From Patescibacteria group bacterium (lineage in GTDB: Bacteria; Patescibacteriota; Minisyncoccia; Phycocordibacterales; UBA2100): DNA of 64,000 nucleotides. Shown in pieces: positions 1-64,000 of this stretch. The notes under the pieces were generated by a model that did no database searches, was not told where the DNA came from, and saw only the letters and a program-made list of their open reading frames with translations. How positions within the stretch are numbered: the first letter of the stretch is position 1; every line of letters begins with the position of its first letter. The stretch covers positions 100,406 through 164,405 of the forward strand of contig JBBTSD010000001.1 of the NCBI GenBank assembly GCA_038064835.1, written 5' to 3'. A program made the translations under genes and the position numbers.

Positions 1-1440
1 CCCGTTTGTCGCTGTGTGAAACAGCTCCTCGTGTGTATCGAGATCGATTGCGTAGAGTCGTTTATCTAGTGATGCTATAAATACGGTGTCATCTTTTACA
101 AATGGCGAGGAATAGAGTGCCTCTGTTGCTTGAAATGCAAACATGGGCTTTCCGGTATCCACATCAAGCGCATATAGTTTTGAATCCATGGAAGCAGCGA
201 AAACCAGGTTACGCTTTTCGTCGTACGCAGGAGCCATCTTTATATCGCCTCCCGTTTGAAACTTCCAAAGAAGTGTTCCGGATGTTGCTTGGTACGCGGA
301 AAGAGTTCCATTGTTTCCGCCTATAAATACGATTTCTTTTTTTTCCACATACAGTGGGGAAGCGTGTGTCAGATGTGTGCTTCGGGCGGTCCATATGGTT
401 TTCCCGGAATGTATATCAATTGCCGAGATACCTCCACGCCTTCTGAGAAGGCCGAATTCCAGACCGATAAAAATGAAACCAAGGGACTTTGCCAGCGCGG
501 GTGATGAGCCAATCCAATCCGCATCACGATTTATCCAACGGCGGTTACCGTTTGTGGTGTCCAATGCATAGACATTACCGTCATAAGCACCAAAAAAAAC
601 AGTATGGCCGCTGATAAGGGGACTTGATAGTATTCCTTTTCCGGGTGCGTGTGCACCAATGGTATATTCCCAAGCCACAGTGCCTGTTGCTTGGTTGAGT
701 GCACGAAAGACACCGGCATCGTTTCCGTAAAAAAGCCGGTGAGTATCAAGTGCGGGTGTCGACTTATGCACAACTAAGTCAAAGCTAGGAGATTCTGGTG
801 GAGTATAGTGCCACAAAAAATCGAATTGATTGGGTGTCGGACCAGAAGTTTTGCTCAGCGACACACCAAAATCTTTAAGTGAAAAAAATGATTCGAGAGT
901 GATTCCTTGGGCCGCAAAAGGATACGCATTCAAATCTCGAAACGCAAGTATTACTTGAATGGCCGCAATGCGTTTGTGTGCCCTTTGCAATACTATAATC
1001 TCGCGAGCAAGCGTACTACCACTATTTATAAGATCATCGATGAGAATAATAGGGTACTCGTTCAGGGTTCCTTCAATGGTCTTCATGAGGTCATAGCGTT
1101 TGCGAGATTTCCTCAAGTAGAATCCGTTCACTGGTGTGCCGCGTGCAACACTCTTCATAACAATCGCTGTGATAAGTGGAATGCTGGCAGTTTCGAGGCC
1201 ACCGACTTGGAAAGGGAGGTGTCCTTGATATCGTTCCCAAAAGAGTTCGGCGAAACAGTCAAGCCATTCGGGCTGAAGCATGAGTGCTCGGAAATCAAAC
1301 ATCCAGCTTGCACTGCTCCCTACAACACCGTTTTTTGCGATGCGGGCACCGTCTTGTCTCGTGACAAAGGCGTGTTTTAAAATCGCTTGCCTGAAGGCAA
1401 CGAGACGAGTCTCGTTGCCTGGTACAGATTTATTATTCAT
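1..1440 (-). CDS. ComF-like phosphoribosyltransferase domain (N-terminal) fused to a PQQ-like beta-propeller repeat domain; C-terminus runs off the window start (partial)
   Basis: Manual minus-strand translation gives one continuous frame from ATG at 1440: MNNKSVPGNETRLVAF...EYPIILIDDLINSGSTLAREI (PRT-type nucleotide-binding motif, ComF-like), continuing without a stop into repeated ...YGNDAGVFRALNQATGTVAW / FGAYDGNVYALDTTNGNRRW / SKLYALDVDTGKPMF... blades. It is absent from the ORF track because there is no in-window stop. The ATG overlaps the upstream gene's stop (ATGAATAATAA). Confidence 0.55.
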   Translation of the reverse strand, partial: MNNKSVPGNETRLVAFRQAILKHAFVTRQDGARIAKNGVVGSSASWMFDFRALMLQPEWLDCFAELFWERYQGHLPFQVGGLETASIPLITAIVMKSVARGTPVNGFYLRKSRKRYDLMKTIEGTLNEYPIILIDDLINSGSTLAREIIVLQRAHKRIAAIQVILAFRDLNAYPFAAQGITLESFFSLKDFGVSLSKTSGPTPNQFDFLWHYTPPESPSFDLVVHKSTPALDTHRLFYGNDAGVFRALNQATGTVAWEYTIGAHAPGKGILSSPLISGHTVFFGAYDGNVYALDTTNGNRRWINRDADWIGSSPALAKSLGFIFIGLEFGLLRRRGGISAIDIHSGKTIWTARSTHLTHASPLYVEKKEIVFIGGNNGTLSAYQATSGTLLWKFQTGGDIKMAPAYDEKRNLVFAASMDSKLYALDVDTGKPMFAFQATEALYSSPFVKDDTVFIASLDKRLYAIDLDTHEELFHTATNG

Positions 1441-2182
1441 AAAGAGGTGGTGTGTCTTCTGATTTAGGTGATGTGCAGAGGAGGACTCCATAGACAGGTT
1501 GCTCGATACGCGGATCGAGTCCTAAAAGACGGATAACATAGGTGTCATCAAAACCACCCACTGGGCGTGTCATAATCCCCAGTGCGGTTCCTACAAGGGT
1601 AATATTTTGTGCCATGTGCCCCGTCTCAAGAAGGCCTAGAAGATAGGCAAAGTCTCCGTACCGTGCACTCGAACGGTCCCACACCGCTGTGAAAATAAGG
1701 ATGGTAGATGAAAGTGGCGTCATTCCGGTTCGGATTATGCGACGCATTTCAAAATCGTCTGGGAGATCCCAGAGATGTTCCAATGCGTGGTCGCGTGGGT
1801 GGTAGTGAAACACACCAGGTACTTTACCTTCGCGTACGAGACCGAGTATATATGTCTCGATAGGGTAGAGGGCGCCACCAGAGGGATAGGTGCGCGTTGG
1901 TTTTCTGTTTGTTTTTACACCAACCGCATGACCGAAAAGTGTACCGAGTTCTGTGTCAGTGAACGCGCGCGGAATAAGACATTCTCCGGCAGACATACGC
2001 GCGGCCAACACTTCGTCGAGGCGGGTAGTAAGTGGTACGGGATGAGGTAGTGCGATACGAGGCATGCGTGGATATTCCTTATGTTCCCCAGGTAATGCAC
2101 TATCAGAAGATTTGGTCAGTCCAGTGCGTAGAATCCGTGCTTTCCGGATTGATTGATGCACCTGTTGGATAAAACGAGTCAT
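1433..2182 (-). CDS. SagB-type (McbC-like) nitroreductase-fold dehydrogenase
   Basis: The 249-aa ORF carries a PSGGALYPIETY motif characteristic of SagB/ThcOx dehydrogenases. It overlaps the YcaO gene by 4 nt and the downstream gene by 8 nt, consistent with translational coupling. Confidence 0.65.
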   Translation of the reverse strand: MTRFIQQVHQSIRKARILRTGLTKSSDSALPGEHKEYPRMPRIALPHPVPLTTRLDEVLAARMSAGECLIPRAFTDTELGTLFGHAVGVKTNRKPTRTYPSGGALYPIETYILGLVREGKVPGVFHYHPRDHALEHLWDLPDDFEMRRIIRTGMTPLSSTILIFTAVWDRSSARYGDFAYLLGLLETGHMAQNITLVGTALGIMTRPVGGFDDTYVIRLLGLDPRIEQPVYGVLLCTSPKSEDTPPLYE

Positions 2183-3645
2183 GCAAAGGGATGGGGTTCG
2201 TTTGTATAGGGCTCACTTCGCACTCTAAAGCCGAGTCGTTTCGGAACATCGTGTATGCGAGCTCCTCCGATAGGAGGTGTTGCTTCAGTGTAGTGAATAG
2301 GGATTAGCTCAGGAATCACCACCATTTCAATGTGCCAGGGTGTATGGTTTGCTCGGGCTTGAGTAAATGAAACTGACGCGCACTCGTACCCTTGCTCGCT
2401 GCACCAGTGGATAATACGGTCGAGATGCTGTTGCGGTGAATCGCTATCCCATATTTCTGGGCGAAGTGGTTGCTCTTTTCCTGACAAAAGAAATTGCAGG
2501 TGTTTGTGGCGGTCTGCCTGTGCCCAATAGACGAGACGATTACGCTGTCCTGTGTGTCGCACTGTGGCTATGGGGCGACCTTTCCTCTCGTATTTTCTTA
2601 TCTGAGCACGAGCCCCCCTCCTCGCTCGAAGAGCCTCGATAAGTGCCCGCTCAGCGGCGAGTGCGGGGTCACAATCCGACTTGAGGCCAAGGCCAAGTTT
2701 AGGGGCATGGGGCGTAAGGTCTTCCAAAAATGCACCAATGGAATATGTTGGCGCATCACTAACAAGGCGGATGAAATGAGGTTGTAGGCGGTATTGCTCG
2801 CAGAGTGCAACCAATGTAGCTAACGAAGGTCGGCGCTGAACAAGTTCGTGTGTAGGTATGCGCGGAGGTGTAATTTGGTTAAGCCAGGTAAGCATGTATG
2901 CGTCGCGTTCGATGACTTCCAGTGCACCCGAAAGAAGAGCGCATGACTTTTCAGGGTGTGTTGCAAGACCGGTGGTGATAGATGGCCGAATAATAGGCTC
3001 GCGCTGTTCGCCTATCCCACGGACAGCCAGGTTCATGCCGTATCGACTAATTGTTTGCGCAGGCAACCACACCATTTTTTTTGTAATAAGAGATGTTGCG
3101 CGTGTCCATAGAAATAGTGAATCGGATTGGATATGAAATCGTGGATCTTTTTTTCGCTGCTGAGGATTGAAGCTGGCAAAGCGGTCTGGTGTGAGTGCCG
3201 TGCCCTTCCTCTGGATTTCCGATACTGTTGCTCGGGTGGGGGAAACAAGCATGTCGCTCTGTGTAAACCAAATATAGCGTTCAGTTGCCTCCGCTAGTGC
3301 GCGACTAAATGCTGACCGTTCATCAGTTATGTCTCCACCTGCGGCGCGTACTGTGGCACCACCCTGGATATATTCCATGTACCAAAGAGCAAAAGGAGGT
3401 TCGTCCGGAGAATAGGGTGCCGGATAGTACAGTTTGGCAACTCCTGATGCAAACATTTTTTCGGCAATGGAAAAAAGGTCGAGCATGTCGGGACGACCAA
3501 AGGGTACCTCGCTGTCATCTTGGACAAGGTGCGCTCCGAACTGGCGTTCAAGAAATCGTAAGAAATTGATTCGTGCATGTTCAGTACGGTCGCCTCTATA
3601 AAGGCCACGCCAGACAGTCTCAAGGGAGTGGGCACTATGTATCAT
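2179..3645 (-). CDS. ycaO: YcaO-domain protein (ATP-dependent cyclodehydratase / amide-activating family)
   Basis: 488-aa protein with TGLATHPEKSCALLSGALEVIERDA (YcaO ATP-binding signature) and a C-terminal ...YTNEPHPFA proline-rich YcaO tail. Confidence 0.75.
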   Translation of the reverse strand: MIHSAHSLETVWRGLYRGDRTEHARINFLRFLERQFGAHLVQDDSEVPFGRPDMLDLFSIAEKMFASGVAKLYYPAPYSPDEPPFALWYMEYIQGGATVRAAGGDITDERSAFSRALAEATERYIWFTQSDMLVSPTRATVSEIQRKGTALTPDRFASFNPQQRKKDPRFHIQSDSLFLWTRATSLITKKMVWLPAQTISRYGMNLAVRGIGEQREPIIRPSITTGLATHPEKSCALLSGALEVIERDAYMLTWLNQITPPRIPTHELVQRRPSLATLVALCEQYRLQPHFIRLVSDAPTYSIGAFLEDLTPHAPKLGLGLKSDCDPALAAERALIEALRARRGARAQIRKYERKGRPIATVRHTGQRNRLVYWAQADRHKHLQFLLSGKEQPLRPEIWDSDSPQQHLDRIIHWCSEQGYECASVSFTQARANHTPWHIEMVVIPELIPIHYTEATPPIGGARIHDVPKRLGFRVRSEPYTNEPHPFA

Positions 3646-3728
3646 GGTGTCATGATACCGTGATGGGTCTACAGTGAGAAGATTGTCCTAAGGATGAATA
3701 TGTTTCGCTACATATCCACAGTTCTCGT

Positions 3729-4187
3729 GTGGTTTTGCACATAGGAAAGATATCTAAGGGAGCATCATGCTATCATGAACATGTGGCTTTCAGTGATATA
3801 CAAAAAAGAGCAGTCGGATTTTTAAGTGCCTGCGGAGCGATTCTCCTCTTGGTCGTCGGTTTCCTTGTTATTTTCATGACGCCAGCAGGAGGTTCGCGTG
3901 GCGGGAAAACATGGAAAGCACTTTCTCCACTCGACGCACTTGGACCGAGTACCGCCCTTGCAGACGCTCCTGCAGACTCAGATTCTGCCGCAGACTCCGC
4001 TGCGGATTCCGCTGCGGATTCGGGCACAGACTCCGGTACAGACTCCGGTACAGACTCTGGCACAGACTCCGGTACAGATGCTGACTCAGGTGCCGACGCT
4101 GGTGCCGACGCTGGTGCCGATGCGGGTGCCGATTGTGCATGTGACGCTGGTGCCGATGCGGGTGCCGATGCGGGTGGTTGCGAGTAG
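3729..4187 (+). CDS. Low-complexity D/S/T/G/A/C-rich repetitive protein; either a secreted acidic repeat protein or a candidate azol(in)e RiPP precursor
   Basis: ORF (GTG 3729; alternative ATG 3876) encodes a hydrophobic N-terminal segment (KRAVGFLSACGAILLLVVGFLVIF) followed by ADSAADSAADSGTDSGTDSGTDSGTDSGTDADSGADAGADAGADAGADCACDAGADAGADAGGCE. The DNA beneath is 12/15-nt tandem repeats. The gene is divergent from the YcaO operon. Confidence 0.4.
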   Translation: MVLHIGKISKGASCYHEHVAFSDIQKRAVGFLSACGAILLLVVGFLVIFMTPAGGSRGGKTWKALSPLDALGPSTALADAPADSDSAADSAADSAADSGTDSGTDSGTDSGTDSGTDADSGADAGADAGADAGADCACDAGADAGADAGGCE

Positions 4188-5326
4188 GTCCCACTTTAGC
4201 TAGCCAAACTTATCGTATGCAAAAAGACACAATTATTGGCGCAGGGGCAGGAGTTGCAATACTCGTTGGAATTGTTGCGTACGGATGGTATGTCTATGGC
4301 CGAGATGTCCCCGCTGAGAAAAAGCCTTTAAGATACACACATGAAAGGCCGCCAAATGTTGTCCTTGCGAAGGACAACAAGGCTTTTGCTGTTGCTGATA
4401 ATTATTTCAAAAATGGTCGTTTTACTGCCGCGCTCGAGAAATACAACGAAGCTATTCTCAAGGCGCGTAATCCAATTGAAGAGAATCAGATTTTGTACAG
4501 AATTGCATTAACAACAGAGAGACGGGGAAACGCGAAAGAGGCGATCCCCCTCTACAAAGAACTTATCGCAAACCCAGAAGCAATATCTTTCATCAAAGCA
4601 TACTCCGCTCAAGAGCTCGCGCTGATGCTTGTGAGTCCTGAAACTATCCATTTAGCTCCGGATATTTTTTCAGGAGACCCTTATGCCAGTTTTAATACAG
4701 AGGGTAACCGCGCGCTCTCTAATCGAAAGATGTTCGAGTACGCCTCCTCCTTTTACCCACTGGCACTTTCCGAGCTCCGTGTAGCCGATTGGTATGCCGA
4801 ACAGCTTTTAAAACCCGCGGTGCGCAAACCAGTCAGTGCTTCGCATGAATATGTTGGTATTATCGAAGATCGCATGAAAAACGCGGACGCAGACATTACC
4901 CGTACATTTGATAGTCCAAGCGAGAGCGGGTTCCTTGATGAAATATTGACACGCAAAGCTGTAGTGATTGGGAAACTCGCAATAGTCAAAATTGTTTCCC
5001 ACGAGGAGGCCGAGCGGGCTTTTGCAGATGCCTTTAATCTTATCGCAGTTCGTTCCCCAGGGACATCTGCCGACCGATGGATGAGATACTATCATGCAAG
5101 ATACTTGCTGAATGTTCCAAGTAGCGAAACCAGGGTTCGAGACATCATTGCGCCTTTTTACGAGACAAATATATACAAGGATGGAGAGATGAAGACTTTC
5201 TTCAAAAACGAAAGGACCAACAAGCAGGGGCAGAAAGTGTACTTACAAAAAATGGCAACGATAGACTCGGATTTCAAGAAATACTTGCTGGGGTTGGGGT
5301 GGCAACCATCAGACTTCCCAAAGTGA
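4178..5326 (+). CDS. Hypothetical membrane-anchored protein (TTG 4178 or ATG 4217)
   Basis: 382-aa ORF with an N-terminal TM helix (IIGAGAGVAILVGIVAYGWYVY) and helical-repeat-like sequence. No recognisable catalytic motif. Confidence 0.4.
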   Translation: MRVGPTLASQTYRMQKDTIIGAGAGVAILVGIVAYGWYVYGRDVPAEKKPLRYTHERPPNVVLAKDNKAFAVADNYFKNGRFTAALEKYNEAILKARNPIEENQILYRIALTTERRGNAKEAIPLYKELIANPEAISFIKAYSAQELALMLVSPETIHLAPDIFSGDPYASFNTEGNRALSNRKMFEYASSFYPLALSELRVADWYAEQLLKPAVRKPVSASHEYVGIIEDRMKNADADITRTFDSPSESGFLDEILTRKAVVIGKLAIVKIVSHEEAERAFADAFNLIAVRSPGTSADRWMRYYHARYLLNVPSSETRVRDIIAPFYETNIYKDGEMKTFFKNERTNKQGQKVYLQKMATIDSDFKKYLLGLGWQPSDFPK

Positions 5327-5330
5327 GCGT

Positions 5331-6038
5331 ATGGTAGATGAATCCAATATTGTTCAGCGTACAGCGCTCGGCCTGATTCTCATTGCGGGAGTGGTAATTC
5401 TTGTTGGAGCATCCACATCTTCCCGTTATGCTGGGCAGGCCCGAGAAAAAAGTCAAGAAGATTTACAGCTGGCTACACGCGTTATTACCGAGCAGGATCA
5501 TGTGCAAGGATCGCGCGATGCGCCTCTCGAAATAGTCGAGTATTCCGATTTCGAATGTCCCTATTGTCGGGCGCTTCATCTGGGCATAATTCCTAGACTC
5601 AAAGAGAGGTATGGAGAGACCATGGTTCTGGCGTACCGGCATTTTCCTCTTCCGCGTTATCCGCATAGTGTGCGCGAGGCAGAAGCAGCCGAATGTGCCG
5701 CGAGTGTCGGGGGTGAGGACGCATTTTGGAAGTATACCGAAGCACTTTTTATGGAGAAACCACGCGAGGCAACATTGACTGACGAAAACCTCATTGTGTT
5801 GGCGACCTCGATGGGGATTCCAGGTGAAGCATTTGAAATATGCATGGCATCGGGCGAAGCTTTCGCTCGAGTGCAGAGCGACAAAGCGGGTGGGGTGGTT
5901 GCTGGCATTGCCATGACACCCACACTTCTCATCACCTATGGTGGTGCAAAAGTAAAAGTGCAGGGAAGTTATCAAGACCGAATCTTAGAAGCTATAGATG
6001 AACTTCTAACGGTGTCCGAGAAGCCTCCAGAGCAATAA
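5331..6038 (+). CDS. DsbA-family thiol:disulfide oxidoreductase (thioredoxin fold), membrane-anchored
   Basis: N-terminal TM helix, then a CPYC active-site motif (SDFECPYCRALH) in a DsbA-like context. Confidence 0.65.
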   Translation: MVDESNIVQRTALGLILIAGVVILVGASTSSRYAGQAREKSQEDLQLATRVITEQDHVQGSRDAPLEIVEYSDFECPYCRALHLGIIPRLKERYGETMVLAYRHFPLPRYPHSVREAEAAECAASVGGEDAFWKYTEALFMEKPREATLTDENLIVLATSMGIPGEAFEICMASGEAFARVQSDKAGGVVAGIAMTPTLLITYGGAKVKVQGSYQDRILEAIDELLTVSEKPPEQ

Positions 6039-6041
6039 AGT

Positions 6042-6482
6042 ATGAAAGATATACAAACATATACAGTTATATCCTTGGCGACTGCGGTGGTATTGATTGC
6101 ACTCATATACCTTACCCCCCTAAAACACATCAACCTTATCGAACCTACGATTGACGATATCAATCCCCAAGAGTTCCATGCTATGTTTGTGGCAAATCCA
6201 GACAACTACATTTTCATCGATGTTCGTCCTGAAAATGCCTACACTGCCGCACATGCGCTTGGCTCGGAAAGCATGCCACTGCATACACTCTTTGATACGA
6301 GGCATCTCCTCCCAAAGACCGGAAAGACCATAGTCCTGATTTGTAGTGGGGGGCGTGCCTCGGGGGTTGGCTATAGCTATCTTGAACATTATGGCTTCTT
6401 TAATATCAAGCGAATCGATGGTGGTATTGAACGATGGATAAGTATGGGATTACCCGTTGACGGAAAGCAAGTCATTAAGTGA
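6042..6482 (+). CDS. Rhodanese-domain sulfurtransferase, membrane-anchored
   Basis: 146 aa with an N-terminal TM helix and a rhodanese active-site loop LICSGGRASG with the catalytic Cys. Confidence 0.65.
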   Translation: MKDIQTYTVISLATAVVLIALIYLTPLKHINLIEPTIDDINPQEFHAMFVANPDNYIFIDVRPENAYTAAHALGSESMPLHTLFDTRHLLPKTGKTIVLICSGGRASGVGYSYLEHYGFFNIKRIDGGIERWISMGLPVDGKQVIK

Positions 6483-6503
6483 CACATGAAGAGATATTAA
6501 AAT

Positions 6504-7289
6504 ATGTGGGCAAAACGCACCCTAGTTGTTGGAATTCTTTTACTGCTCGGTCTGGTAGTGGGTAGGGTCCACGGCGCTCGTATTGCGTGGGATTGTTGCG
6601 GCATAACATCGTTCGCTCAGGTGCTTGCGCCACATGATGCAGAGTTACACTTCAATATCGGGGATTATTTTTTCGGGAATGGTGCATATGATCCAGAGTG
6701 GGCCTACAAACACTTTATTTTTGCCCGGAATGCTAATCCTGCACTTGCCCGTGTGAACTACCAACTCGCGCGTCTCTCCTTTCTAAATGGAAATTTCTCA
6801 GATGCATATGCGTCCGTACTCAGAGAAAAGACAATTGACCCGTCTTTTGGAAAATCTCACTACATGGAAGGATTGATTCTTGGATACCGGGCATATCCAG
6901 GAGATTTTGAAAAATCAGTCAAAGCATTTAAGAATTTTATCGCTTACGATCCACTTAATTGGGCAGGGTATAATGATCTTTCGTGGATATACTTTCAAAA
7001 AGGTGATTATAAGAATGCATGGGATGTGGCAAATCAAGGTCTTACACAAGCATACGGAAATCCATGGCTTTTAAACTCGCGAGGGATTGCCTCACTCGCA
7101 ATGAATAAATCACATGATGCCGAGCAAGATTTTAACGATGCGCTTGACACTATCGCTACCATGACTGCAGACCAGTGGGGAGTTGCGTATCCCGGGAATA
7201 ACCCTTCTCTGTATGCGGCGGGCTTCGCCTCTATGAAAGACTCAATCGAAAGGAATTTGGGTCGAGCGATGGTTAGGACTCGTCCCTAA
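6504..7289 (+). CDS. Secreted TPR-like repeat protein
   Basis: Signal peptide (MWAKRTLVVGILLLLGLVVGRVHGA) followed by W/Y-rich helical repeats (AYDPLNWAGYNDLSWIYFQKGDYKNAWDVANQG). Confidence 0.4.
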   Translation: MWAKRTLVVGILLLLGLVVGRVHGARIAWDCCGITSFAQVLAPHDAELHFNIGDYFFGNGAYDPEWAYKHFIFARNANPALARVNYQLARLSFLNGNFSDAYASVLREKTIDPSFGKSHYMEGLILGYRAYPGDFEKSVKAFKNFIAYDPLNWAGYNDLSWIYFQKGDYKNAWDVANQGLTQAYGNPWLLNSRGIASLAMNKSHDAEQDFNDALDTIATMTADQWGVAYPGNNPSLYAAGFASMKDSIERNLGRAMVRTRP

Positions 7290-7338
7290 GTCAGTTGTGG
7301 ATAAATAGTGCAGACCACAAAAACTCTTCTATACTGAA

Positions 7339-8148
7339 GTGATGTCTGCAATGAGCTTGGAAGTCTCCTCAAAAAAAGTAGTGTTTGCTGTAGGAATTGC
7401 CCTCGGTCTTATTGTTTTTTTCGGGGCTTTCCCCGGAATGCAGCAGAAAGTAGTTTCAGCATCTCCGTCGAGTGAGATGTACTTCTACAGCCTTTCGCCT
7501 TTGGGTGATGAGGGGGGTAGGAGTGTTCCTGCATCGTGCCCTTCCAATCTTCATGACGACGCGCTCTACGGTCGCCCATGCCAAGCAACAAACGCGTGTG
7601 GCTCTTCAGCTAACGGCGTCTATCAATGCGGAGGAATTTGCAGCGTTCCTCCACCGGGGCTTCCTGCAGGGTATGGCACGACTTGCCAGTCATCACCGAA
7701 TATTTGTGGCATGTTTGCCTACGGAGCAATTAGTTGCACCGGCTCTTGTTCGGCACCGACAGTACCAAATAGTCTCTGCGCCACATGTCCAAATGGTGTC
7801 TGTGATGCGGGCGAGTCAGGAACACTGTGCCCTCAAGACTGCGGCGGCGGGAATGGTGCGCCAATCGTCTGTACCATTTCAACAAACCCACATCGAGTGT
7901 TGCAGGGGCTTCGTACGCTTGTCACCTGGAGTGCTCCGGGTGCCACCACCTGTACTATTACAGGAACCAAACTGCTAGGAGGTGCTCAGGTAGAGCAATT
8001 CACCGCTGGTGCGTCAGGAAACCAGTCAAGCGCTGTGATTACCGAGGACACCGTCTACAAGCTCGTGTGCAGCAACGAGACGAGCAGTTGCGTCTCCCCG
8101 AACTCTCTTGTCGATAGTATCTACAACCCAGACTGGGAAGAGCTCTAA
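7339..8148 (+). CDS. Cys-rich secreted or membrane-anchored protein
   Basis: 269 aa with an N-terminal TM/signal segment and about 24 Cys in CxxC/CG-rich modules. It sits 1.3 kb downstream of the DsbA gene. Confidence 0.4.
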   Translation: MMSAMSLEVSSKKVVFAVGIALGLIVFFGAFPGMQQKVVSASPSSEMYFYSLSPLGDEGGRSVPASCPSNLHDDALYGRPCQATNACGSSANGVYQCGGICSVPPPGLPAGYGTTCQSSPNICGMFAYGAISCTGSCSAPTVPNSLCATCPNGVCDAGESGTLCPQDCGGGNGAPIVCTISTNPHRVLQGLRTLVTWSAPGATTCTITGTKLLGGAQVEQFTAGASGNQSSAVITEDTVYKLVCSNETSSCVSPNSLVDSIYNPDWEEL

Positions 8149-8207
8149 GGTGCCAATCTCTAGGGTTTGCTGGTTGCGTACTAACGAAAATCGTTCACCA
8201 TAGCGCG

Positions 8208-9221
8208 ATGGACAAGCAGCTCATCCATGGGGTTACCGTAAACCGACTGAGGCGGGTTTTTAACGGGTTTCCGTTCTCGATACCCGCATACTATGTATCC
8301 GTGGCGGCAAGGAATTTAGGTGCACGAAAGGAGCGGTGGGCGAGAGAACGAGTGGAGGGAAAGAAGTATCCAGAAATTTTAATATGGGACTCGCCAAATT
8401 TTGACGACCCTAGAGCAGGGCTTATTGCAAAAGTAGGTAGCTCGGGTGAACTCACAGAGCTCATTCAGAGCGAGCCGGCGAACGGCATGTTGCTGTGCGA
8501 TGGTAGGGTGCTCAGCGCTCAACATGATGCAATGCAATCCTATTCTTCCGATTTGCAGCAGTCACAAATATTTGCATCGTTTCCGGTGTGGAATGACTTG
8601 CACACTCTTCGGGAATCTCCCAAAGGTATTCTGGTCACATCTTCGGGCACCGACTCTATCACTGAAATCTCTCGAGACGGAAAACAGATTCTGTGGTTGT
8701 GGTGGGCAGGCGAACATGGGTACACAACCGATTCGTTCGGAAAGAAAAGGACTCTGGACAGACAATTAGATCATCGTCATTTCCTGTACAACACATGGCT
8801 TCGAACAACTCATGTGAATTCTGCCCAGCCACTTTCAGATGGGTCAGTACTCGCCTCCTTCTTTCATCAGGGAATCCTTGGATGTATCAACCGCGAGACT
8901 GGGACGGTGACCACAATCGTAGCTGATTTGAAACGGCCTCATGCTGCACGCATAAGCGATGGGAAGGTTTCTTTCGCTGATACAGGTAGGGGCATTGCTT
9001 ATCTCGGTACACTCAAGGGTGATAGGTTTGTGACCGAAAACTCTGTTCAGATTGAAACAAACTGGCTCCAAGACGCACAATTTGTAAACGGAATGTGGTT
9101 TTTAGCCGATGCGCAACATGCGCGGATATACTTTGCGAACAAGGGGGGAGAAGTACTCGCCTATGATCAGTTTGATCCGGAGTGGGACTTTTTTGAGGTC
9201 CTTCCATACAGAGAAGATTAA
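8208..9221 (+). CDS. Hypothetical protein
   Basis: 337-aa ORF with no motif recognised. Confidence 0.35.
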   Translation: MDKQLIHGVTVNRLRRVFNGFPFSIPAYYVSVAARNLGARKERWARERVEGKKYPEILIWDSPNFDDPRAGLIAKVGSSGELTELIQSEPANGMLLCDGRVLSAQHDAMQSYSSDLQQSQIFASFPVWNDLHTLRESPKGILVTSSGTDSITEISRDGKQILWLWWAGEHGYTTDSFGKKRTLDRQLDHRHFLYNTWLRTTHVNSAQPLSDGSVLASFFHQGILGCINRETGTVTTIVADLKRPHAARISDGKVSFADTGRGIAYLGTLKGDRFVTENSVQIETNWLQDAQFVNGMWFLADAQHARIYFANKGGEVLAYDQFDPEWDFFEVLPYRED

Positions 9222-9276
9222 ATTGGCGAAGCCCTTACCCCGCCGCCTCTGGGGCGGGGTAAGGGCTTCGCCAATT
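9222..9276. terminator. Long perfect inverted repeat (about 24 bp stem) immediately after the stop codon; likely an intrinsic terminator or stable hairpin
   Basis: attggcgaagcccttaccccgcc-gcctctg-gggcggggtaagggcttcgccaat, followed by tttactt. Confidence 0.5.
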
Positions 9277-9309
9277 TACTTAAAATAGGTATGCGGGTAA
9301 AATTGCAAC

Positions 9310-10770
9310 ATGAGCATGCGGTTTTTCCAAAGAATCCTTCTAAAAAAAGGTTGGCGTACTGATTGGATCTGGACGATGCGAATACTGTACCGACAGCCTT
9401 TTAGGCGGATACCATTTTATTTCGATACAAAAGCCCTTCTAAAAAGTCAGTATTGGCCTCGCGATGTATTGGAAACAATGACCTGGGCGCGTCTACAGAG
9501 TATGGTCTTGGCTACAGAACGGATTCCATTTTGGCGTACTGTGTTCACGCGAGTCGGCCTTGACCCACAGGATTTTTCCAAAAATGACTTTATAAAACTT
9601 CCGACGATGTCTCGGACAGATTTTAACGAGCAACCAATTGAACAAATCGCGAACATGACGCATATTAAAAAAAGTTCTGCAGACCGGACATCGGGTTCAA
9701 CAGGAAGACCGTTTCGTTTCTACTTTGACCGGGGTGCTTCCCTACGCTCCTTTGCAGTAACTGAGCGCATGTTGCAGACAGTTCTTGCAGGCACTCGGGT
9801 GCCGGTCATATCATTGCGCAGTAGGCCCAAGCTCGGGTTTTCTTTTTGGCGTCATTTTCTTTTTTTTGTAAGGAGTGGTACCGGTATTAAATATCGCATG
9901 AAAGAGTTTGAAAGATTTACAAAAAGACTTGGCGAGTCCTTCCTGCTCTATAGTTTCCCTTCATTTCTCATAGAATTTGCTGAGCAGGTTGAAAAGCTTT
10001 CCTTAAAATTCCCCATCAAAGTAGTGGTGGCAAGTGGCGAAAGTATACGCCCACAAGACAAGGAACGAGTTGAGTCAATTCTAGGTGCGCGCGTATGGAA
10101 TTGCTACTCTACTAGAGAGCTTGGTTTGGTTGCGTATGAATGCGAAGGAGGGAATATGCACAGTAACGAAGAATGGCTGTATTGTGAAATTCTCGACGAT
10201 CAAGGGAAAGAAGTACCGTTTGGGGAGATTGGGCGCATAATCGCGACAACACTAGACAATCGAGTCATGCCTCTGATTCGATACGATACGGGTGATCGCG
10301 GAACAATTTCGGATAAAGCTTGTCCCTGTGGACGCACGCTTCGCACCATCTCCTTCACAGGAAGAAGTGTAGAGTACATAAAATTGGATGGCGAGCGAGC
10401 GGTGCCTCTGCTCGAGGTTGCACCTTTGTTCGATGTGTTTTGGCGAGAGGTGAAACAGTATCAAATCATCCAGAAAACCAGGTCTTCATTTGTGGTGAAG
10501 GTTGTTCCGGGGTCGTCATTCGAATCAGTACAGGGTACTATTCAGGACAATTTCGTGCGAGCGTTGCATCCAAAAGTCACGATTGAATGGGAAGTTGTTG
10601 CGGAAATCCCTCCTGCACCAAGTGGCAAGGCACTGTATTTTATTGTGGCTAGTGAGGAGCAAAATGATAGGAAGCGAAGCGGACTTTCATTTTCTCCGAG
10701 CGACGACACAACGAAGGTCCATATCTCGCAGCCTCTGCAACAAGGACCTTCGTTTCCGATGTCTTCATAG
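9310..10770 (+). CDS. Adenylate-forming enzyme, phenylacetate-CoA ligase / CapK / F390-synthetase-like (paralog 1)
   Basis: SADRTSGSTGRPF (AMP-binding P-loop-like motif), YDTGDRG and a PaaK-like C-terminal region. Confidence 0.6.
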   Translation: MSMRFFQRILLKKGWRTDWIWTMRILYRQPFRRIPFYFDTKALLKSQYWPRDVLETMTWARLQSMVLATERIPFWRTVFTRVGLDPQDFSKNDFIKLPTMSRTDFNEQPIEQIANMTHIKKSSADRTSGSTGRPFRFYFDRGASLRSFAVTERMLQTVLAGTRVPVISLRSRPKLGFSFWRHFLFFVRSGTGIKYRMKEFERFTKRLGESFLLYSFPSFLIEFAEQVEKLSLKFPIKVVVASGESIRPQDKERVESILGARVWNCYSTRELGLVAYECEGGNMHSNEEWLYCEILDDQGKEVPFGEIGRIIATTLDNRVMPLIRYDTGDRGTISDKACPCGRTLRTISFTGRSVEYIKLDGERAVPLLEVAPLFDVFWREVKQYQIIQKTRSSFVVKVVPGSSFESVQGTIQDNFVRALHPKVTIEWEVVAEIPPAPSGKALYFIVASEEQNDRKRSGLSFSPSDDTTKVHISQPLQQGPSFPMSS

Positions 10771-10772
10771 AT

Positions 10773-12083
10773 ATGGGATTTCCTGTGATGCGATATGTGA
10801 GCGAGTGTGTTGCCTTCATGCGATTTCATATCCTACATCGTCGTTCACGCAAGGTGATTGAGAAATGGCAGACAGACAGGCTACGACGGTTACTCGTTCA
10901 TGCAGAAAAAAATGTACCACTATATAAAGAATTGATGGCGACACAAAACATCCGGGCTACGGACATCAGCACGCTTGAAAACCTCTCCTTTTTGCCAGTT
11001 ATCAACAAGAAAACATTTATTGGAAGGCAGGTTGTTGAATACACTGATGGCAGTCGACACCTTTCTGGTCAATGGGTAACAACATCAGGATCGAGCGGTG
11101 TTCCTTTTACAGCACTTCGACGAACCGAAGTACAAACACTGTGGTATGGGTACTCCCTCAACTCTCGGTTCCTGACATGGGAAATGCCGTGGCGTCTGAA
11201 TGCTGACTGGGCACGAGTGGCGCATATTCGTGTGCGCCCACGGGAACGAAAGAATCATTTATGGATTCCACTAGGCGCATTTTTGAACAATCCAAGGTCT
11301 TTATTACAGCAGATTGTCGATTTCAAACCCGATGTGGTTGAAAGTTTCGCATCAGTACTATATGTGTTAGCTCGCGAGGTTGATCGTTATGGAATTGTCT
11401 GGAAGCCGCGCTATGTGGTTTCAGGCGGAGAGCAATTGTCGCCGGCAGGGCGTCTTTTTATTGAAAACACACTGGGGTGCGAAGTGTACAACCGTTATGG
11501 TCTTGAAGAATTAGGCACAGTGGGCGTTGAATGCATGCAACATGACGGACTCCACATAAACTCCGAGTCGTTGATTGTTGAGATTGTTGACGAGAGTGGC
11601 GCAAGTGTGCCCGAAACAAATCACGGAAGAGTTATCATAACCGACTTGTTCAATACCAGCATGCCTTTTGTGCGCTACGACACAGGTGATCGAGGGCATA
11701 TGTCCTGGGCGCGTTGCGCGTGCGGATTGCGTGCACCCCGGTTGTGGATTGAAGGTCGTTACTCGACTTTTCTACAATTAGGAGATCAAACTTTTCATCA
11801 TTTCTATTTCTCATACACCCTGAAGCCATTCAAGAATCAAATTCTTCAATACCAAGTAGTAAAGCGTGCTGAAAATGACCTGCTTATCCGCATTATCCCG
11901 GGGTCTGCTTTTGGGGACGAAACAACAGTGGCTATTCAAAAAGAAATTGCCAATCTGGTTAAAGAGACAGCTTCGGTTCGTGTCGAGTGTGTTGCAGAAA
12001 TAAAACGAATGCCCCGGGGGAAATCTCAGGTTATCGTTGACGAAACGGCTGGCACTCAAAAACCAGATATTCTCAAACAATAA
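10773..12083 (+). CDS. Adenylate-forming enzyme, PaaK/CapK-like (paralog 2)
   Basis: TTSGSSGVPF and YDTGDRG motifs. It starts 3 nt after paralog 1. Confidence 0.6.
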   Translation: MGFPVMRYVSECVAFMRFHILHRRSRKVIEKWQTDRLRRLLVHAEKNVPLYKELMATQNIRATDISTLENLSFLPVINKKTFIGRQVVEYTDGSRHLSGQWVTTSGSSGVPFTALRRTEVQTLWYGYSLNSRFLTWEMPWRLNADWARVAHIRVRPRERKNHLWIPLGAFLNNPRSLLQQIVDFKPDVVESFASVLYVLAREVDRYGIVWKPRYVVSGGEQLSPAGRLFIENTLGCEVYNRYGLEELGTVGVECMQHDGLHINSESLIVEIVDESGASVPETNHGRVIITDLFNTSMPFVRYDTGDRGHMSWARCACGLRAPRLWIEGRYSTFLQLGDQTFHHFYFSYTLKPFKNQILQYQVVKRAENDLLIRIIPGSAFGDETTVAIQKEIANLVKETASVRVECVAEIKRMPRGKSQVIVDETAGTQKPDILKQ

Positions 12084-12411
12084 GTGAGCTTCACCATTGA
12101 GAAGGTCTGACCTTCTCAATGCGGCTAGCGAGGAGCGAAGTGATAGGAAGCGAAGCGGACTTTCACTTCGTCCGAGCGAAGACGCACTACAGGGTAGAAT
12201 ACCCTTTATTTTGACAGAAAGAGTCTCGCCATACAAAAACTTGCAAAGTCGTCTTCTTTCTGTATACTGCCCCACACATCCCTTCCCAGAAGGAATGTCC
12301 AAGTCCCTCATATGCATGGAGTAGCGAGAGGGACCAATGGTCGACATGGGTAACCATGCGCGCCATTGGCGCGCTGTTTTTCTAAACAAACAAAACCAAA
12401 AGACAAACACT

Positions 12412-13020
12412 ATGAAATTCCTTATGGGTACAAAAGGGCGAATGACCCAAGTTTTTGACGAAACCGGCAAGGTCCATGCGGGTACTGCTGTCGTATGCGA
12501 GAGTATGACTGCCGTACAGCTCAAGACAAAAGAGAAAGATGGGTATGATGCAGTGCAATATGGTTTCGGTTCGGCGCGGGTAGACCTGCAAAACAAGGCG
12601 GCAGCTGGTCACCTCAAGGACCTGCCTGCTTTGCGTTTCTTGCGAGAAGCCCATGGTGCAACTGGTGTCGCCCGAGGTGATGTTGCCGGTGTTACACTCT
12701 TTACTCCCGGTGACATTATCGAGGTAAGCGCCCTTTCAAAGGCAAAAGGATTTCAGGGGGTGGTCAAGCGCTATCGCTTTGCCGGAGATCTTGCGACACA
12801 TGGTCGTAAGCACACCGAACGAGCACCAGGTTCAATCGGTGGTGGCGGACGAGCTGGTGGTCGCGTGATCAAAGGCAAACGAATGGCGGGGCGCATGGGA
12901 GGAGACCGTGTGACAGTGAAAAACCTGCGCATTCTTGCTGTCGATTCAAAAACCAACACCATCATCATCTCAGGAGCTGTTCCAGGTCATCCTGGAGCGC
13001 TTGTCGAGATCCGTGGCTAA
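12412..13020 (+). CDS. rplC: 50S ribosomal protein L3
   Basis: MKFLMGTKGRMTQVFDETG...GFQGVVKRYRFAG...GSIGGGG is a classic L3 sequence. Start taken at ATG 12412 within the longer listed ORF. Confidence 0.9.
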   Translation: MKFLMGTKGRMTQVFDETGKVHAGTAVVCESMTAVQLKTKEKDGYDAVQYGFGSARVDLQNKAAAGHLKDLPALRFLREAHGATGVARGDVAGVTLFTPGDIIEVSALSKAKGFQGVVKRYRFAGDLATHGRKHTERAPGSIGGGGRAGGRVIKGKRMAGRMGGDRVTVKNLRILAVDSKTNTIIISGAVPGHPGALVEIRG

Positions 13021-13023
13021 TCA

Positions 13024-13770
13024 ATGAGTATGGAAAAAACAGCTACAAAAAAGAAGAAAGCAACTCGTGTTCGCAAGACCGCTCCCGCACCACAAGGAGA
13101 CTTTGCGCGTGACATTTATTCTGCAACAGGGAAGAAGCAGGGTTCGTACACATTGCCTACCGAAGTATTTGGACTCCCTTGGAATGAATCGCTGGTGTAC
13201 CAGGTGACACAAGCAGCACAAGCAAATGCGCGTACTCCCGTTGCTCATACCAAGACACGCGGCGAAGTGCGCGGTGGTGGCAAGAAGCCGTGGAAGCAAA
13301 AAGGTACAGGGCGTGCTCGTCACGGCTCGACTCGATCACCTATTTGGGTGGGTGGTGGAGTTGCTCATGGGCCGCGCAACGATAAGGACTATTCGCAGAA
13401 GGTCAATAAAAAGATGCGTGCAAAAGCCCTCAATGTCGTGCTTTCACGCAAGGCAAAAGACGGTGCCATTCTCTTGGTGGACGATCTGGGTATCACACAG
13501 CCAAAGACCAAGGATGCGCACAAGGTCATGGCTGCTCTTTCAAAGATCGAAGGGTTCACCACGATGCTTTCCAAAAAGAAGAACAGCTCCTTGGTGGTAC
13601 TTCCCGAGAAAAATTCGCCGATCTCAAAGAGTTTTGCGAACTTTGGAAACATATTCACGCTCGAAGCTCGTGAGCTCAATGCCACACTCGCGCTTACCTA
13701 TGCACACATTGTGTTCATCAATCCCGAGCAATCAATCCCGGTTATTACCCAACGAACTGCGCGCACATAA
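13024..13770 (+). CDS. rplD: 50S ribosomal protein L4
   Basis: Gene order and L4-like sequence (KPWKQKGTGRARHGS). Confidence 0.9.
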   Translation: MSMEKTATKKKKATRVRKTAPAPQGDFARDIYSATGKKQGSYTLPTEVFGLPWNESLVYQVTQAAQANARTPVAHTKTRGEVRGGGKKPWKQKGTGRARHGSTRSPIWVGGGVAHGPRNDKDYSQKVNKKMRAKALNVVLSRKAKDGAILLVDDLGITQPKTKDAHKVMAALSKIEGFTTMLSKKKNSSLVVLPEKNSPISKSFANFGNIFTLEARELNATLALTYAHIVFINPEQSIPVITQRTART

Positions 13771-13775
13771 CTTAT

Positions 13776-14135
13776 ATGGCTCTCTTTAAGACAAAGAAAA
13801 CTGCAGTGGGGAAGACTGAAGCTAAGCCCGTGTCTGCAGGTGCATCTGGCCCGGTTGATCTGTCGTGGGTATTGAAAGCGCCGCGCATCACAGAACGAGC
13901 AACTGATGTGATGCGTGTGCGTGCGTATGTGTTCAATGTTTCTCGTAAGGCAAACAAGCGACAGATTGCACAAGCAGTGCAACTTGTCTACAAAGTAACT
14001 CCTGTCAAAGTACGCACCGTACCGCTTCGTTCCAAAGTCCGTAAGAATGCGCGTACAGGCATTGTGGGACACACTGCCGTGGGCAAGAAAGCTTATGTCT
14101 ACCTGAAAGAAGGAGATACTATCACGCTCGCCTAG
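13776..14135 (+). CDS. rplW: 50S ribosomal protein L23
   Basis: Position between L4 and L2. L23-like 119 aa. Confidence 0.85.
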   Translation: MALFKTKKTAVGKTEAKPVSAGASGPVDLSWVLKAPRITERATDVMRVRAYVFNVSRKANKRQIAQAVQLVYKVTPVKVRTVPLRSKVRKNARTGIVGHTAVGKKAYVYLKEGDTITLA

Positions 14136-14150
14136 TTCTCATTTACGAAT

Positions 14151-14999
14151 ATGAAACATTTCAAACCATATACACAGAGTCGTCGAAACATGACACGCGT
14201 ATCATACGAGAAAGTTGTGACTACCGACACACCAACAAAAGCGCTTACTCACGGTTTTCGTCGCGGAAGCGGACGCAATAACCAAGGGCGTATCACCACG
14301 CGTCACAAGGGAGGTGGTGTGAAGCGTCGTCTGCGCGATGTGGATTTTCATTTCAACAAGCGCGGTATTCCCGCAAAGATTGTGTCGGTGGAATATGATC
14401 CAAATCGTTCTGCATACATTGGACTCATTGCGTATCTTGATGGCGAGCGTCGTTATATTGTGTTGCCACAAGGAGTGACTGCAGGTACGCACATTTTAAT
14501 TGCCGAAGATGCTCCTGCATCACCAGGTAATCGCCTCATGCTTAAAAATGTTCCTATCGGCACACTGATTTACAATGTTGAACTCAAACCCAACGGTGGT
14601 GCCAAGATTGCTCGCTCTGCAGGAAATTTTGTAGAACTCATTGCCCAAGATGCAGGGTGGTCACATCTCAAAATGCCGTCAAGCGAAGTGCGCAAAGTGC
14701 TCGACACCTGCTGGGCTTCGATTGGCGCCGCATCAAACGATGAACACAATTTGGTTAATCTTGGAAAGGCAGGGCGTTCGCGAAAAATGGGTATCCGCCC
14801 AACCGTGCGTGGCACCGCAATGAACCCGGTTGATCACCCTCATGGTGGTGGAGAAGGCCGTTCAGGTCGTGGTCATCGTCGCGCGCGTTCACTGTGGGGT
14901 CGCCCAACAGGCAAGGGACAAAAGAGCCGTCGTCCAAAGAAATACTCAAATACCTTCGTACTCTCTCGCCGCCGTGTGGGCAAGAAGCGAACTCCGTAA
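14151..14999 (+). CDS. rplB: 50S ribosomal protein L2
   Basis: L2 hallmark motifs (GRNNQGRITTRHKGGG, PNGGAKIARSAGN, HPHGGGEG). Confidence 0.95.
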   Translation: MKHFKPYTQSRRNMTRVSYEKVVTTDTPTKALTHGFRRGSGRNNQGRITTRHKGGGVKRRLRDVDFHFNKRGIPAKIVSVEYDPNRSAYIGLIAYLDGERRYIVLPQGVTAGTHILIAEDAPASPGNRLMLKNVPIGTLIYNVELKPNGGAKIARSAGNFVELIAQDAGWSHLKMPSSEVRKVLDTCWASIGAASNDEHNLVNLGKAGRSRKMGIRPTVRGTAMNPVDHPHGGGEGRSGRGHRRARSLWGRPTGKGQKSRRPKKYSNTFVLSRRRVGKKRTP

Positions 15000-15115
15000 G
15001 CGCGGTGACCACCTCGGTCTAGGTCGACTTGACTTTTGGTCCAAATGTGATATCATGCCGTCCAGGCGTGTTTTTGCCTGCAAAACTAGACGATAGACGA
15101 AAAAAGGGATGGAGC

Positions 15116-16126
15116 ATGACGCGAATCCTCGTATTGGCAGTGCTTGCACTGCTTTTTGCCACCCCCGCCATGGCCGCTGACACGGTGACATTGACCTGTG
15201 AAAGGGTCCTGGGCTGGTTCTCGTGGATGGGCTTCCTCAAGACTCTCGGCGTCACGGCGCTCACGGTCGGCATCGGCGGCCTCTTCTGGCACTGGCTCGT
15301 TCCAATCGTTACTGCGCTCTGGAAGGTGCTCGAGAAGGTCATCGATATCGCGGCACTCCTCGCGAGCGCCGCACTGATTGCGAGTGGCCACATCACTCCC
15401 GATGCCTACAAGCTCTGGCCGGTCTTGGGCGGGTCTATCGCATTCGGCGCGAGCACCCTGCTCTTCATCGTCCTGCGTAATATCAAGGGCACCAATCCTG
15501 CAGGCCTCTACGCTTTCCTGGCACTCGTCTGGGGTGGCGTCGCGGTGTTCTACGGCATGAGCGAAGTCGGCTTTCTGACGATGGCGGCTGTCATGGGCGT
15601 CCTCGGCTATACCGTCGTCGTCTCGCCGTTCTGCTACGGCTTCGGCTTCAAAGATGACGACCAGATTGCGACTGGAAGCTCGGCTGCGCTCCTGATCCTC
15701 TCAGCTTACACGGTGCAACATATCTTCTTCCCTGGCGCTCCTGCTTGGGTAAAGGTCTTTGCACCAGGCGCGTTCTGGCTTGGGTCGCTGGTGTCGTTCA
15801 CCGGCATTCTAATCATGTCGAATGTCTGGTACGGACGGGGAGCGGAGCGCTCGAACTACGGCCTCATGCAAGCGGTTGCCCTCGTCATCTATCTGGGCGG
15901 CGTCTTCGCCGGCATGACCTTCGGCATCAATCCGCTCGCGGGCATGGCCGGCTTCTTCTTCGTCTTCTGGGTCGCGGCCAAGTTCATCGAGATCCCGACG
16001 GAGAAGTGGACCGGCTTCTACCTCAAGCTGACTCTGATGGGGGCGTTCCTCTCTGGCGTGTGGTGGATTGGCCACCAGAACGAAGCCCACATCATCAAAT
16101 ACCTCACGACGACGCTCCCGATATGA
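15116..16126 (+). CDS. GC-rich polytopic membrane protein of unknown function, inserted inside the ribosomal-protein operon
   Basis: Start at ATG 15116 after GGATGGAG (listed ORF 15029..16126). Signal peptide MTRILVLAVLALLFATPAMAA, then at least 8 hydrophobic helices. GC is visibly higher (about 60%) than the flanking roughly 50% GC ribosomal genes. Confidence 0.5.
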   Translation: MTRILVLAVLALLFATPAMAADTVTLTCERVLGWFSWMGFLKTLGVTALTVGIGGLFWHWLVPIVTALWKVLEKVIDIAALLASAALIASGHITPDAYKLWPVLGGSIAFGASTLLFIVLRNIKGTNPAGLYAFLALVWGGVAVFYGMSEVGFLTMAAVMGVLGYTVVVSPFCYGFGFKDDDQIATGSSAALLILSAYTVQHIFFPGAPAWVKVFAPGAFWLGSLVSFTGILIMSNVWYGRGAERSNYGLMQAVALVIYLGGVFAGMTFGINPLAGMAGFFFVFWVAAKFIEIPTEKWTGFYLKLTLMGAFLSGVWWIGHQNEAHIIKYLTTTLPI

Positions 16127-16149
16127 GCGTGCACTGAGGTAGAACAAGG

Positions 16150-16172
16150 GCCCCGGGATCATTCCCGGGGCC
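16150..16172. terminator. GC-rich hairpin between convergent genes
   Basis: ccccgggatcattcccgggg, perfect 8-bp stem. Confidence 0.45.
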
Positions 16173-16180
16173 TTCTCATG

Positions 16181-16558
16181 TTAGGTACTCATCTTTGTTT
16201 TCGGTTTCGTTGGGTAGATGAGCCATGCATCCTCTCCGGTCTCCAAGTAGATACACTGTTCACCGAGGATAAACGCTACCTGGGCAAGGAATTTTTCCAA
16301 AACCGGTATTTTTTCCTTCCCGTTGAATGCCACGCTGTACAGGCGGTGTTCCCCGTAGAACATCTCTTGGTCGGCACCTGTCCAATAGCCAAAAATGTTG
16401 CCGGCGGTTACCGTAAATCCGCCGAATTGAGCGATCAAAAAATGCTGGATCGCATCCTCTGCGGTTTGCCGTTTTGTTTCATCCCACCAACTTTTGAGTT
16501 TGAGGGAAGGGAGCAGGAAGACAGCCGGTCTTCCCAGACTCACGCGCTCATATTTCAT
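16181..16558 (-). CDS. Hypothetical 125-aa protein (downstream member of a two-gene antisense pair inside the r-protein cluster)
   Basis: The ORF overlaps the upstream gene by 11 nt. No recognisable motif. Confidence 0.4.
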   Translation of the reverse strand: MKYERVSLGRPAVFLLPSLKLKSWWDETKRQTAEDAIQHFLIAQFGGFTVTAGNIFGYWTGADQEMFYGEHRLYSVAFNGKEKIPVLEKFLAQVAFILGEQCIYLETGEDAWLIYPTKPKTKMST

Positions 16559-17009
16559 TGGCGGCCCTCGTTTTTGTCATGAGTTCCAGAAGGACCTTTG
16601 CTTCCACATCAAACAAGTGGAGACGCTCCTCACAGTACCGGCGCACATCCTCTATGTACAAGCCGTTCCAGGGCGAACCTATGCTAGATATGTCCACAAC
16701 GAGCGGACCACCCAGGCTTGCGACTGGGTACATATCGAGCGCAAGTGCCGGATGATCTGGTGTGTGCATGCGATAGAGCCATGAATGCTCTTGGCCAATG
16801 CGGCCGAAGTAACCGGTTGCCACGCGCCATTCTGAAAATGTCTCCGGCCACCTTTGTTTCATGTAGCGTACAATACCGTGACATGACCAGAGGCCTTCCG
16901 GTTGTATGCCTAGTGGCGCCGGTGGAAGTCTGCCCAATTGCAAGCGCACACTGGCTACCATCTCGCGGAGTCCTTTCGGTGCCCCATAGAATTCAAGGGC
17001 TGTTTTCAT
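16548..17009 (-). CDS. Hypothetical 153-aa protein (upstream member of the antisense pair)
   Basis: Start at ATG 17009, preceded by AGGAGG 8 nt upstream (listed ORF extends to 17048). No recognisable motif. Confidence 0.4.
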   Translation of the reverse strand: MKTALEFYGAPKGLREMVASVRLQLGRLPPAPLGIQPEGLWSCHGIVRYMKQRWPETFSEWRVATGYFGRIGQEHSWLYRMHTPDHPALALDMYPVASLGGPLVVDISSIGSPWNGLYIEDVRRYCEERLHLFDVEAKVLLELMTKTRAANEI

Positions 17010-17108
17010 GGTGTTCCTCCTGCTGTACTCACGCGATAGTAGGCGCATTGTTTGACAATTGCAAGGATTACGCCTATTATTCCGTTCACGCCGTCTGGCG
17101 CTGTTTTT

Positions 17109-17447
17109 ATGGCAAGATCAGTAAAAAAGGGTCCCTTTGTGGACGCAAAACTCGCAAAGAAAGTAGCGGCGCGTAAGCCCGGTGCTGGCTCTATAAAGAC
17201 CTGGGCACGACGCAGCCAGATTCCACCCGAGTTTGTCGGCTATACTTTTGGCGTACATAATGGCAAATTGCATGTCGATGTGCTCGTCACCGAAGAAATG
17301 GTAGGTCATCGTCTTGGCGAATTTTCTCCGACCACTCGGTTCGGTCGTCATGGAGGCAAGATGCAAAAGGAGATCGAAACACAAAAGAAAGAGGCTGAAA
17401 TCGCTGCAGCAAAGTCCGCTAAGGCCGCCACCACCGAGAAGAAGTAA
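17109..17447 (+). CDS. rpsS: 30S ribosomal protein S19
   Basis: [15 protein letters not shown]...[17 protein letters not shown]. Start at ATG 17109. Confidence 0.9.
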
Positions 17448-17452
17448 TTTCT

Positions 17453-17866
17453 ATGAAAGCGACACTTTCCAATTTCCAGCAATCGCCTCGCAAGGTCCGT
17501 CTTGTGGCAGATTTGGTGCGCGGAAAGGAGCTCCCTCGTGCACGCACATTGCTCGCTTTTGCCGAGAAGAAGTCTGCTGAGGCACTTCTGAAGCTCCTCG
17601 ATTCTGCAGTTTCAAACGCACGCACAGGCGGTGTTTCTGCCGAAGGCCTTTTTGTGAAAGACATCTGCGTGAACCAAGGGATTTCCATGAAGCGCTTTAT
17701 GCCGATGGCTCGTGGCCGCGCCAATCCATATCGCCACCGTCGTAGCACCGTCGTTCTGACACTGGGCACGAAGGCTGTTTCCAAAGACAAGAGTCAAGAA
17801 AAGCCAGTACAAATAGTTGCCCCAAAAAAAGCCAAAAAGACTAGTGCTAAGCGCGCCACAAAATAG
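17453..17866 (+). CDS. rplV: 50S ribosomal protein L22
   Basis: L22-like sequence and position. Confidence 0.9.
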   Translation: MKATLSNFQQSPRKVRLVADLVRGKELPRARTLLAFAEKKSAEALLKLLDSAVSNARTGGVSAEGLFVKDICVNQGISMKRFMPMARGRANPYRHRRSTVVLTLGTKAVSKDKSQEKPVQIVAPKKAKKTSAKRATK

Positions 17867-17877
17867 GTAATAATAAT

Positions 17878-18552
17878 ATGACACATACTGTACATCCATT
17901 TGCACATCGCCTCGGCATTCTGCGCGACTGGAAGTCTCGTTGGTTTGCAAAGACACCTGCCCAATACCGCGCATATCTAAAAATCGACACGCTGATTCGT
18001 GAGTACCTCAAGAAGCGCTTGCGCGGCGGATATGTCACACTCGTGCAAATCGAACGGGGCGAGAAGCAGGTACGCATCAAGATAAAAACATCTCGTCCAG
18101 GTATCATCATCGGCCGTGGTGGCGAAGGTAGCACCAAGCTCGTCAAGGATATCGAGAAGTCCTTGCGTCATTCAGGTATCAAGGCGATTCCCGCAATCAA
18201 GCTCGATATTGAAGAGGTCCGCTCGCCAGAGGCGCAGGCCCCGGTGGTGGCATACATGGTTATCGAAGGTCTTGAAAAGCGCATGCCATTCCGGCGCGTC
18301 CTCAAGCAAACTGTCGAAAAAGTCATGGCCAATCGCGATGTGCAGGGTGTGCGTATCGGTATCTCTGGCCGCTTGGGTGGTGCAGAAATGTCACGCACCG
18401 AAGAGATCAAACGAGGTCGGGTGCCACTCCAGACACTGCGTGCGGATGTTGATTTCGCACGAGACGAAGCCTATCTCCCGTACGGCGTCATCGGCATCAA
18501 GGTGTGGATTTACCGTGGCGATATTTTTGAAGACGACATTGCCAAGAAGTAA
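17878..18552 (+). CDS. rpsC: 30S ribosomal protein S3
   Basis: KH-domain GIIIGRGGEG motif. S3 position. Confidence 0.9.
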   Translation: MTHTVHPFAHRLGILRDWKSRWFAKTPAQYRAYLKIDTLIREYLKKRLRGGYVTLVQIERGEKQVRIKIKTSRPGIIIGRGGEGSTKLVKDIEKSLRHSGIKAIPAIKLDIEEVRSPEAQAPVVAYMVIEGLEKRMPFRRVLKQTVEKVMANRDVQGVRIGISGRLGGAEMSRTEEIKRGRVPLQTLRADVDFARDEAYLPYGVIGIKVWIYRGDIFEDDIAKK

Positions 18553-18560
18553 TAATTAGT

Positions 18561-18980
18561 ATGCTTTTCCCTAAACGACCAAAATATAGAAAGTGGCAGA
18601 ATGATCGCAAGCACCCGACCAAGCTTCTTGCGCTCGATACGCGTGGTATCACTGTTGCGTTCGGCTCGTTTGGCCTGAAAGCTGCTAGTGGTGGCCGTAT
18701 TACCGCAAACCAAATCGAATCTGCGCGCAAGGTAGTCAGTCGTTCGCTCGGTAAGAACGGCAAGATGTGGACACGGATTTTCCCTGATCGACCGCGTACT
18801 ATCAAAGCCGCCGAAACTCCCATGGGCTCAGGAAAGGGTGAGCTCAAGGACTATGTGTTCGAGGTGCGTCCCGGCCGTGTATTGTTCGAGATTGACGGTA
18901 TCACCGAGCCAGTTGCTCGCGAGGCTCTCGTCAAGGCAGGCAAGAAGCTACCAGTTAAGGTGCGTGTGGTTGCACGATAA
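18561..18980 (+). CDS. rplP: 50S ribosomal protein L16
   Basis: MLFPKRPKYRKWQ... L16 N-terminus. Confidence 0.9.
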   Translation: MLFPKRPKYRKWQNDRKHPTKLLALDTRGITVAFGSFGLKAASGGRITANQIESARKVVSRSLGKNGKMWTRIFPDRPRTIKAAETPMGSGKGELKDYVFEVRPGRVLFEIDGITEPVAREALVKAGKKLPVKVRVVAR

Positions 18981-18984
18981 TTGT

Positions 18985-19188
18985 ATGGACATCTCAGATA
19001 TTCGAAAGAAAGCAGATGCAGATATTCGCGTGCTTATCACTGGCTTGCGTGAAGAGTTGCGCGTATTTCGTTTTGGCGGTGCAGGAAGCAGGACACGAAA
19101 TGTAAAAGAGGGACGAGGTCTGCGTCGCCGGATTGCGCGCATGCATACGGTCCTAAAAGAGCGAGAGCTTGAAATTGTAAAGAAATAA
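18985..19188 (+). CDS. rpmC: 50S ribosomal protein L29
   Basis: MDISDIRKKADADIRVLITGLREEL... Start at ATG 18985. Confidence 0.85.
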   Translation: MDISDIRKKADADIRVLITGLREELRVFRFGGAGSRTRNVKEGRGLRRRIARMHTVLKERELEIVKK

Positions 19189-19208
19189 TTGTAGGATGCG
19201 CACTCACT

Positions 19209-19493
19209 ATGAATAAGACTACTGAAACAACAAACGGCGGAAAGACACTGCGAGGTATCGTAGTAAAAGCCGCCATGACAGACACGGCAACCGTTTCGGT
19301 GCGTCGTTTTGTAAAGCACCCAAAGTACAAAAAGTACCTCACTCGTGAGAAGTGCTATTTGGTCCATAATGCGGGCAACAAGGCCCGCGTAGGGGACGCC
19401 GTGGTAATCCGCGAGACTCGCCCTATTTCAAAACTCAAACACTTCACCATCGAATCTATCTCACCTGTCCCAACTGACGATTCGTCAAAATAA
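19209..19493 (+). CDS. rpsQ: 30S ribosomal protein S17
   Basis: GIVVKAAMTDTATVSVRRFVKHPKYKKY is S17-like. Confidence 0.9.
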   Translation: MNKTTETTNGGKTLRGIVVKAAMTDTATVSVRRFVKHPKYKKYLTREKCYLVHNAGNKARVGDAVVIRETRPISKLKHFTIESISPVPTDDSSK

Positions 19494-19494
19494 T

Positions 19495-19869
19495 ATGATT
19501 CAGCCAAACACAGTGGTGAAAATAGCAGACAACTCCGGTGGAAAGATCGGGTTTGTATTCAAGATTCTCGGTGGCTCTCGTCGTCGTTATGCACGCATCG
19601 GAGACGAAGTGGTCATATCTATTCGTGTCGCTGAACCACGCAAGCAGGTGAAAAAGAAAGAGGTTCTTCGTGCGGTCATTGTCCGTCAGCGCCAACCATT
19701 TCGTCGCAGTGATGGCTCCTACATCCGCTTCGATGAAAACGCGGTCGTGATTGTCGACAAGGCCGGCAAGAAAGAGCCTGTTGCCAACCGTGTCTTTGGT
19801 CCGATTCCGCGCGAAGTTGTCGAGCGCGGCTACCAAAAGATCGGTTCTCTGGCACCAGAAGTTCTCTAA
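19495..19869 (+). CDS. rplN: 50S ribosomal protein L14
   Basis: MIQPNTVVKIADNSGGK... L14. Confidence 0.9.
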   Translation: MIQPNTVVKIADNSGGKIGFVFKILGGSRRRYARIGDEVVISIRVAEPRKQVKKKEVLRAVIVRQRQPFRRSDGSYIRFDENAVVIVDKAGKKEPVANRVFGPIPREVVERGYQKIGSLAPEVL

Positions 19870-19874
19870 ACTAT

Positions 19875-20183
19875 ATGAAAATAAAGAAAGGAGATAAAGT
19901 GATTGTGATTGCGGGCAAGGATCGCGGCAAGACAGGCTCGATTCTGCGTGCACTTCCAAAAACCAATCAGGTCATCATCGATGGTATCAATATGGTCAAG
20001 CGCCACCAGCGAGCAAATCGCGCTGGCCGCAAAGGACAGATTATTGAGCAGGCGATGCCACTCCATGCGTCCAATGTGCAGATTGTAGATCCAAAGTCTG
20101 GCAAACCAACCCGCATAAAGATCGACCGCAAAAATGGCAAGTACGCTCGCGTTGCAAAGAAGAGTGGATCAGCCATCGCATAA
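19875..20183 (+). CDS. rplX: 50S ribosomal protein L24
   Basis: KOW motif KKGDKVIVIAGKDRGKTG. Confidence 0.9.
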   Translation: MKIKKGDKVIVIAGKDRGKTGSILRALPKTNQVIIDGINMVKRHQRANRAGRKGQIIEQAMPLHASNVQIVDPKSGKPTRIKIDRKNGKYARVAKKSGSAIA

Positions 20184-20187
20184 TTTT

Positions 20188-20730
20188 ATGACTTACCACA
20201 CTGTTCAAAAACAAAAGACTGTACTCGCTGCTCTCAAGGAGCGTTTTGGGTACAAAAACCCGATGCAGGCTCCAAAGATTACCAAAGTGGTTGTTTCAGT
20301 GGGTGTCGGGTCTGTTTCTGACAAGAAAAAGAAAGAAATGATTGGTGACCGGCTCATGCGCATCACTGGCCAAAAGCCAGCGTCGCGTGTTGCCAAGAAA
20401 TCTATCGCCTCATTCAAGCTCCGTGCGGGCGAAATGGTGGGGTATCAAATTACGATGCGTGGTGCCCGTATGTGGTCGTTCCTCGACAAGCTTATCCATG
20501 TTGCGCTTCCACGCACACGAGACTTCCGTGGGCTAAAGACATCAGCAATCGATGAAATGGGAAACATCACCATCGCTATTCGTGAACACTCAGTGTTCCC
20601 AGAGACAGCTGATGAAGATGTGCGCGACATCTTTGGTCTTGCCATCACTATTACCACAACTGCAAAAAGCAAAGCCGAAGCCGAAGCACTGTTCCGCCAT
20701 ATCGGACTGCCACTTCAAGAGACGGCATAG
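20188..20730 (+). CDS. rplE: 50S ribosomal protein L5
   Basis: L5-like (NPMQAPKITKVVVSVGVG). Start at ATG 20188. Confidence 0.9.
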   Translation: MTYHTVQKQKTVLAALKERFGYKNPMQAPKITKVVVSVGVGSVSDKKKKEMIGDRLMRITGQKPASRVAKKSIASFKLRAGEMVGYQITMRGARMWSFLDKLIHVALPRTRDFRGLKTSAIDEMGNITIAIREHSVFPETADEDVRDIFGLAITITTTAKSKAEAEALFRHIGLPLQETA

Positions 20731-20802
20731 TATTCACAAGGATGGGTTCGAGAAAGTTGCCAGAGGCAACTTTCTTTCGTAGGGTTACGAAGGATATCGA
20801 TA

Positions 20803-21198
20803 ATGGAGAATACCATGGCGCTTGCGCGCGAAGACATCAAAGTAGGTGCGAAAGTGGGATGGAGCTCGTGGGGCTCCACGCTTGATGATGACCGTTATCA
20901 CCACGATAACTACGGGATGATTGTGGCGGTATGCGAGAAGTCTGGTATTTACCAGGTTCAACATTTGGAACACATGTATATCGGTCGGCACAACATAGTC
21001 ATTGTGAACAAGGACGACACATTCAGCACTCACACCATGACCATTGTTTCTGAGAAGGATTTTCAGGAGGTAGTTCGTCACAAACGAGACGATCTCAAGA
21101 AAAAGATATCCTCACTGAGGAGTTCGCTCGCCGAATCTCTGGCAGAGAGAAAGGTGGTAAGGCTTTTTTCTCAAAAAATGAGGAAGGTTCATGCGTAG
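20803..21198 (+). CDS. Hypothetical 131-aa soluble protein inserted between rplE and rpsN
   Basis: AAGGA RBS 8 nt upstream of the ATG. No recognisable motif. Confidence 0.4.
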   Translation: MENTMALAREDIKVGAKVGWSSWGSTLDDDRYHHDNYGMIVAVCEKSGIYQVQHLEHMYIGRHNIVIVNKDDTFSTHTMTIVSEKDFQEVVRHKRDDLKKKISSLRSSLAESLAERKVVRLFSQKMRKVHA

Positions 21199-21228
21199 GT
21201 TAGTCGCTGTTGACACAGACGGCTCATA

Positions 21229-21256
21229 AAAAAACCGCCGGTTACCCGGCGGTTTT
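21229..21256. terminator. Bidirectional intrinsic terminator between convergent genes
   Basis: aaaaaccgccggttacccggcggtttt with A-run and T-run flanks. Confidence 0.55.
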
Positions 21257-22012
21257 GTTTTTGTCGTCTTCCTCACGCTTTTTCTCGGCGCGGTTTTCTC
21301 GGATAACCTCGATAGTGCTTTTACCTCGGTGTTTCCTGCCATGCCACTCTTTGAGTGACTCTGCTGACCGGGTAACCCACGAAAATAGGGGGCCAAGCCA
21401 CATCCAACGAATCCAAGGATGACGGTCGATGAAAGCTTTCACTGGCGCCCACTTCTCGACTATGATTGACGAGAGGGCATCAAGGCCGATGATTTTGAGT
21501 TTCTCGACCATCATCCAGAGGAGTATCGAGGCGACGAATCCTTCAATCTTGCCGATGTGTTCGTTGATCCAGACAAAGCCCCAAAAGAACAAACTGATGA
21601 TAACGAGTGCGATAAGCGCTCGTACCCAGCGTGGCCAGTCTGGCTTGAAGAGCACGACTCGCTTGAGTGTCTCGAGTATGCGCGATTGTTTCTCGCCAAA
21701 CCACTTCTCGATTTTATCCTGGCGAACCTGTCCTAGTAGGAAGAGGGCAATGAGAATAGTGACGAGCCGCCAGAAGGGGCGCGAGATTTTTCGAATCATC
21801 GTGCGTTCAGTTAAGCCGCGGATACTGGTTGCAAGCGATTGCGAGAAGATGCCGACCAGACGGGCAAAGAATTCAACAATTGCTCGCCATAGCCAGATGA
21901 TCATCCGGCCGGCGGCTCCGAGGATGTCTGTGTCAAAGATACGGTCGATGACATGTATGCCACCCACAAAGAGAGCAAGCATGAGTATGATGCGGACGGC
22001 AATGATTACCAC
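21242..22012 (-). CDS. Hypothetical membrane protein (GTG start, AGGAGG RBS), antisense to the r-protein operon
   Basis: 256 aa, several TM helices and a K/E-rich charged C-terminus. Confidence 0.45.
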   Translation of the reverse strand: MVIIAVRIILMLALFVGGIHVIDRIFDTDILGAAGRMIIWLWRAIVEFFARLVGIFSQSLATSIRGLTERTMIRKISRPFWRLVTILIALFLLGQVRQDKIEKWFGEKQSRILETLKRVVLFKPDWPRWVRALIALVIISLFFWGFVWINEHIGKIEGFVASILLWMMVEKLKIIGLDALSSIIVEKWAPVKAFIDRHPWIRWMWLGPLFSWVTRSAESLKEWHGRKHRGKSTIEVIRENRAEKKREEDDKNKTAG

Positions 22013-22114
22013 TGTAGACCTCCTTCCCTATAGTTCCGAGTTTGATTATGACATCTTTTACCACTGTAAGCAATACTCGTGTACGAGGCCTCGGGAAAGT
22101 TGCCCTATGAGTTT

Positions 22115-22144
22115 GTTGACAATCCGTCGTGAAGGGCATAGTAT
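22115..22144 (+). promoter_or_regulatory. Putative sigma70-type promoter restarting transcription before rpsN
   Basis: TTGACA (22115-22120), 18-nt spacer, TAGTAT (22139-22144). Confidence 0.4.
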
Positions 22145-22173
22145 GCACAAGCCTTTTTAGGCCCATTTTTCTT

Positions 22174-22359
22174 ATGGCAAAGACATCCATGATTGCAAAA
22201 GCTAACCGCCCTCCGAAATACAAGAGTCGGGTGGTTCGTCGGTGCTTCCGTTGTGGGAGGCCGCGAGGCTATATGCGCGCCTTTGGCTTTTGCCGTATCT
22301 GTTTCCGCGAACAGGCTCTCGAGGGGCACATTCCTGGGGTAAAGAAGTCTTCTTGGTAA
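22174..22359 (+). CDS. rpsN: 30S ribosomal protein S14, Zn-binding type (S14 type Z)
   Basis: 61 aa [46 protein letters not shown] with a CxxC...CxxC motif. Start at ATG 22174. Confidence 0.85.
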
Positions 22360-22360
22360 T

Positions 22361-22756
22361 ATGCTACACGATCCCATCAGCGACATGGTTGTCCGTCTCC
22401 GCAATGCAGGAGCGGTAAAGAAACAAACAACCTTAGTTCCTTTTTCACAGCTCAAGATGGCTATCGCTGGCAAGCTCGCCGAGCATGGCTACATCAAGTC
22501 TGCCGAGCTGAAAGGCAAGAAGGTGAAAAAGATGCTCGAGGTAGCTCTTGCATACAACGAGGATGGAACACCAAAGATTCGTGGCACCAAGCGGATTTCA
22601 AAGCCTGGCCGTCGCATGTATACGCTAGTGCGCAATATTGCTCCTGTAAAATTTGGTCATGGCACAGTAATTATTTCAACTCCCAAAGGGATACTCACGG
22701 GTACCGAAGCGCGCAAACAAAATGTCGGCGGAGAGATTCTGTTTGAAATCTGGTAA
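22361..22756 (+). CDS. rpsH: 30S ribosomal protein S8
   Basis: S8-like (DPISDMVVRLRNA). Confidence 0.9.
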   Translation: MLHDPISDMVVRLRNAGAVKKQTTLVPFSQLKMAIAGKLAEHGYIKSAELKGKKVKKMLEVALAYNEDGTPKIRGTKRISKPGRRMYTLVRNIAPVKFGHGTVIISTPKGILTGTEARKQNVGGEILFEIW

Positions 22757-22767
22757 TACCACTATAT

Positions 22768-23304
22768 ATGAGCCGTATCGGAAAAAAACCAATTACTATC
22801 CCAACCGGCGTCGCCGTGTCTGTTCTAAACGGCACAGTGACCGTGAAGGGAAAGGCTGGCACATTGGTGCGGAACTTTCGTCCTATCGTCTCCATAGTTG
22901 CCGAAGGTAACGAGGTAATTGTTTCCCCTCACGCAAAGACTCGTCTCGCGAAAGCGCTGTGGGGTACATACGCAGCGCATGTTAAAAACATGATTGCTGG
23001 CGTGGAAAAGCCTTTTGCAAAGCAACTCATCATCGAAGGTGTTGGTTATAAAGCAAACATTGTTGGCAAAAAAGTCGTACTCGCTGTGGGTTACTCACAT
23101 CCAGTCGAGCTCGAGATTCCTGACGGCGTTACTGTCACGGTAGAGAAGGGAGTCGTTACTATCAGTGGTATCGACCGCGATATAGTCGGACAGTTTGCCG
23201 CAAACATTCGCGCTACTCGAAAGCCAGAACCATACAAGGGTAAAGGTATCCGTTACAGTGATGAAGTTATCCGTCGCAAGCAAGGCAAGAAGACAGTTGG
23301 ATAA
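22768..23304 (+). CDS. rplF: 50S ribosomal protein L6
   Basis: MSRIGKKPITIPTGV... L6. Confidence 0.9.
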   Translation: MSRIGKKPITIPTGVAVSVLNGTVTVKGKAGTLVRNFRPIVSIVAEGNEVIVSPHAKTRLAKALWGTYAAHVKNMIAGVEKPFAKQLIIEGVGYKANIVGKKVVLAVGYSHPVELEIPDGVTVTVEKGVVTISGIDRDIVGQFAANIRATRKPEPYKGKGIRYSDEVIRRKQGKKTVG

Positions 23305-23309
23305 ATCAT

Positions 23310-23660
23310 ATGGCTAAAACATCACACAAAACAGTAAAAAGACAACGGCGCCATGCCCGTGTTCGTTCGCGGGTGTCCGGTACTGCTGATCGCCCCCGTC
23401 TCTCAGTGTACAAATCGAATACCCAAATCATCGCGCAGGTCATTGACGACGAAGGAGGGGTCACTCTTGCCGCAACAGCATCAAAAGCGCACAAGGGCGC
23501 TACACCGCGCGCTCGTGCAGAAGAGGCGGCGAAAGAGCTTGCTAAGGCCGTCAAGGCAAAAGGAGTCACCAAGATTGTCTTTGACCGGGGTGGTTCAGAA
23601 TATACTGGCACCATACAAGCATTTGCTGATGCAGCTCGTTCTGCCGGACTGGAATTCTAA
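23310..23660 (+). CDS. rplR: 50S ribosomal protein L18
   Basis: L18-like (RPRLSVYKSNTQIIAQVIDD). Confidence 0.9.
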   Translation: MAKTSHKTVKRQRRHARVRSRVSGTADRPRLSVYKSNTQIIAQVIDDEGGVTLAATASKAHKGATPRARAEEAAKELAKAVKAKGVTKIVFDRGGSEYTGTIQAFADAARSAGLEF

Positions 23661-24253
23661 TGAATTTTAATTTTACTATGACTGACACACCAGACAACTC
23701 AAAGATCGCAAAGCCAGCAGGAGATCAGGGGGCACGATCACAAGGTGATCGTGGTGCACGCCGAACACCTGATCGTTCTCGTCGCGGTGGGTCACAGGGC
23801 GGTGATCGTGGTGATCGTCGTTCTGAATTTGCAAACAAAGTTATCGGTATGCGCCGTGTTGCTCGCGTGATGGCTGGTGGCCGTCGTTTCAACTTCAGTG
23901 TGGCAATGGTTGTCGGAGACAAGAAAGGCCGTGTTGGTTTTGGACTTGGCAAAGCCGCCGACACTGCTCTCGCTATTGAAAAGGCGACCAATGATGCAAA
24001 GCGCAATATGATTACCGTGATACGCACCAAAAACAACAGTATTCCACATGATGTTTCTGCAAAATACGCCGCATCGGTAGTGATGATTCGTCCTTCTGCA
24101 GGTAGCGGATTGGTTGCGGGAAGTGCCGTGCGCGTCGTCCTGGAGCTTGGTGGTATTACAGATGTTATTGCAAAACTTCATTCGCGGAGCAAGAATCCAA
24201 TCAACAATGCGCGCGTGGCAATCAAGGCACTCGAGCAAATCGCCAAGAAATAA
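23660..24253 (+). CDS. rpsE: 30S ribosomal protein S5 (with an R/G-rich N-terminal extension)
   Basis: S5 core (VARVMAGGRRFNFSVAMVVGD...). Directly followed by rplO, with no rpmD (L30) gene. Confidence 0.9.
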   Translation: MNFNFTMTDTPDNSKIAKPAGDQGARSQGDRGARRTPDRSRRGGSQGGDRGDRRSEFANKVIGMRRVARVMAGGRRFNFSVAMVVGDKKGRVGFGLGKAADTALAIEKATNDAKRNMITVIRTKNNSIPHDVSAKYAASVVMIRPSAGSGLVAGSAVRVVLELGGITDVIAKLHSRSKNPINNARVAIKALEQIAKK

Positions 24254-24265
24254 CCAACACAGATT

Positions 24266-24712
24266 ATGAAACAAGCACTCCACACACTTTCACGAAAAAC
24301 ACCACGCAAGGATATGCGTGTAGGACGCGGTGGCAAGCGCGGCAAGACTGCTGGTCGTGGTACCAAGGGGCAGAACGCTCGTGCGGGTCACAAAAAGCGT
24401 CCTGAAATCCGCGATTTCATCAAGAAGCTTCCGAAGCGTCGTGGGTTTGGCAAGAATCGCGCAAAAGGCACCTGGAGTGATCGTCCAAAACCAAGCGAGG
24501 TTACTATCAAACAACTTGAAGATACATTCGACACTGGTGCGGTCGTCAGTGTGAAGACGCTCTTTGAAAAGAAACTCATTCCGGCACTTGGTGATGTCAA
24601 AATCATCGGCAATGAATCGTTGACCAAGAAGCTCACCATCGAAGGGTGCCGTATTTCAAAAGGTGCTCAGGCGATTGTCGAGAAAGCAGGCGGCACAGTT
24701 GCTGCTGTCTAA
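24266..24712 (+). CDS. rplO: 50S ribosomal protein L15
   Basis: L15-like (GRGGKRGKTAGRGTKGQ). Confidence 0.9.
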   Translation: MKQALHTLSRKTPRKDMRVGRGGKRGKTAGRGTKGQNARAGHKKRPEIRDFIKKLPKRRGFGKNRAKGTWSDRPKPSEVTIKQLEDTFDTGAVVSVKTLFEKKLIPALGDVKIIGNESLTKKLTIEGCRISKGAQAIVEKAGGTVAAV

Positions 24713-24713
24713 T

Positions 24714-25988
24714 ATGGTAGAAACCTTCTTGAGAAAGATGCAGATTGTCGTACAAGACGCGACACTTCGTTCACGCATTCTGTTTGTCCTCGGGGCGCTC
24801 CTCTTGTTCCGTATTCTCGCAGTGATTCCAATTCCAAGTATCGACACCGCACGCCTCGAAGCATTCCTTGGAAGCAACCAATTTCTCGGTCTTCTCAATA
24901 TTTTCTCTGGTGGCGGTCTTTCAAACCTTTCGATTGTCATGCTTGGTGTTGGTCCGTACATCACTGCCTCTATCATCATGCAGCTCGCAACCGTTCTTTC
25001 TCCAAAACTCAAAGCAATCTATCAAGAAGAGGGAGACGCCGGCCGTCAGCGCTTTATGCAGTATTCGCGCTACCTCACAATCCCCCTTGCTTTTATACAA
25101 GCATTTAGTTTTCTCGCACTGCTTCGTCAACAAGGAATTGTTGCAGATCTCGATTTCGTCAACATGCTCACCAGTGTCATGGTGATTGCCGCCGGATCAG
25201 TGCTCCTGATGTGGATCGGCGAGCTCATATCAGAATTTGGCGTGGGGAATGGCGTGTCGCTTATTATCTTTGCAGGTATCGTCGCGAGTATTCCCCCGAC
25301 ACTTTCGCAGTTTGCTTTCACTTTTGATTTCGCGCAGATTCCGACCTATATAGGTCTGTTGGTTGCAACTGTCGCGATTACTGCCGCAGTGGTGTTTATC
25401 ACCGAGGCCGAGCGGCCAATCCCTGTGACCTATTCACGGCGTGTTCGCGGTGTGAAGGTGTTGGGTGGCGGATCGACCTATCTACCACTTCGTGTAAACC
25501 AGGCTGGTGTTATTCCAATTATCTTTGCACTCTCGATTCTTCTGTTCCCACAAATGATTGCCACTTTTCTTACTACCTCAAGTATCGTTTGGCTTTCCGC
25601 TGGTGCAAAGGCGGTAGTGAGCGGACTGAGTAATCAATGGGTGTACGGCACGATGTATTTTTTCCTTGTGGTGGTGTTTACCTATTTCTACACCGCGGTT
25701 ACCTTTGAGCCTAATCAAATTGCAAAGAACCTCCAAAAGAACGGCGCGTTTATTCCCGGAGTCCGTCCAGGCAATACCACAGCAGAATATTTGGGAGACA
25801 TCATTACGCGCATTACACTTTTCGGCGCACTATTCCTTGGGCTTATTGCGGTCCTGCCGATTATCGTGCAGGGCTTGAGTGGCATCACTACGCTTACTAT
25901 CGGTGGCACCGCACTTCTTATTGCTGTTTCTGTAGTGCTTGATCTCGTCAAAAAAGTAGACGCGCAGACTTCCATTCGAGAGTACTAG
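24714..25988 (+). CDS. secY: Preprotein translocase subunit SecY
   Basis: 10-TM SecY sequence. Start at ATG 24714. Confidence 0.9.
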   Translation: MVETFLRKMQIVVQDATLRSRILFVLGALLLFRILAVIPIPSIDTARLEAFLGSNQFLGLLNIFSGGGLSNLSIVMLGVGPYITASIIMQLATVLSPKLKAIYQEEGDAGRQRFMQYSRYLTIPLAFIQAFSFLALLRQQGIVADLDFVNMLTSVMVIAAGSVLLMWIGELISEFGVGNGVSLIIFAGIVASIPPTLSQFAFTFDFAQIPTYIGLLVATVAITAAVVFITEAERPIPVTYSRRVRGVKVLGGGSTYLPLRVNQAGVIPIIFALSILLFPQMIATFLTTSSIVWLSAGAKAVVSGLSNQWVYGTMYFFLVVVFTYFYTAVTFEPNQIAKNLQKNGAFIPGVRPGNTTAEYLGDIITRITLFGALFLGLIAVLPIIVQGLSGITTLTIGGTALLIAVSVVLDLVKKVDAQTSIREY

Positions 25989-26065
25989 GTTTTTCTCGAC
26001 TACTTCAAAATGCTTTCCCGCGCTATCGGAGCGTGGTAGAAATCAATGGGCAAAGGAGATAGGTA

Positions 26066-27352
26066 ATGCGTATAACAGTGTTTGGGAGCGATGCGCGGGC
26101 GCACGCTCTGTGCACACGACTGACGATGGATACTGTAAAGCCCGTCGTTACCTGCGTGCCGGGAAATGCGGGAATGAAAGAACCGATTCGGCGCAAGCAC
26201 ATACTTCCTGCGTGTATGGACAATCTTGCACGGTCTGTAGAAGGAAGTTGTGATCTGGCCATAGTTGGGTCTGATAGACTTCTAGCACAAGGACTTTCTG
26301 ACAAACTCCGAGAGCGAGGGATTCCGACTTTTGGTCCGTCGAAATGTGCTTCAGAAATTGAATGGAGCAAATTGTTCGCAAAGAGCCTGATGGATCGCTA
26401 TCGTATTCCCACAGCCAAATGGGGTGCAACCAGTGATGAAGGAATGGCTCGCGCAATGGTAAAGGAACTCGGTGGACCTCCTATTGTACTCAAGGCTGAC
26501 GGTCTTGCCGACGGTAAAGGAGTTTTTGTCGCCGATACGGACATCGAGGTCGATGAGGCGATCACCGCTCTTTTCACTGAGAGACGATTTGGCGGTTCAA
26601 AAACTGTCATTATTGAAGAAAAACTCAGTGGATGCGAAGTCTCATACACCGCTCTGTGTGATGGTAGGCGCATCATGCCACTTCCTTGCGCTATGGACTA
26701 TAAGCAGGCGCTCGCCGGTGATAAAGGCCCAAATACGGGTGGTATGGGGGCACATAGTCCTTCGTTTGTACTCACTCCGGCACAGTGTGCGTGGATTGAT
26801 GTGCATATTATGCAAAAGGTGGTTGACGCACTTGCTTCGCAGGGGCTTGAATATCGCGGCGCGCTCTATGCGGGATTGATGGTTCTTCCTGGGGGAGATA
26901 TCCGGGTCATCGAATTCAACGCTCGCTTTGGCGATCCTGAGTGCCAAGTGCTGATGCCACGAATTGGCGAGGACTTGGCACCGCTTTTGTTGGCGGCCGC
27001 GACGGGGAATCTTTCTCCTCGTCCGGTTCGGGTTATGCCAGGCGCCGCTGTATGCGTTACGCTCGCAAGCGCTCCATACCCCGAGAAAGCGACTCCTAAA
27101 GGATTTGTCATCGATGGAATTCTCGCGGCAGAAAAAATTCCTGGGGTGCACCTATATCATGCACACACCACTCGGCAAGGGGATGCTTCTTACATCGAAG
27201 CAGGTGGGCGAGTACTGAGCGTGTGCGCCAATGCCGATTCTTTCAAAATGGCCCTAGAAAAGGCTTATGTGGCGGCCAGGACCATCACTTGGCGAGACAA
27301 GACAATGCGTCAGGACATAGGCTGGCGGGTACTTGACAAATATACCAGATAG
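26066..27352 (+). CDS. purD: Phosphoribosylamine-glycine ligase (GAR synthetase), divergent
   Basis: ATP-grasp PurD-like (MRITVFGSDARAHAL ...). Unusual location between secY and adk. Confidence 0.7.
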   Translation: MRITVFGSDARAHALCTRLTMDTVKPVVTCVPGNAGMKEPIRRKHILPACMDNLARSVEGSCDLAIVGSDRLLAQGLSDKLRERGIPTFGPSKCASEIEWSKLFAKSLMDRYRIPTAKWGATSDEGMARAMVKELGGPPIVLKADGLADGKGVFVADTDIEVDEAITALFTERRFGGSKTVIIEEKLSGCEVSYTALCDGRRIMPLPCAMDYKQALAGDKGPNTGGMGAHSPSFVLTPAQCAWIDVHIMQKVVDALASQGLEYRGALYAGLMVLPGGDIRVIEFNARFGDPECQVLMPRIGEDLAPLLLAAATGNLSPRPVRVMPGAAVCVTLASAPYPEKATPKGFVIDGILAAEKIPGVHLYHAHTTRQGDASYIEAGGRVLSVCANADSFKMALEKAYVAARTITWRDKTMRQDIGWRVLDKYTR

Positions 27353-27516
27353 GTATACAATAATAAGACGCTAGGTAGGCCCCGCAAGGCTCGGCCGAGC
27401 CTAGGTCGGCAATGGCAACCCCGTTAGTGTTGCCTCAATGATAGGATTTTTTCGGAGGACCCGGCACATGCACTGGCCGTAGGTACTCAACAACACGAGA
27501 TTGATTATGACGGGAC

Positions 27517-27547
27517 CCGCTAACCATGCGGGTCCCACTTTTTTGCC
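27517..27547 (+). terminator. Intrinsic terminator
   Basis: gggacccgctaaccatgcgggtccc followed by ttttttt. Confidence 0.55.
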
Positions 27548-27698
27548 CCAACATGGGGCCTGCTCAGATGGATGCAGTTCTAGGCGCGCAAGAAACAGAC
27601 GACGAGGCGTACTGAGGTAGTACGACAAGGAGTATGTTTTGAAGCGCAACGAAGAAATGCGCCATGTGTGCAGGCCCCGCATCTGGTATTATGCCTGC

Positions 27699-28286
27699 AT
27701 GAAGCATGAGCCAAAAAGAGTGGTGGTCATTGCTGGTCCGTCAGGGTCCGGCGAAAGCACTTTCACGGAAGAGCTTATGCTTGCATACCCGAATTTTACT
27801 CGCACAGTTTCCGCAACCACACGGGCTCCCCGCGGAAACGAGAAGGATGGCGTGGACTATTATTTTATGACCAAGGAGAAGTTTTTTGAAGAAGTGCAAA
27901 ATGGCAACATCCCCGAGCATGTGCTCGTGCGGGCACGCGACGCCTACTACGGTACTTATTTGCCCGACCTCACCAGGCGATTGGCATCAGGAAAAACAGT
28001 TGTTGCCAACACCGATTTGTCTGGAGCGGAGTATTACAAAAAAAACTACAATGCGGTGACCGTTTTCATAAAACCAAAATCAATTTTTTCTCTGTACAAT
28101 CGTTTGGTGCATCGCGACCCCACTATGCCCAAGGAAGAAGTGCTTACCCGCGTCATGAGCGCTGTCCAAGAAATACTTGAGGCTGAAAGCAACTATGATC
28201 ATGTGGTATTTACAGGGGACAATGAATTTGCAGAAACCCTCATTCACATTGTCGATAAACTGAAGCATGAAGGGTATGTCGTTTAG
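27699..28286 (+). CDS. gmk: Guanylate kinase
   Basis: P-loop VIAGPSGSGESTF with a guanylate-kinase-like fold (YYF, TTR). Confidence 0.7.
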   Translation: MKHEPKRVVVIAGPSGSGESTFTEELMLAYPNFTRTVSATTRAPRGNEKDGVDYYFMTKEKFFEEVQNGNIPEHVLVRARDAYYGTYLPDLTRRLASGKTVVANTDLSGAEYYKKNYNAVTVFIKPKSIFSLYNRLVHRDPTMPKEEVLTRVMSAVQEILEAESNYDHVVFTGDNEFAETLIHIVDKLKHEGYVV

Positions 28287-28881
28287 TCACCATGTCATCC
28301 GTCCTGGGGTGGTTATCGTTGCAGGTCCTACGGGGGTGGGTAAGGACAGTATTGTCCGAGAAATTATCGCACAATGCGAGGGGTGTGTAGAACTAATCAC
28401 TGCCACGACCAGAAAGCGTCGCGAAAATGAAGGGCAGGGCGAATATCATTTTTTTACAAACGAGGTATTTGACAAGGCACTCGCCTCTGGTGAAATACCC
28501 GAACACTGGACACATCCAAGCGGTGCCCGTTACGGCACCTACTTGCCCTATCTCACGGAACAACTTGGAAAAGGGAAGGTGATTATAGGGGATATGAATA
28601 TTGTGGGGGCACGGTACATGAAGGAGAATCACCGCGCGCTGACACTATTTATTCTCCCTCCGGACTTCTCGGTGCTACGAGAACGAATAATCAAACGAGG
28701 GCGTCATGATCTTTCGGAAAAAGAGATAGATGCGCGACTTCGGCTTGCGCAGCAAGAGATTGCCGAGCACTCGCCTTGGTACGATTATCGTGTAATAAAC
28801 AGAGAAAACCAGCTCGATACTGCAGTGCAAGAAGTCCTTGAGATTCTGACAAAAGAAGGCTATTGTGTCAGTGATGTCTGA
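28267..28881 (+). CDS. Guanylate-kinase-like paralog with divergent P-loop
   Basis: VIVAGPTGVGKDSIVREI...TTRKRRENEGQGEYHFF. It overlaps the gmk stop and is a tandem duplicate. Confidence 0.55.
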   Translation: MKGMSFSHHVIRPGVVIVAGPTGVGKDSIVREIIAQCEGCVELITATTRKRRENEGQGEYHFFTNEVFDKALASGEIPEHWTHPSGARYGTYLPYLTEQLGKGKVIIGDMNIVGARYMKENHRALTLFILPPDFSVLRERIIKRGRHDLSEKEIDARLRLAQQEIAEHSPWYDYRVINRENQLDTAVQEVLEILTKEGYCVSDV

Positions 28882-29497
28882 AAATAATACTGCGAAAATT
28901 GAACGGCCCATCTCGGTCGTCTTTTTTGGTGTCTCGGGTTCTGGCAAAGGGACTCAAGCCATCCTTCTTGAGGATTACCTTGTGCGAAATACAGGCGAGA
29001 AGGTCTTGCGCCTTGAAATGGGAGAGCGACTACGGGGTTTTGCTGCGGGAAACAGCGATGCAAGCAGACGAGTCAAGGGCGTCATGGAATCGGGAAAATT
29101 GCTACCCGCATTTGTCCCGTCACATATGATGACCACTTTTTTTCTTGGAGAGTTTACCGGGTTTGAACACTTGATATTCGATGGCGTTGCACGGCGCATC
29201 GAGCAATCATCAGTCTTGGATGACGCTCTGGTTTTCTACGATCGGACCGACTACCAGGTGATCTCTCTCGAACTTTCGTTCAATGATGCACATGAGCGGT
29301 TACGACTGCGCGGGCGGTCCGACGAGGCGGACGAGGTGAAAATAAAAAGTCGTTTCGCATGGTACGAAAGCGAAGTACTTCCTGCACTCCATGAGCTCGA
29401 GAAGCGGGGGAGGAAAGTGCATCGTATTGACGCACGACCCGCAATCGAAGTCATTCACAAAAATGTGCTTACTGCATTAGGGTGTGAGATTACATGA
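28865..29497 (+). CDS. adk: Adenylate kinase
   Basis: FFGVSGSGKGTQA P-loop with an Adk-like LID region. Confidence 0.85.
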   Translation: MSVMSENNTAKIERPISVVFFGVSGSGKGTQAILLEDYLVRNTGEKVLRLEMGERLRGFAAGNSDASRRVKGVMESGKLLPAFVPSHMMTTFFLGEFTGFEHLIFDGVARRIEQSSVLDDALVFYDRTDYQVISLELSFNDAHERLRLRGRSDEADEVKIKSRFAWYESEVLPALHELEKRGRKVHRIDARPAIEVIHKNVLTALGCEIT

Positions 29498-30261
29498 TTA
29501 TCCGCGCCGATTTTGAACGAGAGGCGTTGCGCAAAGGAGGTGCGCGTTTGGCGACACTTCTGCAAAAGTTGGCAACAATGGTTGCGCCGGAGGTTTCGGT
29601 CATGAGCCTTGAGGCAGAAGCACAGAAACTGATTAAAGAAACGGGCGACACTCCAGCATTTTTAGGGTACCAACCGCACGGCGCAAAGCGGCCCTACCCT
29701 GCCGCGCTTTGCGTCTCGATAAACGACGCTATTGTCCACGGTATTCCAGAAGAAGGGACTGTCATTCAGGATGGTGATGTGGTGACTCTTGACTGTGGCT
29801 TAGTGCATGAAGATTTCATAACCGATTCTGCCGTTACGGTGTATGCAGGCACTGTATCTGAAGAAAAGAAACTGCTCATTCGGGCGACCGAAGAGGCGCT
29901 GGCCGCTGGTATCAATGCCGCACGCACTGGTAATCACATGGGTGACATAGGGTATGCAATCGAACGGGTGGGGAAAAAATATAGTCTCGGCTCACCGCGC
30001 GAACTTGGCGGGCACAGCGTGGGAAACGCAGTCCACGAGGAACCATTTGTACCCAACTTTGGTACTCCGGGGAAAGGCCCCATTCTTGAAGAGGGTATGG
30101 TAATTGCAATCGAGCCAATGTTTATGCTTGGTTCCAGTGGCATACGGCTTGATGCCGATGGCTATACCTATCGAACCCGCGACGGCTCCTGTTCCGCACA
30201 TTCCGAACACACGGTGATTGTTGGTGCACAGGGTGCGGAAGTGCTCACTAAGCGACCGTAA
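29494..30261 (+). CDS. map: Methionine aminopeptidase (type I)
   Basis: Pita-bread fold motifs. Conserved position after adk. Confidence 0.9.
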   Translation: MIIRADFEREALRKGGARLATLLQKLATMVAPEVSVMSLEAEAQKLIKETGDTPAFLGYQPHGAKRPYPAALCVSINDAIVHGIPEEGTVIQDGDVVTLDCGLVHEDFITDSAVTVYAGTVSEEKKLLIRATEEALAAGINAARTGNHMGDIGYAIERVGKKYSLGSPRELGGHSVGNAVHEEPFVPNFGTPGKGPILEEGMVIAIEPMFMLGSSGIRLDADGYTYRTRDGSCSAHSEHTVIVGAQGAEVLTKRP

Positions 30262-30282
30262 GCGCAGTGTATACTGAGCGAT

Positions 30283-33117
30283 ATGGAGCCGCGTTTTACA
30301 CCTCCCGTTGAAACTTCACCGTATGTGGCGCAACCACAGAAATTTCGTACCCCCGAAGAAGAGATTGCATATCTGCGTTCACGCATTGCCGAGAAAGAAA
30401 AAGAACTTGGTGCAAAGCCCACCCCGTTTGAACATGAGCGAATTGCAAAACGCGAGATTGTACAGTACGGAGAGGAAACCCCAAGCCAGGTATTGCACGA
30501 AACAGTCATTGTTGCCGAGCATGACGCGATGCGACAAGCGCTTCAACTAGAACCTGAAGAGCATGATACTCAGGTAGACGAACTGCTCCAGTTTGTTTCC
30601 GAGCGAGGCGTACGAAATGCTCTATCTGTTGCAGCGAAATTAAACAATGCGCACATCATGGACGACTTGCATCGTGCACTGGTGCGTTACATTGCCGAAG
30701 GTCTTCCTGTGGGTGGAAGTGTGCTCACTAATCCACTCGAATCAGGACAGACATGGCGCGCATTGCATATGACACTGTATGAAGTACAGCCACAAGGAGC
30801 ATTCAAAGAGGAAGATCAACAAAAAGGACTTGAGCAGATGCTTAAGTCGATGGAGCAGTTATATGCAGGGTTGCTAGCTATTTCTAGCGGAAATACTGAG
30901 AGCAAACACAATGTCTTTTCGCTCGAAATTGCTGTGGCCCAAGGGTCAGAGGACGCGGTATTCTACATAGCCGTTCCTAGTAAGAAGAAGGATCTTTTCG
31001 AGCGCCATGTGCTTTCCATTTTCCCGAACGCTCGCCTTATCGAACGGCGTGGAGATTACAATCTCTTTGATCATGACGGCTATCACAGCGCCGCGTATGC
31101 CACACTGGCCGAGCACCCCGCGCTCCCGGTACGGACTTACGAGGAATTTCAACATGACCCGATGAATGTGCTCTTGTCTGCCTTTTCAAAACTCAAAAAA
31201 CACGGCGAAGGTGCAGCACTGCAGATTGTGGTGGGGAACGAAGGTGACCGCTACAACAAATACTACAAAAAGATTCTTGGCGAACTGCACAAAGGAAAAA
31301 AGTTTAAAAAAGCAATTAAAGTAGCGGAGTCCAAAATAGGACAATTGCTGGACGATGCGGCAAAGGGGCTATTTCAGAGCGGAGAGAAGAAACCCGAAGA
31401 AAATCATGGTGAACAAGAAATGACCGAGCGCGTTGGGAAGAAATTAAAATCACGGATCGTACCCGTCAATATACGCATCGTGGCTTCGGCGCAAAATGAA
31501 GGCAGGGCACGGGACATATTGGCAAATTTGGCCTCGACTTTCAATCAATTCGAAGATCCCCAAGGCAATCACATTCTTTTTAAAGAAGCGTCTCGATGGA
31601 CTTTGCAGGGTGTTTTGCATAACTTTGTGATGCGTATTCCCGAGCACTCCCGAGCACTCCCGCTGAATTTTTCGGAGCTGACCACTCTGTACCACCTGAC
31701 CGCTGAAGGGGTGCGCACTAGTCGCGAACTCAAGCAGTCGCGAGCAAAGCAGTCGCCCGCACCTACTGATATGCCGGAAGAAGGAATTGTGCTCGGCTTC
31801 AACGACTTTGGCGGCGAGAAAAAAGACATCTACTTCAGCAAAGAAGATCGCCTGCGCCATCTGTATGTCATCGGGCAAACAGGTACCGGTAAGACCAACA
31901 TCCTTAAGAACATGATCATCCAAGATATTAAGAATGGCGAAGGTGTGTGCTTTATTGATCCACACGGCTCTGATATCCAGGATATTATTGCGTCGGTCCC
32001 ACCCGAGCGCGAGAAAGACCTCATCTACTTTGACCCAGGGCATTACGAGCGACCCATGGGACTCAACATGCTTGAGTACGATCCAAAATATCCGGAGCAA
32101 AAAACTTTCCTTGTAGACGAGATGCTCGGAATTTTCCGGAAGCTATACAAGGATGTCCCCGAATCTGTCGGCCCCGCATTCGAACAGTACTTCCGCAACT
32201 CCGCACTCTTAGTGATGGAAGATCCATCCACAGGAAATACGATGGTGGATATTACGCGTGTTTTCGCAAACGAACAATTCAGAAATCTTAAAATATCGCG
32301 ATGCCCCAATCCGCTCGTGGTGCAATTCTGGCGTGACATCGCCACGAAAACGCAAGGTGAACAATCCCTTGAAAACTTCGCGCAGTATGTAACCAATAAA
32401 TTTGACATCTTTCTAGCGAACGAAATTATGCGACCGATTGTTGGACAGGAGAAGTCAGCCTTTGACTTCCGAGACATTATGGACAACCGCAAGATATTGC
32501 TCATCAATCTCGCGAAGGGTCGTCTCGGCGAGATGAACTCATCACTCCTCGGGCTCATCTTTGTGGGCAAGTTTCTTAACGCAGCACTCTCGCGTGTAGA
32601 TTTGGTCGGTCGGGCAGATATGCACCCGTTTTATATGTATATTGACGAGTTCCAAAACTTCACCACGCCATCAATCGCTACAATCCTTTCCGAGGCGCGC
32701 AAATACCGACTGGTGCTCAATGTGGCACACCAATTCATTGATCAGCTGACCGAAGACATTCGCGACTCTATTTTCGGCAATGTGGGCACAAAATGTGTGT
32801 TTCGTGTAGGCGAGAAAGATTCCGAGTTTTTGGAAAAGATGTTCCAGCCAGAGTTTAAGGCAACCGACATCATGCACCTTAACAACTTCAACGGATATAT
32901 GTCGCTTTTGGTGAAGGGGAAGCCGGTGAAGCCATTTAACATAGAAACCTACCCGCCTCCAAAAACTGATTTTGGCCGTGTGGACACATTGAAACATATG
33001 TCGTACGAGAAATTCGGTCGGCCGCGCGAAGAGGTCGAAGCCGAAATCAAGGCGCGATATACGACGAAGCCATTACCGATCGGCAATCTGGGGGCTGAAT
33101 CCTACGGTTCATTTTAG
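30283..33117 (+). CDS. Large (944 aa) P-loop NTPase of the TraD/VirD4/HerA-like (AAA_10/DUF87-type) class with a roughly 500-aa N-terminal helical domain
   Basis: Walker A VIGQTGTGKTN, Walker B FYMYIDEFQNF, and CFIDPHGSD. These are typical of FtsK/HerA/TraD coupling-type ATPases. The N-terminal half has no recognisable motif. Confidence 0.5.
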   Translation: MEPRFTPPVETSPYVAQPQKFRTPEEEIAYLRSRIAEKEKELGAKPTPFEHERIAKREIVQYGEETPSQVLHETVIVAEHDAMRQALQLEPEEHDTQVDELLQFVSERGVRNALSVAAKLNNAHIMDDLHRALVRYIAEGLPVGGSVLTNPLESGQTWRALHMTLYEVQPQGAFKEEDQQKGLEQMLKSMEQLYAGLLAISSGNTESKHNVFSLEIAVAQGSEDAVFYIAVPSKKKDLFERHVLSIFPNARLIERRGDYNLFDHDGYHSAAYATLAEHPALPVRTYEEFQHDPMNVLLSAFSKLKKHGEGAALQIVVGNEGDRYNKYYKKILGELHKGKKFKKAIKVAESKIGQLLDDAAKGLFQSGEKKPEENHGEQEMTERVGKKLKSRIVPVNIRIVASAQNEGRARDILANLASTFNQFEDPQGNHILFKEASRWTLQGVLHNFVMRIPEHSRALPLNFSELTTLYHLTAEGVRTSRELKQSRAKQSPAPTDMPEEGIVLGFNDFGGEKKDIYFSKEDRLRHLYVIGQTGTGKTNILKNMIIQDIKNGEGVCFIDPHGSDIQDIIASVPPEREKDLIYFDPGHYERPMGLNMLEYDPKYPEQKTFLVDEMLGIFRKLYKDVPESVGPAFEQYFRNSALLVMEDPSTGNTMVDITRVFANEQFRNLKISRCPNPLVVQFWRDIATKTQGEQSLENFAQYVTNKFDIFLANEIMRPIVGQEKSAFDFRDIMDNRKILLINLAKGRLGEMNSSLLGLIFVGKFLNAALSRVDLVGRADMHPFYMYIDEFQNFTTPSIATILSEARKYRLVLNVAHQFIDQLTEDIRDSIFGNVGTKCVFRVGEKDSEFLEKMFQPEFKATDIMHLNNFNGYMSLLVKGKPVKPFNIETYPPPKTDFGRVDTLKHMSYEKFGRPREEVEAEIKARYTTKPLPIGNLGAESYGSF

Positions 33118-33155
33118 GTTGCTCAGAGTCCTGTTTTTGTGTACAGTGCTCCTCT

Positions 33156-33746
33156 ATGGCACACCCAATAAAAGAGGAAAAGACTTTTGTATTAGTAAAG
33201 CCCGATGGCGTGCGGAAAGGACTTATCGGTGAGATTATCCGTCGTTTCGAACAACGCGACCTCAAAATTGTCGCCCTTGAAATGTTTCAGCCGACAAAAC
33301 AAATGATCGATGATCACTATCCAAAGGATCAGGCTTGGATTACTCGCGTAGGTGAGAAGACTCTCGCGACCTACGAAAAGTACCACATGGACCCTATCAA
33401 GGAACTGGGTTCGAAAGATCCGCTCAAGCTCGGGAAGATGGTGCGCGGTTGGCTCGTTGACTACATGATTTCTGCGCCGTTAGTGCGCATGGTAGTGCAG
33501 GGCGTGCATGCGGTAGACATGGTACGCAAAATCGCAGGCCCTACGATGCCGTACATCGCTGATATGGGCACTATTCGCGGCGATTTCTCGATGGACTCTC
33601 CGGCAGTGGCAAATGCCGAGAAGCGTCCAGTGATGAATATTCTCCATGCATCAGAGACCGCAGACGAAGCGGCTCACGAGATTAAGCATTGGTTTGGCAA
33701 GAAGCCTCCTGTGTATAACTACAAACGACACGGAGTGGATGAATAG
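33156..33746 (+). CDS. ndk: Nucleoside diphosphate kinase (long form)
   Basis: FVLVKPDGVRKGLIGEIIRRFE. Confidence 0.8.
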   Translation: MAHPIKEEKTFVLVKPDGVRKGLIGEIIRRFEQRDLKIVALEMFQPTKQMIDDHYPKDQAWITRVGEKTLATYEKYHMDPIKELGSKDPLKLGKMVRGWLVDYMISAPLVRMVVQGVHAVDMVRKIAGPTMPYIADMGTIRGDFSMDSPAVANAEKRPVMNILHASETADEAAHEIKHWFGKKPPVYNYKRHGVDE

Positions 33747-33776
33747 GTTCTGTTATACTGGTGCTCCAGTAATCCA

Positions 33777-34643
33777 ATGATTCTCGAGAAAAGACCACGC
33801 GATTCCGATGACCCCTCCCAAGGACACAAGGGTTCTCCTCTGACAAATGGACACGAGCATACTTCGGGCATCACCGTCGAGGTCATCACCGATTCTGAAA
33901 CAATAATCAATGAGGAGGTGTTGCGTGTGCGTTGGTATCTCGATGACTGGAAAAGGTATAAGGCGTTAGGCTACGATAGCGTTATTCGCTTGCCTGGCGG
34001 CATTGATCCGGAGCGAGATGAAGGTGTGATTAGTGATGAGGACATCAGGAATGCTGTTGCCGCTGATTTTGCAACAAACCATACCTTCTACGAGACATTT
34101 TCTCGGCGCTTTGAACAGGCCTGGCACACTATTACAGATGTGGTGTTGCCGGTGGCACATACGGTGTATGGTTTTTCCCCTTCAGGTCATTTCAAGGTTA
34201 TGGGCACAGCATATGGGACAGGTGGAGGAGCATTACAGACGGGAGGTGTTGTTTTCTTCAAGCTTCCTGAGTATCGTCTCACCCCCGTGCGGCGTACAGA
34301 TATAGAGGGTGTTGTGCACGAGGTTCTTAACCATGAAGCTACGGCGGGGTTGCGGAAAGATACAGGTATGGAGGATTCTATACACGCGAAGCACCACTGG
34401 CACAAAGAGCGGCTCATGGATCTTTTAGGCAGAACACTTTTGGTGCGCGCCGGTATTATGATGCGCAGTGATGTAGTCATGGATGACTACGCTGAAGAGC
34501 AAGCTGGCGACTTGGTCGATAGGCTTTATTACGCTCACCCAGATACTCCTTCAGAGGACGATTTGTTATACGAGGGGCGTCTCGGAGAGCTCGTTCAAGC
34601 TATAGATGATGGTTTGCGTCTCACGGTCGCTCCTCCCGCATAA
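33777..34643 (+). CDS. Hypothetical protein
   Basis: 288-aa ORF with an acidic N-terminus and no recognisable motif. Confidence 0.35.
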   Translation: MILEKRPRDSDDPSQGHKGSPLTNGHEHTSGITVEVITDSETIINEEVLRVRWYLDDWKRYKALGYDSVIRLPGGIDPERDEGVISDEDIRNAVAADFATNHTFYETFSRRFEQAWHTITDVVLPVAHTVYGFSPSGHFKVMGTAYGTGGGALQTGGVVFFKLPEYRLTPVRRTDIEGVVHEVLNHEATAGLRKDTGMEDSIHAKHHWHKERLMDLLGRTLLVRAGIMMRSDVVMDDYAEEQAGDLVDRLYYAHPDTPSEDDLLYEGRLGELVQAIDDGLRLTVAPPA

Positions 34644-34685
34644 CAGACCCCTGTTGACTAGTCCTCAAGGGAATATTCCAACAAG

Positions 34686-34709
34686 TTGTGCACAGGTGCG
34701 GACGGGCAG
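34686..34709 (+). repeat. 25-nt direct repeat, copy 1 (gttgtgcacaggtgcggacgggcag), upstream of mntA
   Basis: Identical except for 1 nt to 35771-35795. Both copies are followed by (ag)aaagtgc. Confidence 0.5.
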
Positions 34710-34766
34710 GGGGTGCGAGCAGAAAGTGCAATAGACTCAGCTCTTGTTTCGAGCTACGATACTCGA

Positions 34767-35180
34767 ATGAACGAAATGGATACTAAAACAATGGTGGATG
34801 CAGTGCGTCCGATTGCGGAGCGAGCGGGCCTTTCACTGGTCGTGCTTTTTGGCTCGTACGCAACAGGACGGGAGCATGCGCAGAGCGATACCGACATCGC
34901 TGTACTTGCTGAGAGGACTTTTTCACCCAGTGAGCTCGCGACGCTCGCGTACGAACTTTCACAGAATCTCAAGAATTCCTCCATAGACATCTCCGATCTA
35001 CGCACGGGGTCGCCACTTCTGCTGCGTACCGTCGCGCATGATGGAATCGTTTTGTTTGAAAGAGAGCCTCATGCGTTTGCCCTCTTTCAGATGTACGCAT
35101 TCAAGCGTTTTGTGGAAGCGAAACCTCTGAGAGATTTGCGTAGGGCATCGCTCGAACAATTTGTTGCACCAACACTATGA
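34767..35180 (+). CDS. mntA: Minimal nucleotidyltransferase (MNT) antitoxin
   Basis: LFGSYATGREHAQSDTDIAV (GS...DxD Pol-beta-type NTase motif). Start at ATG 34767, because the listed TTG extension would cover the upstream repeat. Confidence 0.65.
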   Translation: MNEMDTKTMVDAVRPIAERAGLSLVVLFGSYATGREHAQSDTDIAVLAERTFSPSELATLAYELSQNLKNSSIDISDLRTGSPLLLRTVAHDGIVLFEREPHAFALFQMYAFKRFVEAKPLRDLRRASLEQFVAPTL

Positions 35181-35599
35181 TGGACATCGCCATTCTCGAA
35201 AGCAAGCTTGCCGACCTTCAGGCGTTTTACAAAGAAATCGTCGTCATAGTATCGGAAGACTCTCTCGACATTATTGCCGACTCACTCAAGCTCCACAGTG
35301 TCGAGAGACTTTTCCAGCTCATTGTCGATACGGCTATTGATATAAACACACATATCATAAGCACCTCAAATGGGGCGGTACCTGATGACTACCAAAGTAC
35401 ATTTATGGTACTTGCCGAAAGAAACATTCTTCCAAAAGAGTTTGCACTACGAATCGCACCATCAGTCGGATTACGAAATCTCGTGGTGCATCGTTACGGA
35501 AAAGTGGACATAAAACGCATGATCGAAGACATCAAAAAGGAGATTGGGCAGTACCAGGAGTATGCAAGGTACATCGTTTCTCATCTTCACCGAGAGTAG
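35177..35599 (+). CDS. hepT: HepT / DUF86 HEPN-domain toxin
   Basis: RNLVVHRYGKVD (Rx4HxY HEPN motif). 4-nt overlap with mntA. Confidence 0.65.
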   Translation: MMDIAILESKLADLQAFYKEIVVIVSEDSLDIIADSLKLHSVERLFQLIVDTAIDINTHIISTSNGAVPDDYQSTFMVLAERNILPKEFALRIAPSVGLRNLVVHRYGKVDIKRMIEDIKKEIGQYQEYARYIVSHLHRE

Positions 35600-35616
35600 C
35601 TACTCACAGGGTTTAT

Positions 35617-35705
35617 CAAGAGGCCACCAGAAGTAAGGTTTCTGGAGTGCACTCCAAGGCCGTTAGGCCGGTCTTACACTCCAGAAACCTTACTTCTGGT
35701 GGCCT
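35617..35705. repeat. 89-nt near-perfect hairpin (about 30-bp stem) immediately after hepT
   Basis: aggccaccagaagtaaggtttctggagtg-cactccaaggccgttaggccggtcttaca-ctccagaaaccttacttctggtggcct. Confidence 0.5.
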
Positions 35706-35770
35706 TTACTCAGTGGTGAGAGGGGTTTCCGCCGAGAATCTTGACGCCCCAGTCTCTTGTTTTCCAGCCT

Positions 35771-35795
35771 GTTGTGCACAGGTGCAGACGGGCAG
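35771..35795 (+). repeat. 25-nt direct repeat, copy 2 (gttgtgcacaggtgcagacgggcag), downstream of hepT and the hairpin
   Basis: See copy 1. Confidence 0.5.
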
Positions 35796-36069
35796 AAAGT
35801 GCTACCATTTTTACAGGTGAGGGCATTGAACCTGCTTGGCGATTATAGGGAGCTCCAAGGAAGATGCATGCCGTGGTATGCACCCCGGGCACCCACCTGT
35901 CACAAAGATCAGGCGTCACTATGCTCCACCTCGAGAGGGCCCCACTCTGTGCGCGAGTATCGCGAGCAGGGTGGGGCCCTTTCCTTTATCTACACCCACC
36001 TTGGCTCTTCCACATGTTCCTGTTAGGGTGTGATTAGACAAAGTGCTTCTTGGCACATAGGATGGGAAG

Positions 36070-36543
36070 ATGACGAAGCGATTGTTTTTCGCCGGTACGA
36101 GTATACTTGTGCTTACGCTCGCGGTGCATCTCTATGCCCAGACAGGCAAGCTTTACTGGCAGGTATGGTGGCTCGATATACCCATGCATTATTTCGGAGG
36201 CATCGGGGCGGGATTCTTTGGGCTCTGGTTCGCGTCTCTCTTGGGTGTTCTTCCGCGCACGGGCGATGCCTCTAGTACGCTCTGGGGTGTTGAGATTCGA
36301 TTTCCACAAGGTGTGCCACGGTGGTGGTCTTTACTGTGGACACTGATTGCGGTTGCAATCATCGGCATCGGGTGGGAGATGCTCGAAGTATTTCTCCTGG
36401 CCTATTTCGATAAACCTATCCCTTTTGGCTACATTGAAGACACACTGAAAGATCTTGTTATGGATACTCTTGGTGCAACTACTGCCTGGGCGGCTTTTCA
36501 TCGTGTACAATGGCAGGCATGGTTGTTGCGGGAGGCACACTAA
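36070..36543 (+). CDS. Small integral membrane protein
   Basis: 157 aa with 4 predicted TM helices. Confidence 0.4.
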   Translation: MTKRLFFAGTSILVLTLAVHLYAQTGKLYWQVWWLDIPMHYFGGIGAGFFGLWFASLLGVLPRTGDASSTLWGVEIRFPQGVPRWWSLLWTLIAVAIIGIGWEMLEVFLLAYFDKPIPFGYIEDTLKDLVMDTLGATTAWAAFHRVQWQAWLLREAH

Positions 36544-37910
36544 CGCAGACGACACTCACTTTTTGCGGAGGCACCGGTTCAGTAACTGGTGCTAATTTTT
36601 TACTCGATACCGGAGTAGAGAAAATTCTGGTCGATTGCGGTCTCATCCAGGGTGCGAGTTTTTGTGATGAACGCAATTGGGTGCCCTTTGTCTACGATCC
36701 GCACGAAATCGGCACGCTGTTTGTAACCCATGCTCACACCGATCATATTGGACGAATTCCGCGTCTCGTGCGCCTGGGCTTTTCAGGTGTCATCTACTCC
36801 ACGCTCGCCACGAAAGATATTGCCGAACTCATGTTTGAAGATGCGCTCAAAGTGATGCGAGAAGAAGAAGTTCGTCACGGTAATATGCATGGACTGCTCT
36901 ATGAAATGAGTGATGTAAAAAAAGCACTTTCGTTGTGGCGTACCGTACCGTATCACGATTCCATAAAGCTCGAGGGAGGTATGCATGCACGGCTTTTAGA
37001 CGCAGGGCATATCCTCGGGTCGGCCATGGTTGAATTCTCGCGCGGTGGGAAGAAGTTGCTCATGACAGGAGATTTGGGTAACGAAAATGCACCATTGGCA
37101 CGCCCGACAGAACCTATTACAAATATCGACTATATGGTTATGGAGAGTGTCTACGGCGACAGAAACCATGAGAATACTACGCAACGGAAAGACATTCTTA
37201 AAGACGCAATCCAGGAAACTACTCGCCAAAGTGGGGTCCTTTTGATACCAGCGTTTTCAATTGAACGCACGCAGATCATTCTCGCTGAGATTAGTCACTT
37301 GTTGCGAGAAAAAAGCATCGCTCCCATTTCTGTATACCTCGACTCACCACTCGCAATACGGTTGATGAGGGTGTACCGTGCTCATGCGCGTGATTTGAAT
37401 GACGCAATTCGTGCACGGTTTGAGCACGGCGACGACCCATTCTCGTTCCCAGAGCTTTCAATTACCTCACGAGTCTCTGAGTCAAATACTATCTATTCGA
37501 GTGCAAATCCAAAGGTTATTGTCGCTGGTTCAGGCATGTCTCATGGTGGGCGAATCCGACAGCATGAAAAGCACTATCTCGGTGACAAGAAAACCACTAT
37601 TCTTTTTCCGGGGTACCAGGCTGTGGGGTCCTTGGGGAGGCGACTGGCCGAAGGGGCACGAAGTGTGCGCATTGATGGGGAATGGGTGCGCGTCCGTGCG
37701 CGAATTCGCCAGTTGCAGGGCTACTCGGCACATGCAGATATGGATCAACTGATTGCCTTTGTTGAGCAGGTGGCACCATCAATTCGAAAGGTCTTTGTTG
37801 CCATGGGTGAACCAAAGTCGTCCTTGTTCCTGACACAACGACTGCGCGACTTTTTAGGCGTTGATGCCTCGGCGCCAGGTGTTGGGGAATCTCACACACT
37901 CGACATCTAG
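36510..37910 (+). CDS. MBL-fold metallo-hydrolase with beta-CASP domain (RNA-metabolising, CPSF/RNase J-like)
   Basis: HAHTDHIG (HxHxDH) plus a beta-CASP-like C-terminal half (SAHAD). Confidence 0.6.
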   Translation: MAGMVVAGGTLTQTTLTFCGGTGSVTGANFLLDTGVEKILVDCGLIQGASFCDERNWVPFVYDPHEIGTLFVTHAHTDHIGRIPRLVRLGFSGVIYSTLATKDIAELMFEDALKVMREEEVRHGNMHGLLYEMSDVKKALSLWRTVPYHDSIKLEGGMHARLLDAGHILGSAMVEFSRGGKKLLMTGDLGNENAPLARPTEPITNIDYMVMESVYGDRNHENTTQRKDILKDAIQETTRQSGVLLIPAFSIERTQIILAEISHLLREKSIAPISVYLDSPLAIRLMRVYRAHARDLNDAIRARFEHGDDPFSFPELSITSRVSESNTIYSSANPKVIVAGSGMSHGGRIRQHEKHYLGDKKTTILFPGYQAVGSLGRRLAEGARSVRIDGEWVRVRARIRQLQGYSAHADMDQLIAFVEQVAPSIRKVFVAMGEPKSSLFLTQRLRDFLGVDASAPGVGESHTLDI

Positions 37911-37929
37911 CAAGTGCTACACTAGAGCT

Positions 37930-38649
37930 ATGGATTTTAATGCTGTACAGGCTGAAAATGATAAAAAGTACGAACTCGATTTAACTCGTGTTCCGCATGC
38001 CCACGGCGATCTCTCATCTGGCGCTTTGGGCAAATTTAAGAGCGACAGCAAGGTGCGTATTTGTGTATCCGGTGCGGCAGAGACAGGGCACTGCGGGCTT
38101 GATTCGTATGAGCTTGCGAAAGAGCTGGGAAGGGAAATTGTTCGACAAGGTGCTATTTTGGTGACGGGGGCTACAACAGGTATACCGCTTTATGCGGCTG
38201 TGGGCGCAAAGGAAGAGGGGGGATTTTCAATCGGCTTTTCTCCAGCCGCAAGCGAGCGCGAGCATGTCGAGATTTATCGTCTCCCAACTGACTACATGGA
38301 CATTATTATATATACCGGTTTCGGCTTCCCCGGACGCGATTTGTTGCTCACTCGTTCTGCAGACGCGGTAATTTTAGGGTGTGGACGCGTGGGAACTATT
38401 CACGAATTTGTCGTTGCGTACGAAGACAAAAAACCAATAGGTATTCTCGAGGGTTCTTGGCACACTGATGAAGTGCTCAAACATATCATGCGCGAGAGCA
38501 ATCGTCCCATGGACAATGTAGTTTCAAATAAAGACCCCAAAGAGCTGGTCGCACAAATGATTACTATGGCAAAGAGAACCAAGCTGGAGCTGAATAGTAT
38601 TTATCGTAATTATGACGGATGGGCAGGGAATGATCGGCGTGTTGTGTAG
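37930..38649 (+). CDS. Rossmann-fold LOG/SLOG-like (TIGR00725-like) nucleotide-binding protein
   Basis: VSGAAETGHCG...ILVTGATTGIPLYAAVGA...ADAVILGCGRVGTIHE. Start at ATG 37930. Confidence 0.4.
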   Translation: MDFNAVQAENDKKYELDLTRVPHAHGDLSSGALGKFKSDSKVRICVSGAAETGHCGLDSYELAKELGREIVRQGAILVTGATTGIPLYAAVGAKEEGGFSIGFSPAASEREHVEIYRLPTDYMDIIIYTGFGFPGRDLLLTRSADAVILGCGRVGTIHEFVVAYEDKKPIGILEGSWHTDEVLKHIMRESNRPMDNVVSNKDPKELVAQMITMAKRTKLELNSIYRNYDGWAGNDRRVV

Positions 38650-38669
38650 CGTTCAATCGCAAGGAAGTA

Positions 38670-38698
38670 TTGACAGATATGTTTTTAAGTGTACAATA
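38670..38698 (+). promoter_or_regulatory. Near-consensus sigma70 promoter
   Basis: TTGACA, 17 nt, TACAAT. Confidence 0.45.
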
Positions 38699-38728
38699 AT
38701 AAATGAAGTTCTTTGATAAGACTTGCGA

Positions 38729-38791
38729 GTGGTCATAGCGAAAAGTGGCTTAACAAAAAACTGAGCAGAGGCCATTTCTCGCTATGACCAC
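38729..38791 (+). promoter_or_regulatory. Long leader hairpin (about 21-bp stem) in the 5' UTR of the 38858 gene
   Basis: gtggtcatagcgaaaagtggc...gccatttctcgctatgaccac (19/21 complementary). Confidence 0.4.
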
Positions 38792-38857
38792 ACAGGCCAT
38801 GGCTCCACCTCGGATGAGAGGAACAGAGACGGGCACATTAGCCCAAGGAGATACACT

Positions 38858-39514
38858 ATGAGCACAGAATTTGCGATTGCCGATGTTTCGCCCGGCAAGC
38901 TGAACGCACTGGTGAAGAACCTCATGCGTCAGACTGGAGAATCCGATCCAAACGAGGCCGTTCGTCTTCTCAACTCGGGTGAATGGGTTGTTTCAAAACC
39001 GACCCATTCATGGCACGAGAAAGACGGCGTCATCTACTTCAATGTCACCTCGGACGGCACGACCGGCGAGGACTGGATCACCCGGCTCGAGAGCAAGGGC
39101 TTCAGCGTGGACAGCTGCGCCAAGCAGGTGCTCCGCTCAGCGGATTTCAAGCCGACCAACGGCGTGACGACCGAAGTCGCCGTCCTCAAAGGCTGTCTCT
39201 TCGAGGAACGGGGCCGGACTACTTCGGTGATCCGCGCCGAGGCCGACAAGAGGAAGCTCTCGAAGCCGAACACCGAGATCACCTGCCTCATCCGTGAGAA
39301 GTTCACCGACAAGAAGATCGAAGCGATGGGTCTGTGGTACATCGTTGCCATGCACGAACCCATCAACGACTCCGGCGGCGATCCGGTCTTGCTGTACGCG
39401 AACCGTAGCGTCGATGGTCGCCGGCTCAAGGCGTGCCACGAGCGGCCTCTCAACGGGTGGCATCGTGACAGCGGGTTCGCGTTCGCCGTGTCGCACGGCA
39501 GTGCTCAACCCTAA
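38858..39514 (+). CDS. Hypothetical protein encoded by a GC-rich gene
   Basis: 218 aa with an AAGGAGA RBS. Body roughly 60% GC versus roughly 50% for neighbours. Confidence 0.4.
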   Translation: MSTEFAIADVSPGKLNALVKNLMRQTGESDPNEAVRLLNSGEWVVSKPTHSWHEKDGVIYFNVTSDGTTGEDWITRLESKGFSVDSCAKQVLRSADFKPTNGVTTEVAVLKGCLFEERGRTTSVIRAEADKRKLSKPNTEITCLIREKFTDKKIEAMGLWYIVAMHEPINDSGGDPVLLYANRSVDGRRLKACHERPLNGWHRDSGFAFAVSHGSAQP

Positions 39515-39635
39515 GCTCCTCGGGACTTTAGTCCTTACAGGACCTGTACACCTTTTGAGCGATTTAAGAAAATCGCTCAAAAGGTCTTGAGAAGCTTCAA
39601 GTATTCGCTTCTCACCCTTTGAACTTAGTCCTTAG

Positions 39636-39665
39636 CCCCACTCCGACGGACGGGGTGGGGCTATT
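39636..39665. terminator. Hairpin between convergent genes
   Basis: agccccactccgacggacggggtggggct, followed by attttcat. Confidence 0.45.
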
Positions 39666-39697
39666 TTCATCAAAGACTCGGCTATGCTATATGGAAC

Positions 39698-40045
39698 CTA
39701 CTTAACCTCTGCAACAACGCGAGCGAATGTCTCGGGATGGTCCTTGGCGAGAGTAGCAAGAATTTTGCGATCCAAGGTAATTCCTTTCTTTTTAAGAGAA
39801 TCGATGAACGAGCTATATGAGCGCAATCCGAGTGCACGAACACCGGCGTTGATACGCACGGTCCAGAGCGCGCGGAACTCACGCTTTTTTGCGCGACGGT
39901 CTCGAAACGCATAGGTTCCTGCCTTGAAAATAGCGTCTTTCGCTGCGCGTTCCTTTTTAGAACGGGCAAAACGATAGCCCTTGACCATCTTAAGGACATT
40001 GCGACGGCGTTTTAGGGTACTGACTCCTCCTTTTACTCGGGCCAT
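39698..40045 (-). CDS. rplT: 50S ribosomal protein L20
   Basis: [19 protein letters not shown]... Confidence 0.9.
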
Positions 40046-40070
40046 ATGATTTAAAAAAATTTACAAAAAG

Positions 40071-40268
40071 CTAGTTGGTGCCGCCTGGCAAAAAGCGAGC
40101 CTTGTCTTTCTTATTAAGAACGAACGGGACAGCGACATTGCGACGGCGTTGCATCTGGCGTCGGCGACCTTCCTTGGCATTAAAATGGTTCTGTCCAGGT
40201 ACGCGCGCAACAACCTTACCTGTGCGGGTAACTCGGAGGCGCTTGGTGAAAGACTTGTTGGTTTTCAT
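40071..40268 (-). CDS. rpmI: 50S ribosomal protein L35
   Basis: MKTNKSFTKRLRVTRTGKV... Confidence 0.9.
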   Translation of the reverse strand: MKTNKSFTKRLRVTRTGKVVARVPGQNHFNAKEGRRRQMQRRRNVAVPFVLNKKDKARFLPGGTN

Positions 40269-40912
40269 GGTGTTTCAGGCTCTTTTTCGACATCGCCGAC
40301 ATCGCCTAGCGGGGACGAAAGGGAGAGTGTAGGGCTCTTCATCGGGGTGCTTGGCACCCAGCGTTTGCCCGTTTTGTCTCGCTCAATCACCACCGAGAGG
40401 CCTTTTAGGCTTTTCTTGATGTCGTCAGCGAGTTTAAAGGATTCTGGGATAATTGCAAGGAATCTCTCGAGGCGATCCTTGAGAAAGTTGAATTCCATGT
40501 ACTTGTAACGACCCCACAAAAACAGGTCGATTTTGACTCGATGACCCTCCCTCAACCACCCGGCCGCTTGGGATGCCTTGAGGTGCATGTCTCGCTCGCC
40601 GGTACCAATCTTGACCTGGGTGGTTTTGGTCTCGGTTACATGGGCCTTGGCCTTTACTTCTTTCCCCTTCTTCTTCATTTCATACTTATATTTGCCCAAA
40701 TCAGCGATTTTGGCGACGGGGGGAGTCGAGGTGCTGGAGATTTCTATCAAATCCAGCCCCAATTCGCGTGCCTTTGCGAGGGCTTCATCAGATGAAATGA
40801 TGCCAAAGTTTTCACCGTCAGGTCCGACAACGCGTAGTTCGCGAGCACGGATAGCATCGTTAATCCGCAAACGGTCCTTTTCCTTGGCAGTTGTGTATTT
40901 CGTGAATCCCAT
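40265..40912 (-). CDS. infC: Translation initiation factor IF-3 with a roughly 35-aa acidic/Pro-rich C-terminal tail
   Basis: INDAIRARELRVVGPDGENFGIIS...LDLIEIS; the IF-3 C-terminal domain ends at VIERD, followed by a KTGKRWVPSTPMKSPTLSLSSPLGDVGDVEKEPETP tail. Confidence 0.85.
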   Translation of the reverse strand: MGFTKYTTAKEKDRLRINDAIRARELRVVGPDGENFGIISSDEALAKARELGLDLIEISSTSTPPVAKIADLGKYKYEMKKKGKEVKAKAHVTETKTTQVKIGTGERDMHLKASQAAGWLREGHRVKIDLFLWGRYKYMEFNFLKDRLERFLAIIPESFKLADDIKKSLKGLSVVIERDKTGKRWVPSTPMKSPTLSLSSPLGDVGDVEKEPETP

Positions 40913-41011
40913 GAGTAAAGACTATACCACACCCTACAGCTTTGCGGAATATCATTTGAGCGCACCTTGTGGGAGAGTGGAAAAAGACAAGTAAGGTAAC
41001 AAGGGGTCGAC

Positions 41012-41662
41012 ATGGACTATGCAGTGATATTCGATATGGATGGGGTCGTTTCCGATACCCAGAAATTGCATGCGCGGGTAGAATCGGAGCTTCTTGCGCA
41101 ACTAGGTGTCGCTATTTCTCCCGAGGAAATTACGCGGCGCTTTGCAGGGATGAGCCTGACACAGCAGTTTGGTGAGCTGTTGTGGGGGAAGCGTGCTCAC
41201 TATGACATGCAACTTGTGGAAAAAGAGAAATGGCGGCGCATGGCCGACCTCGCCAAGCAGGGTGTGGATCCGGTGAAAGGATCAGTCGAGACGCTTATTG
41301 AACTTGTGTACCACTTTCGTCTTGGGCTAGGTTCGGCATCAGTTCTGCCGTATGTCGAGAGCGTACTTCATGCGCTTGATGTGCGTCCGCTTTTCGAGTC
41401 GGTTGTGACGGGTGATATGGTGGCACAGGGAAAGCCTGCGCCGGATATTTTCTTGCGAGTCGCACGCGAGTTGCATATACCGCCCAGTAGATGTGTTGTC
41501 ATCGAAGACGGAAAGAGCGGGATGATTGCCGCCGCCCGCGCAGGTATGAAATGCATCGCTCTGGTGCCACAAATCTCGGACGAGTATCCGACACAGCATC
41601 AGATTTGTTCTTTGTACGAATTGAATCAGGGTTACATTCGTTCGGTACTTGCCGTTGGTTGA
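41012..41662 (+). CDS. HAD-superfamily hydrolase (beta-phosphoglucomutase-like subfamily IA)
   Basis: DMDGVV motif I and a K...D motif pattern. Confidence 0.6.
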   Translation: MDYAVIFDMDGVVSDTQKLHARVESELLAQLGVAISPEEITRRFAGMSLTQQFGELLWGKRAHYDMQLVEKEKWRRMADLAKQGVDPVKGSVETLIELVYHFRLGLGSASVLPYVESVLHALDVRPLFESVVTGDMVAQGKPAPDIFLRVARELHIPPSRCVVIEDGKSGMIAAARAGMKCIALVPQISDEYPTQHQICSLYELNQGYIRSVLAVG

Positions 41663-41675
41663 GGAAGGATAGTGG

Positions 41676-41698
41676 ACAAAACCGCGCTTTGCGCGGTT
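41676..41698. terminator. Bidirectional terminator hairpin
   Basis: aaaaccgcgctttgcgcggtttc. Confidence 0.5.
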
Positions 41699-41703
41699 TC
41701 TTG

Positions 41704-42759
41704 CTATCCTCGTTCAGCCAACTGTACGCGGTATTCTTTCCCAAATAGTTCCCATGTGGCAAGGAAGAGTGCCGCGAGCGCAGGACCTAAAATGATGCCA
41801 GAGATACCAAAGAGCCCGAGGCCACCAAGGACAGACAAGAGCACCAATGCATCAGGCATGTTGGTGTCGCGACCTACCAAAATAGGGCGCAAGACATTGT
41901 CGATCGAACCAAGAATGACAGTCCCACCGATCAAGACAACAAGGGCCGGTACCAATGAGCCAAGCGTAAGCAGTATGAGACCCGCAGGAAGCCAGATGAT
42001 CGCAGGACCCACACCAGGAACAAGTGCGCATAGTGCCATGAGTAGACCCCACAGAGCGGGACTCGGGATGCCAGCAATGAGAAATAGGATAGTACCAATC
42101 GCACCCTGAGCAAGTGAGATGAGTAACGCGCCTTTGACTGTGGCGCGCACAGCGCTTGCAAACTGCTCGTACAAAAATATTTCTTTAGCATCACCGAGTG
42201 GTAGATAGCGCATTATGTGCGAGCCAATCGCGGCTCCGTCGCGCAAAAAGAAAAACAGGAGGTACAGCATTACTAGGGCCTTTGCAACAAACTGAATAGT
42301 TGAGGCGCCAAAGTCGAGCGCGCCGGTCGCAAGTTTGCCGCCTGCATTTTTCAAAACTTCTGCAAGACGCACATGGATCTCGTTCGGTTCGATACCGATA
42401 GATGAAAGCAATTCGGTGGCAAAGGGGATTGCCTGCACAACGCTTTCAAAGATGTATGGGTTCGAAAATCGAGCAGTAGTGTACAACTCGGTGCTCTCCT
42501 TTACTACAAGTGTGCCGATGCCTGCAATGGGAAGAAAAACCAGGAGTACTGCAACAAGAAGAGTGAGTAACGCGGCAGGTGTTTTGCGACCACCGAATTG
42601 TCGCTCCATGCGGTAAGTGATTGGAAAGAAAAGAATCGAAAGAATAACAGCCCATACAATAGGAAGAAGAAAGTCAGAGATGAGATATCCAAACGCGACG
42701 GAAACACCGATCAAAAGAGCAAAGAAAGAGAAGTGTTGTATGCGCGAGAAAGTGTCCAT
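41704..42759 (-). CDS. AI-2E family (UPF0118/PerM-like) transporter
   Basis: 351 aa, 8 TM helices, C-terminal GxxxG-rich region typical of AI-2E. Confidence 0.7.
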   Translation of the reverse strand: MDTFSRIQHFSFFALLIGVSVAFGYLISDFLLPIVWAVILSILFFPITYRMERQFGGRKTPAALLTLLVAVLLVFLPIAGIGTLVVKESTELYTTARFSNPYIFESVVQAIPFATELLSSIGIEPNEIHVRLAEVLKNAGGKLATGALDFGASTIQFVAKALVMLYLLFFFLRDGAAIGSHIMRYLPLGDAKEIFLYEQFASAVRATVKGALLISLAQGAIGTILFLIAGIPSPALWGLLMALCALVPGVGPAIIWLPAGLILLTLGSLVPALVVLIGGTVILGSIDNVLRPILVGRDTNMPDALVLLSVLGGLGLFGISGIILGPALAALFLATWELFGKEYRVQLAERG

Positions 42760-42781
42760 AAAGTTAGACTACCACGGTTTT

Positions 42782-44113
42782 CTAGAGGTCCCATTCAGGC
42801 GCATCTTGGTATTCGGGCGTAGTGTTCTGCTTTCGGCCGCGGATAACTTCGAGTAAGCGATGCAACGCGATCGAGATATTCTGGAGTGCCTGGCGGTAGG
42901 ATGCGAGCGCAGTCGAACTCAAAGTTCCGTACAGTGGTGCCCGGGCTTTTTCTGTGTACACGGCACCTTCGCCAAATGTAGTTTTTGGCGCCTGGACAGT
43001 AGACTTGTCGGCGATAGAGTTTGTGTCGGTAGTGGTCCTTCGTATCGGTGTATAGGATGCAGCTCTCTCTGCTTGAAGTCGAGCGAGTAGTTCGGGATTT
43101 GGCGAGGGATATGCGGTAGGGGAACTTGATGCAGTACTGCTTGGTCGTGGTGCGATGATTTCTTGGATTTTTGTGGCTGAATCGGGGAGTAGTGTGGTGG
43201 TGACAGGTGCTGTTCCACGGGAAGTTTCGCCAGGGTTGCCGGGAGTAACTGGTGCAACGGATATGACAGGTTGTGGCACAGGAGGTGCAAAAGCTTGCTG
43301 GATACCAAGGGATTGAGGAAGTGCGGCGCTTGGGATCGCGGGGGGAGGCACTGCCGGTGGCACAACTCCAAGCGCGGTCCCCAATGTTCTTAATAGGCTT
43401 GGTGCGGGTGCGGCTGCCGCAGGTGGTGGCGTCCCACCTACTGCCGGATTGAACCCGGCAGTAGTACATTGCGTGCTATTTGGCTCAAGATGCCACGGCT
43501 CGGTGATGCGACTTCCACGGGGCTTTCCAGGCATCAATGGAAAATCCACCCCATGGCGTAAGGCAATCGTTCCGACAAGCGGTGCACAGTTGGAACCACC
43601 GTTGCATTTTAGGTCGACAGCGATACCTCGTTGATGTGGCGAGCTTCCTACCGCAGCTGCGTAGAGCGATCCTTGCGCTGCACCACGCCGTGCGATCGAC
43701 TGTGCTCGCGCACGCGCTTGGTCTGCTGCATTACGCGCCCCGGAAAAAATTTCCATGGTAATCCCGTCGGCCTCTGCTTCTTTCATAAAATCAGCGAGAC
43801 ATTTTGCGAAGGCGGGATCAAGGTCAGACACATAATACGGTCGTTGTGTCCTGTGTGGCTCGACCAATCGATCGAGGAGATAGCGGTATAGATCTCCGTC
43901 GACAGTTGCGCGACAATTCTGTCTCAGAACAATTTCATCGGCATCGCATACCATTCCCGCGCGAGCAAGGGTAATTCCACGGTTGCGGAGACAGGTGATA
44001 TCGCTTGGGGTTGCGGCTCGACATGCGGCATTGGATATCGCTGGAGATACTAGCAAGACGGTAAACACCGCAGCGCCCACAAAGAGAAAAAACGCGCGCG
44101 AGTCACTGCTCAT
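42782..44113 (-). CDS. Secreted M15-family (VanY / D,D-carboxypeptidase-like) zinc peptidase with Pro/Ala-rich linker
   Basis: Signal peptide from ATG 44113; SSPHQRGIAVDL (SxHxxGxAxD) and ITEPWHLE motifs. The central region is APPVPQPV.../PAAAAPAPS low complexity. Confidence 0.55.
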   Translation of the reverse strand: MSSDSRAFFLFVGAAVFTVLLVSPAISNAACRAATPSDITCLRNRGITLARAGMVCDADEIVLRQNCRATVDGDLYRYLLDRLVEPHRTQRPYYVSDLDPAFAKCLADFMKEAEADGITMEIFSGARNAADQARARAQSIARRGAAQGSLYAAAVGSSPHQRGIAVDLKCNGGSNCAPLVGTIALRHGVDFPLMPGKPRGSRITEPWHLEPNSTQCTTAGFNPAVGGTPPPAAAAPAPSLLRTLGTALGVVPPAVPPPAIPSAALPQSLGIQQAFAPPVPQPVISVAPVTPGNPGETSRGTAPVTTTLLPDSATKIQEIIAPRPSSTASSSPTAYPSPNPELLARLQAERAASYTPIRRTTTDTNSIADKSTVQAPKTTFGEGAVYTEKARAPLYGTLSSTALASYRQALQNISIALHRLLEVIRGRKQNTTPEYQDAPEWDL

Positions 44114-44222
44114 ACAGATAGTATAGCCCACAGGCGTCCGTGCGCTCATAATTGCGCGGTATTCCAGCTGGGGGTATAGTCGAAATGGGTCTGAATAACT
44201 CAATGGAAACAGGGAGTTTCCG

Positions 44223-45326
44223 ATGAAGAACCGGACATTCCGCTTCGTAGTTTTTGGCGCAGGGCGTCAGGGACTCGCCACTGTGTATGATCTGATGCAA
44301 AGATGTGATGCCGATCGAGTAGTTGTCTTTGATCCGGATAGTATCCGGCTCGGGCATGCCGCGACACGCTTGCGCGCATTGCTTTCTGGTGACATGTACG
44401 ACAAGGTAATTTTCCTTGCCACCGGTCCCTCTGCAGAATATTTTGTTGCAGAAACAGATGTCGTTATTTCATGTGCGCCACACCAGGCGAATATCGATCT
44501 TACTAAACTTGCACTCAAATATCACAAGCACTTTTGTGACCTCGGTGGCAACACTGCGATTATGGAAGAACAAGAACGGCTTGCGCGAGGTGCACGGTCG
44601 GCGGTAGTGCCTGCATGTGGTGTTTCGCCAGGAATCTCAAATATACTTGCCGCGTACCTGGCTCAAGAAGAGCTTTGTAATGAGATTCGCGTGCGGTGCG
44701 GTGGTAATCCACTGATTCCTCCGAATGAAATGGTGAATCCCTACCTCTACTCGCTCTACTTCAGTCCTGATGGGGTTGCGAGCGAGTATACAGGGAATGT
44801 GGCTATTATTCGGAAGGGAGAGATAGCGCTCGCTCCGGCACTGGGGGAGGTATCTCCATTTGACGATGAATTCGAATCGGCACCAACTGCAAATAATTCA
44901 CCACTCGTTGCACAGTATCTTCGTAGCCTGGGTGTGATGGAATATGACTATCAAACGCTTCGTTATCGCGGACATTTCTCTGCAATCAAAAAGAAAGCCC
45001 CAATCGGTGACGAGAGATCTCTTGCTCAGTGGCTTCGTGATCAGCCCGAACTCCAGCTCTCCCCGATTGCCAAAGACCGCCTCACCTTGAGTGTCCGTGG
45101 TATCTACCACAATCGTGCATTACGCGAGACTAGAGAATATCGGTTTGATGTGGAAGCAGACCCAACAACAGGGTTTACCGCCATGGAACGCATGACTTCG
45201 TGGGGGATTACCCTGGTTGCACGGTATCTTGCGGAATACGGCGGCCGTGAAGTGCATGGGTTTTTCCCACCCGAACAGTTTATGAACGCACAAGATATTA
45301 TTCATGGTATCTGCGCGCGATTGTGA
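44223..45326 (+). CDS. Saccharopine-dehydrogenase-like NAD(P)-binding oxidoreductase
   Basis: VVFGAGRQG Rossmann motif with a Sacchrp_dh-like layout. Confidence 0.5.
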   Translation: MKNRTFRFVVFGAGRQGLATVYDLMQRCDADRVVVFDPDSIRLGHAATRLRALLSGDMYDKVIFLATGPSAEYFVAETDVVISCAPHQANIDLTKLALKYHKHFCDLGGNTAIMEEQERLARGARSAVVPACGVSPGISNILAAYLAQEELCNEIRVRCGGNPLIPPNEMVNPYLYSLYFSPDGVASEYTGNVAIIRKGEIALAPALGEVSPFDDEFESAPTANNSPLVAQYLRSLGVMEYDYQTLRYRGHFSAIKKKAPIGDERSLAQWLRDQPELQLSPIAKDRLTLSVRGIYHNRALRETREYRFDVEADPTTGFTAMERMTSWGITLVARYLAEYGGREVHGFFPPEQFMNAQDIIHGICARL

Positions 45327-45339
45327 TTACAAAGATAAC

Positions 45340-45362
45340 CCCCGCCATAAGCGGGGGTTTCT
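45340..45362 (+). terminator. Intrinsic terminator
   Basis: acccccgccataagcgggggttt followed by ctgtaat. Confidence 0.5.
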
Positions 45363-45676
45363 GTAATCATGGCGTTGAACGACGCAGGTACAAGATGCCA
45401 ATCATGCCGACTTGGCACACGAGGAATGTTGCCGGTTGCATCAGTGATACTAGGTTCCACTCCGCAGTGCCCAAGATTGCCGATGTGCTTGCTGTGGCAA
45501 TGATTACCCATGCCAGCAGGTCTTCATGTGCCGGGTTCTCATAGGCTGAGATAAGACTCGGTATCATGCCGATGGTCATTGCAGCAAGGCTCGCAAGCAT
45601 GGCAACAAGCGGGTCACCTGATATGGCCCACAGGATAGTTCCTGCAATTGAAAAACCCCCGCTTGGACGGAGGTTG

Positions 45677-46390
45677 CTACTGATCTATCCAGGGTAGGAT
45701 TACCGTTTCAGTGGCCAGGATTAGTTGCTCTGATGACAGAGTGTGGCGTGCATCCTGAATCGTATGACGGGTGATGTTTGCTGGATGCAAACCCTCAATT
45801 GTCAGTAGAGGAATGACGGAATCAAATTCCGAAGAAAGGATTAGGGTGTCTCCACTAAAAGCACACAAGGCTACCGCCAACCTGTGCGAATTGCATGTGT
45901 GCGATAGGTGGCGCCAAGCGAGTATCGATGTGTAACGCGTCGGAGTTTCAAACATTTCATGCATTGCTTCTGTCGAGAATCCTTCATCAGGATAACTTGC
46001 AGGGGCAAAAAGTATGAGGCGATGAACCGTGCGTTCTTGCGAAAGAATGCCCGCAAGGTAAGAGCCGAAACTAAAACCCACGACAGTGATGCGCTTTGCG
46101 TTTATACTCGACGCTCGAGCAAGTGTGTCGTATGCATCACGAGTTACTTTCAGATATTCTGCGCGAGTTTTCGATCCGTCAGACTGGTCGTGCAGTCGTA
46201 CAAAAGAGACTTGATATCCACGACTCTCGAACAAAGCCGCTGCTCCTGCAAAGTATGCAGGTGTGCCACGCCAACCGTGTATAAAAAGAACTCCAGGCGC
46301 ATCCCCCGCGCACGCGGGTGACATACAGGCAGAGAAGATCACGCATGCGATTAGAGAGATATCTCGCAACCAGGCCATCGTGCCCTCCAT
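45677..46390 (-). CDS. Alpha/beta-hydrolase (esterase/lipase-like), secreted
   Basis: GFSFGS nucleophile elbow (GxSxG) and an N-terminal signal-like segment. Confidence 0.55.
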   Translation of the reverse strand: MEGTMAWLRDISLIACVIFSACMSPACAGDAPGVLFIHGWRGTPAYFAGAAALFESRGYQVSFVRLHDQSDGSKTRAEYLKVTRDAYDTLARASSINAKRITVVGFSFGSYLAGILSQERTVHRLILFAPASYPDEGFSTEAMHEMFETPTRYTSILAWRHLSHTCNSHRLAVALCAFSGDTLILSSEFDSVIPLLTIEGLHPANITRHTIQDARHTLSSEQLILATETVILPWIDQ

Positions 46391-46425
46391 ATGCTACATG
46401 TATCATGCGCTATGGCAGGGTGTCG

Positions 46426-47406
46426 TCAATGATTCTTGCTAGGGCGGAGTAGTGTATACCTACCGATCAGCCCGAATAAAGGGAGATCGGAAAGGATGCG
46501 TTTGAGAGATGTTTTCTCCGGAATAAATGGAGAATTTAGAAATAGGAAAATAATGAGCATCATTAGCGGGTTGAACTCGATGCCCATGGTGAGATAGGTG
46601 CCGATGTGGAACGCAAAAATAAATACTGCCCAGACGCGTTGCAGTGATGTGCGAATCATTACCCACCAAGAAAATGTTTGAACAAAAACGAGTGTCATGA
46701 AAGGAAACCATGCCCATTCAGGATTGTTGATAACCCACGGGGCGAGAAGTCCTTCGTGTTGGAGTTTTGGAATCCAATCGGCGACGATATAGCTGAAGTT
46801 GCCGATCGAGAGCGCATTGATTTCTCCGGCAAGGTTTTGTATGTAGGCGGCAATCATTTTATTGAGCCCGGCCATGGTGTAACTAAGAGTGACAATCGCT
46901 TGTGCACACCAGATAACCAAAAGAAACAGGCGCCGATTTTCGAAAGTATCTTTTTCGGTGCGCCAGATATTCGGTAGGAAAACAAAAATGAGCGTGGTGT
47001 ATACCCACATGTACCATTGGTGATTTATATATCCGAACGAGCTTTCAAGGGCGTGTGCTTGAACAAGTGCGAGGAAAACAAGTATTCGTGCGGCGCGGGT
47101 GTGGAAGAAAAAAACGCTGACAAATGCCGCCACAAAGAAAAGCGTTCGCACCAGCGCGAGAGTGGTTGCGTAATCAAAAGAAAACCATGTCGCCCATGCA
47201 ACGGGCCAGAGTGGCTCGAATCCAGGTCTGACACTGGTCGAGCTCATCAGATACTGAAAGGACAGATAGAGCAGGAAAGAGTAGTAGTAGAGCATCATGA
47301 CGCGCGCCGTTTCCATGATGCGATTGTCATGTGCCAAGGTGGTGAGTGAAGGTGGATAAAGATGTGCACGCACCCACAGCCAGTGTTTTTGGATGATGTG
47401 TGTCAT
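46426..47406 (-). CDS. W-rich polytopic membrane protein (HTTM-like?)
   Basis: 326 aa, many TM helices, no motif assigned. Confidence 0.4.
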   Translation of the reverse strand: MTHIIQKHWLWVRAHLYPPSLTTLAHDNRIMETARVMMLYYYSFLLYLSFQYLMSSTSVRPGFEPLWPVAWATWFSFDYATTLALVRTLFFVAAFVSVFFFHTRAARILVFLALVQAHALESSFGYINHQWYMWVYTTLIFVFLPNIWRTEKDTFENRRLFLLVIWCAQAIVTLSYTMAGLNKMIAAYIQNLAGEINALSIGNFSYIVADWIPKLQHEGLLAPWVINNPEWAWFPFMTLVFVQTFSWWVMIRTSLQRVWAVFIFAFHIGTYLTMGIEFNPLMMLIIFLFLNSPFIPEKTSLKRILSDLPLFGLIGRYTLLRPSKNH

Positions 47407-47870
47407 GGTGCCTCGCCTGAAAAGGTGCCGAGCACCTCGTGGGTGGTGTATGTCTTACTTCGCCAGTACTCGACGGGATCATATTCGATGCGGAGTATGT
47501 CGTATGAAAAGCGCCCGGAGGGAAACAATAGCGAGAGCTTTTTTGACAGAAGGTCTATTGCACTTGTTTTGTTGTGTGCCAGAGCAATCCCCAAGTCGCG
47601 GATAATCGGCGTGTACTGGGTGGGGGATTGGCTGATCTTTTCAAAAAGAGGGCGGGTCTCGTTAAACGCGATTGGCGGGTTCTGCACCTTGCCTCCAACC
47701 GCAGTAATTTCCATAGTAAATGCTTCGCCCTTGTTTGGTGTGTAAGAAAAAAGAGACCATGAAAAGAAAGGATACACTTCTCCTTTTTGTGCAAACGATG
47801 TCATAAAGCCCAGTACGAAGTACATGGCAAGGAAACTAAAAATGACACCCTTGGCAATCGAGTATGGCAT
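47403..47870 (-). CDS. Hypothetical protein with N-terminal TM anchor, translationally coupled to 46426..47406
   Basis: 4-nt overlap (ATGA). Confidence 0.35.
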   Translation of the reverse strand: MPYSIAKGVIFSFLAMYFVLGFMTSFAQKGEVYPFFSWSLFSYTPNKGEAFTMEITAVGGKVQNPPIAFNETRPLFEKISQSPTQYTPIIRDLGIALAHNKTSAIDLLSKKLSLLFPSGRFSYDILRIEYDPVEYWRSKTYTTHEVLGTFSGEAP

Positions 47871-48037
47871 GGGGCGAATATAGCATATGATGCGTGGAAT
47901 TTAGAAAAGAAGCAAAAAGCTGTGTTCACGAAAGAGTTCCAATCAAGTTATATCCCCCTTGTCCTACATCTTGCAAAAATGCCAGGATTTGAGTGCTACA
48001 ATTTGTCTTATGAGGCTCCAGAAGCTCTCTTTTTCTC

Positions 48038-51000
48038 GTGCCTAAGATTTTAAAATTACTTTGCTTATTACTGCTAGTAATCACCACACTCGGGCCCGTG
48101 GGTGTTTTGTATGCTGCTCCAGGTGTGCCAACCATCTTGAGTTTCCAAGGGAGACTTACTGATTCATCAGGTAATCTTTTGGGGGGCTCTGGGACAGGCT
48201 ATTATTTCAAGTTTTCAATATGGGATTCACCGACGGTTGGTTCAGGAAATCGTCTCTGGCCGACAAGTGCGCCAGGAAGTGTTACAACGACAGTCCGGCA
48301 AGGAGTGTTTACTGTTAATGTTGGCGACACGGCAAATGGATTCCCCGACGCACTTACTTATGCGTTTGATTCTGAAACTATCTACCTACAAGTCGAGGTA
48401 TCATCAAACGGATCATCGTACGAAACCCTTTCCCCTCGTCAGCAAATTGCCGCATCAGCATTTGCGCGCGTCGCGGGAGCGGTAAGTGGGACGGGGCAAT
48501 CAGCAATTGGAACAACAACGCCACTAGCGAATACGGTCCTCACTGTTGAGGCGACATCATCTATCGCGACACCGCTCAGTATTCGCGGGGCTCCGAACCA
48601 GTCTGGCAGTCTTTTAACTATTTTGAGTTCTGTAGGATCGTCGCTTTTCTCGATCGGTAGTTCAGGTAGTCTGACAGCGCTCGCGGGCGCACTCTTCGGG
48701 AATGCTTCATCGACTCTTTTTTCAACACTTGACGGTTTGTATGTTGGACGGACGGCAACAACTACTATCCTTGGTTCGGCAACTTCTACTTTCGGCGCAG
48801 GTGTCTCCACTACCCGCCTCGAAACCACTTCCGCCTCGTCAACTATCAACGGCCTTCGTGTCACTGGGAACGGCTTGCAGATCGCCAGTCTCGTAAACTG
48901 TGCTGAAGCACTGGAAACAGATGCAAGCGGCAACATCGTCTGTGGCACTGATGCCACTGCCGCAGGTGCTGCGGATCCGTTCACTTTCGCAACGAACTAC
49001 GGCATAACCAACGCCGCCACTTCGTCACCGCTGTGGGCATTAGCAGGCATCAATGCATCCTCAACATCACATTTCGCCACTTTTGACGCTGTTGCAGGAA
49101 CCACTACCAACTTCGCCATCTCAAACATCGCCAGCTCTCTTCTTAAAACAAATGCAACAGGAGGAATCGTCCCTGCTATCGCTGGTACTGATTACCTCAC
49201 CAGCTCAAGCATATTCAGCTACCTCTTCCCATCAAATGCCACCAGTACTGCACTCTCATTCACCGGAGGCATCACTACCACCAACGCCTCCACCACCAAC
49301 CTCTCCGGCAACACTCTCGCCATCGGCGGCACCGCCACCACCACCATTGCAAACACCGGAGCCATCACTACACCAACCTTGACGATAGGTACGCTTACGG
49401 GTTTTCTGAAAGCAACAGCAGGAGTTGTTGCGGCTGCAGCCGTCAATGTGGCGGCAGATATTACTGGCATTCTCCCCACCGCAAACGGCGGCACCGGCTG
49501 GGGTAATGTACAAGCAAACACAGTTCTTCTTGGTAATGGTACTGGTGCGCTTGCCACCACTACAGCGGGTGCGAACGGGCAGGTCCTCGCCCTCGTCGGT
49601 GGTGTCCCAACATGGACTGCAACAACTACCTTATCCACTATCTCAGGAACCCTTGGTGTCGGTACTGGCGGTACCGGACAGACTACTTTTGCATATGGTC
49701 TGCTATCTTCACCTGGCGGTACCGACGCTCTTACTACTATCAGCACCTCGTCGCTTGGTCTGCTTACTACTGATATTACCGAAGGATCGAATCTCTACTA
49801 CACAACCACTCGTTTTGATAATCGCTTGTCAGCAACTACCTCACTTCCAAATATCACTACACTTACAAATCTTTCGATATCTGCGACACAACTCAGTAAT
49901 TTCGGTACCCCGTTCTACCAATTCTTTTCTGCAACTACGACAGACGCCCTTACACAAGGGAGTACCAACAAGTACTACAGCGACCCGCTCGTCCAAGCCT
50001 TTGTGCACGCGTCTTCTACTATTCCGAAAACATATACCGCAAACACTTTTACGGGGGCAAATACTTTCTCTTCGGCGTTAACTCTCAGTGGTCTGAACGG
50101 CCCTCTTGATGCAAGGAACGGTGTCGTTGGTGCTACCACTTCAGTTGGCGTTCTTTATGGAGGTACCGGACTCACCTCTGCGCCGTCAAACGGAAGCATC
50201 CTGCTAGGGAACTCTTCGGGTGGCTACTCAATTTCAGCCACCTCCTCGCTCGGTATCGCACTTGCTGACACCACCGGCACACTTGCGGTTGCACGAGGTG
50301 GCACAGGAGCAACCACACTCTCCGACCTCATCACCCTTGGCACACACACCTCTGGCAACTACCTCGCCACGCTCACCAATGCCGGCGGTCTCACCATCGC
50401 GAACTCAGGAGCAGAGACTGCAGCAGTCACCGCAGCACTCGATCTCACCAATGCAAACACCTGGACAGGGAAGCAGAACTTCTACGGCACTGCCTCATCA
50501 ACACTGTTCTCGGCGAACCGCGCTTATTTCGGAGGGACAGCGACAACATCAATCTCTGATGCGGGTGTACTCACTTTGGCCGGCCTTACCTCGACCCTAC
50601 TTAAAGCAGACAACAGTAATAATCTTGTCGCCGCTGTGGCAGGTGTTGATTATTCAAACTTCGCATATCTGTTTCCCGGCAACGCCACGACGACGGCACT
50701 CACTTTTTCGAACGGGATTTTATCATCTGCCTCCACCACAATCGGAGCAGGAACACAGGCGACAGGGCTCACCGTATCGGGAGGAGCAACGACGACGGGA
50801 AACTTGATTGTGCAGGGAACAGGAACATCGACATTTTCAGGTGGTCTGCAGGCAACGAATGTATACGCAACTGCCACATCAACGATGGCTGGAATCATAT
50901 CGCAGTCGATTGTTCCTAATGGGGATGCAACCTACGATTTAGGGTCTGCTACGAATCGTTTTAGAGACCTCTACCTATCTACCGCATCACTTCACCTTGA

Positions 51001-52885
51001 ATCGACAGCGGGCGAAACTGGTTCAGCAAAACAATGGAAGTTTGGTATCGATACCGATAATGGACAACAGACGGGAACCTCAACAGGATTTTTCCGTATT
51101 CAAGAAGGGAGCTCAGACATGTTTTATATAAATCATGGCGGCCAAATTGGTGTGGGAGTCAAAGATCCTCGTGCACGGTTGCACACAAAAGGAAACCCGT
51201 TCCTTTCAGGGTTTAGCGCAGGGACTATCTCTAGCTCGGGCACGGCTGTAACAGGAAGCGGTACAGGTTTCTTGTTCGGTTCGAACAAAATTAATGTGGG
51301 GGATCAGATTCTTTCGGATGGACAGATTCGTACTGTGACATCCGTGGTGAACAATACGAGTCTTGTTGTTGACTCGGCATTTTCCCCTGCACTAAGTGCG
51401 CACACTTACCAATTTCAGCAACCAATAGCACGATTTGACACCAGTGCAGGTGACACGCGTTTTATTATCGGCCCTGGTGGAAATGTGGGCATTGGTGATT
51501 TAAATCCACAAGGTCTTTTCTCTGTCGGTGCAGGTGATGCGTTCTTTATAAATTCACTTGGAACGGTTGCGAGTGGCACATGGAATGGACAGCGAATTGG
51601 TGCGCTCTACGGCGGTACGGGCTCCACAACACTTTCAGGAATCCTGATCGGCAACGGTGTTAATCCAGTTGGGACGCTTACTGTTGGGTCAGGCCTTTCG
51701 CTTACGGGCACAACGCTCTCGACGAGCGGTGCGGGAATCACCTCAATCGGCTCGTCTGGTCAGCAACAGACAGGTGGAACGCAAGCATTTGCGACATCAA
51801 CAAGTGTAACAAATGGGCTTGTCTCAGGGATAACAATCGTTGGAAATAGCAATACTCACACATTCACTCCATCACTGTCAGGAGTACTGACTGTTGCAGG
51901 AGGCGGCACCGGAGGCACCTCGTTCTCCTACGGTCTCGTCTCCTCACCAGGAGGCACCAGTGCACTCACCAACATCGCGACCTCCTCGCTCGGTCTCCTC
52001 ACTACCGATGTCGCTGAAGGCACCAACCAGTACTACACAGACACCCGTGTGAACACCTATATCAACGCCTCCACCACCATTCCCAAGACATACACTGCCA
52101 ACACATTCACCAACACCAACTCGTTCACCAGTGCACTGATGGCAACAGGAGGATTCCTCTCAAGCGCATCATCCACCATCAATGGCTCACTCGTCGTCAC
52201 CGGTACTGCCACCTCCACCACGCTCGCCGTCACCGGAGTCACCTCATCACTCTTGAAAACAAACTCACTCGGACAAGTCGTCGCCGCAGTCGCTGGCACT
52301 GACTACACAAACTTCGGCTACCTCTTCCCCGCAAATGCCACCACCACCGCACTCTCATTCACCGGAGGCATCACTACCACCAACGCCTCCACCACCAACC
52401 TCTCCGGAAACACCCTCGCCATCGGCGGCACCGCCACCACTTCTATATCAAACACCGGCGTCCTCACACTCCCCGTTGCACTCAGTGCGTCATCAGGTGG
52501 TACGGGCATCTCGTCCGTCTCTGCCGCCCAAATCTTGCTGGGGAACTATGCGGGCACTGGCTGGCAACAACTCGCCACTTCCTCCCTCGGTCTCCTCACC
52601 ACGAATGTCGCAGAGGGAAGCAATCAATATTTCACCAACGCACGCGTACAAACATATCTCGACTCCGTCACCAAAGGATTCTTCTTTGCCACCACTTCCG
52701 CTGACTACTGGGAGACACAGCAGACAGCGCGCTCTGCAGACGACCTCACCAACAACAGTATTGAAGATCTCTCTAGTGAACGAGTAAAGTCGGCTGTCGA
52801 GACTTATCCCGAGTTTTATCTTGTCAAAAGCGACTGGTCTCTCGAAAACATTGTTGCGAAAATTAAAGAAATGCTTGTCGTCTAG
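48038..52885 (+). CDS. Giant (1615 aa) secreted Gly/Thr/Ser/Ala-rich repetitive surface protein (fibre/adhesin-like)
   Basis: Signal peptide MPKILKLLCLLLLVITTLGPVGVLYAAPG. Three copies of a module ...TTISTSSLGLLTTD(I/V)(T/A)EG(S/T)N(L/Q)YYT.TR... and two near-identical copies of ...DYLTSSSIFSYLFPSNATSTALSFTGGITTTNASTTNLSGNTLAIGGTATT.... Recurrent GGTG motifs. Confidence 0.6.
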   Translation: MPKILKLLCLLLLVITTLGPVGVLYAAPGVPTILSFQGRLTDSSGNLLGGSGTGYYFKFSIWDSPTVGSGNRLWPTSAPGSVTTTVRQGVFTVNVGDTANGFPDALTYAFDSETIYLQVEVSSNGSSYETLSPRQQIAASAFARVAGAVSGTGQSAIGTTTPLANTVLTVEATSSIATPLSIRGAPNQSGSLLTILSSVGSSLFSIGSSGSLTALAGALFGNASSTLFSTLDGLYVGRTATTTILGSATSTFGAGVSTTRLETTSASSTINGLRVTGNGLQIASLVNCAEALETDASGNIVCGTDATAAGAADPFTFATNYGITNAATSSPLWALAGINASSTSHFATFDAVAGTTTNFAISNIASSLLKTNATGGIVPAIAGTDYLTSSSIFSYLFPSNATSTALSFTGGITTTNASTTNLSGNTLAIGGTATTTIANTGAITTPTLTIGTLTGFLKATAGVVAAAAVNVAADITGILPTANGGTGWGNVQANTVLLGNGTGALATTTAGANGQVLALVGGVPTWTATTTLSTISGTLGVGTGGTGQTTFAYGLLSSPGGTDALTTISTSSLGLLTTDITEGSNLYYTTTRFDNRLSATTSLPNITTLTNLSISATQLSNFGTPFYQFFSATTTDALTQGSTNKYYSDPLVQAFVHASSTIPKTYTANTFTGANTFSSALTLSGLNGPLDARNGVVGATTSVGVLYGGTGLTSAPSNGSILLGNSSGGYSISATSSLGIALADTTGTLAVARGGTGATTLSDLITLGTHTSGNYLATLTNAGGLTIANSGAETAAVTAALDLTNANTWTGKQNFYGTASSTLFSANRAYFGGTATTSISDAGVLTLAGLTSTLLKADNSNNLVAAVAGVDYSNFAYLFPGNATTTALTFSNGILSSASTTIGAGTQATGLTVSGGATTTGNLIVQGTGTSTFSGGLQATNVYATATSTMAGIISQSIVPNGDATYDLGSATNRFRDLYLSTASLHLESTAGETGSAKQWKFGIDTDNGQQTGTSTGFFRIQEGSSDMFYINHGGQIGVGVKDPRARLHTKGNPFLSGFSAGTISSSGTAVTGSGTGFLFGSNKINVGDQILSDGQIRTVTSVVNNTSLVVDSAFSPALSAHTYQFQQPIARFDTSAGDTRFIIGPGGNVGIGDLNPQGLFSVGAGDAFFINSLGTVASGTWNGQRIGALYGGTGSTTLSGILIGNGVNPVGTLTVGSGLSLTGTTLSTSGAGITSIGSSGQQQTGGTQAFATSTSVTNGLVSGITIVGNSNTHTFTPSLSGVLTVAGGGTGGTSFSYGLVSSPGGTSALTNIATSSLGLLTTDVAEGTNQYYTDTRVNTYINASTTIPKTYTANTFTNTNSFTSALMATGGFLSSASSTINGSLVVTGTATSTTLAVTGVTSSLLKTNSLGQVVAAVAGTDYTNFGYLFPANATTTALSFTGGITTTNASTTNLSGNTLAIGGTATTSISNTGVLTLPVALSASSGGTGISSVSAAQILLGNYAGTGWQQLATSSLGLLTTNVAEGSNQYFTNARVQTYLDSVTKGFFFATTSADYWETQQTARSADDLTNNSIEDLSSERVKSAVETYPEFYLVKSDWSLENIVAKIKEMLVV

Positions 52886-52911
52886 CGTGAGGAACTTTAT
52901 TTTTTGAGAGT

Positions 52912-53400
52912 ATGACTGTCGAGATTCTCAACGACTATCGATGCTCGTGTGGGAAGCTTCTTTTTCGCGGGATGGTACTCACGGGGAGTATTGAAATCAA
53001 ATGTCGCTATTGCAAACGAGTGGAAACAGTCGATGGTTTGATGGAAAAAGGATCTGACCCTGACCGCTACACCCTCATAATCGGAAGAGAAGGGGAAATT
53101 TACAATTCGACACAAGAAGCCTCGCGGGCTCTCGGATATCTGCATTCAGAGCTATCTGCAAGGCGTGTTCAAGATATTGTCTTATTGCCTCATGACGAGG
53201 CATACCAATCTATTCTTCAAAAGCTTGATGGTGGTCAGGTATCAGTCCTTTTCCATTCGTTTGTGAAGCATAAAAATCGTGCCATGATTCCTGTGCAAAT
53301 AACAGCGTGTTTATTTTCAACTCCAGATGGTCAGTGTATCCTTTTTAATATAGAGCATAAAACGGTACGGAACAGAGCACATCGGCTTCAAGAAGCATAG
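52912..53400 (+). CDS. Com-like zinc-ribbon plus PAS-like domain protein
   Basis: N-terminal CSCGKLLF...CRYCKRV (Mu Com-type 4-Cys ribbon), then a PAS-like fold segment. Confidence 0.4.
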   Translation: MTVEILNDYRCSCGKLLFRGMVLTGSIEIKCRYCKRVETVDGLMEKGSDPDRYTLIIGREGEIYNSTQEASRALGYLHSELSARRVQDIVLLPHDEAYQSILQKLDGGQVSVLFHSFVKHKNRAMIPVQITACLFSTPDGQCILFNIEHKTVRNRAHRLQEA

Positions 53401-53451
53401 TTTTTTTGTCCGACAAAGTAAAAACACCCGCTTGCGCGGATGTTTTTACTT

Positions 53452-53617
53452 TGTGGAGATGGCGGGAATTGGTCACCAGTATTTTTCCTGACGGAAAAAT
53501 CTCGCGACCCCGGCTCGCGGTTTTTGCCTTTCCTACGCGTTGCTCCGGAAAACAAAAACAACGCTGCGCCTTTCAATTCCCGTCGAAAGGTGCGCAGGCA
53601 CCTTTCTCCATCTCCCC
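53452..53617 (-). ncRNA. Truncated tandem ssrA-like copy (tmRNA-like 5' domain plus duplicated 3' acceptor end and terminator)
   Basis: Minus strand 5'-GGGGAGATGGAGAAAGGTGCCTGCGCACCTTTCGACGGGAATTGAAAGG... (tmRNA 5' motif UUCGACGGGA) ... CCAATTCCCGCCATCTCCACA-3'. The last 50 nt, including terminator aaaaacatccgcgcaagcgggtgttttt, are near-identical to the main ssrA 3' end. The T-stem is not complementary. Confidence 0.4.
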
Positions 53618-53655
53618 ATACGCAAAAACACCCGCTGGCGCGGATGTTTTTACTT

Positions 53656-54045
53656 TGTGGAGATGGCGGGAATTGAACCCGCGTCCAAAGGAGGAGTAGC
53701 TGATCGGTGTACACAAGGTAGTTCATTTGATTTTGTTTAAACGCAGGATGTGTGAAATGAGCAAAATCATCACGCGTCGAGCTTTCTTTCTTTAGTCAGT
53801 ATCTTGAAGCATCAGACACTGACGAATCCGGCATATATGACATGTACGGCATCTTGTCGGATGAAGATGAGTACACGGCCGCTTAGGCTAATGCGTAAGC
53901 GAAGCTGAGATCTTTCACCTGAATCGGTGAAAGGAACCCCCGTGCGGTTTTATTTGCACTTAGATTTTGAACAGTTTAAAGAAGATGTTCACTTCTCTTG
54001 TGCCTTTCAAGCTCTCGAATCTCCCTGTCGAAGCCAATCATCCCC
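53656..54045 (-). ncRNA. ssrA: tmRNA (SsrA), standard one-piece form
   Basis: Minus strand 5'-GGGGAUGAUUGGCUUCGACAGGGAGAUUCG... and 3'-...GGACGCGGGUUCAAUUCCCGCCAUCUCC-A. The acceptor stem GGGGAUG/CAUCUCC has G3-U70. The T-arm is GCGGG-UUCAAUU-CCCGC. Both ends closely resemble the E. coli tmRNA ends as recalled. An internal frame ...DLSFAYALA-UAA (stop revcomp at 53883-53885) is a plausible tag. smpB lies 0.6 kb upstream on the same strand, and a terminator follows at 53625-53652. Confidence 0.7.
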
Positions 54046-54176
54046 CGTGAGATACCAAATCTGTTGTGCGTTGAGTCTCGAGCATAACGGTAATGTGTGT
54101 TCTCTTTTACTCTGCATTATGTCGGGCTTACGAAGTCCGACAGGTTGTTTAATATCTCATGGGGAAGGACTCGCTA

Positions 54177-54205
54177 CCATGTTGGACTTCGTAAGTCCAA
54201 CATGG
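54177..54205. repeat. Perfect 13-bp-stem hairpin ccatgttggactt-cgt-aagtccaacatgg (GGACTT...AAGTCC family)
   Basis: Related hairpins at 54121-54141 (gtcgggcttacgaagtccgac), 54599-54619 (gttcgactt-cgt-aagtcgaac) and 39521-39533 (gggactttagtcc). Confidence 0.5.
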
Positions 54206-54300
54206 TACGGGTGGCGAGTTGTAGCGAGTTGTAGAAAACGAATGCTTGAGTGTGGAGAGGAGCTGTGGCGGCTCCTCCCTGTAGTGCTGCGTGGGCTGGG

Positions 54301-54534
54301 TTAGCGGAACAAGTGTCCCGCGAGGCCGAGGGGGCTGCCCGCGTAGGCGGCATCCTCGTCATCGCGCGTGGGCTCGATGAAGGCGCGAGCCTTCGCGCTC
54401 CCGCCGCCGAGCGTGTCGTAGCGGGCGTCACGAGTGGCGTAGGTGGCCTTGCGGGCCTCCTCGCGCAGGTCGCGTTCGACAGCGCGTTTCCAATCGCGGT
54501 CCATGCAGTAACCAACATTCCCATTCATAGTCAT
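54301..54534 (-). CDS. Small (77 aa) GC-rich hypothetical protein in a hairpin-flanked mini-cassette between smpB and ssrA
   Basis: AAGGAG RBS 8 nt upstream of ATG 54534. Body about 65% GC. Sequence MTMNGNVGYCMDRDWKRAVERDLREEARKATYATRDARYD... has no recognisable motif. Confidence 0.35.
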   Translation of the reverse strand: MTMNGNVGYCMDRDWKRAVERDLREEARKATYATRDARYDTLGGGSAKARAFIEPTRDDEDAAYAGSPLGLAGHLFR

Positions 54535-54598
54535 TGCAAACACTCCTTGGTTCACTTGGTTGCCACACTTAAGCATTCGTTTATTGTCAAAAATCTAT

Positions 54599-54619
54599 GT
54601 TCGACTTCGTAAGTCGAAC
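54599..54619. terminator. Hairpin of the GGACTT..AAGTCC family immediately after the smpB stop; likely the smpB terminator
   Basis: gttcgacttcgtaagtcgaac. On the minus strand it is followed by atagattttt. Confidence 0.45.
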
Positions 54620-54621
54620 GG

Positions 54622-55062
54622 CTATTGTTTTGAAGCTCGGCGCATCGCACGATCTTCGTCGCGCTTCTTGATATCCTGCCGCTTATCATACTTCTTTTTT
54701 CCGCGGGCGATACCCAGAGAGAGCTTCAAATTTCTCCCCTTATTATACACCGAAAGTGGCACTATTGTCAATCCCCCTGTTCGTTCAGCTTCAGAAACCT
54801 GTTCAATTTGGCTTTTCGATAAGAGAAGCTTTCGAGGGCGCTCAGAATCGTAGGTCTTTGGGGCATTGGCTACCTGCCAAGCAGGGATGGTAACCCCTAC
54901 CAAAAAAGCCTCGCTACCGCGTGCGATTATACGCCCACCGTCCAAGGAGCCCTGTCCTTTGCGGATGGATTTGACTTCATATCCGAAAAGTACCAAACCC
55001 GCCTCGATTGTTTCGAGGATTTCGTAATTCAGTCGCACTTTTTTGTTTTCCAAGAGGGCCAT
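54622..55062 (-). CDS. smpB: SsrA-binding protein SmpB
   Basis: MALLENKKVRLNYEILETIEAGLVLFGYEVKSIRKGQGSL... Start at ATG 55062 (the listed ORF is longer). The K/R-rich C-terminal tail is typical of SmpB. Confidence 0.85.
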   Translation of the reverse strand: MALLENKKVRLNYEILETIEAGLVLFGYEVKSIRKGQGSLDGGRIIARGSEAFLVGVTIPAWQVANAPKTYDSERPRKLLLSKSQIEQVSEAERTGGLTIVPLSVYNKGRNLKLSLGIARGKKKYDKRQDIKKRDEDRAMRRASKQ

Positions 55063-55304
55063 GCTGAAACTATACCATCGACAAGTAAGGTCTGAACAAA
55101 AGTCGTAGAAAATTGTGGCTGGAGCGACGAAGAAAAAAGTGAAATATATCCGTAGATACATTGAGCTTTTTTCTTCGAGCTATAGCATATTTTCAAGACT
55201 TGGTGTTCAGAGATTAGTTGGAGATGGTATTACCACAAACGAGGAGAAAGCGAACGCATTTCCCAATCTTCTTGGTACTATGGAATCAGACAAGAGAGGT
55301 CTTC

Positions 55305-56297
55305 ATGCAATATGTTGGAAATACGGAGGTACTCGCTAATTTTCTACGCAAACAACTGGCGATAGAAAGAGGAGAAAAATCACGCATTCGTCCGGCGATT
55401 GTTGTGCTTGGCGGAGGCATGTCGGGTGTGGTGAGTGCAGGAATGCTCAAGGCACTTCACGAAGTAGCACCACAAGCACCACATGTATGTGCCGGCGTGT
55501 CGGCTGGATCGGGCAATCTGTACGGGTTTCTCGCGGGTGTTCCCGACCTCACTTTGAAAGTGTATGAACATCTTGCAACAAGCGGTTTTGTGACCGGTCC
55601 CTGGTGGAGGATGCGCATGGAGATTGATTTGGTGTGCAGGATTTTGCGTACAGGATTTGAAGACATCATTCCTGATCAGAATGACATCATAATGCATCGT
55701 TCCGAATTCGTGGTGTTCGCTACCGAATATAGTACTGGTCTTGGTCTTGCGATTGATGCAAAGAAAGCTGAGCCAGACATTGTTGAGGCAGTGCGCGCAT
55801 CCATGATGGCTCCGGGAATTTGTTCAGGCACAGTGCACATCGGCGGGAAAGAGTATGTCGATGGTGCGTGCGGCATGCCGTTTCCGGTACGCACTATCGC
55901 GCGTACCTATCGACCTACCGATGTTCTCATTCTGTTCAATCAACCACTGCCAGAAAAGATGGGTTGGGTCGAATGGCTCCTGTTCCCGATTTTTGCGCGA
56001 GTCATTTTGTTGCTTCATGGTGTGTCGCGTCCGGTACGAGATCGCACTGCCGCGATGGATAAAGTGATGGCGTATGAAATCCGTATGCTCAAACGCGAAC
56101 GCGGCAGTGCGTGGTGGCCGTGGCGCGCACAACCAAAGCCACGACAGCACATTCGCTGGATTATGATCGCACCGGACGCATCCGAGACAGTCTCCCAGCG
56201 TTCGGCTGACAAGGTTGCAATTAAGCGGGCAGGTGAGCTTGCGTATGCCAACACCGTACGCTTGATTAGTGTGGTGCGAGAGAGATTCAAGATATAA
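55305..56297 (+). CDS. Patatin-like phospholipase
   Basis: VVLGGGMSGV (GGxR/K-like oxyanion loop), GVSAGS (GxSxG), DGA catalytic Asp motif. Start at ATG 55305 with a GAGAGG RBS. Confidence 0.6.
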   Translation: MQYVGNTEVLANFLRKQLAIERGEKSRIRPAIVVLGGGMSGVVSAGMLKALHEVAPQAPHVCAGVSAGSGNLYGFLAGVPDLTLKVYEHLATSGFVTGPWWRMRMEIDLVCRILRTGFEDIIPDQNDIIMHRSEFVVFATEYSTGLGLAIDAKKAEPDIVEAVRASMMAPGICSGTVHIGGKEYVDGACGMPFPVRTIARTYRPTDVLILFNQPLPEKMGWVEWLLFPIFARVILLLHGVSRPVRDRTAAMDKVMAYEIRMLKRERGSAWWPWRAQPKPRQHIRWIMIAPDASETVSQRSADKVAIKRAGELAYANTVRLISVVRERFKI

Positions 56298-56339
56298 GGC
56301 GCACAAGAAATTTGTGCGCCTTTGTGGTACAATATTTGC

Positions 56340-58286
56340 ATGAAATTTTCACTTCGTGGCGGACAAGAGCAGGCTCCCGAAGGGGACGCAGGAGCACCAA
56401 AGGTAAAGAAAGAGCCACCTAGTTTCTGGATGCAGGCGGGGCTCACGCTTCTTCTGTTCCTCGGGCTTTCAGTCGTATATGGCGTTATTAGTGAACAAGT
56501 GATGAAGAATGATGATGTCCCGCTTTCTCAGATTGCCGCCGACCTTGTTGCATCGAGCACCATCACCTCTATTGTCGTCGAAGGCGACCACATCACCGCT
56601 ACCTATGCCGATAAGACCACCAAGACTTCAAAGAAAGAATCTGAAAGTTCACTGACCGATACTTTCGTGAATTATGGCGTTTCTCCTGCAGTGCTCACCA
56701 CTATATCTATCGAAATAAAAGATCCCGGAGGTGCACGATTCTGGTTCCTTACGCTCGCACCGATGATTATTCCATTTCTTCTCTTGCTCGGTTTGGTGTG
56801 GTACTTCTCGCGCCAGGTGCGCGGCGCAGGTATGCAAGCGTTTACCTTTGGACAATCACGCGCCCGCCTCATGACACCAGATGATGGGGGACAGAAGATT
56901 ACCTTTGCTGATATCGCAGGTGCCAAGGAAGCCAAAGTTGAACTCACTGAGATTGTCGATTTTTTGAAAAATCCTGAAAAATTCCTTGCGATTGGCGCGC
57001 GTATTCCGAAGGGTGTGATGCTTATGGGTGCGCCTGGCACGGGCAAAACTTTGCTTGCACGAGCAGTGGCGGGCGAAGCAGGTGTGCCATTCTTTTCGAT
57101 TTCCGGATCCGAATTTGTCGAAATGTTTGTGGGTGTGGGCGCTTCGCGTGTGCGCGATCTTTTCTCGGTCGCAAAGAAGCACGCACCGGCGATAGTGTTT
57201 GTTGATGAAATTGATGCGGTGGGCCGTGTGCGCGGCACTGGCGTGGGTGGCGGAAACGACGAGCGCGAACAGACGCTCAATCAGATTCTCGTCGAACTTG
57301 ATGGGTTCGAGCCAAGCGAGAAGGTGATAGTGATGGCGGCGACAAATCGTCCCGATGTGCTTGACCCGGCGCTCCTTCGCCCGGGACGGTTTGATCGGCG
57401 TGTGACTATCGATTTGCCCGACAGAGAGGATCGTGAGGGTATTCTAAAAATTCACTCACGAAAGAAGCCGCTTCATGCCGATGTAAATGTCACGGTCATT
57501 GCCGAGAGGACACCGGGATTTTCAGGAGCCGATCTGGCCAACCTCATGAACGAGGCCGCGATTCTTGCGGCGCGTGAAGATCGAAAGGAGATTACCCAGT
57601 ACGACCTACTGCGTTCGATTGAAAAAGTCATGCTCGGTCCCGAACGGCGCAGTCACATCCTCAACAAAAAAGAAAAAGAGATTACGGCATATCACGAGGC
57701 CGGACACGCAATCGTCTCTTCGGTCCTCGAGTACGCTGATCCTGTGCACAAGGTATCGATTATTTCTCGCGGTCGCGCCGCAGGGTACACACTCAAGCTT
57801 CCTCTCGAAGACCGCCGCATGCAATCGCGCAATGAGTTTCTCGATGACATAGCGGTGTCGCTTGGTGGATACATTGCCGAGAAGCTGATATTTGGCGACC
57901 TTACTACTGGCGCTTCGAATGATTTGCAGGTACTCACTTCGCTTGCGCGCGATATGGTAGTGCGTTTTGGTATGTCGGACAAAGTTGGTCCGATGGCACT
58001 CGAATCCGCTGGGGGCAAGCCATTGTTTGGGGGAACCGGTGTTGAAGGCCACGAACATTCAGAAGAGGTTGCTGCCATGATCGACTCGGAAGTAAAGAAA
58101 ATAATCGAAGGCGCTCACAAGAAAGCCGAAGCGGTAATTAAAAAGCATAGGGATGCACTCGATACAATTGCGCGCGTTTTGATGGAGCAGGAAACCATCG
58201 AACGCGATGACTTCGAGGACCTCCTTGTCGCGCACGGCATCGCTCCTAAAAAGAAGCAGGATATTGAGCACCAGCCGATTGTGTAG
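56340..58286 (+). CDS. ftsH: ATP-dependent zinc metalloprotease FtsH
   Basis: [18 protein letters not shown], a second AAA region, HEAGHAI zinc site. The TACAAT -10 lies just upstream. Confidence 0.9.
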
Positions 58287-58288
58287 AT

Positions 58289-59338
58289 ATGAGCGAGCTA
58301 GAAAGGGGATTTTCAGGCTTCTCAATTCAGAAATACGACGGCCCACCAGGATTTACATCGATGGGCGAAAATGTGGCAGTTGCAAAAACTGCTGTGGCAT
58401 TGGAGGAGTATCTAGAATCGCTCGGACTGGAGAATCCGGTGCCAGAAAAAATTCTCGAGATTCTTGGTGGGGCACCTCGCGCATTCACTCCATACTTTAC
58501 GCAGGCACTCGATAATTACATCAGGGCACAGAAATTTGCACGGCAGTGGCATGACGGTTTTCTTGCGGGTGTGCAGAGGCGTCAGCAGGAAGGGGTTACT
58601 GAAGACGAGGCTAGGGCCGAAGTTGGTGCACAAATCTTTAGTCAGATTGCTGATGGGAAGACAGCGAGAGGACTTATTCATCCGAAGATGCAAGGTCCTG
58701 TACTTGTTCTAATGTGTACTGACGAACAAGACTATCTCGAACTTTATGATCGGGGGAAGCACGAAGAATCTCCTGGCGTTGCAGCAAAAGGATCGGCAGG
58801 GTTTTATCGTCCTGAGGAAGATCTATCTATTTTTGGCGGGCTTCCCATCCATACTATTGCGTTTAGGATTCCAAAAGAAGGCAAATTTCCACCAGGAGAA
58901 CTGGATGCTTTGTTGCGGCATGAACTTCAGCACTTTATACAGAGGGTCGCACTAGGTATGTTTACGGTTACGGAGGGGAAGGTTGACACAGTTGGACTTG
59001 GTGCGGTCAAAGATGAACTACTCGCACATCTCCGCGACCAAAGACTCTATCAGTCACTTGCATCATTTCCACGAAACGAAATATACACAAAACTTTTCTC
59101 TGTGCTTTTAGATACCGACAATGCGGTTGCTCGGGAAGCCATTGGTGCGCTTGCCAAGTATCTCGATAGTTATGCGGAGGTACTTTCTTCGGAACGAGAA
59201 CGCGCAGTGCTTGTCTATCAGCTGTCCAGTATAAATATGGGTGATTTTCCGCGCTGGCTTACTATACTTGCGCGGTACAACCAAATGCACAACCCTGAAC
59301 GGTACCCACCACCATACACATATGTCACGATGCCCTAA
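58289..59338 (+). CDS. Hypothetical protein with HExxH motif (possible zinc-dependent hydrolase)
   Basis: LRHELQHFIQRV. No other landmarks. Confidence 0.35.
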   Translation: MSELERGFSGFSIQKYDGPPGFTSMGENVAVAKTAVALEEYLESLGLENPVPEKILEILGGAPRAFTPYFTQALDNYIRAQKFARQWHDGFLAGVQRRQQEGVTEDEARAEVGAQIFSQIADGKTARGLIHPKMQGPVLVLMCTDEQDYLELYDRGKHEESPGVAAKGSAGFYRPEEDLSIFGGLPIHTIAFRIPKEGKFPPGELDALLRHELQHFIQRVALGMFTVTEGKVDTVGLGAVKDELLAHLRDQRLYQSLASFPRNEIYTKLFSVLLDTDNAVAREAIGALAKYLDSYAEVLSSERERAVLVYQLSSINMGDFPRWLTILARYNQMHNPERYPPPYTYVTMP

Positions 59339-59384
59339 TTACTTGTTTGTCAGTATATAGTTGATGGCGTAGAGTGTACGCACT

Positions 59385-59607
59385 GCGCCCGTAGCTCAAT
59401 GGTAGAGCGCTAAGCTTACTGTGGCTAACGAGCGTCGATTGAAAATCTGTGTGGGCGCATAGCTCAATGGTAGAGCGCCAAGCTTATACCTTGGTGGTTC
59501 TAGGTTCGAATCCTAGTGCGCCCACACAGATTTTCAATTCGCGCGAGTAACGACACAGGATTGAAAATATACCTTAGTGGTTCCAGGTTCGAGTCCTGGC
59601 GGGCGCA
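59385..59607 (+). tRNA. tRNA-Val(UAC)-like gene split by a 151-nt insertion in the anticodon loop (5' part 59385-59419; 3' part 59571-59607)
   Basis: 5' GCGCCCG-TA-GCTC-AATGGTA-GAGC-G-CTAAG-CTTAC | ... | AC-CTTAG-TGGTT-CCAGG-TTCGAGT-CCTGG-CGGGCGC-A. Acceptor, D, anticodon and T stems are all fully complementary across the insertion. Confidence 0.45.
59453..59524 (+). tRNA. Complete tRNA with anticodon UAU (tRNA-Ile(UAU)-like), nested inside the split tRNA
   Basis: GGGCGCA-TA-GCTC-AATGGTA-GAGC-G-CCAAG-CTTATAC-CTTGG-TGGTT-CTAGG-TTCGAAT-CCTAG-TGCGCCC-A, a canonical cloverleaf. Flanked by a 17-18-bp inverted repeat (59436-59452 / 59525-59541). Confidence 0.6.
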
Positions 59608-59671
59608 CAAAAACAATGAGCTCGACACGAAGTGTGGATTTGGTGTTGCACACCCTAATTTGCATGGGACA

Positions 59672-61549
59672 ATGGACACATCATTAATGACTAATGCGTT
59701 TCTTATGGCTATTCGTTTACCTGTGCGTGGGATAGTGCTTGGACTGGTTCTTTCAATGATTGTCCTGCCGTTGTTCACACACGCTCAAACATCCGCCGAA
59801 CTCGAAGACCAGATCAAGGCTCTATTGGAGCGCATCAATGCGCTCCAAGGAGATTTGGGAGGGCCAACAACAAACACTACTACCACAGGCACGGCTGGTA
59901 CTGGAACAGGCTCGGGTACCAACCCTCCTGGTACAGGAGGCGTCGCCCCTCTTTCAAATCTGAATCCAGGTAACGGCAGTGTGCTTCGCGGCGGGTTGTT
60001 CCTCACGCGTGATATTGCGCGCGGTGCAACAGGTGAAGATGTGGCGCGTCTTCAATCGTTCTTGTCACAAGACATTTCAATCTACCCTGAGGGTGTTGTC
60101 TCGGGTCGTTATATCAATCTCACTGAGGCAGCTGTCAAGAGATTTCAAGTTGCATGCGGGATTGTCTCGTCGGGTACCTATGCCGGTACGGGATATGGTC
60201 GTGTTGGCCCCAGAACACGTGCCGCACTTGCCGATGGATGTCCAAACGCCACGCCTGCAGAGGTCGGTGCGTTTATTCGTGTGACTCCAATCTCAGGTGG
60301 AGCACCGCTCACGGTGACTGTCGCTGCCACAGTGAATACTTCACGATCCTGCGAACGCTCTACCTATCTCCTTGATTTCGGTGATGGTACTGCCCCGTTT
60401 GAACTGACAGTTCCCGCCACGCGTTGCGTCGAACTTTCCCAGTCTATCGCACACACGTATGCAACGGCGGGCACCTATGTGGTTACTCTCTCAATCGGTG
60501 AGCATCAAACAACGGTGAATGTACAAGTGACCAACGGACCTTCGACTGGTACCACACCACCCCCCACCACCGTAAGTACCATCACGCGTCTTGTGCTGTC
60601 GGCACACAACTACTACCAAGATTGTTGGGTGTCTTACGAAGGCAATGTCTACGACATTACACGCTGGCTGCCTGTGTACCCGGGCGGATCATCCGAGATT
60701 GCCGGTACCTGCGGAAGTGATACGCAATTCACGAATTTTTTCCGTTCGCGACATAGTGGACAGACGGCACTCCTGTCACAACAGGGGACATTCATGGGGC
60801 GCCTGGGCACTATCGCCACCACACCGGCTCTCTTGGCAGATTCTCTGAGTGCATCACCACTCAATGGCAACGCGCCGATTACCGTGACATTTAATGCACG
60901 CATCAATGGAGCCGCATCATGTGCAGGTGGTGAGTACACGCTTGATTTTGGCGACGGAGAAAAAGCACCGTTGCAATTTGCAGTAAATGCCTGCCGTGCG
61001 CACGAATTTAATATCACACATCGATATGACACTGGTGGAGCGAAGGTCGCCAAGTTGTACAAAGAGCGTGCCGCACAAATAAACAACCTCACTCCGCCGG
61101 TGAGTAGTGTCACGCTCAATGTAGTCGGCACTGCCGCCACCTTTGATCCACAGCTTTCCATCACGCCAAGTTTTGAAGGGTTGGCAACCAAGATACAAGC
61201 TCGATTTACTCTGGAAAATGCATGCACTGGGTTTACAGTCGAGTGGGGTGATGGCCGGCCATCGGCAACGCGCGCGCATACAACGGTCGGTTGCAATAGT
61301 AACCGTGACACAACAACTCATGTGCACACATATCCTTCAATAACCGGAAGCACTAACTACACGCTCCGACTCTCGTTTGGACCACCAACCACGCTGGTAC
61401 AGCGCACGGCAAGTATCGTGATTGTCGGTACGACTACAACGACCACAAATCCGCCATCTAGGGATGGCTGTGATAGCGGTGCGTCTAATTACTTCATAAC
61501 CGGATGTGCCGAAAGAGCCAATGGTGACACCGGCGGTGGTGGCAACTAG
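59672..61549 (+). CDS. Secreted multidomain protein: peptidoglycan-binding (PG_binding_1-like) domain, PKD/Ig-like repeats and a cytochrome b5-like heme-binding domain
   Basis: Signal/TM segment (LPVRGIVLGLVLSMIVLPLFTHA). GEDVARLQSFLSQD...LTEAAVKRFQ (PG-binding-like). HNYYQDCWVSYEGNVYDITRWLPVYPGGSSEIAGTCGSDTQF (cyt-b5 HPGG-type motif). Start at ATG 59672, because the listed longer ORF would run through the tRNAs. Confidence 0.5.
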   Translation: MDTSLMTNAFLMAIRLPVRGIVLGLVLSMIVLPLFTHAQTSAELEDQIKALLERINALQGDLGGPTTNTTTTGTAGTGTGSGTNPPGTGGVAPLSNLNPGNGSVLRGGLFLTRDIARGATGEDVARLQSFLSQDISIYPEGVVSGRYINLTEAAVKRFQVACGIVSSGTYAGTGYGRVGPRTRAALADGCPNATPAEVGAFIRVTPISGGAPLTVTVAATVNTSRSCERSTYLLDFGDGTAPFELTVPATRCVELSQSIAHTYATAGTYVVTLSIGEHQTTVNVQVTNGPSTGTTPPPTTVSTITRLVLSAHNYYQDCWVSYEGNVYDITRWLPVYPGGSSEIAGTCGSDTQFTNFFRSRHSGQTALLSQQGTFMGRLGTIATTPALLADSLSASPLNGNAPITVTFNARINGAASCAGGEYTLDFGDGEKAPLQFAVNACRAHEFNITHRYDTGGAKVAKLYKERAAQINNLTPPVSSVTLNVVGTAATFDPQLSITPSFEGLATKIQARFTLENACTGFTVEWGDGRPSATRAHTTVGCNSNRDTTTHVHTYPSITGSTNYTLRLSFGPPTTLVQRTASIVIVGTTTTTTNPPSRDGCDSGASNYFITGCAERANGDTGGGGN

Positions 61550-61565
61550 AAAAAGATTGGGCTCG

Positions 61566-63707
61566 CTATTCTTCGTGGAGAAGAGCGCCAGTGCGTTCGG
61601 CGCGCTCGATGAGGTTTGGAAGTACGGCGTCCTTCTCGACAAGATACCGCGCTGCCTCACGAGCCGCTTCGATGAGTTTTGGATTCTTAAGTGCCTCCAT
61701 ACCTAAATCAGAAATACCCCATTGTGATCGTCCATATAAATCACCCGCACCGCGGAGTAGTAGGTCTTGTTCTGCCAATGCAAATCCATCGCGAGTCTTG
61801 GCAATTGCTTTCAAGCGATTGCGAGATGTTTCCGAAAGGGATTCTGGTGCAAGGAAGCAGTAGGCTGTATGCGCGCTACGCAAGACACGACCCCGTAGCT
61901 GGTGAAGTTGAGCCAGGCCGAATCGCTCGGCCCCCTCGATCATAATTATTGTTGCATTTGGGACATTAACACCCACTTCAACCACGGATGTAGCAACAAG
62001 AATATGGATGGTCCCGTTAGAAAATAATTTCATTATGCTGTCTTTGTCTGCAGGAGTCATCTTGCCGTGCAGTACGCCGATGGTGTACTCAGGAAACACC
62101 TCTTTCTTGAGTCGCTTCGCCTCAGCAACTACTGATCGGGCACGAAGAGCCATCTCTTTCTCGGGATCTGGTTCGTCGATCCGCGGGCAAATCACATATA
62201 CCTGACGGCCAAGGGAAAGCTCGCGTCGCATAATCGAGTATGCTTCGCTGCGTTTTTCTTTGGGAACAAGTCGGGTTTCAATGCCGGCACGATCTTTGGG
62301 TAATTCATCCAACACGGAAATATCCAAGTCGCCGTACATGGTGAGTGCAAGTGTACGGGGCATTGGTGTCGCGCTCATCGAAAGAAAATGCGGCGGCGCG
62401 TCTCCTTTGTGAGCAAGTTTCTGTCTTTGTGCTGTACCAAAGCGGTGTTGCTCATCAACAATTGCGTATGCCAAGTGCGCGAATTTTATAGATTTCTGAA
62501 TGAGTGCATGTGTGCCAATAAGCATCGCAATTTCTCCGTTCGCTACCCACTTCAAGAGTTGCGCACGCGATATCGCCGTGGGCTTCTCGCGGTTTATTTT
62601 TGAAGGGAATTTAAAACAGCCACTGCCTGTAAGGAGCGCTATATTTATCGGCAAGTGCCGATAAAATTCAATAAAGGATAGAAAGTGTTGGCCAGCGAGT
62701 ATTTCGGTAGGGGCCATGTATGCCACCTGCAAGGTCCCACTGATGCGTCCTTTTGGGCGCGAAGTAACTACAGCATATGCCGTTGCCGCCGCTACCACAG
62801 TCTTTCCTGAGCCCACATCACCCTCAAGGAGACGCGCCATGGGGTGTGGTTTTTCAAAGTCAGTGAGAATGTCACCAATAACTCGCTGTTGAGCGCCAGT
62901 GAGTGGAAAAGGGAGGGAGGCGGTAAACTGCTCGACTCGTCCGGGGTCTGCTTGGACGCGAAAGGCGGGCAATTCTGTGTTTCTTTTGCGCTCAATTTGT
63001 TTGCCAATTTGGAGCACAAACATTTCTTCAAATGAAAATCGCTTGCGTGAGGCTTCCGCATCGCGAACTGTTTTGGGAAGGTGGACTCGGATGAGTGCTG
63101 AAGGAAGGTCAGGTAAATGGTAAGTATCGCGCACTTCAGAAGGAATCGGATCTTCTAATTCTTGTACAAATCGTTCGGCAAGTATTTTCTTGAGCGCATG
63201 ATACATCCATCGACTGGTGATCCCCTGGCTTTCAGGGTAGACAGGAAATAACACGGCTTCGCTATTTTCCTCAGTACGGAAAAGTCCGTCAGCAATTGCG
63301 TTCCCCGCAACAACTTCTATTTCTGGGTTGGTAATGTACGGTTTTTCTTTGCCGGCCACTGTGCCCGAGAGTTTGACTACCACATTCTCGGGGACCATCT
63401 TTGAAATGTAGGGTTGGTTGAACCAAATGACTTTGATACGACCACTGCCGTCTTCAAACCATCCCTCGGTTGCAGTGCGGCGACTTTTCCAAAGTTTTTT
63501 GGCAGTGAGTCGTGAAAGCTTTCCATACAATGTCACCGTAGTGCCATGCGCGAGCGAAGCGACGGTGCCAGATTCTTGGATGTTGTCATAACGCACAGGG
63601 AAGTGATAGAGAAGATCGTGTATAGTCGCAACTTTCAGACGGTGGAGAGCTTTCTTCTGGTCAGGAACTAGGCGGAAGTGTTCGGTGAGAAGGTCGCCAG
63701 GATTCAT
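61566..63707 (-). CDS. recG: ATP-dependent DNA helicase RecG
   Basis: GDVGSGKT, DEQHRFG and TATPIPRTL-like (SATPMPRTLAL) helicase motifs with a RecG wedge-domain layout. Start at ATG 63707 (or TTG 63740). Confidence 0.85.
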   Translation of the reverse strand: MNPGDLLTEHFRLVPDQKKALHRLKVATIHDLLYHFPVRYDNIQESGTVASLAHGTTVTLYGKLSRLTAKKLWKSRRTATEGWFEDGSGRIKVIWFNQPYISKMVPENVVVKLSGTVAGKEKPYITNPEIEVVAGNAIADGLFRTEENSEAVLFPVYPESQGITSRWMYHALKKILAERFVQELEDPIPSEVRDTYHLPDLPSALIRVHLPKTVRDAEASRKRFSFEEMFVLQIGKQIERKRNTELPAFRVQADPGRVEQFTASLPFPLTGAQQRVIGDILTDFEKPHPMARLLEGDVGSGKTVVAAATAYAVVTSRPKGRISGTLQVAYMAPTEILAGQHFLSFIEFYRHLPINIALLTGSGCFKFPSKINREKPTAISRAQLLKWVANGEIAMLIGTHALIQKSIKFAHLAYAIVDEQHRFGTAQRQKLAHKGDAPPHFLSMSATPMPRTLALTMYGDLDISVLDELPKDRAGIETRLVPKEKRSEAYSIMRRELSLGRQVYVICPRIDEPDPEKEMALRARSVVAEAKRLKKEVFPEYTIGVLHGKMTPADKDSIMKLFSNGTIHILVATSVVEVGVNVPNATIIMIEGAERFGLAQLHQLRGRVLRSAHTAYCFLAPESLSETSRNRLKAIAKTRDGFALAEQDLLLRGAGDLYGRSQWGISDLGMEALKNPKLIEAAREAARYLVEKDAVLPNLIERAERTGALLHEE

Positions 63708-63762
63708 GGCATGAGTATACGCGCAGAACAGGTATACCAAAAGAAAACCGCACCAAGGGGTG

Positions 63763-63788
63763 CGGTTTTGGCACTAGCGGACGCTGGC
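63763..63788. terminator. Bidirectional terminator
   Basis: aaaaccgcaccaaggggtgcggtttt. Confidence 0.5.
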
Positions 63789-64000
63789 CCTGATAATATA
63801 GGTGGCAAGCATGTCGCGGTGGGATCGGTACATGTTCCGCGGCAGTTTTGAGAGAGGGAACCATCGCGGGGTCTCGGTGCCAAAGATTTTTTTGCGAAGT
63901 GGCTCGCCCGAGGCGACCTTCACCAAGAAGAAAACTTTGTTGAAACGAGCTCCGGTCTCGGGGTTTTGTTGCCCCTCTGAGCGGAGGAACTGCTCGACTA
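63777..64000 (-). CDS. C-terminal fragment of a minus-strand gene running off the window end (unknown; weakly NUDIX-like)
   Basis: Manual translation ...EQFLRSEGQQNPETGARFNKVFFLVKVASGEPLRKKIFGTETPRWFPLSKLPRNMYRSHRDMLATYIIRASVR* ending at 63777. Confidence 0.3.

Follow-up and report, generated by a model that had tools for sequence, protein, structure and literature searches.

What kind of gene stands, with an apparent promoter of its own and structured sequence on either side, in front of the end of rplT in the stretch of Patescibacteria DNA analysed here (64,000 nucleotides, referred to below as the window)? Upstream of it lie genes for a beta-CASP RNase and a SLOG-cluster-4 protein, and downstream the convergent genes rplT, rpmI and infC. 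In syntenic relatives, whose SLOG proteins are 63-70% identical, the gene order is DUF2238, beta-CASP, SLOG, a slot, rplT, rpmI, infC and AI-2E, and in four of these relatives the slot holds unrelated small genes with neither a match to the leader nor a homolog of the target gene. Otherwise the block is found only in a 99.7%-identical strain from Hainich groundwater. Since it is missing from the syntenic relatives, it is a lineage-specific insertion of ~1 kb, and to this extent the horizontal acquisition proposed in the preliminary description stands. The block and its gene are as follows.

38660-39692: target module, ~1.03 kb, from the promoter to a possible remnant of a promoter for template-repeat RNA
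38858-39514, plus strand: target ORF of 218 amino acids, with an N-terminal helical region and then a C-type-lectin-like domain (fold weakly supported)

The preliminary description had also taken the gene for an orphan of unknown function. This does not hold: the ORF has 1643 homologs in Patescibacteria (E ≤ 0.01, 55-77% identity); the best 120 of the 1643 are full length and 62-77% identical, and come from many lineages, namely the Vogel-, Uhr-, Niyogi-, Giovannoni-, Falkow-, Taylor- and Liptonbacteria. The 218-residue protein gave no match in profile searches of Pfam, NCBIfam and PDB, and a single, insignificant one in PHROGs. It is the surroundings of the homologs that identify it. Diversity-generating retroelements (DGRs) are recognised by an invariant template repeat (TR), an error-prone reverse transcriptase (RT) whose misreading falls on adenines, and, within a target gene, a variable repeat (VR). 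In three homolog contexts the ORF is followed by a reverse transcriptase (RVT_1) and by a bAvd gene encoded on the other strand; the latter also matches the NCBIfam model 'diversity-generating retroelement protein Avd' with a score under the curated cut-off. In these first contexts a second copy of the final ~130 nt of the ORF lies 300-500 nt further downstream (85-87% identity), and all the mismatches fall at adenines of the downstream copy.

The same pattern is seen in a set of 80 loci from species-representative genomes, 74 of them informative (38 with the downstream repeat and 36 solo). Across the homolog loci the repeat is 80-93% identical to the VR, and 578 of the 675 TR/VR mismatches (86%) in the 38 loci that have it are at TR adenines, one of the 38 (L003) being a pair of paralogs and not a TR/VR pair. 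About half of the 74 loci have the target gene followed by the template repeat, avd and the reverse transcriptase; the 36 solo copies have no TR, with at least 1.5 kb of downstream sequence visible. Hypervariable columns of the protein alignment are confined to the C-terminal 45 residues. Because the differences between VR and template fall almost only at template adenines, the gene encodes a DGR variable protein, and the family is one of DGR variable (target) genes. The 218-residue product is probably a C-type-lectin-like variable protein, the fold being a weakly supported assignment; it has no detectable sequence similarity to TvpA of Treponema denticola (2y3c) or Mtd (1yu0) and is much smaller than these. 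No signal peptide or membrane anchor was seen by eye in its sequence.

An annotation is thus available for a family of more than 1,600 proteins that is devoid of known domains. Roughly one in two of these target genes is a solo copy, and such copies escape surveys that take the RT as their starting point. DGRs of candidate phyla radiation (CPR) bacteria were reportedly the subject of work by Paul et al. in 2017. They make up the 'CPR set' of Wu et al. 2018 (PMC5758913) and clade 2 of Roux et al. 2021 (PMC8144416). The present family resembles these in its Patescibacteria hosts, in the layout of its cassettes, where TR, avd and RT come after a small target gene, in TR/VR differences that are specific to adenines, and in target proteins for which no domain is annotated. 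The window copy departs from them in that TR, avd and RT are all missing from its 64 kb: searches of the whole window by tblastn with the RT and Avd of relatives, and by blastn with the VR, found none of the three. A search for RT homologs returned no protein of this MAG in the best 120 of at least 8000 matches, a result that is uninformative on the presence of an RT.

The state of this copy can be judged from its VR and from the sequence beyond it, in which we find the following features.

39372-39495, plus strand: variable repeat, codons ~172-213, from a 124-nt alignment to the TRs of L018, L020, L021 and L031
39490-39511, plus strand: 3' boundary of the VR (IMH-like), GTCGCACGGCAGTGCTCAACCC here against the family consensus GTCGCAAGTCAGTTCTCAACnC, three substitutions
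39522-39535, plus strand: small hairpin GGGAC-TTTA-GTCC(T), 8 nt past the stop codon, with the palindrome GGGACTTTAGTCC (39522-39534)
39535-39617, plus strand: copy-specific insertion of ~83 nt, which interrupts the family consensus between GTCCC and TTTGAACTTAGTCCTTAG
39550-39565 and 39570-39585, plus strand: perfect hairpin of 16 bp with loop AAGA, inside the insertion
39589-39615, plus strand: second hairpin, 8 bp, inside the insertion
39619-39667, plus strand: TTTGAACTTAGTCCTTAG box and intrinsic terminator, with a 13-bp stem at 39633-39663 (9 GC pairs) and TTTT at 39664-39667
39678-39692, plus strand: possible remnant of a TR-RNA promoter, TCGGCTATGCTATAT here against TCGGCTATAATATT in cassette loci
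39698: stop codon of rplT, directly following the remnant

The window VR differs from the nearest TR, a heterologous one, at 17 positions, of which 13 are TR adenines (binomial p = 6e-6), adenine making up only 23% of that TR. This concentration at adenines indicates that the VR was written, and so diversified, by a DGR in the past. The non-adenine differences from the widespread TR type of L018, L020, L021 and L031 number 4, intermediate between two medians for linked VRs, namely 2 when compared with the cognate TR and 10 when compared with the best foreign one. Over its 3' ~40 nt the VR shows no difference from the nearest TR type, which is compatible with fairly recent homing.

The boundary itself is altered, reading TCGCACGGCAGTG in the window and TCGCAAGTCAGTT in the family. 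(The window boundary has also been given as TCGCACGG.) The boundary motif CGCAAG is present in 31 of 38 TR-linked copies and in 19 of 36 solo copies (Fisher p = 0.013), and is absent here. The 3' flank, which folds well below shuffled sequences (z = -6.5), is changed as well. Its usual order in the family is stop codon, GGGACTTCAGTCCC, TTTGAACTTAGTCCTTAG and terminator, and the ~83-nt insertion splits this arrangement in the window. The TTTGAACTTAGTCCTTAG box and the terminator are kept in most homologs at the same place with differing stem sequences. The palindrome and the terminator noted earlier are thus confirmed, whereas the perfect 13-bp hairpin placed at 39551-39585 turns out to have 16 bp, to begin at 39550 and to belong to the insertion specific to this copy, so that it is not a feature of the family. 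A repeated mobile element was rejected as the source of the insertion, no second copy being found in the window, in the homolog loci L001-L084 or in IMG/VR.

The small hairpin is conserved: in 33 aligned homologs 85% of its cells are paired, and 4 of its 5 pairs show a compensatory change. By analogy, it would be the family counterpart of the hairpin or cruciform at DGR target sites. The BPP-1 element (mtd; Guo et al. 2011, PMC3240598) likewise has its VR at the 3' end of a gene, there of C-type-lectin fold and here probably so, a VR-specific 3' boundary distinct from the TR flank, and, a few nucleotides downstream, a short inverted repeat with a 4-nt loop; the hairpin has 5 bp and a TTYA loop here, against 7-10 bp and a GRNA loop in BPP-1. 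Further downstream, comparison by eye with cassette loci showed an 8-nt identity in a similar context at 39678-39692, a weak resemblance to a TR-RNA promoter that would fit a deletion of TR, avd and RT.

Because the boundary, its pairing with the leader (described below) and the 3' flank are all damaged, we infer that this copy is stranded and frozen, probably a target on which diversification has ceased. Set against this, the reading frame is intact, the leader has a high covariance-model score (126.9 bits), and there is no sign of decay of expression. We hold it to be likely that the block is a DGR target module, stranded, frozen and still expressed, with a leader that acts in cis as an element of the mRNA. 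A sigma-70-type promoter would drive an mRNA with a structured leader of ~154 nt, encoding the variable protein of 218 residues; the last ~125 nt of the ORF would be the VR, with the short DGR-type hairpin and the intrinsic terminator behind it. In relatives, the RT would copy the TR RNA with misincorporation opposite adenines, and the cDNA would overwrite the VR. In the window, where TR, avd and RT are missing, past diversification would have left the adenine signature in the VR, and the frozen target would presumably still be expressed from its own promoter.

The main alternative to a frozen copy is an active one, diversified in trans by a TR-avd-RT cassette elsewhere in the same genome. The analysis covers 64 kb of a contig of 330 kb, and the VR could still be acted upon by a DGR lying in another part of the genome. 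Wu et al. 2018 (PMC5758913) document DGR targets that are non-adjacent or remote, and one MAG of our set carries both a linked (L049) and a solo (L010) copy. The low count of non-adenine differences (just 4) and the identity of the 3' 40 nt would suit such a target. The contig of the 99.7%-identical strain, with a coverage of only 3x, breaks off 36 nt short of the VR, which a polymorphic VR would lead one to expect. We nevertheless regard trans-diversification as rather unlikely. RT, Avd and TR are absent from the 64-kb window, three substitutions lie in the VR-specific boundary, and an insertion interrupts the 3' flank. In the MAG with both kinds of copy, the solo VR has 5 non-adenine mismatches to the resident TR, clustered at its 3' end, which argues against recent homing there; the solo copies in this MAG are not being overwritten.

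Upstream of the ORF, the promoter and leader have the following parts.

38670-38697, plus strand: putative sigma-70-type promoter, TTGACA (38670-38675), 16-nt spacer and TACAAT (38692-38697), 11 of 12 matches
38707-38728, plus strand: 5' single-stranded segment of the leader, AGTTCTTTGATAAGACTTGCGA, with the core GACTTGCGA at 38720-38728, complementary in the family to the 3' boundary of the VR
38729-38791, plus strand: leader hairpin P1, 22 bp (13+9) in the window, from the MFE fold
38808-38821, plus strand: leader hairpin P2, CCTC/GAGG with loop GGATGA, 3 of 4 pairs covarying
38831-38850, plus strand: leader hairpin P3, GGGC/GCCC with loop ACATTA, 4 of 4 pairs covarying
38845-38850, plus strand: Shine-Dalgarno sequence AAGGAG, abutting P3

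Both elements of the near-consensus promoter were correctly recognised in the preliminary description, with a spacer one nucleotide too long (17 nt). The number of promoter-like matches, 1 in 3.5 kb where 2.7 are expected, is not above chance when taken alone. Equivalent -35 and -10 elements are found ~7 nt upstream of the start of the conserved leader in most homolog loci, and the elements in the window would place the transcription start near 38704. The structured leader of 150 nt proposed earlier is borne out at ~154 nt: the fold of 171 nt has an energy of -59.9 kcal/mol, with z = -6.6 against shuffled sequences. Its large hairpin is also real, the stem having 22 bp and not 21.

The 5' UTR is conserved in nearly every homolog locus. 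An alignment of 47 sequences with MAFFT, folded with RNAalifold, gave three helices, P1 (20 bp), P2 and P3. In the family, P1 consists of 12+6+2 bp with an A-rich internal loop, and 15 of its 20 pairs show compensatory changes; for P3, GC versions occur in 33 sequences and CG versions in 31. A covariance model built from the leader has a single match in the window (38710-38860, 126.9 bits, E = 4e-31) and 70 further matches, upstream of homologs. The resulting alignment holds 71 sequences, with 97.1% of its cells paired (30-48% after sliding of the strands), and 22 of 28 pairs have compensatory changes. The covariation score of 0.372 compares with 0.122 for shuffled alignments, none of 500 shuffles reaching the observed value. 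While the 71-sequence alignment was fitted to the model, the independent MAFFT and RNAalifold analysis gave the identical three helices. The leader is thus a conserved, covarying RNA of three hairpins.

We found no known RNA to which it corresponds. Rfam 15 (4227 families) gave only noise between 38000 and 40300 at E ≤ 10, in the form of miRNA models on the long stems; it gave only tRNAs in eight cassette loci at the gathering score, and no match in L011 (5700-7600) at E ≤ 1. No match to the 'RT' motifs of Weinberg 2017, which lie near RT genes, was seen in these loci, and full-text literature searches yielded no description of a conserved target-gene leader in DGRs. The leader would therefore make an RNA family absent from Rfam. 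It is not confined to the family studied here. In genome loci it also precedes other small proteins with VR-like C termini, and a metagenome scan for the P1 sequence found the 218-residue family in 54 of 107 downstream ORFs, the remaining full-length ORFs encoding mostly other proteins of ~190-240 residues with endings such as WWFAGVRK and QVFSRN. Since it stands upstream of several target families, the leader is a mark of the DGR target genes of this clade and not of one protein family.

Its conservation and structure make a regulatory role plausible. With riboswitches and ribosomal-protein leaders it shares a conserved, covarying 5' UTR that ends beside the Shine-Dalgarno sequence; it differs from them in its association with DGR targets instead of a pathway, and in a proposed long-range pairing with the far end of the ORF that it precedes. 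Two candidate devices were rejected. A leader peptide (ATG at 38703, ORF of 11 codons) exists in this copy only, the homologs reading CATAGTTC, and a switch in which the 5' strand of P2 would compete for the Shine-Dalgarno sequence is not maintained, on inspection by eye, in lineages with a variant P2.

The long-range pairing would join the 22-nt segment 5' of P1 to the 3' boundary of the VR, the canonical pair being GACUUGCGA and UCGCAAGUC, and the helix covers the last bases of TR homology together with the VR-specific flank. Variant boundaries are accompanied by matching leaders (CCAACUUGCGA with UCGCAAGUUGG, AAUUUGCGAAA with UUUCGCAAGUU and GGACUGAUUUGC with GCAAGUUCAGUCC), and matching leaders and boundaries also occur outside this protein family (ACAGAAUUGCGAGA with UCUCGCAAUUCUGU and AGAGAAUCUGA with UCAGGUUCUCU). 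In the anchored alignment the paired share of cells is 73.5%, and sliding lowers it to 42% or less, the core being anchored by construction and 24 of 71 genome loci giving no anchor; one flanking pair occurs as GC in 15 sequences, AU in 14 and UA in 3. Scans without an anchor gave the best duplex of the whole ORF within 50 nt of the stop codon in 20 of 42 loci of the family (3.3 expected) and in 12 of 36 loci of other families (2.9 expected). Of 32 linked loci, 28 have a leader that favours the VR end over that of the TR (p = 4e-5), and cognate leaders and boundaries pair better than permuted ones in 1000 of 1000 permutations. Judged by their sequences, leader segment and VR boundary are thus complementary across lineages. 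In the window the boundary partner is mutated and the complementarity is lost.

If it forms, the helix would close the mRNA of the family into a loop of ~800 nt. The leader might then control translation or stability of the target mRNA, or might mark or insulate the VR boundary for the retroelement. As a tentative possibility, we propose that Patescibacteria DGRs have a functional part so far unrecognised, formed by the three-hairpin leader together with its base pairing to the VR boundary, and that the target mRNA or DNA takes part in retrohoming or in its control. Were this so, the pairing might mark where integration of the cDNA ends, might prevent transcripts of the VR from serving as templates, or might couple expression of the target to its diversification, and copies without the pairing, like that in the window, would represent the inactive state.

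The nearest parallel is the TR-Sp helix in the DGR RNA of BPP-1 (Handa et al. 2018, PMC6182149), of 7 bp against 9-14 bp here. Both helices join the 3' junction of a repeat to a distant segment of the same RNA beside a structured region. TR-Sp, however, forms in the template RNA between the TR end and the downstream spacer, and positions the priming adenosine (PMC6182149), whereas the helix described here would belong to the target mRNA, where it would link the 5' leader to the end of the VR, and prefers the VR flank (28/32 loci). Sequence upstream of the VR is dispensable in BPP-1 (PMC3240598), while here the family keeps a leader segment complementary to the boundary. The leader and the pairing appear to be undescribed: neither of them, nor the GC3 excess of the family considered below, is mentioned in the CPR DGR literature that we found or in Rfam 15. 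To our knowledge, all mechanistic work on DGRs rests on one phage element. Here a very large natural family, of thousands of Patescibacteria loci, keeps a covarying helix between leader and VR junction, and its cassette-less copies include natural variants that have lost the pairing, ready-made mutants with which the hypothesis is testable. How the VR is found and replaced by mutagenised cDNA is incompletely understood (PLoS Genet 2026, PMC12875486).

The complementarity might instead act in DNA, as an inverted repeat on either side of the gene that serves, for instance, recombination, inversion or recognition of the target site. Arms of such a repeat would be expected to covary equally, and DNA inverted repeats are known in DGR target recognition (Guo et al. 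2011, PMC3240598). The helix has 39 G.U pairs against 25 A.C mismatches, so modest an excess that pairing at the RNA level, though favoured, is short of proof. We consider a DNA repeat distinctly improbable, on the grounds that no recombinase gene is conserved beside the modules, that the arms are only 9-14 nt long and ~800 nt apart, that the pairing appears in the MFE fold of the whole mRNA of ~800 nt for 46 of 65 loci, the window not being one of them, and that the left arm lies just downstream of the putative transcription start, within a transcribed and covarying RNA motif.

There remains the composition of the gene, which was rightly noted as roughly 60% GC. We measure 59.7%, where the window as a whole has 50.3%; among stretches of 657 nt this ranks in the top 0.7% (z = 3.1). 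GC3 is 0.77, against 0.51 ± 0.08 for other long ORFs. The excess is not particular to this copy. Over 77 loci the target gene averages 56% GC (GC3 ~0.7) and the hosts 43% (range 28-55%), and within the same cassettes the target has 58%, the RT 40%, Avd 41% and the host 44%. High GC is thus a family-wide trait of the target gene alone; it is not the footprint of a donor, because the RT and Avd of the same cassettes are at or below the GC content of the host. The part of the earlier proposal that invoked an island from a GC-rich donor accordingly falls. Hence it is highly improbable that the block is a horizontally acquired orphan from a GC-rich donor under a riboswitch or attenuator: an outlying composition, a lineage-specific insertion and a conserved, structured leader abutting the Shine-Dalgarno sequence would be in keeping with this, but the gene has its 1643 homologs, its GC excess is a family trait not common to the co-located RT and Avd, and the leader, three hairpins in series, has no match in Rfam even at E ≤ 10, no multi-helix junction or terminator/antiterminator pair, and follows DGR target genes of several unrelated N-terminal families and not a metabolic pathway.

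Two origins for the high GC were tried and rejected. GC-biased repair through repeated retrohoming is not borne out, there being no gradient of GC3 towards the VR and similar values in linked (0.674) and solo (0.697) copies. Nor does recent horizontal spread explain it: identity at four-fold sites between homologs is only ~0.53, so the spread of the gene is not recent. This identity still exceeds the saturated value of 0.29 for the RT. The other GC-rich stretches of the window, which had been linked to this one through a common family of hairpins, share no sequence with it and encode unrelated proteins, namely a membrane protein (15029-16126) and a Pro/Ala-rich protein (42782-44203).

The DGR variable-protein gene (target gene; 38858–39514 of the window) and all of its homologs keep a GC3 near 0.7, in hosts whose GC content ranges from 28 to 55%. 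This high GC3 is not shared by the neighbouring RT and Avd genes, and synonymous-site conservation is greater in the target gene (0.53) than in RT (0.29). There is no 5′–3′ gradient of GC3 along the gene, and linked and solo copies do not differ. The sole other stretch of the window that matches the target gene in GC (about 61%) is a gene for a multi-pass membrane protein of 365 aa at 15029–16126, just 3′ of rplB; it lacks the leader motif and does not resemble the DGR module.

Many positions in the homologous modules have taken up very small GC-rich palindromes of the TCCGCCAGCTGGCGGA or CCTGCCTGCCGGCAGGCAGG type. Among these positions are the loops of leader hairpin P1, the P2–P3 spacer, the 3′ flanks and the ORF itself; there, one palindrome adds 'PPAGG' to the protein.

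Examples of mini-palindromes in homologous loci (L-numbers)
L016, ~5900
L054, ~5870
L023, ~5960
L034, 6660–6680
L008, 1560–1585
L003, ~960, inside the ORF
L055 and L074, at the end of the variable repeat (VR)

Their appearance suggests a Patescibacteria family of mini-hairpin insertions, and the 83-nt insertion of the window (39535–39617) occupies the same kind of site. Three other long inverted repeats of the window show no sequence kinship to the hairpins of the target module.

Long inverted repeats elsewhere in the window
35621–35705, arms of 29 nt, perfect
9219–9278, arms of 26 nt, perfect
54119–54203, arms of 24 nt, 88% complementary

In cassette loci, where the target module is followed by the template repeat (TR), avd and RT, a conserved and apparently structured RNA of ~100 nt (GGCAGTAGGTGAATATGCGGACGGTCAAGGCTTTCCGCTACCG...) lies between the promoter of the TR transcript and the TR (for example, L011 6720–6960 and L012 1440–1680); it has no match in Rfam 15. 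Several of these loci carry tRNA genes directly 5′ of the target module (L011 5109–5439, L021 5714–5784 and L019 55–125), which hints at insertion of the module beside tRNA genes.

In a strain with 99.7% identity, the contig (L204; ENA ERZ1292639, 3637 bp) ends at the equivalent of window position 39336, 36 nt short of the start of the VR, and many homolog contigs are only 0.9–1.8 kb long. Assemblies may have broken here because the sequence is hypervariable or occurs in several contexts, or the cause may just be low coverage (3x for L204).

The spacer between the SLOG gene and rplT is a variable slot among relatives, where each lineage has its own small unannotated genes (L205 5037–5749, L206 4745–5839 and L207 4796–5308 in syntenic contigs); in the lineage of the window it is filled by the DGR target module. 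The SLOG-cluster-4 ORF as listed has a TTG start, and its first 50 nt (37861–37910) also belong to the end of the beta-CASP gene. Since its homologs are ~240 aa long, the ATG near 37930 is probably where it really begins.

Follow-up and report, generated by a model that had tools for sequence, protein, structure and literature searches.

A direct repeat that starts in the T-loop, a fixed orientation and tandem accretion are the classical hallmarks of islands that target tRNA and tmRNA genes, and folded single-stranded recombination sites are represented by integron attC and by the CTX-phi attP hairpin, the latter used by XerCD. Group I introns have been reported in the T-loops of tmRNA genes in Bacillota and in tRNA genes of Patescibacteria (PMC13011429; bioRxiv 10.1101/2020.01.27.920355). 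The locus described here lies behind the tmRNA gene (ssrA) of a Patescibacteria group bacterium, in a stretch of 64,000 nucleotides referred to below as the window (GenBank assembly GCA_038064835.1, contig JBBTSD010000001.1, positions 100,406 to 164,405). As in an island, a direct repeat of the gene 3' end is found on the gene strand, but the 204-nt insert contains no integrase. The insert belongs to a family of non-coding folded elements of ~110-200 nt that seems not to have been described before, and this family is not specific to ssrA. Our best explanation of the whole, to which we give a probability of roughly 0.6, is a family of elements joined to tRNA and tmRNA genes at T-loop C56 that would arrive by the insertion route proposed below and would have no part in tmRNA function.

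An initial annotation, made from the sequence alone, had recognised a full tmRNA on the minus strand, and tmRNA-specific tools confirmed it. ARAGORN called a tmRNA at 53657-54045 (-), with the tag ANKTARGFLSPIQVKDLSFAYALA followed by a stop, as the sole tmRNA call there, and the Rfam model RF00023 matched 53655-54045 (-) over the whole model (1-374 of 374; 128.3 bits, with a gathering score of 47, E=8e-50), so the span 53656-54045 is scored as tmRNA by the covariance model. The details given at that stage were also seen: the acceptor 5' strand GGGGAUG pairs with CAUCUCC, which on reading of the sequence gives G3.U70, the T-arm is intact (GCGGG-UUCAAUU-CCCGC) and the tag frame closes with a hydrophobic ...SFAYALA-stop. 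CCA is absent from the encoded 3' end (...CUCCA-CAAAG). Model score, G3.U70, T-arm, tag frame and the adjoining smpB gene all identify ssrA as a tmRNA gene. By its SmpB protein the organism falls within Patescibacteria, near Paceibacterota/Kaiserbacteria, with 61-67% best identity. On the other side of the locus, a convergent 162-aa gene ends at 53400 and faces the terminator behind the element tail. Pfam scanning of 45 large ORFs in the window revealed housekeeping genes only, with no recombinase, reverse transcriptase or transposase among them, and neither an integrase gene nor an integrase remnant was seen within the window. The ORFs at 53388-53726 (-) and 53406-53699 (+) were rightly dismissed as spurious, as they overlap RNA-type sequence only and the public gene calls are empty there. 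The features of the locus, in the direction of the gene, are the following.

54622-55062, minus strand: smpB, encoding the tmRNA partner protein (146 aa from MALLENKK..., Pfam PF01668, 2.4e-43; a 146-aa product also in public gene calls), directly upstream of ssrA.
53655-54045, minus strand: ssrA, a complete one-piece tmRNA gene (ARAGORN and full-length match of Rfam RF00023).
53624-53675, minus strand: DR1, the upstream one of the two 52-nt repeat copies, consisting of ssrA from T-loop C56 (53675) to the 3' end, the terminator hairpin and the T-run (repeat search, 98% identity).
53574-53617, minus strand: 5' module of the element, consisting of the P1 5' strand, the P2 hairpin and the P3 5' strand (minimum free energy, MFE, fold).
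53608-53615, minus strand: P1 5' strand GGAGAUGG, antisense to the acceptor 3' strand (7/7 pairs in a 7-nt scan, 7/8 in the 8-nt register).
53585-53606, minus strand: P2 hairpin GAAAGGUGC-CUGC-GCACCUUUC (MFE fold).
53574-53581, minus strand: P3 5' strand GGGAAUUG, antisense to the T-loop and the T-stem 3' strand (9/10 pairs with its own tail).
53472-53573, minus strand: conserved core, a three-way junction with GAAA linker, P4, G-rich linker and P5 (alignment A2, RNAalifold, model R1).
53512-53570, minus strand: P4, with internal loop GCA/GA.
53472-53509, minus strand: P5, with ...GUGAC at its end and, by prediction, closed by the tail's C56.
53420-53471, minus strand: tail (DR2), in which the ssrA 3' end is repeated from C56 (53471) onward without the T-stem 5' strand; the other terminator copy comes next (repeat search and junction analysis).
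53413-53454, no strand assigned: palindromic terminator of bidirectional type behind the tail, ACAAAGUAAAAACAUCCGC / GCGGGUGUUUUUACUUUGU, with 19-nt arms (inverted repeat I4, 95% complementary).

The insert behind ssrA is 204 nt long, non-coding and bounded by the direct repeat, the two copies of which (53420-53471 and 53624-53675) differ by 1 mismatch in 52 nt and are spaced 204 nt from start to start. The repeat spans T-loop C56 through the ssrA 3' end, the terminator hairpin and the T-run. The second unit opens with GGGGAGATGG at 53617 and closes with CAATTCCCGCCATCTCCACA. A second unit that shares the ssrA 3' end and a near-identical terminator, as initially annotated, is therefore real. 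The unpairable T-stem noticed in it was borne out too: since its 5' strand is ...GGUGAC, no T-arm can form. The tail pairs instead with the 5' module, 53464-53471 with P3 and 53455-53462 with P1.

The initial annotation described this unit as a truncated tandem ssrA-like copy, possibly a partial tandem duplication, and also considered a functional mini tmRNA-like RNA. The 52-nt repeat agrees with a local partial duplication of this kind, as do the 5' end of the unit (GGGG...UUCGAC), which superficially resembles a tmRNA 5' end, and a weak match of 26.3 bits to the permuted tmRNA model RF04321 over the real 3' end and P1. However, neither RF00023 nor RF00005 matched 53418-53617 even at E<=10, ARAGORN called nothing in the second unit, and the search against Rfam 15 at E<=10 returned sub-threshold noise only. 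The RF04321 match stays under the gathering score of 47, covers model positions 36-93 only and does no more than bridge the real ssrA 3' end and the terminator with GGGGAGAUG, which is complementary to the acceptor. As the locus has its complete one-piece tmRNA and the unit lacks a coding piece, a two-piece (permuted) tmRNA was rejected as well. In the repeat search the interior of the unit had no similarity to the tmRNA body, the UUCGAC motif is not conserved among the homologues, and ordinary tRNAs carry the same core behind them. T-arm and tag frame are absent. The window copy has A3-U70 in place of G3.U70 and is thus no alanine acceptor. Both the tandem copy and the mini-tmRNA can be regarded as refuted for practical purposes.

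A collapsed or mis-joined repeat would be another trivial source of the second unit. The same species is present in Hainich groundwater assemblies, and the short contigs there break within the repeat, inside DR2, as an artefact might lead one to expect. However, the same locus sits on a 330,809-bp MAG contig (GCA_964361175.1), the independent short contig L209 reaches ~107 nt beyond the flanking gene and thus seems to continue into the element and end within it (judged from coordinates, the sequence being unaligned), and dozens of assemblies made independently contain homologous units. An assembly duplication, which the initial annotation had considered, hardly deserves any credence.

The ssrA loci of relatives were compared in a set of 80 SmpB-anchored Patescibacteria loci, and the comparison, which had been recommended at the outset, showed a patchy occurrence, with units behind ssrA in ~13 of the 80. 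The closest relatives (L001, L003, L004, L005 and L007) have no unit behind ssrA. Matches of the covariance model R1 lie behind the tmRNA 3' ends of L002, L008, L014, L029, L035, L047, L052 and L078, while the same 5' module with a different or partial core was found in L036, L038, L042, L054 and L055. In many of the 80 loci the tmRNA terminator is followed by sequence that is complementary to the tmRNA's own 3' end and co-varies with it, as in L042, where CCACTTCCAC is followed by GTGGAAGTGG. When the units were folded separately (MFE), one architecture was obtained across species.

R1 was built from 32 units, and the window sequence is in its seed alignment; it matched the window once, at 53460-53586 (-), with 85 bits and E=1e-20. 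Scores of 65-83 bits were obtained in L002, L008, L014, L047 and others, these four being outside the seed. A metagenome scan with a pattern drawn from the conserved core matched >120 stretches. Since the pattern fixes part of the sequence, the sequence conservation of the core among these matches is partly built in, while the covariation is not. In 47 of the 77 real loci a tRNA or tmRNA on the same strand ends <=130 nt upstream, and these host genes comprise 16 amino-acid identities and tmRNA; on the opposite strand such a gene was found within <=130 nt upstream in 0/77. Several of the remaining loci are tmRNA 3' ends missed by ARAGORN, second or third tandem units, or orphans. Chance matches in GC-rich coding sequence were one viral contig and three others. 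A published description of the element was not found, although the core sequence was searched for as well; coverage of the literature was incomplete, and an earlier description is possible.

From 5' to 3' the unit consists of a terminator-like hairpin in about half of the copies, P1, P2, the P3 5' strand, the GAAA linker, P4, the G-rich linker, P5 ending ...GUGAC, and the tail, which is the host gene copied from C56 to the 3' end. The window unit fits this definition in its P3/P4/P5 junction, the GAAA and G-rich linkers, the invariant G.U, the GUGAC joined to C56 and the tail, and the antisense 5' segments. The fold of the second unit reached -80.5 kcal/mol (z = -7.2) and is not a chance effect, as 0/200 shuffles folded equally well. 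RNAalifold on alignment A2 gave 27 consensus pairs, 18 of them with compensatory changes. Paired cells amounted to 93.6%, compared with 76.8% in shuffled alignments (0/500 shuffles reach the observed value) and 31-47% with a slid partner, and the covariation score was 0.46 vs 0.15 in the control. The G.U pair of P5 is invariant (32/32 sequences) and the internal loop of P4 is conserved as GSA/GA. P2 is a 9-bp hairpin at a fixed position, with 36 distinct stems in 40 copies, covariation at 9/9 pairs and the loop CUGC in 27/40 copies. The gene-sense strand is more stable than its complement in 36/36 units, by 10 kcal/mol on average; thus the fold belongs to the sense strand, either as RNA or as single-stranded DNA. 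Two further motifs were considered and rejected. Kissing of the P2 loop CUGC with GCAG/GCGG of the P4 internal loop was looked for by eye, and the partner positions were inconsistent among copies; a K-turn in P4 was discarded since, judged from the sequence, the GSA/GA loop misfits the consensus of a 3-nt bulge with tandem G.A pairs.

The 5' segments are complementary to the tail of the same copy. P3 pairs at 8.8/10 positions with its own tail vs 7.1 with other tails, and P1 at 5.1/8 vs 3.3, with at least 7/8 pairs in 17.5% vs 0.8%. The window copy is among the best for both P1 and P3. Many copies have only a weak P1 or none, as would also be expected of a resident RNA gene that slowly acquires compensatory changes.

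Such a resident, host-beneficial ncRNA would mimic the top half of a tRNA, would be co-transcribed with the gene, cut by RNase P and RNase Z, and possibly CCA-tailed. It would serve the cell, for instance by titrating an enzyme that binds tRNA ends or by helping it, and its spread over tRNA loci would be a side effect of recombination through the common T-loop. The strong covariation, the invariant G.U and junction nucleotides and the sense-strand bias in 36/36 units speak for it, as does the way in which P1 and P3 stack like an acceptor/T-stem helix that ends at the discriminator. The lack of a terminator between gene and unit in 19/36 copies also speaks for it, while 17/36 have such a terminator-like hairpin. 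Orphan units (L089, L104 and L127) keep the P1/P3 pairing with no intact host gene, and some tails end in CCA. However, the unit is found in only ~13/80 ssrA loci and is missing behind ssrA in the five closest relatives, the host gene is not fixed, and different families can stand in tandem at one gene. In the window a terminator (terminator-like site at 53641-53628, within DR1) sits between ssrA and the second unit, no promoter-like site for the unit was found in the window, and the A3-U70 pair already mentioned does not make an alanine acceptor. We consider a resident RNA unlikely as the main explanation.

The first nucleotide of the repeat is precisely C56 in ~40 independent copies, the gene reading ...GGTT and the element ...(G/C)TGAC before this C. 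The right end of the repeat is variable, lying anywhere between the end of the gene and a point ~30 nt or more past it, and sometimes enters a further partial unit (L086, L101 and L160). Since the two copies of the repeat are identical, the crossover cannot be placed inside it; the fixed point is where element-specific sequence meets tRNA sequence. Insertion took place repeatedly and independently. L085 contains three tandem units of two core families, an array that duplication cannot produce, and L160 and L115 contain two units each. Such tandem arrays of different core families, together with the orphans, indicate mobility. Identical P2 hairpins were found beside Ser, Val and Arg tRNAs and near-identical P4 variants beside Ala, Gly and Val tRNAs; therefore retargeting between tRNAs evidently happened. 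In L142 a terminator lies between DR1 and the unit and none after DR2, thus the unit brought its own terminator. The distribution is patchy both among relatives and among tRNA genes. A pair of empty and filled sites was not found: exact look-ups of both flanking proteins gave the same arrangement and short contigs that break in the repeat. Circular or excised forms were not seen either. Neither was an autonomous relative with the same ends seen in ~160 loci, viral contigs, or phage or plasmid records.

The initial annotation also suggested the scar of a site-specific integration or excision into the ssrA 3' end. The insertion geometry stood, with the T-loop junction exactly at C56, while the one-off island scar did not, since a co-varying unit of ~110-200 nt recurs behind many tRNA and tmRNA genes and no integrase was seen in the window. 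A decayed, integrase-less scar of an island or prophage, similar to a CIME and left by a tyrosine integrase with a T-loop crossover in the ssrA 3' end, would account for the direct repeat from the T-loop, the same orientation and the tandem accretion, and the ssrA 3' flank is a hotspot of selfish DNA in the relatives, with LAGLIDADG-type ORFs in L003 and L007. (These LAGLIDADG endonucleases were also considered as a trans-acting nuclease and set aside, as no link to the units was seen.) However, >60 copies have about the same small size, with no coding remnant in those examined, and their interior is a conserved co-varying fold and not decaying DNA. One junction is common to 16 tRNA identities and tmRNA, and we know of no integrase family with such a range at one junction. 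There was no real match in 2.9 million viral contigs (IMG/VR; 1 chance match), and blastn against 50,697 phage and 72,556 plasmid records gave nothing. A phage or plasmid origin was rejected on these grounds, the sole viral-contig match being a chance one within GC-rich coding sequence, and the island scar is disfavoured as quite improbable.

For the family of T-loop elements that we prefer, we infer the mode of movement and the function as follows. A unit already carrying a copy of the gene 3' end would insert into the identical segment 56-76, either through a single crossover (Campbell-type) or in an equivalent duplicative way. The displaced original 3' end would become the tail of the element, and a replacement 3' end, often with a terminator, would be supplied to the host gene, which would stay intact because of this replacement. 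On the sense strand, be it single-stranded DNA or RNA made by co-transcription with the host gene or by readthrough from it, P1 and P3 would clamp the tail, and the clamped tail would close the junction into a long helix mimicking the acceptor/T-stem half of a tRNA. This helix and the invariant junction could serve as a handle for a factor encoded elsewhere; candidates are a recombinase or nuclease for movement and/or tRNA-end-processing enzymes for maturation. Target-primed reverse transcription, snap-back synthesis, double-strand-break repair and RecA-driven insertion were considered as other possible routes.

A more far-reaching form of this proposal is a new mobile element without a protein gene of its own, in which the P1/P3 guide would pick the segment from T-loop to 3' end of a particular tRNA or tmRNA gene, and the tRNA-like helix would either let the tRNA-processing enzymes of the cell excise, and possibly circularise, the element or present a folded single-strand copy of the target to a host recombinase. 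We put this forward tentatively, as a possibility that is rather doubtful at present.

Patescibacteria (CPR) genomes are tiny, and the host tRNA genes at the examined loci must stay intact for the cell. To colonise the T-loop of ssrA and of practically any tRNA gene while leaving the gene whole would be a new lifestyle for a selfish or regulatory RNA on essential genes. If the antisense segments direct the targeting, the element would be a compact, reprogrammable insertion system guided by RNA or single-stranded DNA, with no cis-encoded protein, and a possible tool; it would provide retargetable integration at one nucleotide position (between 55 and 56) of the most conserved loop in biology. 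If it is a processed tRNA-like RNA, it would represent a new, widespread ncRNA class in a poorly understood phylum. In practice, the units yield false ORFs, break short-read assemblies at tRNA genes and can pass for duplicated or pseudo-tRNA/tmRNA genes in annotation.

Among the known systems, the islands, prophages and CIMEs at tRNA and tmRNA 3' ends ('traffic at the tmRNA gene') resemble the element in the insertion at the gene 3' end, the direct repeat from the T-loop, the intact gene, the fixed orientation and the tandem pile-up of successive insertions. In contrast to them, the element is 100 to 1000 times smaller, has no integrase and no genes, and possesses a conserved co-varying interior with segments antisense to its own repeat. 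Its junction between positions 55 and 56 is common to 16 tRNA identities and tmRNA, and the element was not found on viral contigs or plasmids. A MITE was rejected as well: the repeat is ~11-56 nt or more with one end fixed and the other variable, and the inverted repeat, formed by 5' module and tail, is not terminal.

Group I introns, in which this phylum is rich, share with the element a structured RNA at the T-loop of the same gene class, within which one stretch pairs with the 'exon' that follows. However, the host gene is uninterrupted and its full 3' end precedes the element, the last nucleotide of which is C and not G, and a terminator can lie inside the would-be intron. The element is far smaller than known group I introns. 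Thus a group I intron (RF00028) in the T-loop was rejected: the gene is intact, no Rfam group I signal was obtained at E<=10, the unit is too small and it ends ...GUGAC. Two-piece tmRNA is similar in the order of T-arm, acceptor 3' strand, loop and acceptor-5'-like strand.

The attC site and the CTX-phi attP are similar in that two inverted target-like copies on one strand can fold into a duplex mimicking the double-stranded target; the structure is strand-specific, has a protruding feature (P2 in the element), and the small unit carries no recombinase. The target of the element is a tRNA T-loop and not attI, attC or dif, and the conserved three-way junction is additional. Finally, the IS110 bridge RNA, the IS200/IS605 guides and the primer-binding site of LTR retroelements also combine a conserved scaffold with variable target-complementary segments, and the ~17-nt antisense stretch of the element covers the same tRNA 3'-terminal region as the retroviral primer-binding site. 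An IS110-type bridge RNA was rejected, since there is no recombinase in the window and the antisense segments form helices with the tail instead of being displayed in internal loops. The element encodes no DEDD recombinase, TnpA or reverse transcriptase in cis. Unlike in these systems, its antisense segments pair in cis with its own tail, and its architecture differs from all of them.

Behind the tmRNA gene, in the same position as the main family of T-loop C56 elements, a second core family was found at these loci (locus coordinates, gene strand):

L036, about 4990-5130: second core family
L054 and L055, about 4950-5080: second core family
L085, about 285-410: second core family

Its sequence, ...ACCUUUUCC...GGAAAAGGUGUACAG, is followed by the hairpin AUCCUGUAAGGAUC, and the 5' module (P1, the CUGC hairpin and P3) is common to both families. 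In L052 and L078 the base of P5 was present in a third variant. The second core family together with this variant suggests a superfamily in which the cores are exchangeable. At one further locus the tail of the forward element is followed immediately by an inverted element core (...CGCGACCCCGGCTCG...), ahead of which lies GCGGCAGGATTTGAA, an antisense segment without P2:

L098, about 620-720 (oriented coordinates), just after DR2, the second copy of the direct repeat: inverted element core

Two open reading frames of the window converge on the ssrA locus:

48038-52885, plus strand: 1615-aa ORF
52912-53400, plus strand: 162-aa ORF, next after the former

The 1615-aa ORF had zero Pfam matches, and the 162-aa product gave only a sub-threshold hint of a PAS fold (18.4 bits versus 23.1). 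In independent short-read assemblies of the same species (L205-L211) the short contigs end approx. 61-63 nt past the 162-aa gene, and these ends fall within DR2; tRNA and tmRNA genes with such units are therefore places where assemblies break systematically.

Homing-endonuclease ORFs of the LAGLIDADG type were observed in two of the closest relatives, immediately 3' of the tmRNA gene and on the strand opposite to it:

L003, 5666-6118, minus strand: Pfam PF00961, 30.1 bits
L007, 4713-5264, minus strand: Pfam PF00961, 21.8 bits

With the PF00961 cut-off at 23.1 bits the first is over and the second slightly under it. The 3' flank of ssrA appears to be a hotspot of selfish DNA in this lineage.

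The smpB-ssrA interval of the window contains a 91-aa ORF (54301-54576), for which the Pfam search gave no match, and, within or beside it, two related near-perfect hairpins:

54119-54142, loop TTACGAAG
54175-54207, loop TTCGTAAG

The pair may represent a small repeat, or a structure upstream of ssrA with a role in regulation or termination.

Elsewhere in the window the following genes were located:

59453-59525, plus strand: tRNA-Ile, anticodon UAU (ARAGORN; Rfam 77 bits)
27639-28881, plus strand: two guanylate-kinase paralogues of 215 and 204 aa, side by side and overlapping
30283-33117, plus strand: 944-aa protein with weak TraG/VirD4 coupling-protein domains
1433-3645, minus strand: YcaO cyclodehydratase adjoining a nitroreductase-family protein

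No element copy was found 3' of the tRNA-Ile gene, the 3' end of which is overlapped by an ORF starting at 59516; decoding of AUA by a UAU-anticodon tRNA-Ile is an uncommon bacterial solution. The gene of the 944-aa protein lies amid housekeeping genes for methionine aminopeptidase and nucleoside diphosphate kinase. The YcaO/nitroreductase-family pair, unexpected for a reduced genome, is typical of azoline-forming peptide-modification clusters.

Follow-up and report, generated by a model that had tools for sequence, protein, structure and literature searches.

Introduction

Few bacterial RNAs are as abundant as tmRNA, and the 3′ end of its gene, ssrA, is the classical site of integration. The closest described counterparts of the locus reported here are the intervening sequences (IVSs) of rRNA, whose open reading frames (ORFs) are generally thought to be unexpressed and whose role is unsettled; to our knowledge, expressed genes under selection have not been shown for rRNA IVSs. 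The IVS in the 23S rRNA of Coxiella burnetii is 428 nt long, with a 28-bp terminal stem that is cut midway by RNase III and an ORF in the loop; the Shine-Dalgarno (SD) sequence of this ORF is poor and is cut off, and the ORF is decaying (PMC4990558). Related pairing is found in the leader-trailer and spacer helices of rRNA operons, which flank 16S and 23S rRNA and are RNase III processing stems (PMC10250234, PMC6582327).

Here we describe a locus from a groundwater Patescibacterium in which smpB and the tmRNA gene are both on the minus strand. All positions refer to the window, the whole 64-kb stretch of DNA that was analyzed. With moderate confidence, we interpret the segment 54236–54582 as a small protein-coding cassette that is closed by a helix of about 20 bp, lies in the 5′ leader of the precursor to tmRNA (pre-tmRNA) in the manner of an intervening sequence, and belongs to an architecture found throughout the lineage. 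As in rRNA IVSs, an insertion of a few hundred nucleotides is transcribed as part of a stable-RNA gene, its terminal repeats form a long stem with a mismatch (28 bp in Coxiella, 20 bp here) and an ORF in the loop, its occurrence is sporadic among close relatives (filled in L127, empty in L093 and L116), and excision would occur at the level of RNA (by RNase III in the IVS, and probably in the cassette). Unlike rRNA IVSs, which interrupt a helix of mature 23S or 16S rRNA, the cassette is located in the leader, so that its removal would fragment nothing. Its ORF differs from that of the Coxiella IVS in having a consensus SD outside the stem and signs of purifying selection. The cargo (this ORF and ten other cargo proteins, analyzed with Pfam) is not of the S23p family and, again unlike rRNA IVSs, varies widely between cassettes, which also form tandem arrays. 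With the leader-trailer helices, the cassette shares long-range pairing around a functional unit in a highly transcribed stable-RNA precursor, defining a processing unit, but it encloses small protein-coding ORFs and not a stable RNA. In the literature, we found neither a description of helix-closed cassettes in a tmRNA precursor nor a report of an architecture that would put translated genes there.

The smpB-tmRNA spacer

An earlier note on this DNA, made from the sequence alone, had stated that smpB and ssrA are normally adjacent and are separated by 500 bp here. In relatives in the Paceibacteria/Kaiserbacteria group, the basic spacer is approximately 45–75 nt (median 75 nt). The spacer in the window does contain extra DNA, and its actual length is 576 nt (54046–54621; Table 1). 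Across the relatives, spacer length ranges from 3 to 1630 nt, and is at least 250 nt in 20 out of 64. The cassette site is located between the smpB stop codon and position 1 of the tmRNA, that is, in the leader and outside the mature stable RNA. Neighboring genes encode a patatin-like protein, FtsH, a 162-aa ORF with only sub-threshold PAS matches and a 1615-aa surface protein. Besides tmRNA, a search of the region 52800–55400 against Rfam (E up to 1) returned only sub-threshold miRNA, permuted-tmRNA and isrK matches, which we judged to be due to chance. Separately from the cassette, the ssrA 3′ end is duplicated as a 52-nt direct repeat at 53420–53675, which bounds only about 150 nt and is the real hotspot scar of this gene end.

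Table 1. Features of the smpB-tmRNA locus, listed from smpB toward the tmRNA (positions in the window).
Feature	Position	Strand	Evidence or remark
smpB, 146 aa	54622..55062	-	Pfam SmpB E 1.2e-43; smpB→tmRNA synteny kept in relatives
Putative sigma-70-type promoter TTGACA-N18-TATAAT, in smpB codons G-L-T-I-V-P-L-S-V-Y-N-K	54742..54771	-	12/12 consensus match
HP3, 9-bp perfect hairpin, GTTCGACTT acg AAGTCGAAC	54599..54619	-	3 nt past smpB stop; kept in L153 with a different loop
A/U-rich motif GATTTTTGACAAT, directly 5′ of left arm	54583..54595	-	Read from spacers; in relatives CTTTGAAAAYTAAATA ahead of each cassette
Left (5′) arm of closing helix, AAACGAATGCTTAAGTGTGG	54563..54582	-	Inverted repeat; arm pattern with 2 matches in window vs 0.01 expected; covariation
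Shine-Dalgarno AAGGAG	54543..54548	-	8 nt upstream of ATG
77-aa ORF (stop included), hydrophilic, motif ARAFIEPTRDDED	54301..54534	-	dN/dS; syntenic homologues
Apical GC hairpin GAGGAGC cgccaca GCTCCTC	54257..54277	-	1 nt ahead of right arm
Right (3′) arm of closing helix, CCACACTCAAGCATTCGTTT	54236..54255	-	Inverted repeat; one A.C mismatch (sense strand), perfect pairing in L153
10-nt tandem repeat, 2.1 copies, GCGAGTTGTA	54214..54234	.	TRF
HP2, 15-bp perfect hairpin, core as HP3	54175..54207	-	Inverted repeat
Leader hairpin of pre-tmRNA, 5′ arm, CCCCATGAGATA	54153..54164	-	Inverted repeat; conserved and co-varying in relatives
HP1, palindrome, same core, loop inverted	54120..54142	.	Inserted in leader-hairpin loop
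Leader hairpin, 3′ arm, TATCTCACGGGG	54043..54054	-	Last 3 nt = tmRNA nt 1–3
tmRNA gene, tag ANKTARGFLSPIQVKDLSFAYALA	53657..54045	-	ARAGORN; Rfam RF00023, 128 bits

A long inverted repeat delimits the cassette

The ORF is bracketed by a 20-nt inverted repeat with 95% complementarity (left and right arms in Table 1), which the earlier note had missed. Including this one, the 64 kb contain just two long-range inverted repeats with a length of 18 nt or more, compared to about 0.2 in shuffled sequences. The closing helix that the arms form is present in the minimum-energy fold of the spacer (z −8.7). The unit is the 347-nt segment 54236–54582, bounded by the 20-nt repeat. In the window, the arm pattern matches at the two arms only.

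Alignment of the arms of 37 cassettes showed that 91.6% of the cells are paired, against 31–43% with slid partners; as the arm pairs were found by an inverted-repeat search, this percentage is partly the result of construction. Changes on both sides were observed in 17 of the 20 pairs and the covariation score was 0.533 versus at most 0.116, counts that are inflated by the shared ancestry of many of the cassettes. The wobble pairs are biased on the sense strand (29 G.U versus 11 A.C), with one column containing U.G 17 times, C-G 11 times and U-A 8 times. Covariation and wobble bias together fit an RNA helix, as judged from the aligned arms; single-stranded sense DNA would be expected to give the same wobble bias.

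The A/U-rich motif found directly 5′ of the left arm recurs ahead of the second and third cassettes in arrays (L087, L110, L135, and L136). The apical GC hairpin, including its loop, is identical in L153, L127, L118 and the empty form L093. We considered this hairpin as the T-arm of a tRNA-like domain, an idea that was rejected as the length (3–20 nt) and the sequence of the loop vary. Its strand CUCCUC could act as an anti-SD switch in arm family A, but this strand is absent in family B and such a switch is thus not general.

The enclosed ORF

In agreement with the earlier description of a small GC-rich gene with an AAGGAG ribosome binding site (RBS), the GC content of the ORF is 66%, compared to 50% for the window. 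Its GC3 is 79.5% versus approximately 50% in the adjacent genes, with the in-frame order GC3 > GC1 > GC2; the helix-module model does not account for this excess. Compared with the syntenic copy in L153, the closest relative found (SmpB 91% identical), the dN/dS of the ORF is 0.22, the lowest of the six frames (0.37–2.3 in the other five), and the differences by codon position (9/5/17) are dominated by third positions. More distant syntenic homologues are present in L127 (E 2e-7) and L118 (E 0.002), which have the protein motif in common. These comparisons indicate that the 77-codon ORF is a real gene under purifying selection.

Searches with the protein recovered only itself, both in a word-indexed set of 5.8 billion proteins and with exhaustive phmmer in 1.8 billion representatives. 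Neither Pfam nor PHROGs gave a significant match for the ORF or for ten other cargo proteins, the one sub-threshold Pfam match of the ORF having an E-value of 0.039. The protein has a net charge of 0 and a best 17-residue hydropathy of 0.37, and AlphaFold2, run without an alignment, predicted one helix and disorder with low confidence (pLDDT 58). In L153, a 10-nt indel shifts the SD-proximal ATG into a frame other than that of the conserved ORF. Translation may truly begin at Met11; otherwise, the indel reflects an error or a decaying copy in a low-coverage contig.

A presumed promoter within the smpB coding sequence

In 78 of 80 relatives, the hexamers of the putative sigma-70-type promoter recur with an unchanged codon offset, and the conservation extends to synonymous positions. 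Because this promoter is conserved within the smpB codons, the cassettes are placed inside the leader of the pre-tmRNA. The spacers of some relatives, at only 3–12 nt, leave no space for a different promoter. The smpB-embedded promoter is therefore presumed, on the basis of this conservation, to drive the pre-tmRNA and hence the cassette as well. It would explain how the tmRNA is transcribed in genomes with a gap of 3–50 nt between smpB and ssrA, and a promoter written in smpB codons constitutes a clear case of dual-use coding sequence. The A/U-rich motif with the left arm was tried as a promoter of the cassette itself and rejected, since it is without an acceptable −10 element at the right spacing. 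On the plus strand, a consensus scan found a single promoter-like match, where the cassette has its 5′ end; it is directed toward smpB and can therefore not yield an RNA antisense to the ORF.

Cassettes in related genomes

Among the 21 expanded spacers examined (window included), approximately 19–20 show the order arm, SD, ORF, GC hairpin, arm. In relatives, nearly every expanded spacer contains between one and three cassettes built in this way, and in the cassettes examined an SD-like site is located 5–9 nt ahead of the start codon and the GC hairpin abuts the 3′ arm. In the arrays (L021, L022, L033, L087, L110, L135, and L136) each cassette has its own matched pair of arms, and adjacent cassettes in L033, L022 and L136 have arms of different families without local pairing. 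The cargo ORF has the orientation of smpB and tmRNA in all 46 listed cases. Single-pass hydrophobic peptides of 23–66 aa make up 16 of these 46 cargo proteins, and roughly two thirds of all cargo is soluble. The GC content of the cargo is above that of its own locus in 33 of 40 cassettes.

By the earlier note's own criterion, relatives with the same conserved spacer would speak against a mobile element, and this is partly what we find: L153 contains this cassette at the corresponding site, together with HP3 and a second cassette on the far side, and more distant relatives retain the architecture with other cargo. The cassette and leader of the window most resemble those of three genomes with an SmpB identity of only 58–63% (L118, L127 and L022); genomes with 67–70% SmpB identity contain other cargo. 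Cargo presence also differs between the co-occurring near relatives L127 and L093. L093 and L116 keep the helix and the apical hairpin without cargo, with flanks nearly identical to those of the filled L127. The empty form in L093 most plausibly goes back to a secondary deletion, as L127, L118, L153 and the window all have homologous cargo.

Searching metagenomes with the arm pattern gave 68 matches, 16 of which have a second, inverted arm. Fifteen of these adjoin smpB and/or tmRNA, and in the sixteenth (L130) the tmRNA is just downstream, as identified by eye. The remaining 52 matches, single, unpaired and away from smpB and tmRNA, were set aside; their number is about that expected by chance, by a rough estimate that takes into account the size of the collection and a pattern of 18 nt with three degenerate positions. 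The smpB-tmRNA spacer was the only place where paired arms of this family were found. In 80 relatives, 22 of 32 long inverted repeats are likewise inside this spacer. The arm pattern was absent from viral contigs.

A model for the cassette

Under the interpretation we favor, transcription would start at the sigma-70 promoter in the last third of smpB and proceed through the smpB stop codon, the cassette and the leader hairpin into the tmRNA. The arms would pair in the sense RNA and stack on the adjacent GC hairpin, folding the ORF into a closed domain that leaves the folding and 5′ processing of the pre-tmRNA undisturbed and the SD free for translation. Cleavage of the helix by RNase III would then free a small mRNA, clamped at both ends, from the pre-tmRNA. 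By analogy with the 23S rRNA IVS and the leader-trailer helices of rRNA operons, RNase III is the most likely enzyme to cut the closing helix. A tblastn search of the 64 kb and the fetched loci with E. coli RNase III (an approximate query) gave no match to rnc, which is uninformative either way. Promoter use, co-transcription and translation of the ORF are likewise inferred, from sequence features.

As the cassette ORFs have a consensus RBS and the one tested is under purifying selection, the purpose of such inserts becomes directly testable. We tentatively raise a broader scenario, which we regard as possible but doubtful: in Paceibacteria, the pre-tmRNA leader may serve as a platform for gene cassettes at the level of RNA. 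Each small ORF, closed off by its own co-varying helix of about 20 bp, would form an autonomous module open to release by a nuclease, and such modules would be gained, duplicated, altered and lost at this single site. The platform could be a nursery and expression dock for new small proteins, such as membrane peptides and acidic proteins, some of which might act on ribosome rescue. If so, the locus would represent a stable-RNA intervening-sequence system with expressed and selected genes, and the tiny-genome Patescibacteria would gain a defined site for the emergence and turnover of small proteins.

Alternative explanations

On balance, the data favor an architecture that operates at the level of RNA and is shared across the lineage over the recent integration of a mobile element. 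The earlier note had proposed a miniature element that is bounded by GGACTT hairpins and integrated at the ssrA hotspot; the extra DNA, the gene and the presence or absence of cargo hold, and the hairpin borders do not. The classical hotspot is the 3′ end of ssrA, the cassette lies 5′ of the gene, and we found no integrase, target-site duplication or second copy. The described family of three hairpins, one of them inverted, is real: HP1, HP2 and HP3 share the core GACTT-NNN-AAGTC, with the loop of HP1 in the other orientation. A relaxed pattern matches four times in the 64 kb (0.11 expected), the fourth match (60631) not being a hairpin, and the three hairpins are clustered in this spacer. In addition, HP1 is paired with HP2 as an inverted doublet and represents inserted sequence when compared with L118, L154, L119, L127 and L128, where it is missing from the aligned site (L010 has a different palindrome there), and a related palindrome is located inside a gene in L136, as one copy in another genome. 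REP/REPIN elements come as tens to hundreds of dispersed copies per genome with an associated RAYT transposase; in the 64 kb, the three copies are all in this spacer. As borders, however, the hairpins fail. It is the 20-nt inverted repeat that delimits the unit, the homologous cassettes of L127, L118 and L022 either lack hairpins at the corresponding positions or have different ones there (an unrelated hairpin often occupies the HP3 position in relatives), L153 has HP3 with the second cassette on the far side, and HP1 lies outside the cassette, in the leader loop. Perfect short-loop hairpins are moreover common in this genome (17 in the 64 kb), and the true hotspot scar is at the other end of ssrA. 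We therefore regard a hairpin-bounded element as very unlikely. A DNA-level mobile cassette, with the arms as recombination or transposition sites (integron-, pdif-module- or MITE-like) at a fixed site beside ssrA and the enzyme encoded elsewhere, is unlikely. As in integrons, small promoterless ORFs with unrelated cargo are arrayed in one orientation behind one upstream promoter, each with an inverted-repeat element, and ssrA 3′-end islands and prophages likewise add DNA beside ssrA. The A/U-rich motif ahead of each array cassette, the presence and absence between co-occurring strains, the cargo GC, the foreign-looking GC3 of the window ORF and the resemblance to cassettes of genomes with less similar SmpB fit such mobility as well. 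Against it, pair-by-pair covariation of the arms is expected of base pairing and not of two protein-binding sites, and the wobble bias is strand-specific. Integron attC sites are local imperfect inverted repeats that follow the ORF on its 3′ side and contain R″/L″/L′/R′ boxes, whereas the arms flank the ORF 134–1153 nt apart without a local attC-like hairpin. Neither intI nor attI was found next to the cassette, no integrase or transposase is present among the neighboring genes, and no recombinase within approximately 5 kb. MITEs and TIR transposons occur as many dispersed copies in either orientation with a target-site duplication; here, the arm ends lack such a duplication, all 16 paired matches are in the smpB-tmRNA spacer with co-oriented ORFs, and there is no second cassette locus in the 64-kb window or the 440-kb contig. 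Islands at ssrA insert 3′ with a direct repeat and an integrase, unlike this cassette with its inverted repeats 5′ of the gene, and the empty L093 is best explained by secondary loss.

A type I toxin-antitoxin-like module, in which pairing between its 5′ and 3′ ends keeps the mRNA of the ORF inactive in the manner of hok/sok, with control through processing or through an antisense RNA, would account for the hydrophobic peptides among the cargo, and long-range 5′–3′ pairing and tandem arrays of small ORFs are typical of such loci. Yet the protein in the window is hydrophilic, with one predicted helix and disorder, the majority of the cargo is soluble, the SD is outside the helix and free in the predicted fold rather than sequestered, and the position in the tmRNA leader is fixed. 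An antisense promoter was not found either, the only plus-strand match pointing toward smpB in a consensus scan that is weak at excluding others. This explanation is highly improbable in our view. More remote still, and largely refuted already, is a chance ORF within a GC-rich, structured non-coding RNA. Three frames are open here, with overlapping ORFs of 116, 120 and 91 aa, predicted folding is strong, and database homologues and a confident structure model are lacking for the protein. These points are outweighed by the dN/dS, lowest in the ORF frame, by the prevailing third-position differences, by the GC3 > GC1 > GC2 order in this frame, by the consensus SD 8 nt ahead of the start, and by the motif kept in L127 and L118. 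Moreover, neither the cassette nor the ORF belongs to an Rfam family, the sole match in the spacer being the sub-threshold miRNA on the HP1–HP2 doublet.

Adjacent to the right arm, the spacer contains a short tandem repeat. The earlier note had correctly recognized it, with a period of 11 nt; TRF analysis gives a period of 10 nt. As it is single-copy in L153, the repeat is a local slippage duplication.

Organization of the smpB-tmRNA spacer

The host belongs to the Paceibacteria/Kaiserbacteria group of Patescibacteria, and its SmpB finds its best match among GTDB species representatives at 68% identity; contig CAYHZP010000001.1 of GCA_964361175.1 carries a sequence identical to the window. On the minus strand, the smpB stop codon is followed by hairpin HP3, an A/U-rich motif, the left arm of an inverted repeat, a Shine-Dalgarno sequence, a small ORF, a GC hairpin, the right arm, a 10-nt repeat, hairpin HP2 and the 5' arm of a leader hairpin, and then by HP1, the leader-hairpin 3' arm and the tmRNA. 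The 20-nt inverted repeat enclosing the ORF, missed by the earlier note, delimits what we call the cassette, with the enclosed ORF as its cargo. The separation of smpB and ssrA, previously put at 500 bp, is 576 nt as measured, and the tandem repeat reported there is present (2.1 copies) with a period of 10 rather than 11 nt.

Features of the smpB-tmRNA locus in the window
Feature	Position	Strand	Remarks
smpB	55062..54622	minus	Pfam SmpB, E 1e-43
Sigma-70 promoter motif	54771..54742	minus	TTGACA-N18-TATAAT, perfect match; smpB codons G-L-T-I-V-P-L-S-V-Y-N-K
HP3	54599-54619		core GACTT-NNN-AAGTC
A/U-rich motif	54583-54595	minus	TTTTTGACAATAA; 5' of left arm
Left arm of inverted repeat	54563-54582	minus	20 nt, 95% complementary to right arm; flanks ORF
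ORF, 77 aa	54534..54301	minus	AAGGAG 8 nt upstream of ATG
Apical GC hairpin		minus	GAGGAGC-cgccaca-GCTCCTC; between ORF and right arm
Right arm of inverted repeat	54236-54255	minus	flanks ORF
HP2	54175-54207		core GACTT-NNN-AAGTC
Leader hairpin	54153-54164 with 54043-54054	minus	pairs CCCCATGAGATA with TATCTCACGGGG
HP1	54120-54142		core GACTT-NNN-AAGTC
tmRNA	54045..53657	minus	ARAGORN; Rfam, 128 bits

The 64 kb contain two long-range inverted repeats of 18 nt or more (approximately 0.2 in shuffles), namely the cassette arms and one derived from a duplicated terminator. The spacer folds with a z of -8.7 relative to shuffles, and the arms are paired in the minimum-energy structure. The GC-rich gene with its ribosome-binding site, as described in the earlier note, was recovered; it has a GC content of 66% and a GC3 of 79.5%, in a window of 50% GC where neighbouring genes have a GC3 near 50%.

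The three hairpins of one core are likewise real (a relaxed pattern gave four matches against 0.11 expected, the fourth being no hairpin). HP1 is a palindromic insertion within the leader-hairpin loop, absent in five relatives; L010 has a palindrome there too, but one unrelated to HP1 (L numbers denote smpB-tmRNA loci of related genomes or metagenome contigs). HP3, a gene-end hairpin, is retained in L153, but there its loop differs and apparently points the other way, so that the orientation of the loop cannot be taken as a stable character.

Transcription of the tmRNA

Of 80 relatives, 78 have the promoter hexamers at this same smpB offset; in the other two, indels displace them. Within these codons leucine is always TTG and threonine almost always ACA, while nearby synonymous sites vary. 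As the gap between smpB and tmRNA is just 3–12 nt in some relatives, there is no room for another tmRNA promoter there. We infer that tmRNA transcription starts inside smpB, the motif probably being the tmRNA promoter of the whole clade, which would place the cassettes in the pre-tmRNA leader.

The leader hairpin, whose 3' arm overlaps tmRNA nucleotides 1–3, sequesters the first three nucleotides of the mature tmRNA, and its pairing is kept in relatives with quite different sequences, e.g., CCCCGATTGAAT/ATTCAATCGGGG and CCCGCGTACGAA/TTCGTACGCGGG.

Cassettes in related genomes

The gene order smpB then tmRNA is conserved in relatives. The earlier note described the two genes as normally adjacent; 35 of the 64 spacers measured are indeed below 100 nt (median 75), and 20 are at least 250 nt. 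Nearly every expanded spacer repeats the build of the window. In these cassettes a left arm ending in ...GTGG precedes a Shine-Dalgarno sequence 5–9 nt before the start codon of a small ORF, and a GC-rich hairpin abuts a right arm starting with CCAC.... Arrays of two or three cassettes, each with its separately matched arm pair, are present in some spacers (for example L021, L022, L033, L087, L110, L135, and L136), and all 46 cargo ORFs examined are on the smpB/tmRNA strand.

The arm pattern ACGARTGCTTRAGKGTGG, used for locus searches, matches only the two arms in the window, is absent from the viral contigs searched, and occurs once as such a locus in a 440-kb contig. Metagenomes gave 68 matches, 16 with a second, inverted arm; smpB and/or tmRNA was detected alongside 15 of these, and for the remaining one, on the short contig L130, tmRNA begins just downstream, as judged by eye. 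By our rough estimate, the 52 unpaired matches are about the number expected by chance for a collection of this size. The smpB-tmRNA spacer, although a small share of the sequence, accounts for 22 of the 32 long inverted repeats detected in 80 relatives.

Two loci, L093 and L116, are cargo-free, with the left arm joined straight to the apical hairpin and right arm, and their flanks are near-identical to those of L127, which is filled and shares its source metagenome with L093. Since L127, L118, L153 and the window all have homologous cargo, precise secondary loss is the best reading of the empty state. In L153, a second cassette with membrane-protein cargo takes the place of the 10-nt repeat and HP2.

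The A/U-rich motif (CTTTGAAAAYTAAATA in its general form) lies 5' of every left arm in L087, L110, L135 and L136, also forms the last smpB codons in some genomes, and follows the cassette in L154.

The ORF and other cargo

Protein searches returned no database-level homologue of the ORF, and neither Pfam nor PHROGs gave a significant match, but homologues missed by these searches were found via synteny. L153 (SmpB 91% identical) shares the arms, and its ORF is 86% identical, with a dN/dS of 0.22 in the ORF frame vs. 0.37–2.3 in the other five, and differences of 9/5/17 by codon position. The L127 and L118 homologues share the motif [AG]R.F..P.RDDE[DE] with the ORF (pairwise E 2e-7 and 0.002). 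Judged by its substitution pattern, the ORF is a gene under purifying selection. Owing to a 10-nt indel, the Shine-Dalgarno-proximal ATG of L153 is out of frame; its ORF may start at Met11, or the low-coverage contig may be erroneous. The structure model of the ORF is poor (pLDDT 58), with one helix (residues 10–43) and a disordered acidic tail.

Cargo proteins are varied: 16 of 46 are single-pass hydrophobic peptides of 23–66 aa and the remainder are soluble and often acidic, with few and small families common to several genomes. Pfam detected no domain in the ten larger cargo proteins tested, and PHROGs gave no match for ten tested. Cargo GC exceeds host locus GC in 33 of 40 cassettes.

Pairing of the arms

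An ungapped alignment of 37 distinct cassettes was anchored at the inner arm ends. Standard pairs fill 91.6% of cells vs. 31–43% with the 3' partner slid by 1–3 columns, a percentage that is partly by construction, as pairs were found via an inverted-repeat search and many cassettes are related; 17 of the 20 base pairs vary on both sides, and the covariation score is 0.533 vs. at most 0.116. Beyond construction, homologous positions hold differing sequences that each match their own partner, even within one array. Non-Watson-Crick cells on the sense strand comprise 29 G.U and 11 A.C. One column contains U.G 17, C-G 11 and U-A 8 times; as duplex DNA or antisense RNA, close to half of the cassettes would be mismatched at this position, so the helix acts in the sense strand. 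The arms thus most likely pair as RNA, which is a more natural reading than the alternative of sense-strand single-stranded DNA.

Models for the cassette

The model with the best support operates at the RNA level, with the cassette as a closed domain of the pre-tmRNA leader. The helix would keep the insert from disturbing leader folding and 5' processing; arms of approximately 15–26 nt (mostly 19–23), next to a stacked hairpin, fit a double-stranded RNase III substrate, and cleavage would free a clamped small mRNA. The description of the cassette is well supported, whereas its processing and function are what we infer. Mobility at the DNA level, of the integron, pdif-module or MITE type, keeps some weight, as it would suit the arrays, the unrelated cargo and its GC excess, and the resemblance of the window spacer to spacers of genomes with more distant SmpB; arm covariation, the strand bias of wobble pairs and uniform cargo orientation speak against it, and no recombinase, target duplications or other sites were found. 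Another rival is the hairpin-bounded element of the earlier note, but the hairpins do not delimit the cassette. Further rivals to the closed RNA domain are a type I toxin-like module and a chance ORF.

Among known elements, the intervening sequences in 23S rRNA genes come closest. That of Coxiella is 428 nt long, with terminal inverted repeats forming a 28-bp stem that has a single mismatch and a single bulge; an ORF lies in its loop, and RNase III excises it through cuts mid-stem (PMC4990558). Frequent rRNA-gene insertions are known in CPR bacteria (PMC11270868). In contrast, the cassettes sit in the tmRNA leader instead of a mature rRNA helix, have a ribosome-binding site that matches the consensus and lies outside the stem, show purifying selection on the ORF, carry varied cargo not of the S23p family, and form tandem arrays. 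Our literature search found no description of such cassettes in a tmRNA leader.

Additional features of the leader and window

In L088 (5990-6392), a second segment resembling the tmRNA 5' end (GGGGGAAGATTGAAAA...) lies between leader hairpin and tmRNA, followed by a GIY-YIG-like nuclease ORF, identified by eye; the near-identical L137 shares both, and similar pseudo-5'-end segments are present in L132, L135, L136 and L130, indicating that this leader harbours other insertions as well. Inside a 598-aa ORF of L136 lies a perfect palindrome (2516-2545) whose stem has 17 bp and whose 15-nt core, GGACTTCGTAAGTCC, is that of the window hairpins; it may be an in-frame palindromic insertion.

Perfect hairpins (stems 9–16 bp, loops 3–5 nt) number 17 in the 64 kb vs. 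approximately 0.5 in shuffles, and may be the usual gene-end punctuation of this genome; examples are at 4357-4379, 12095-12121, 39550-39585 and 56296-56322, and many lack a U-tract. A 162-aa ORF (52912-53400, plus strand), also called in the public assembly, is convergent on the tmRNA and has an N-terminal CxxC...CxxC, with sub-threshold Pfam matches only (PAS). A 52-nt direct repeat (53420-53471 and 53624-53675, 98% identical, 204 nt apart) comprises the last ~20 nt of the tmRNA plus terminator and encloses ~150 nt, among them a T-arm-like piece in inverted orientation; the arrangement resembles a scar left by an event at the 3' end of ssrA, the classical integration site.
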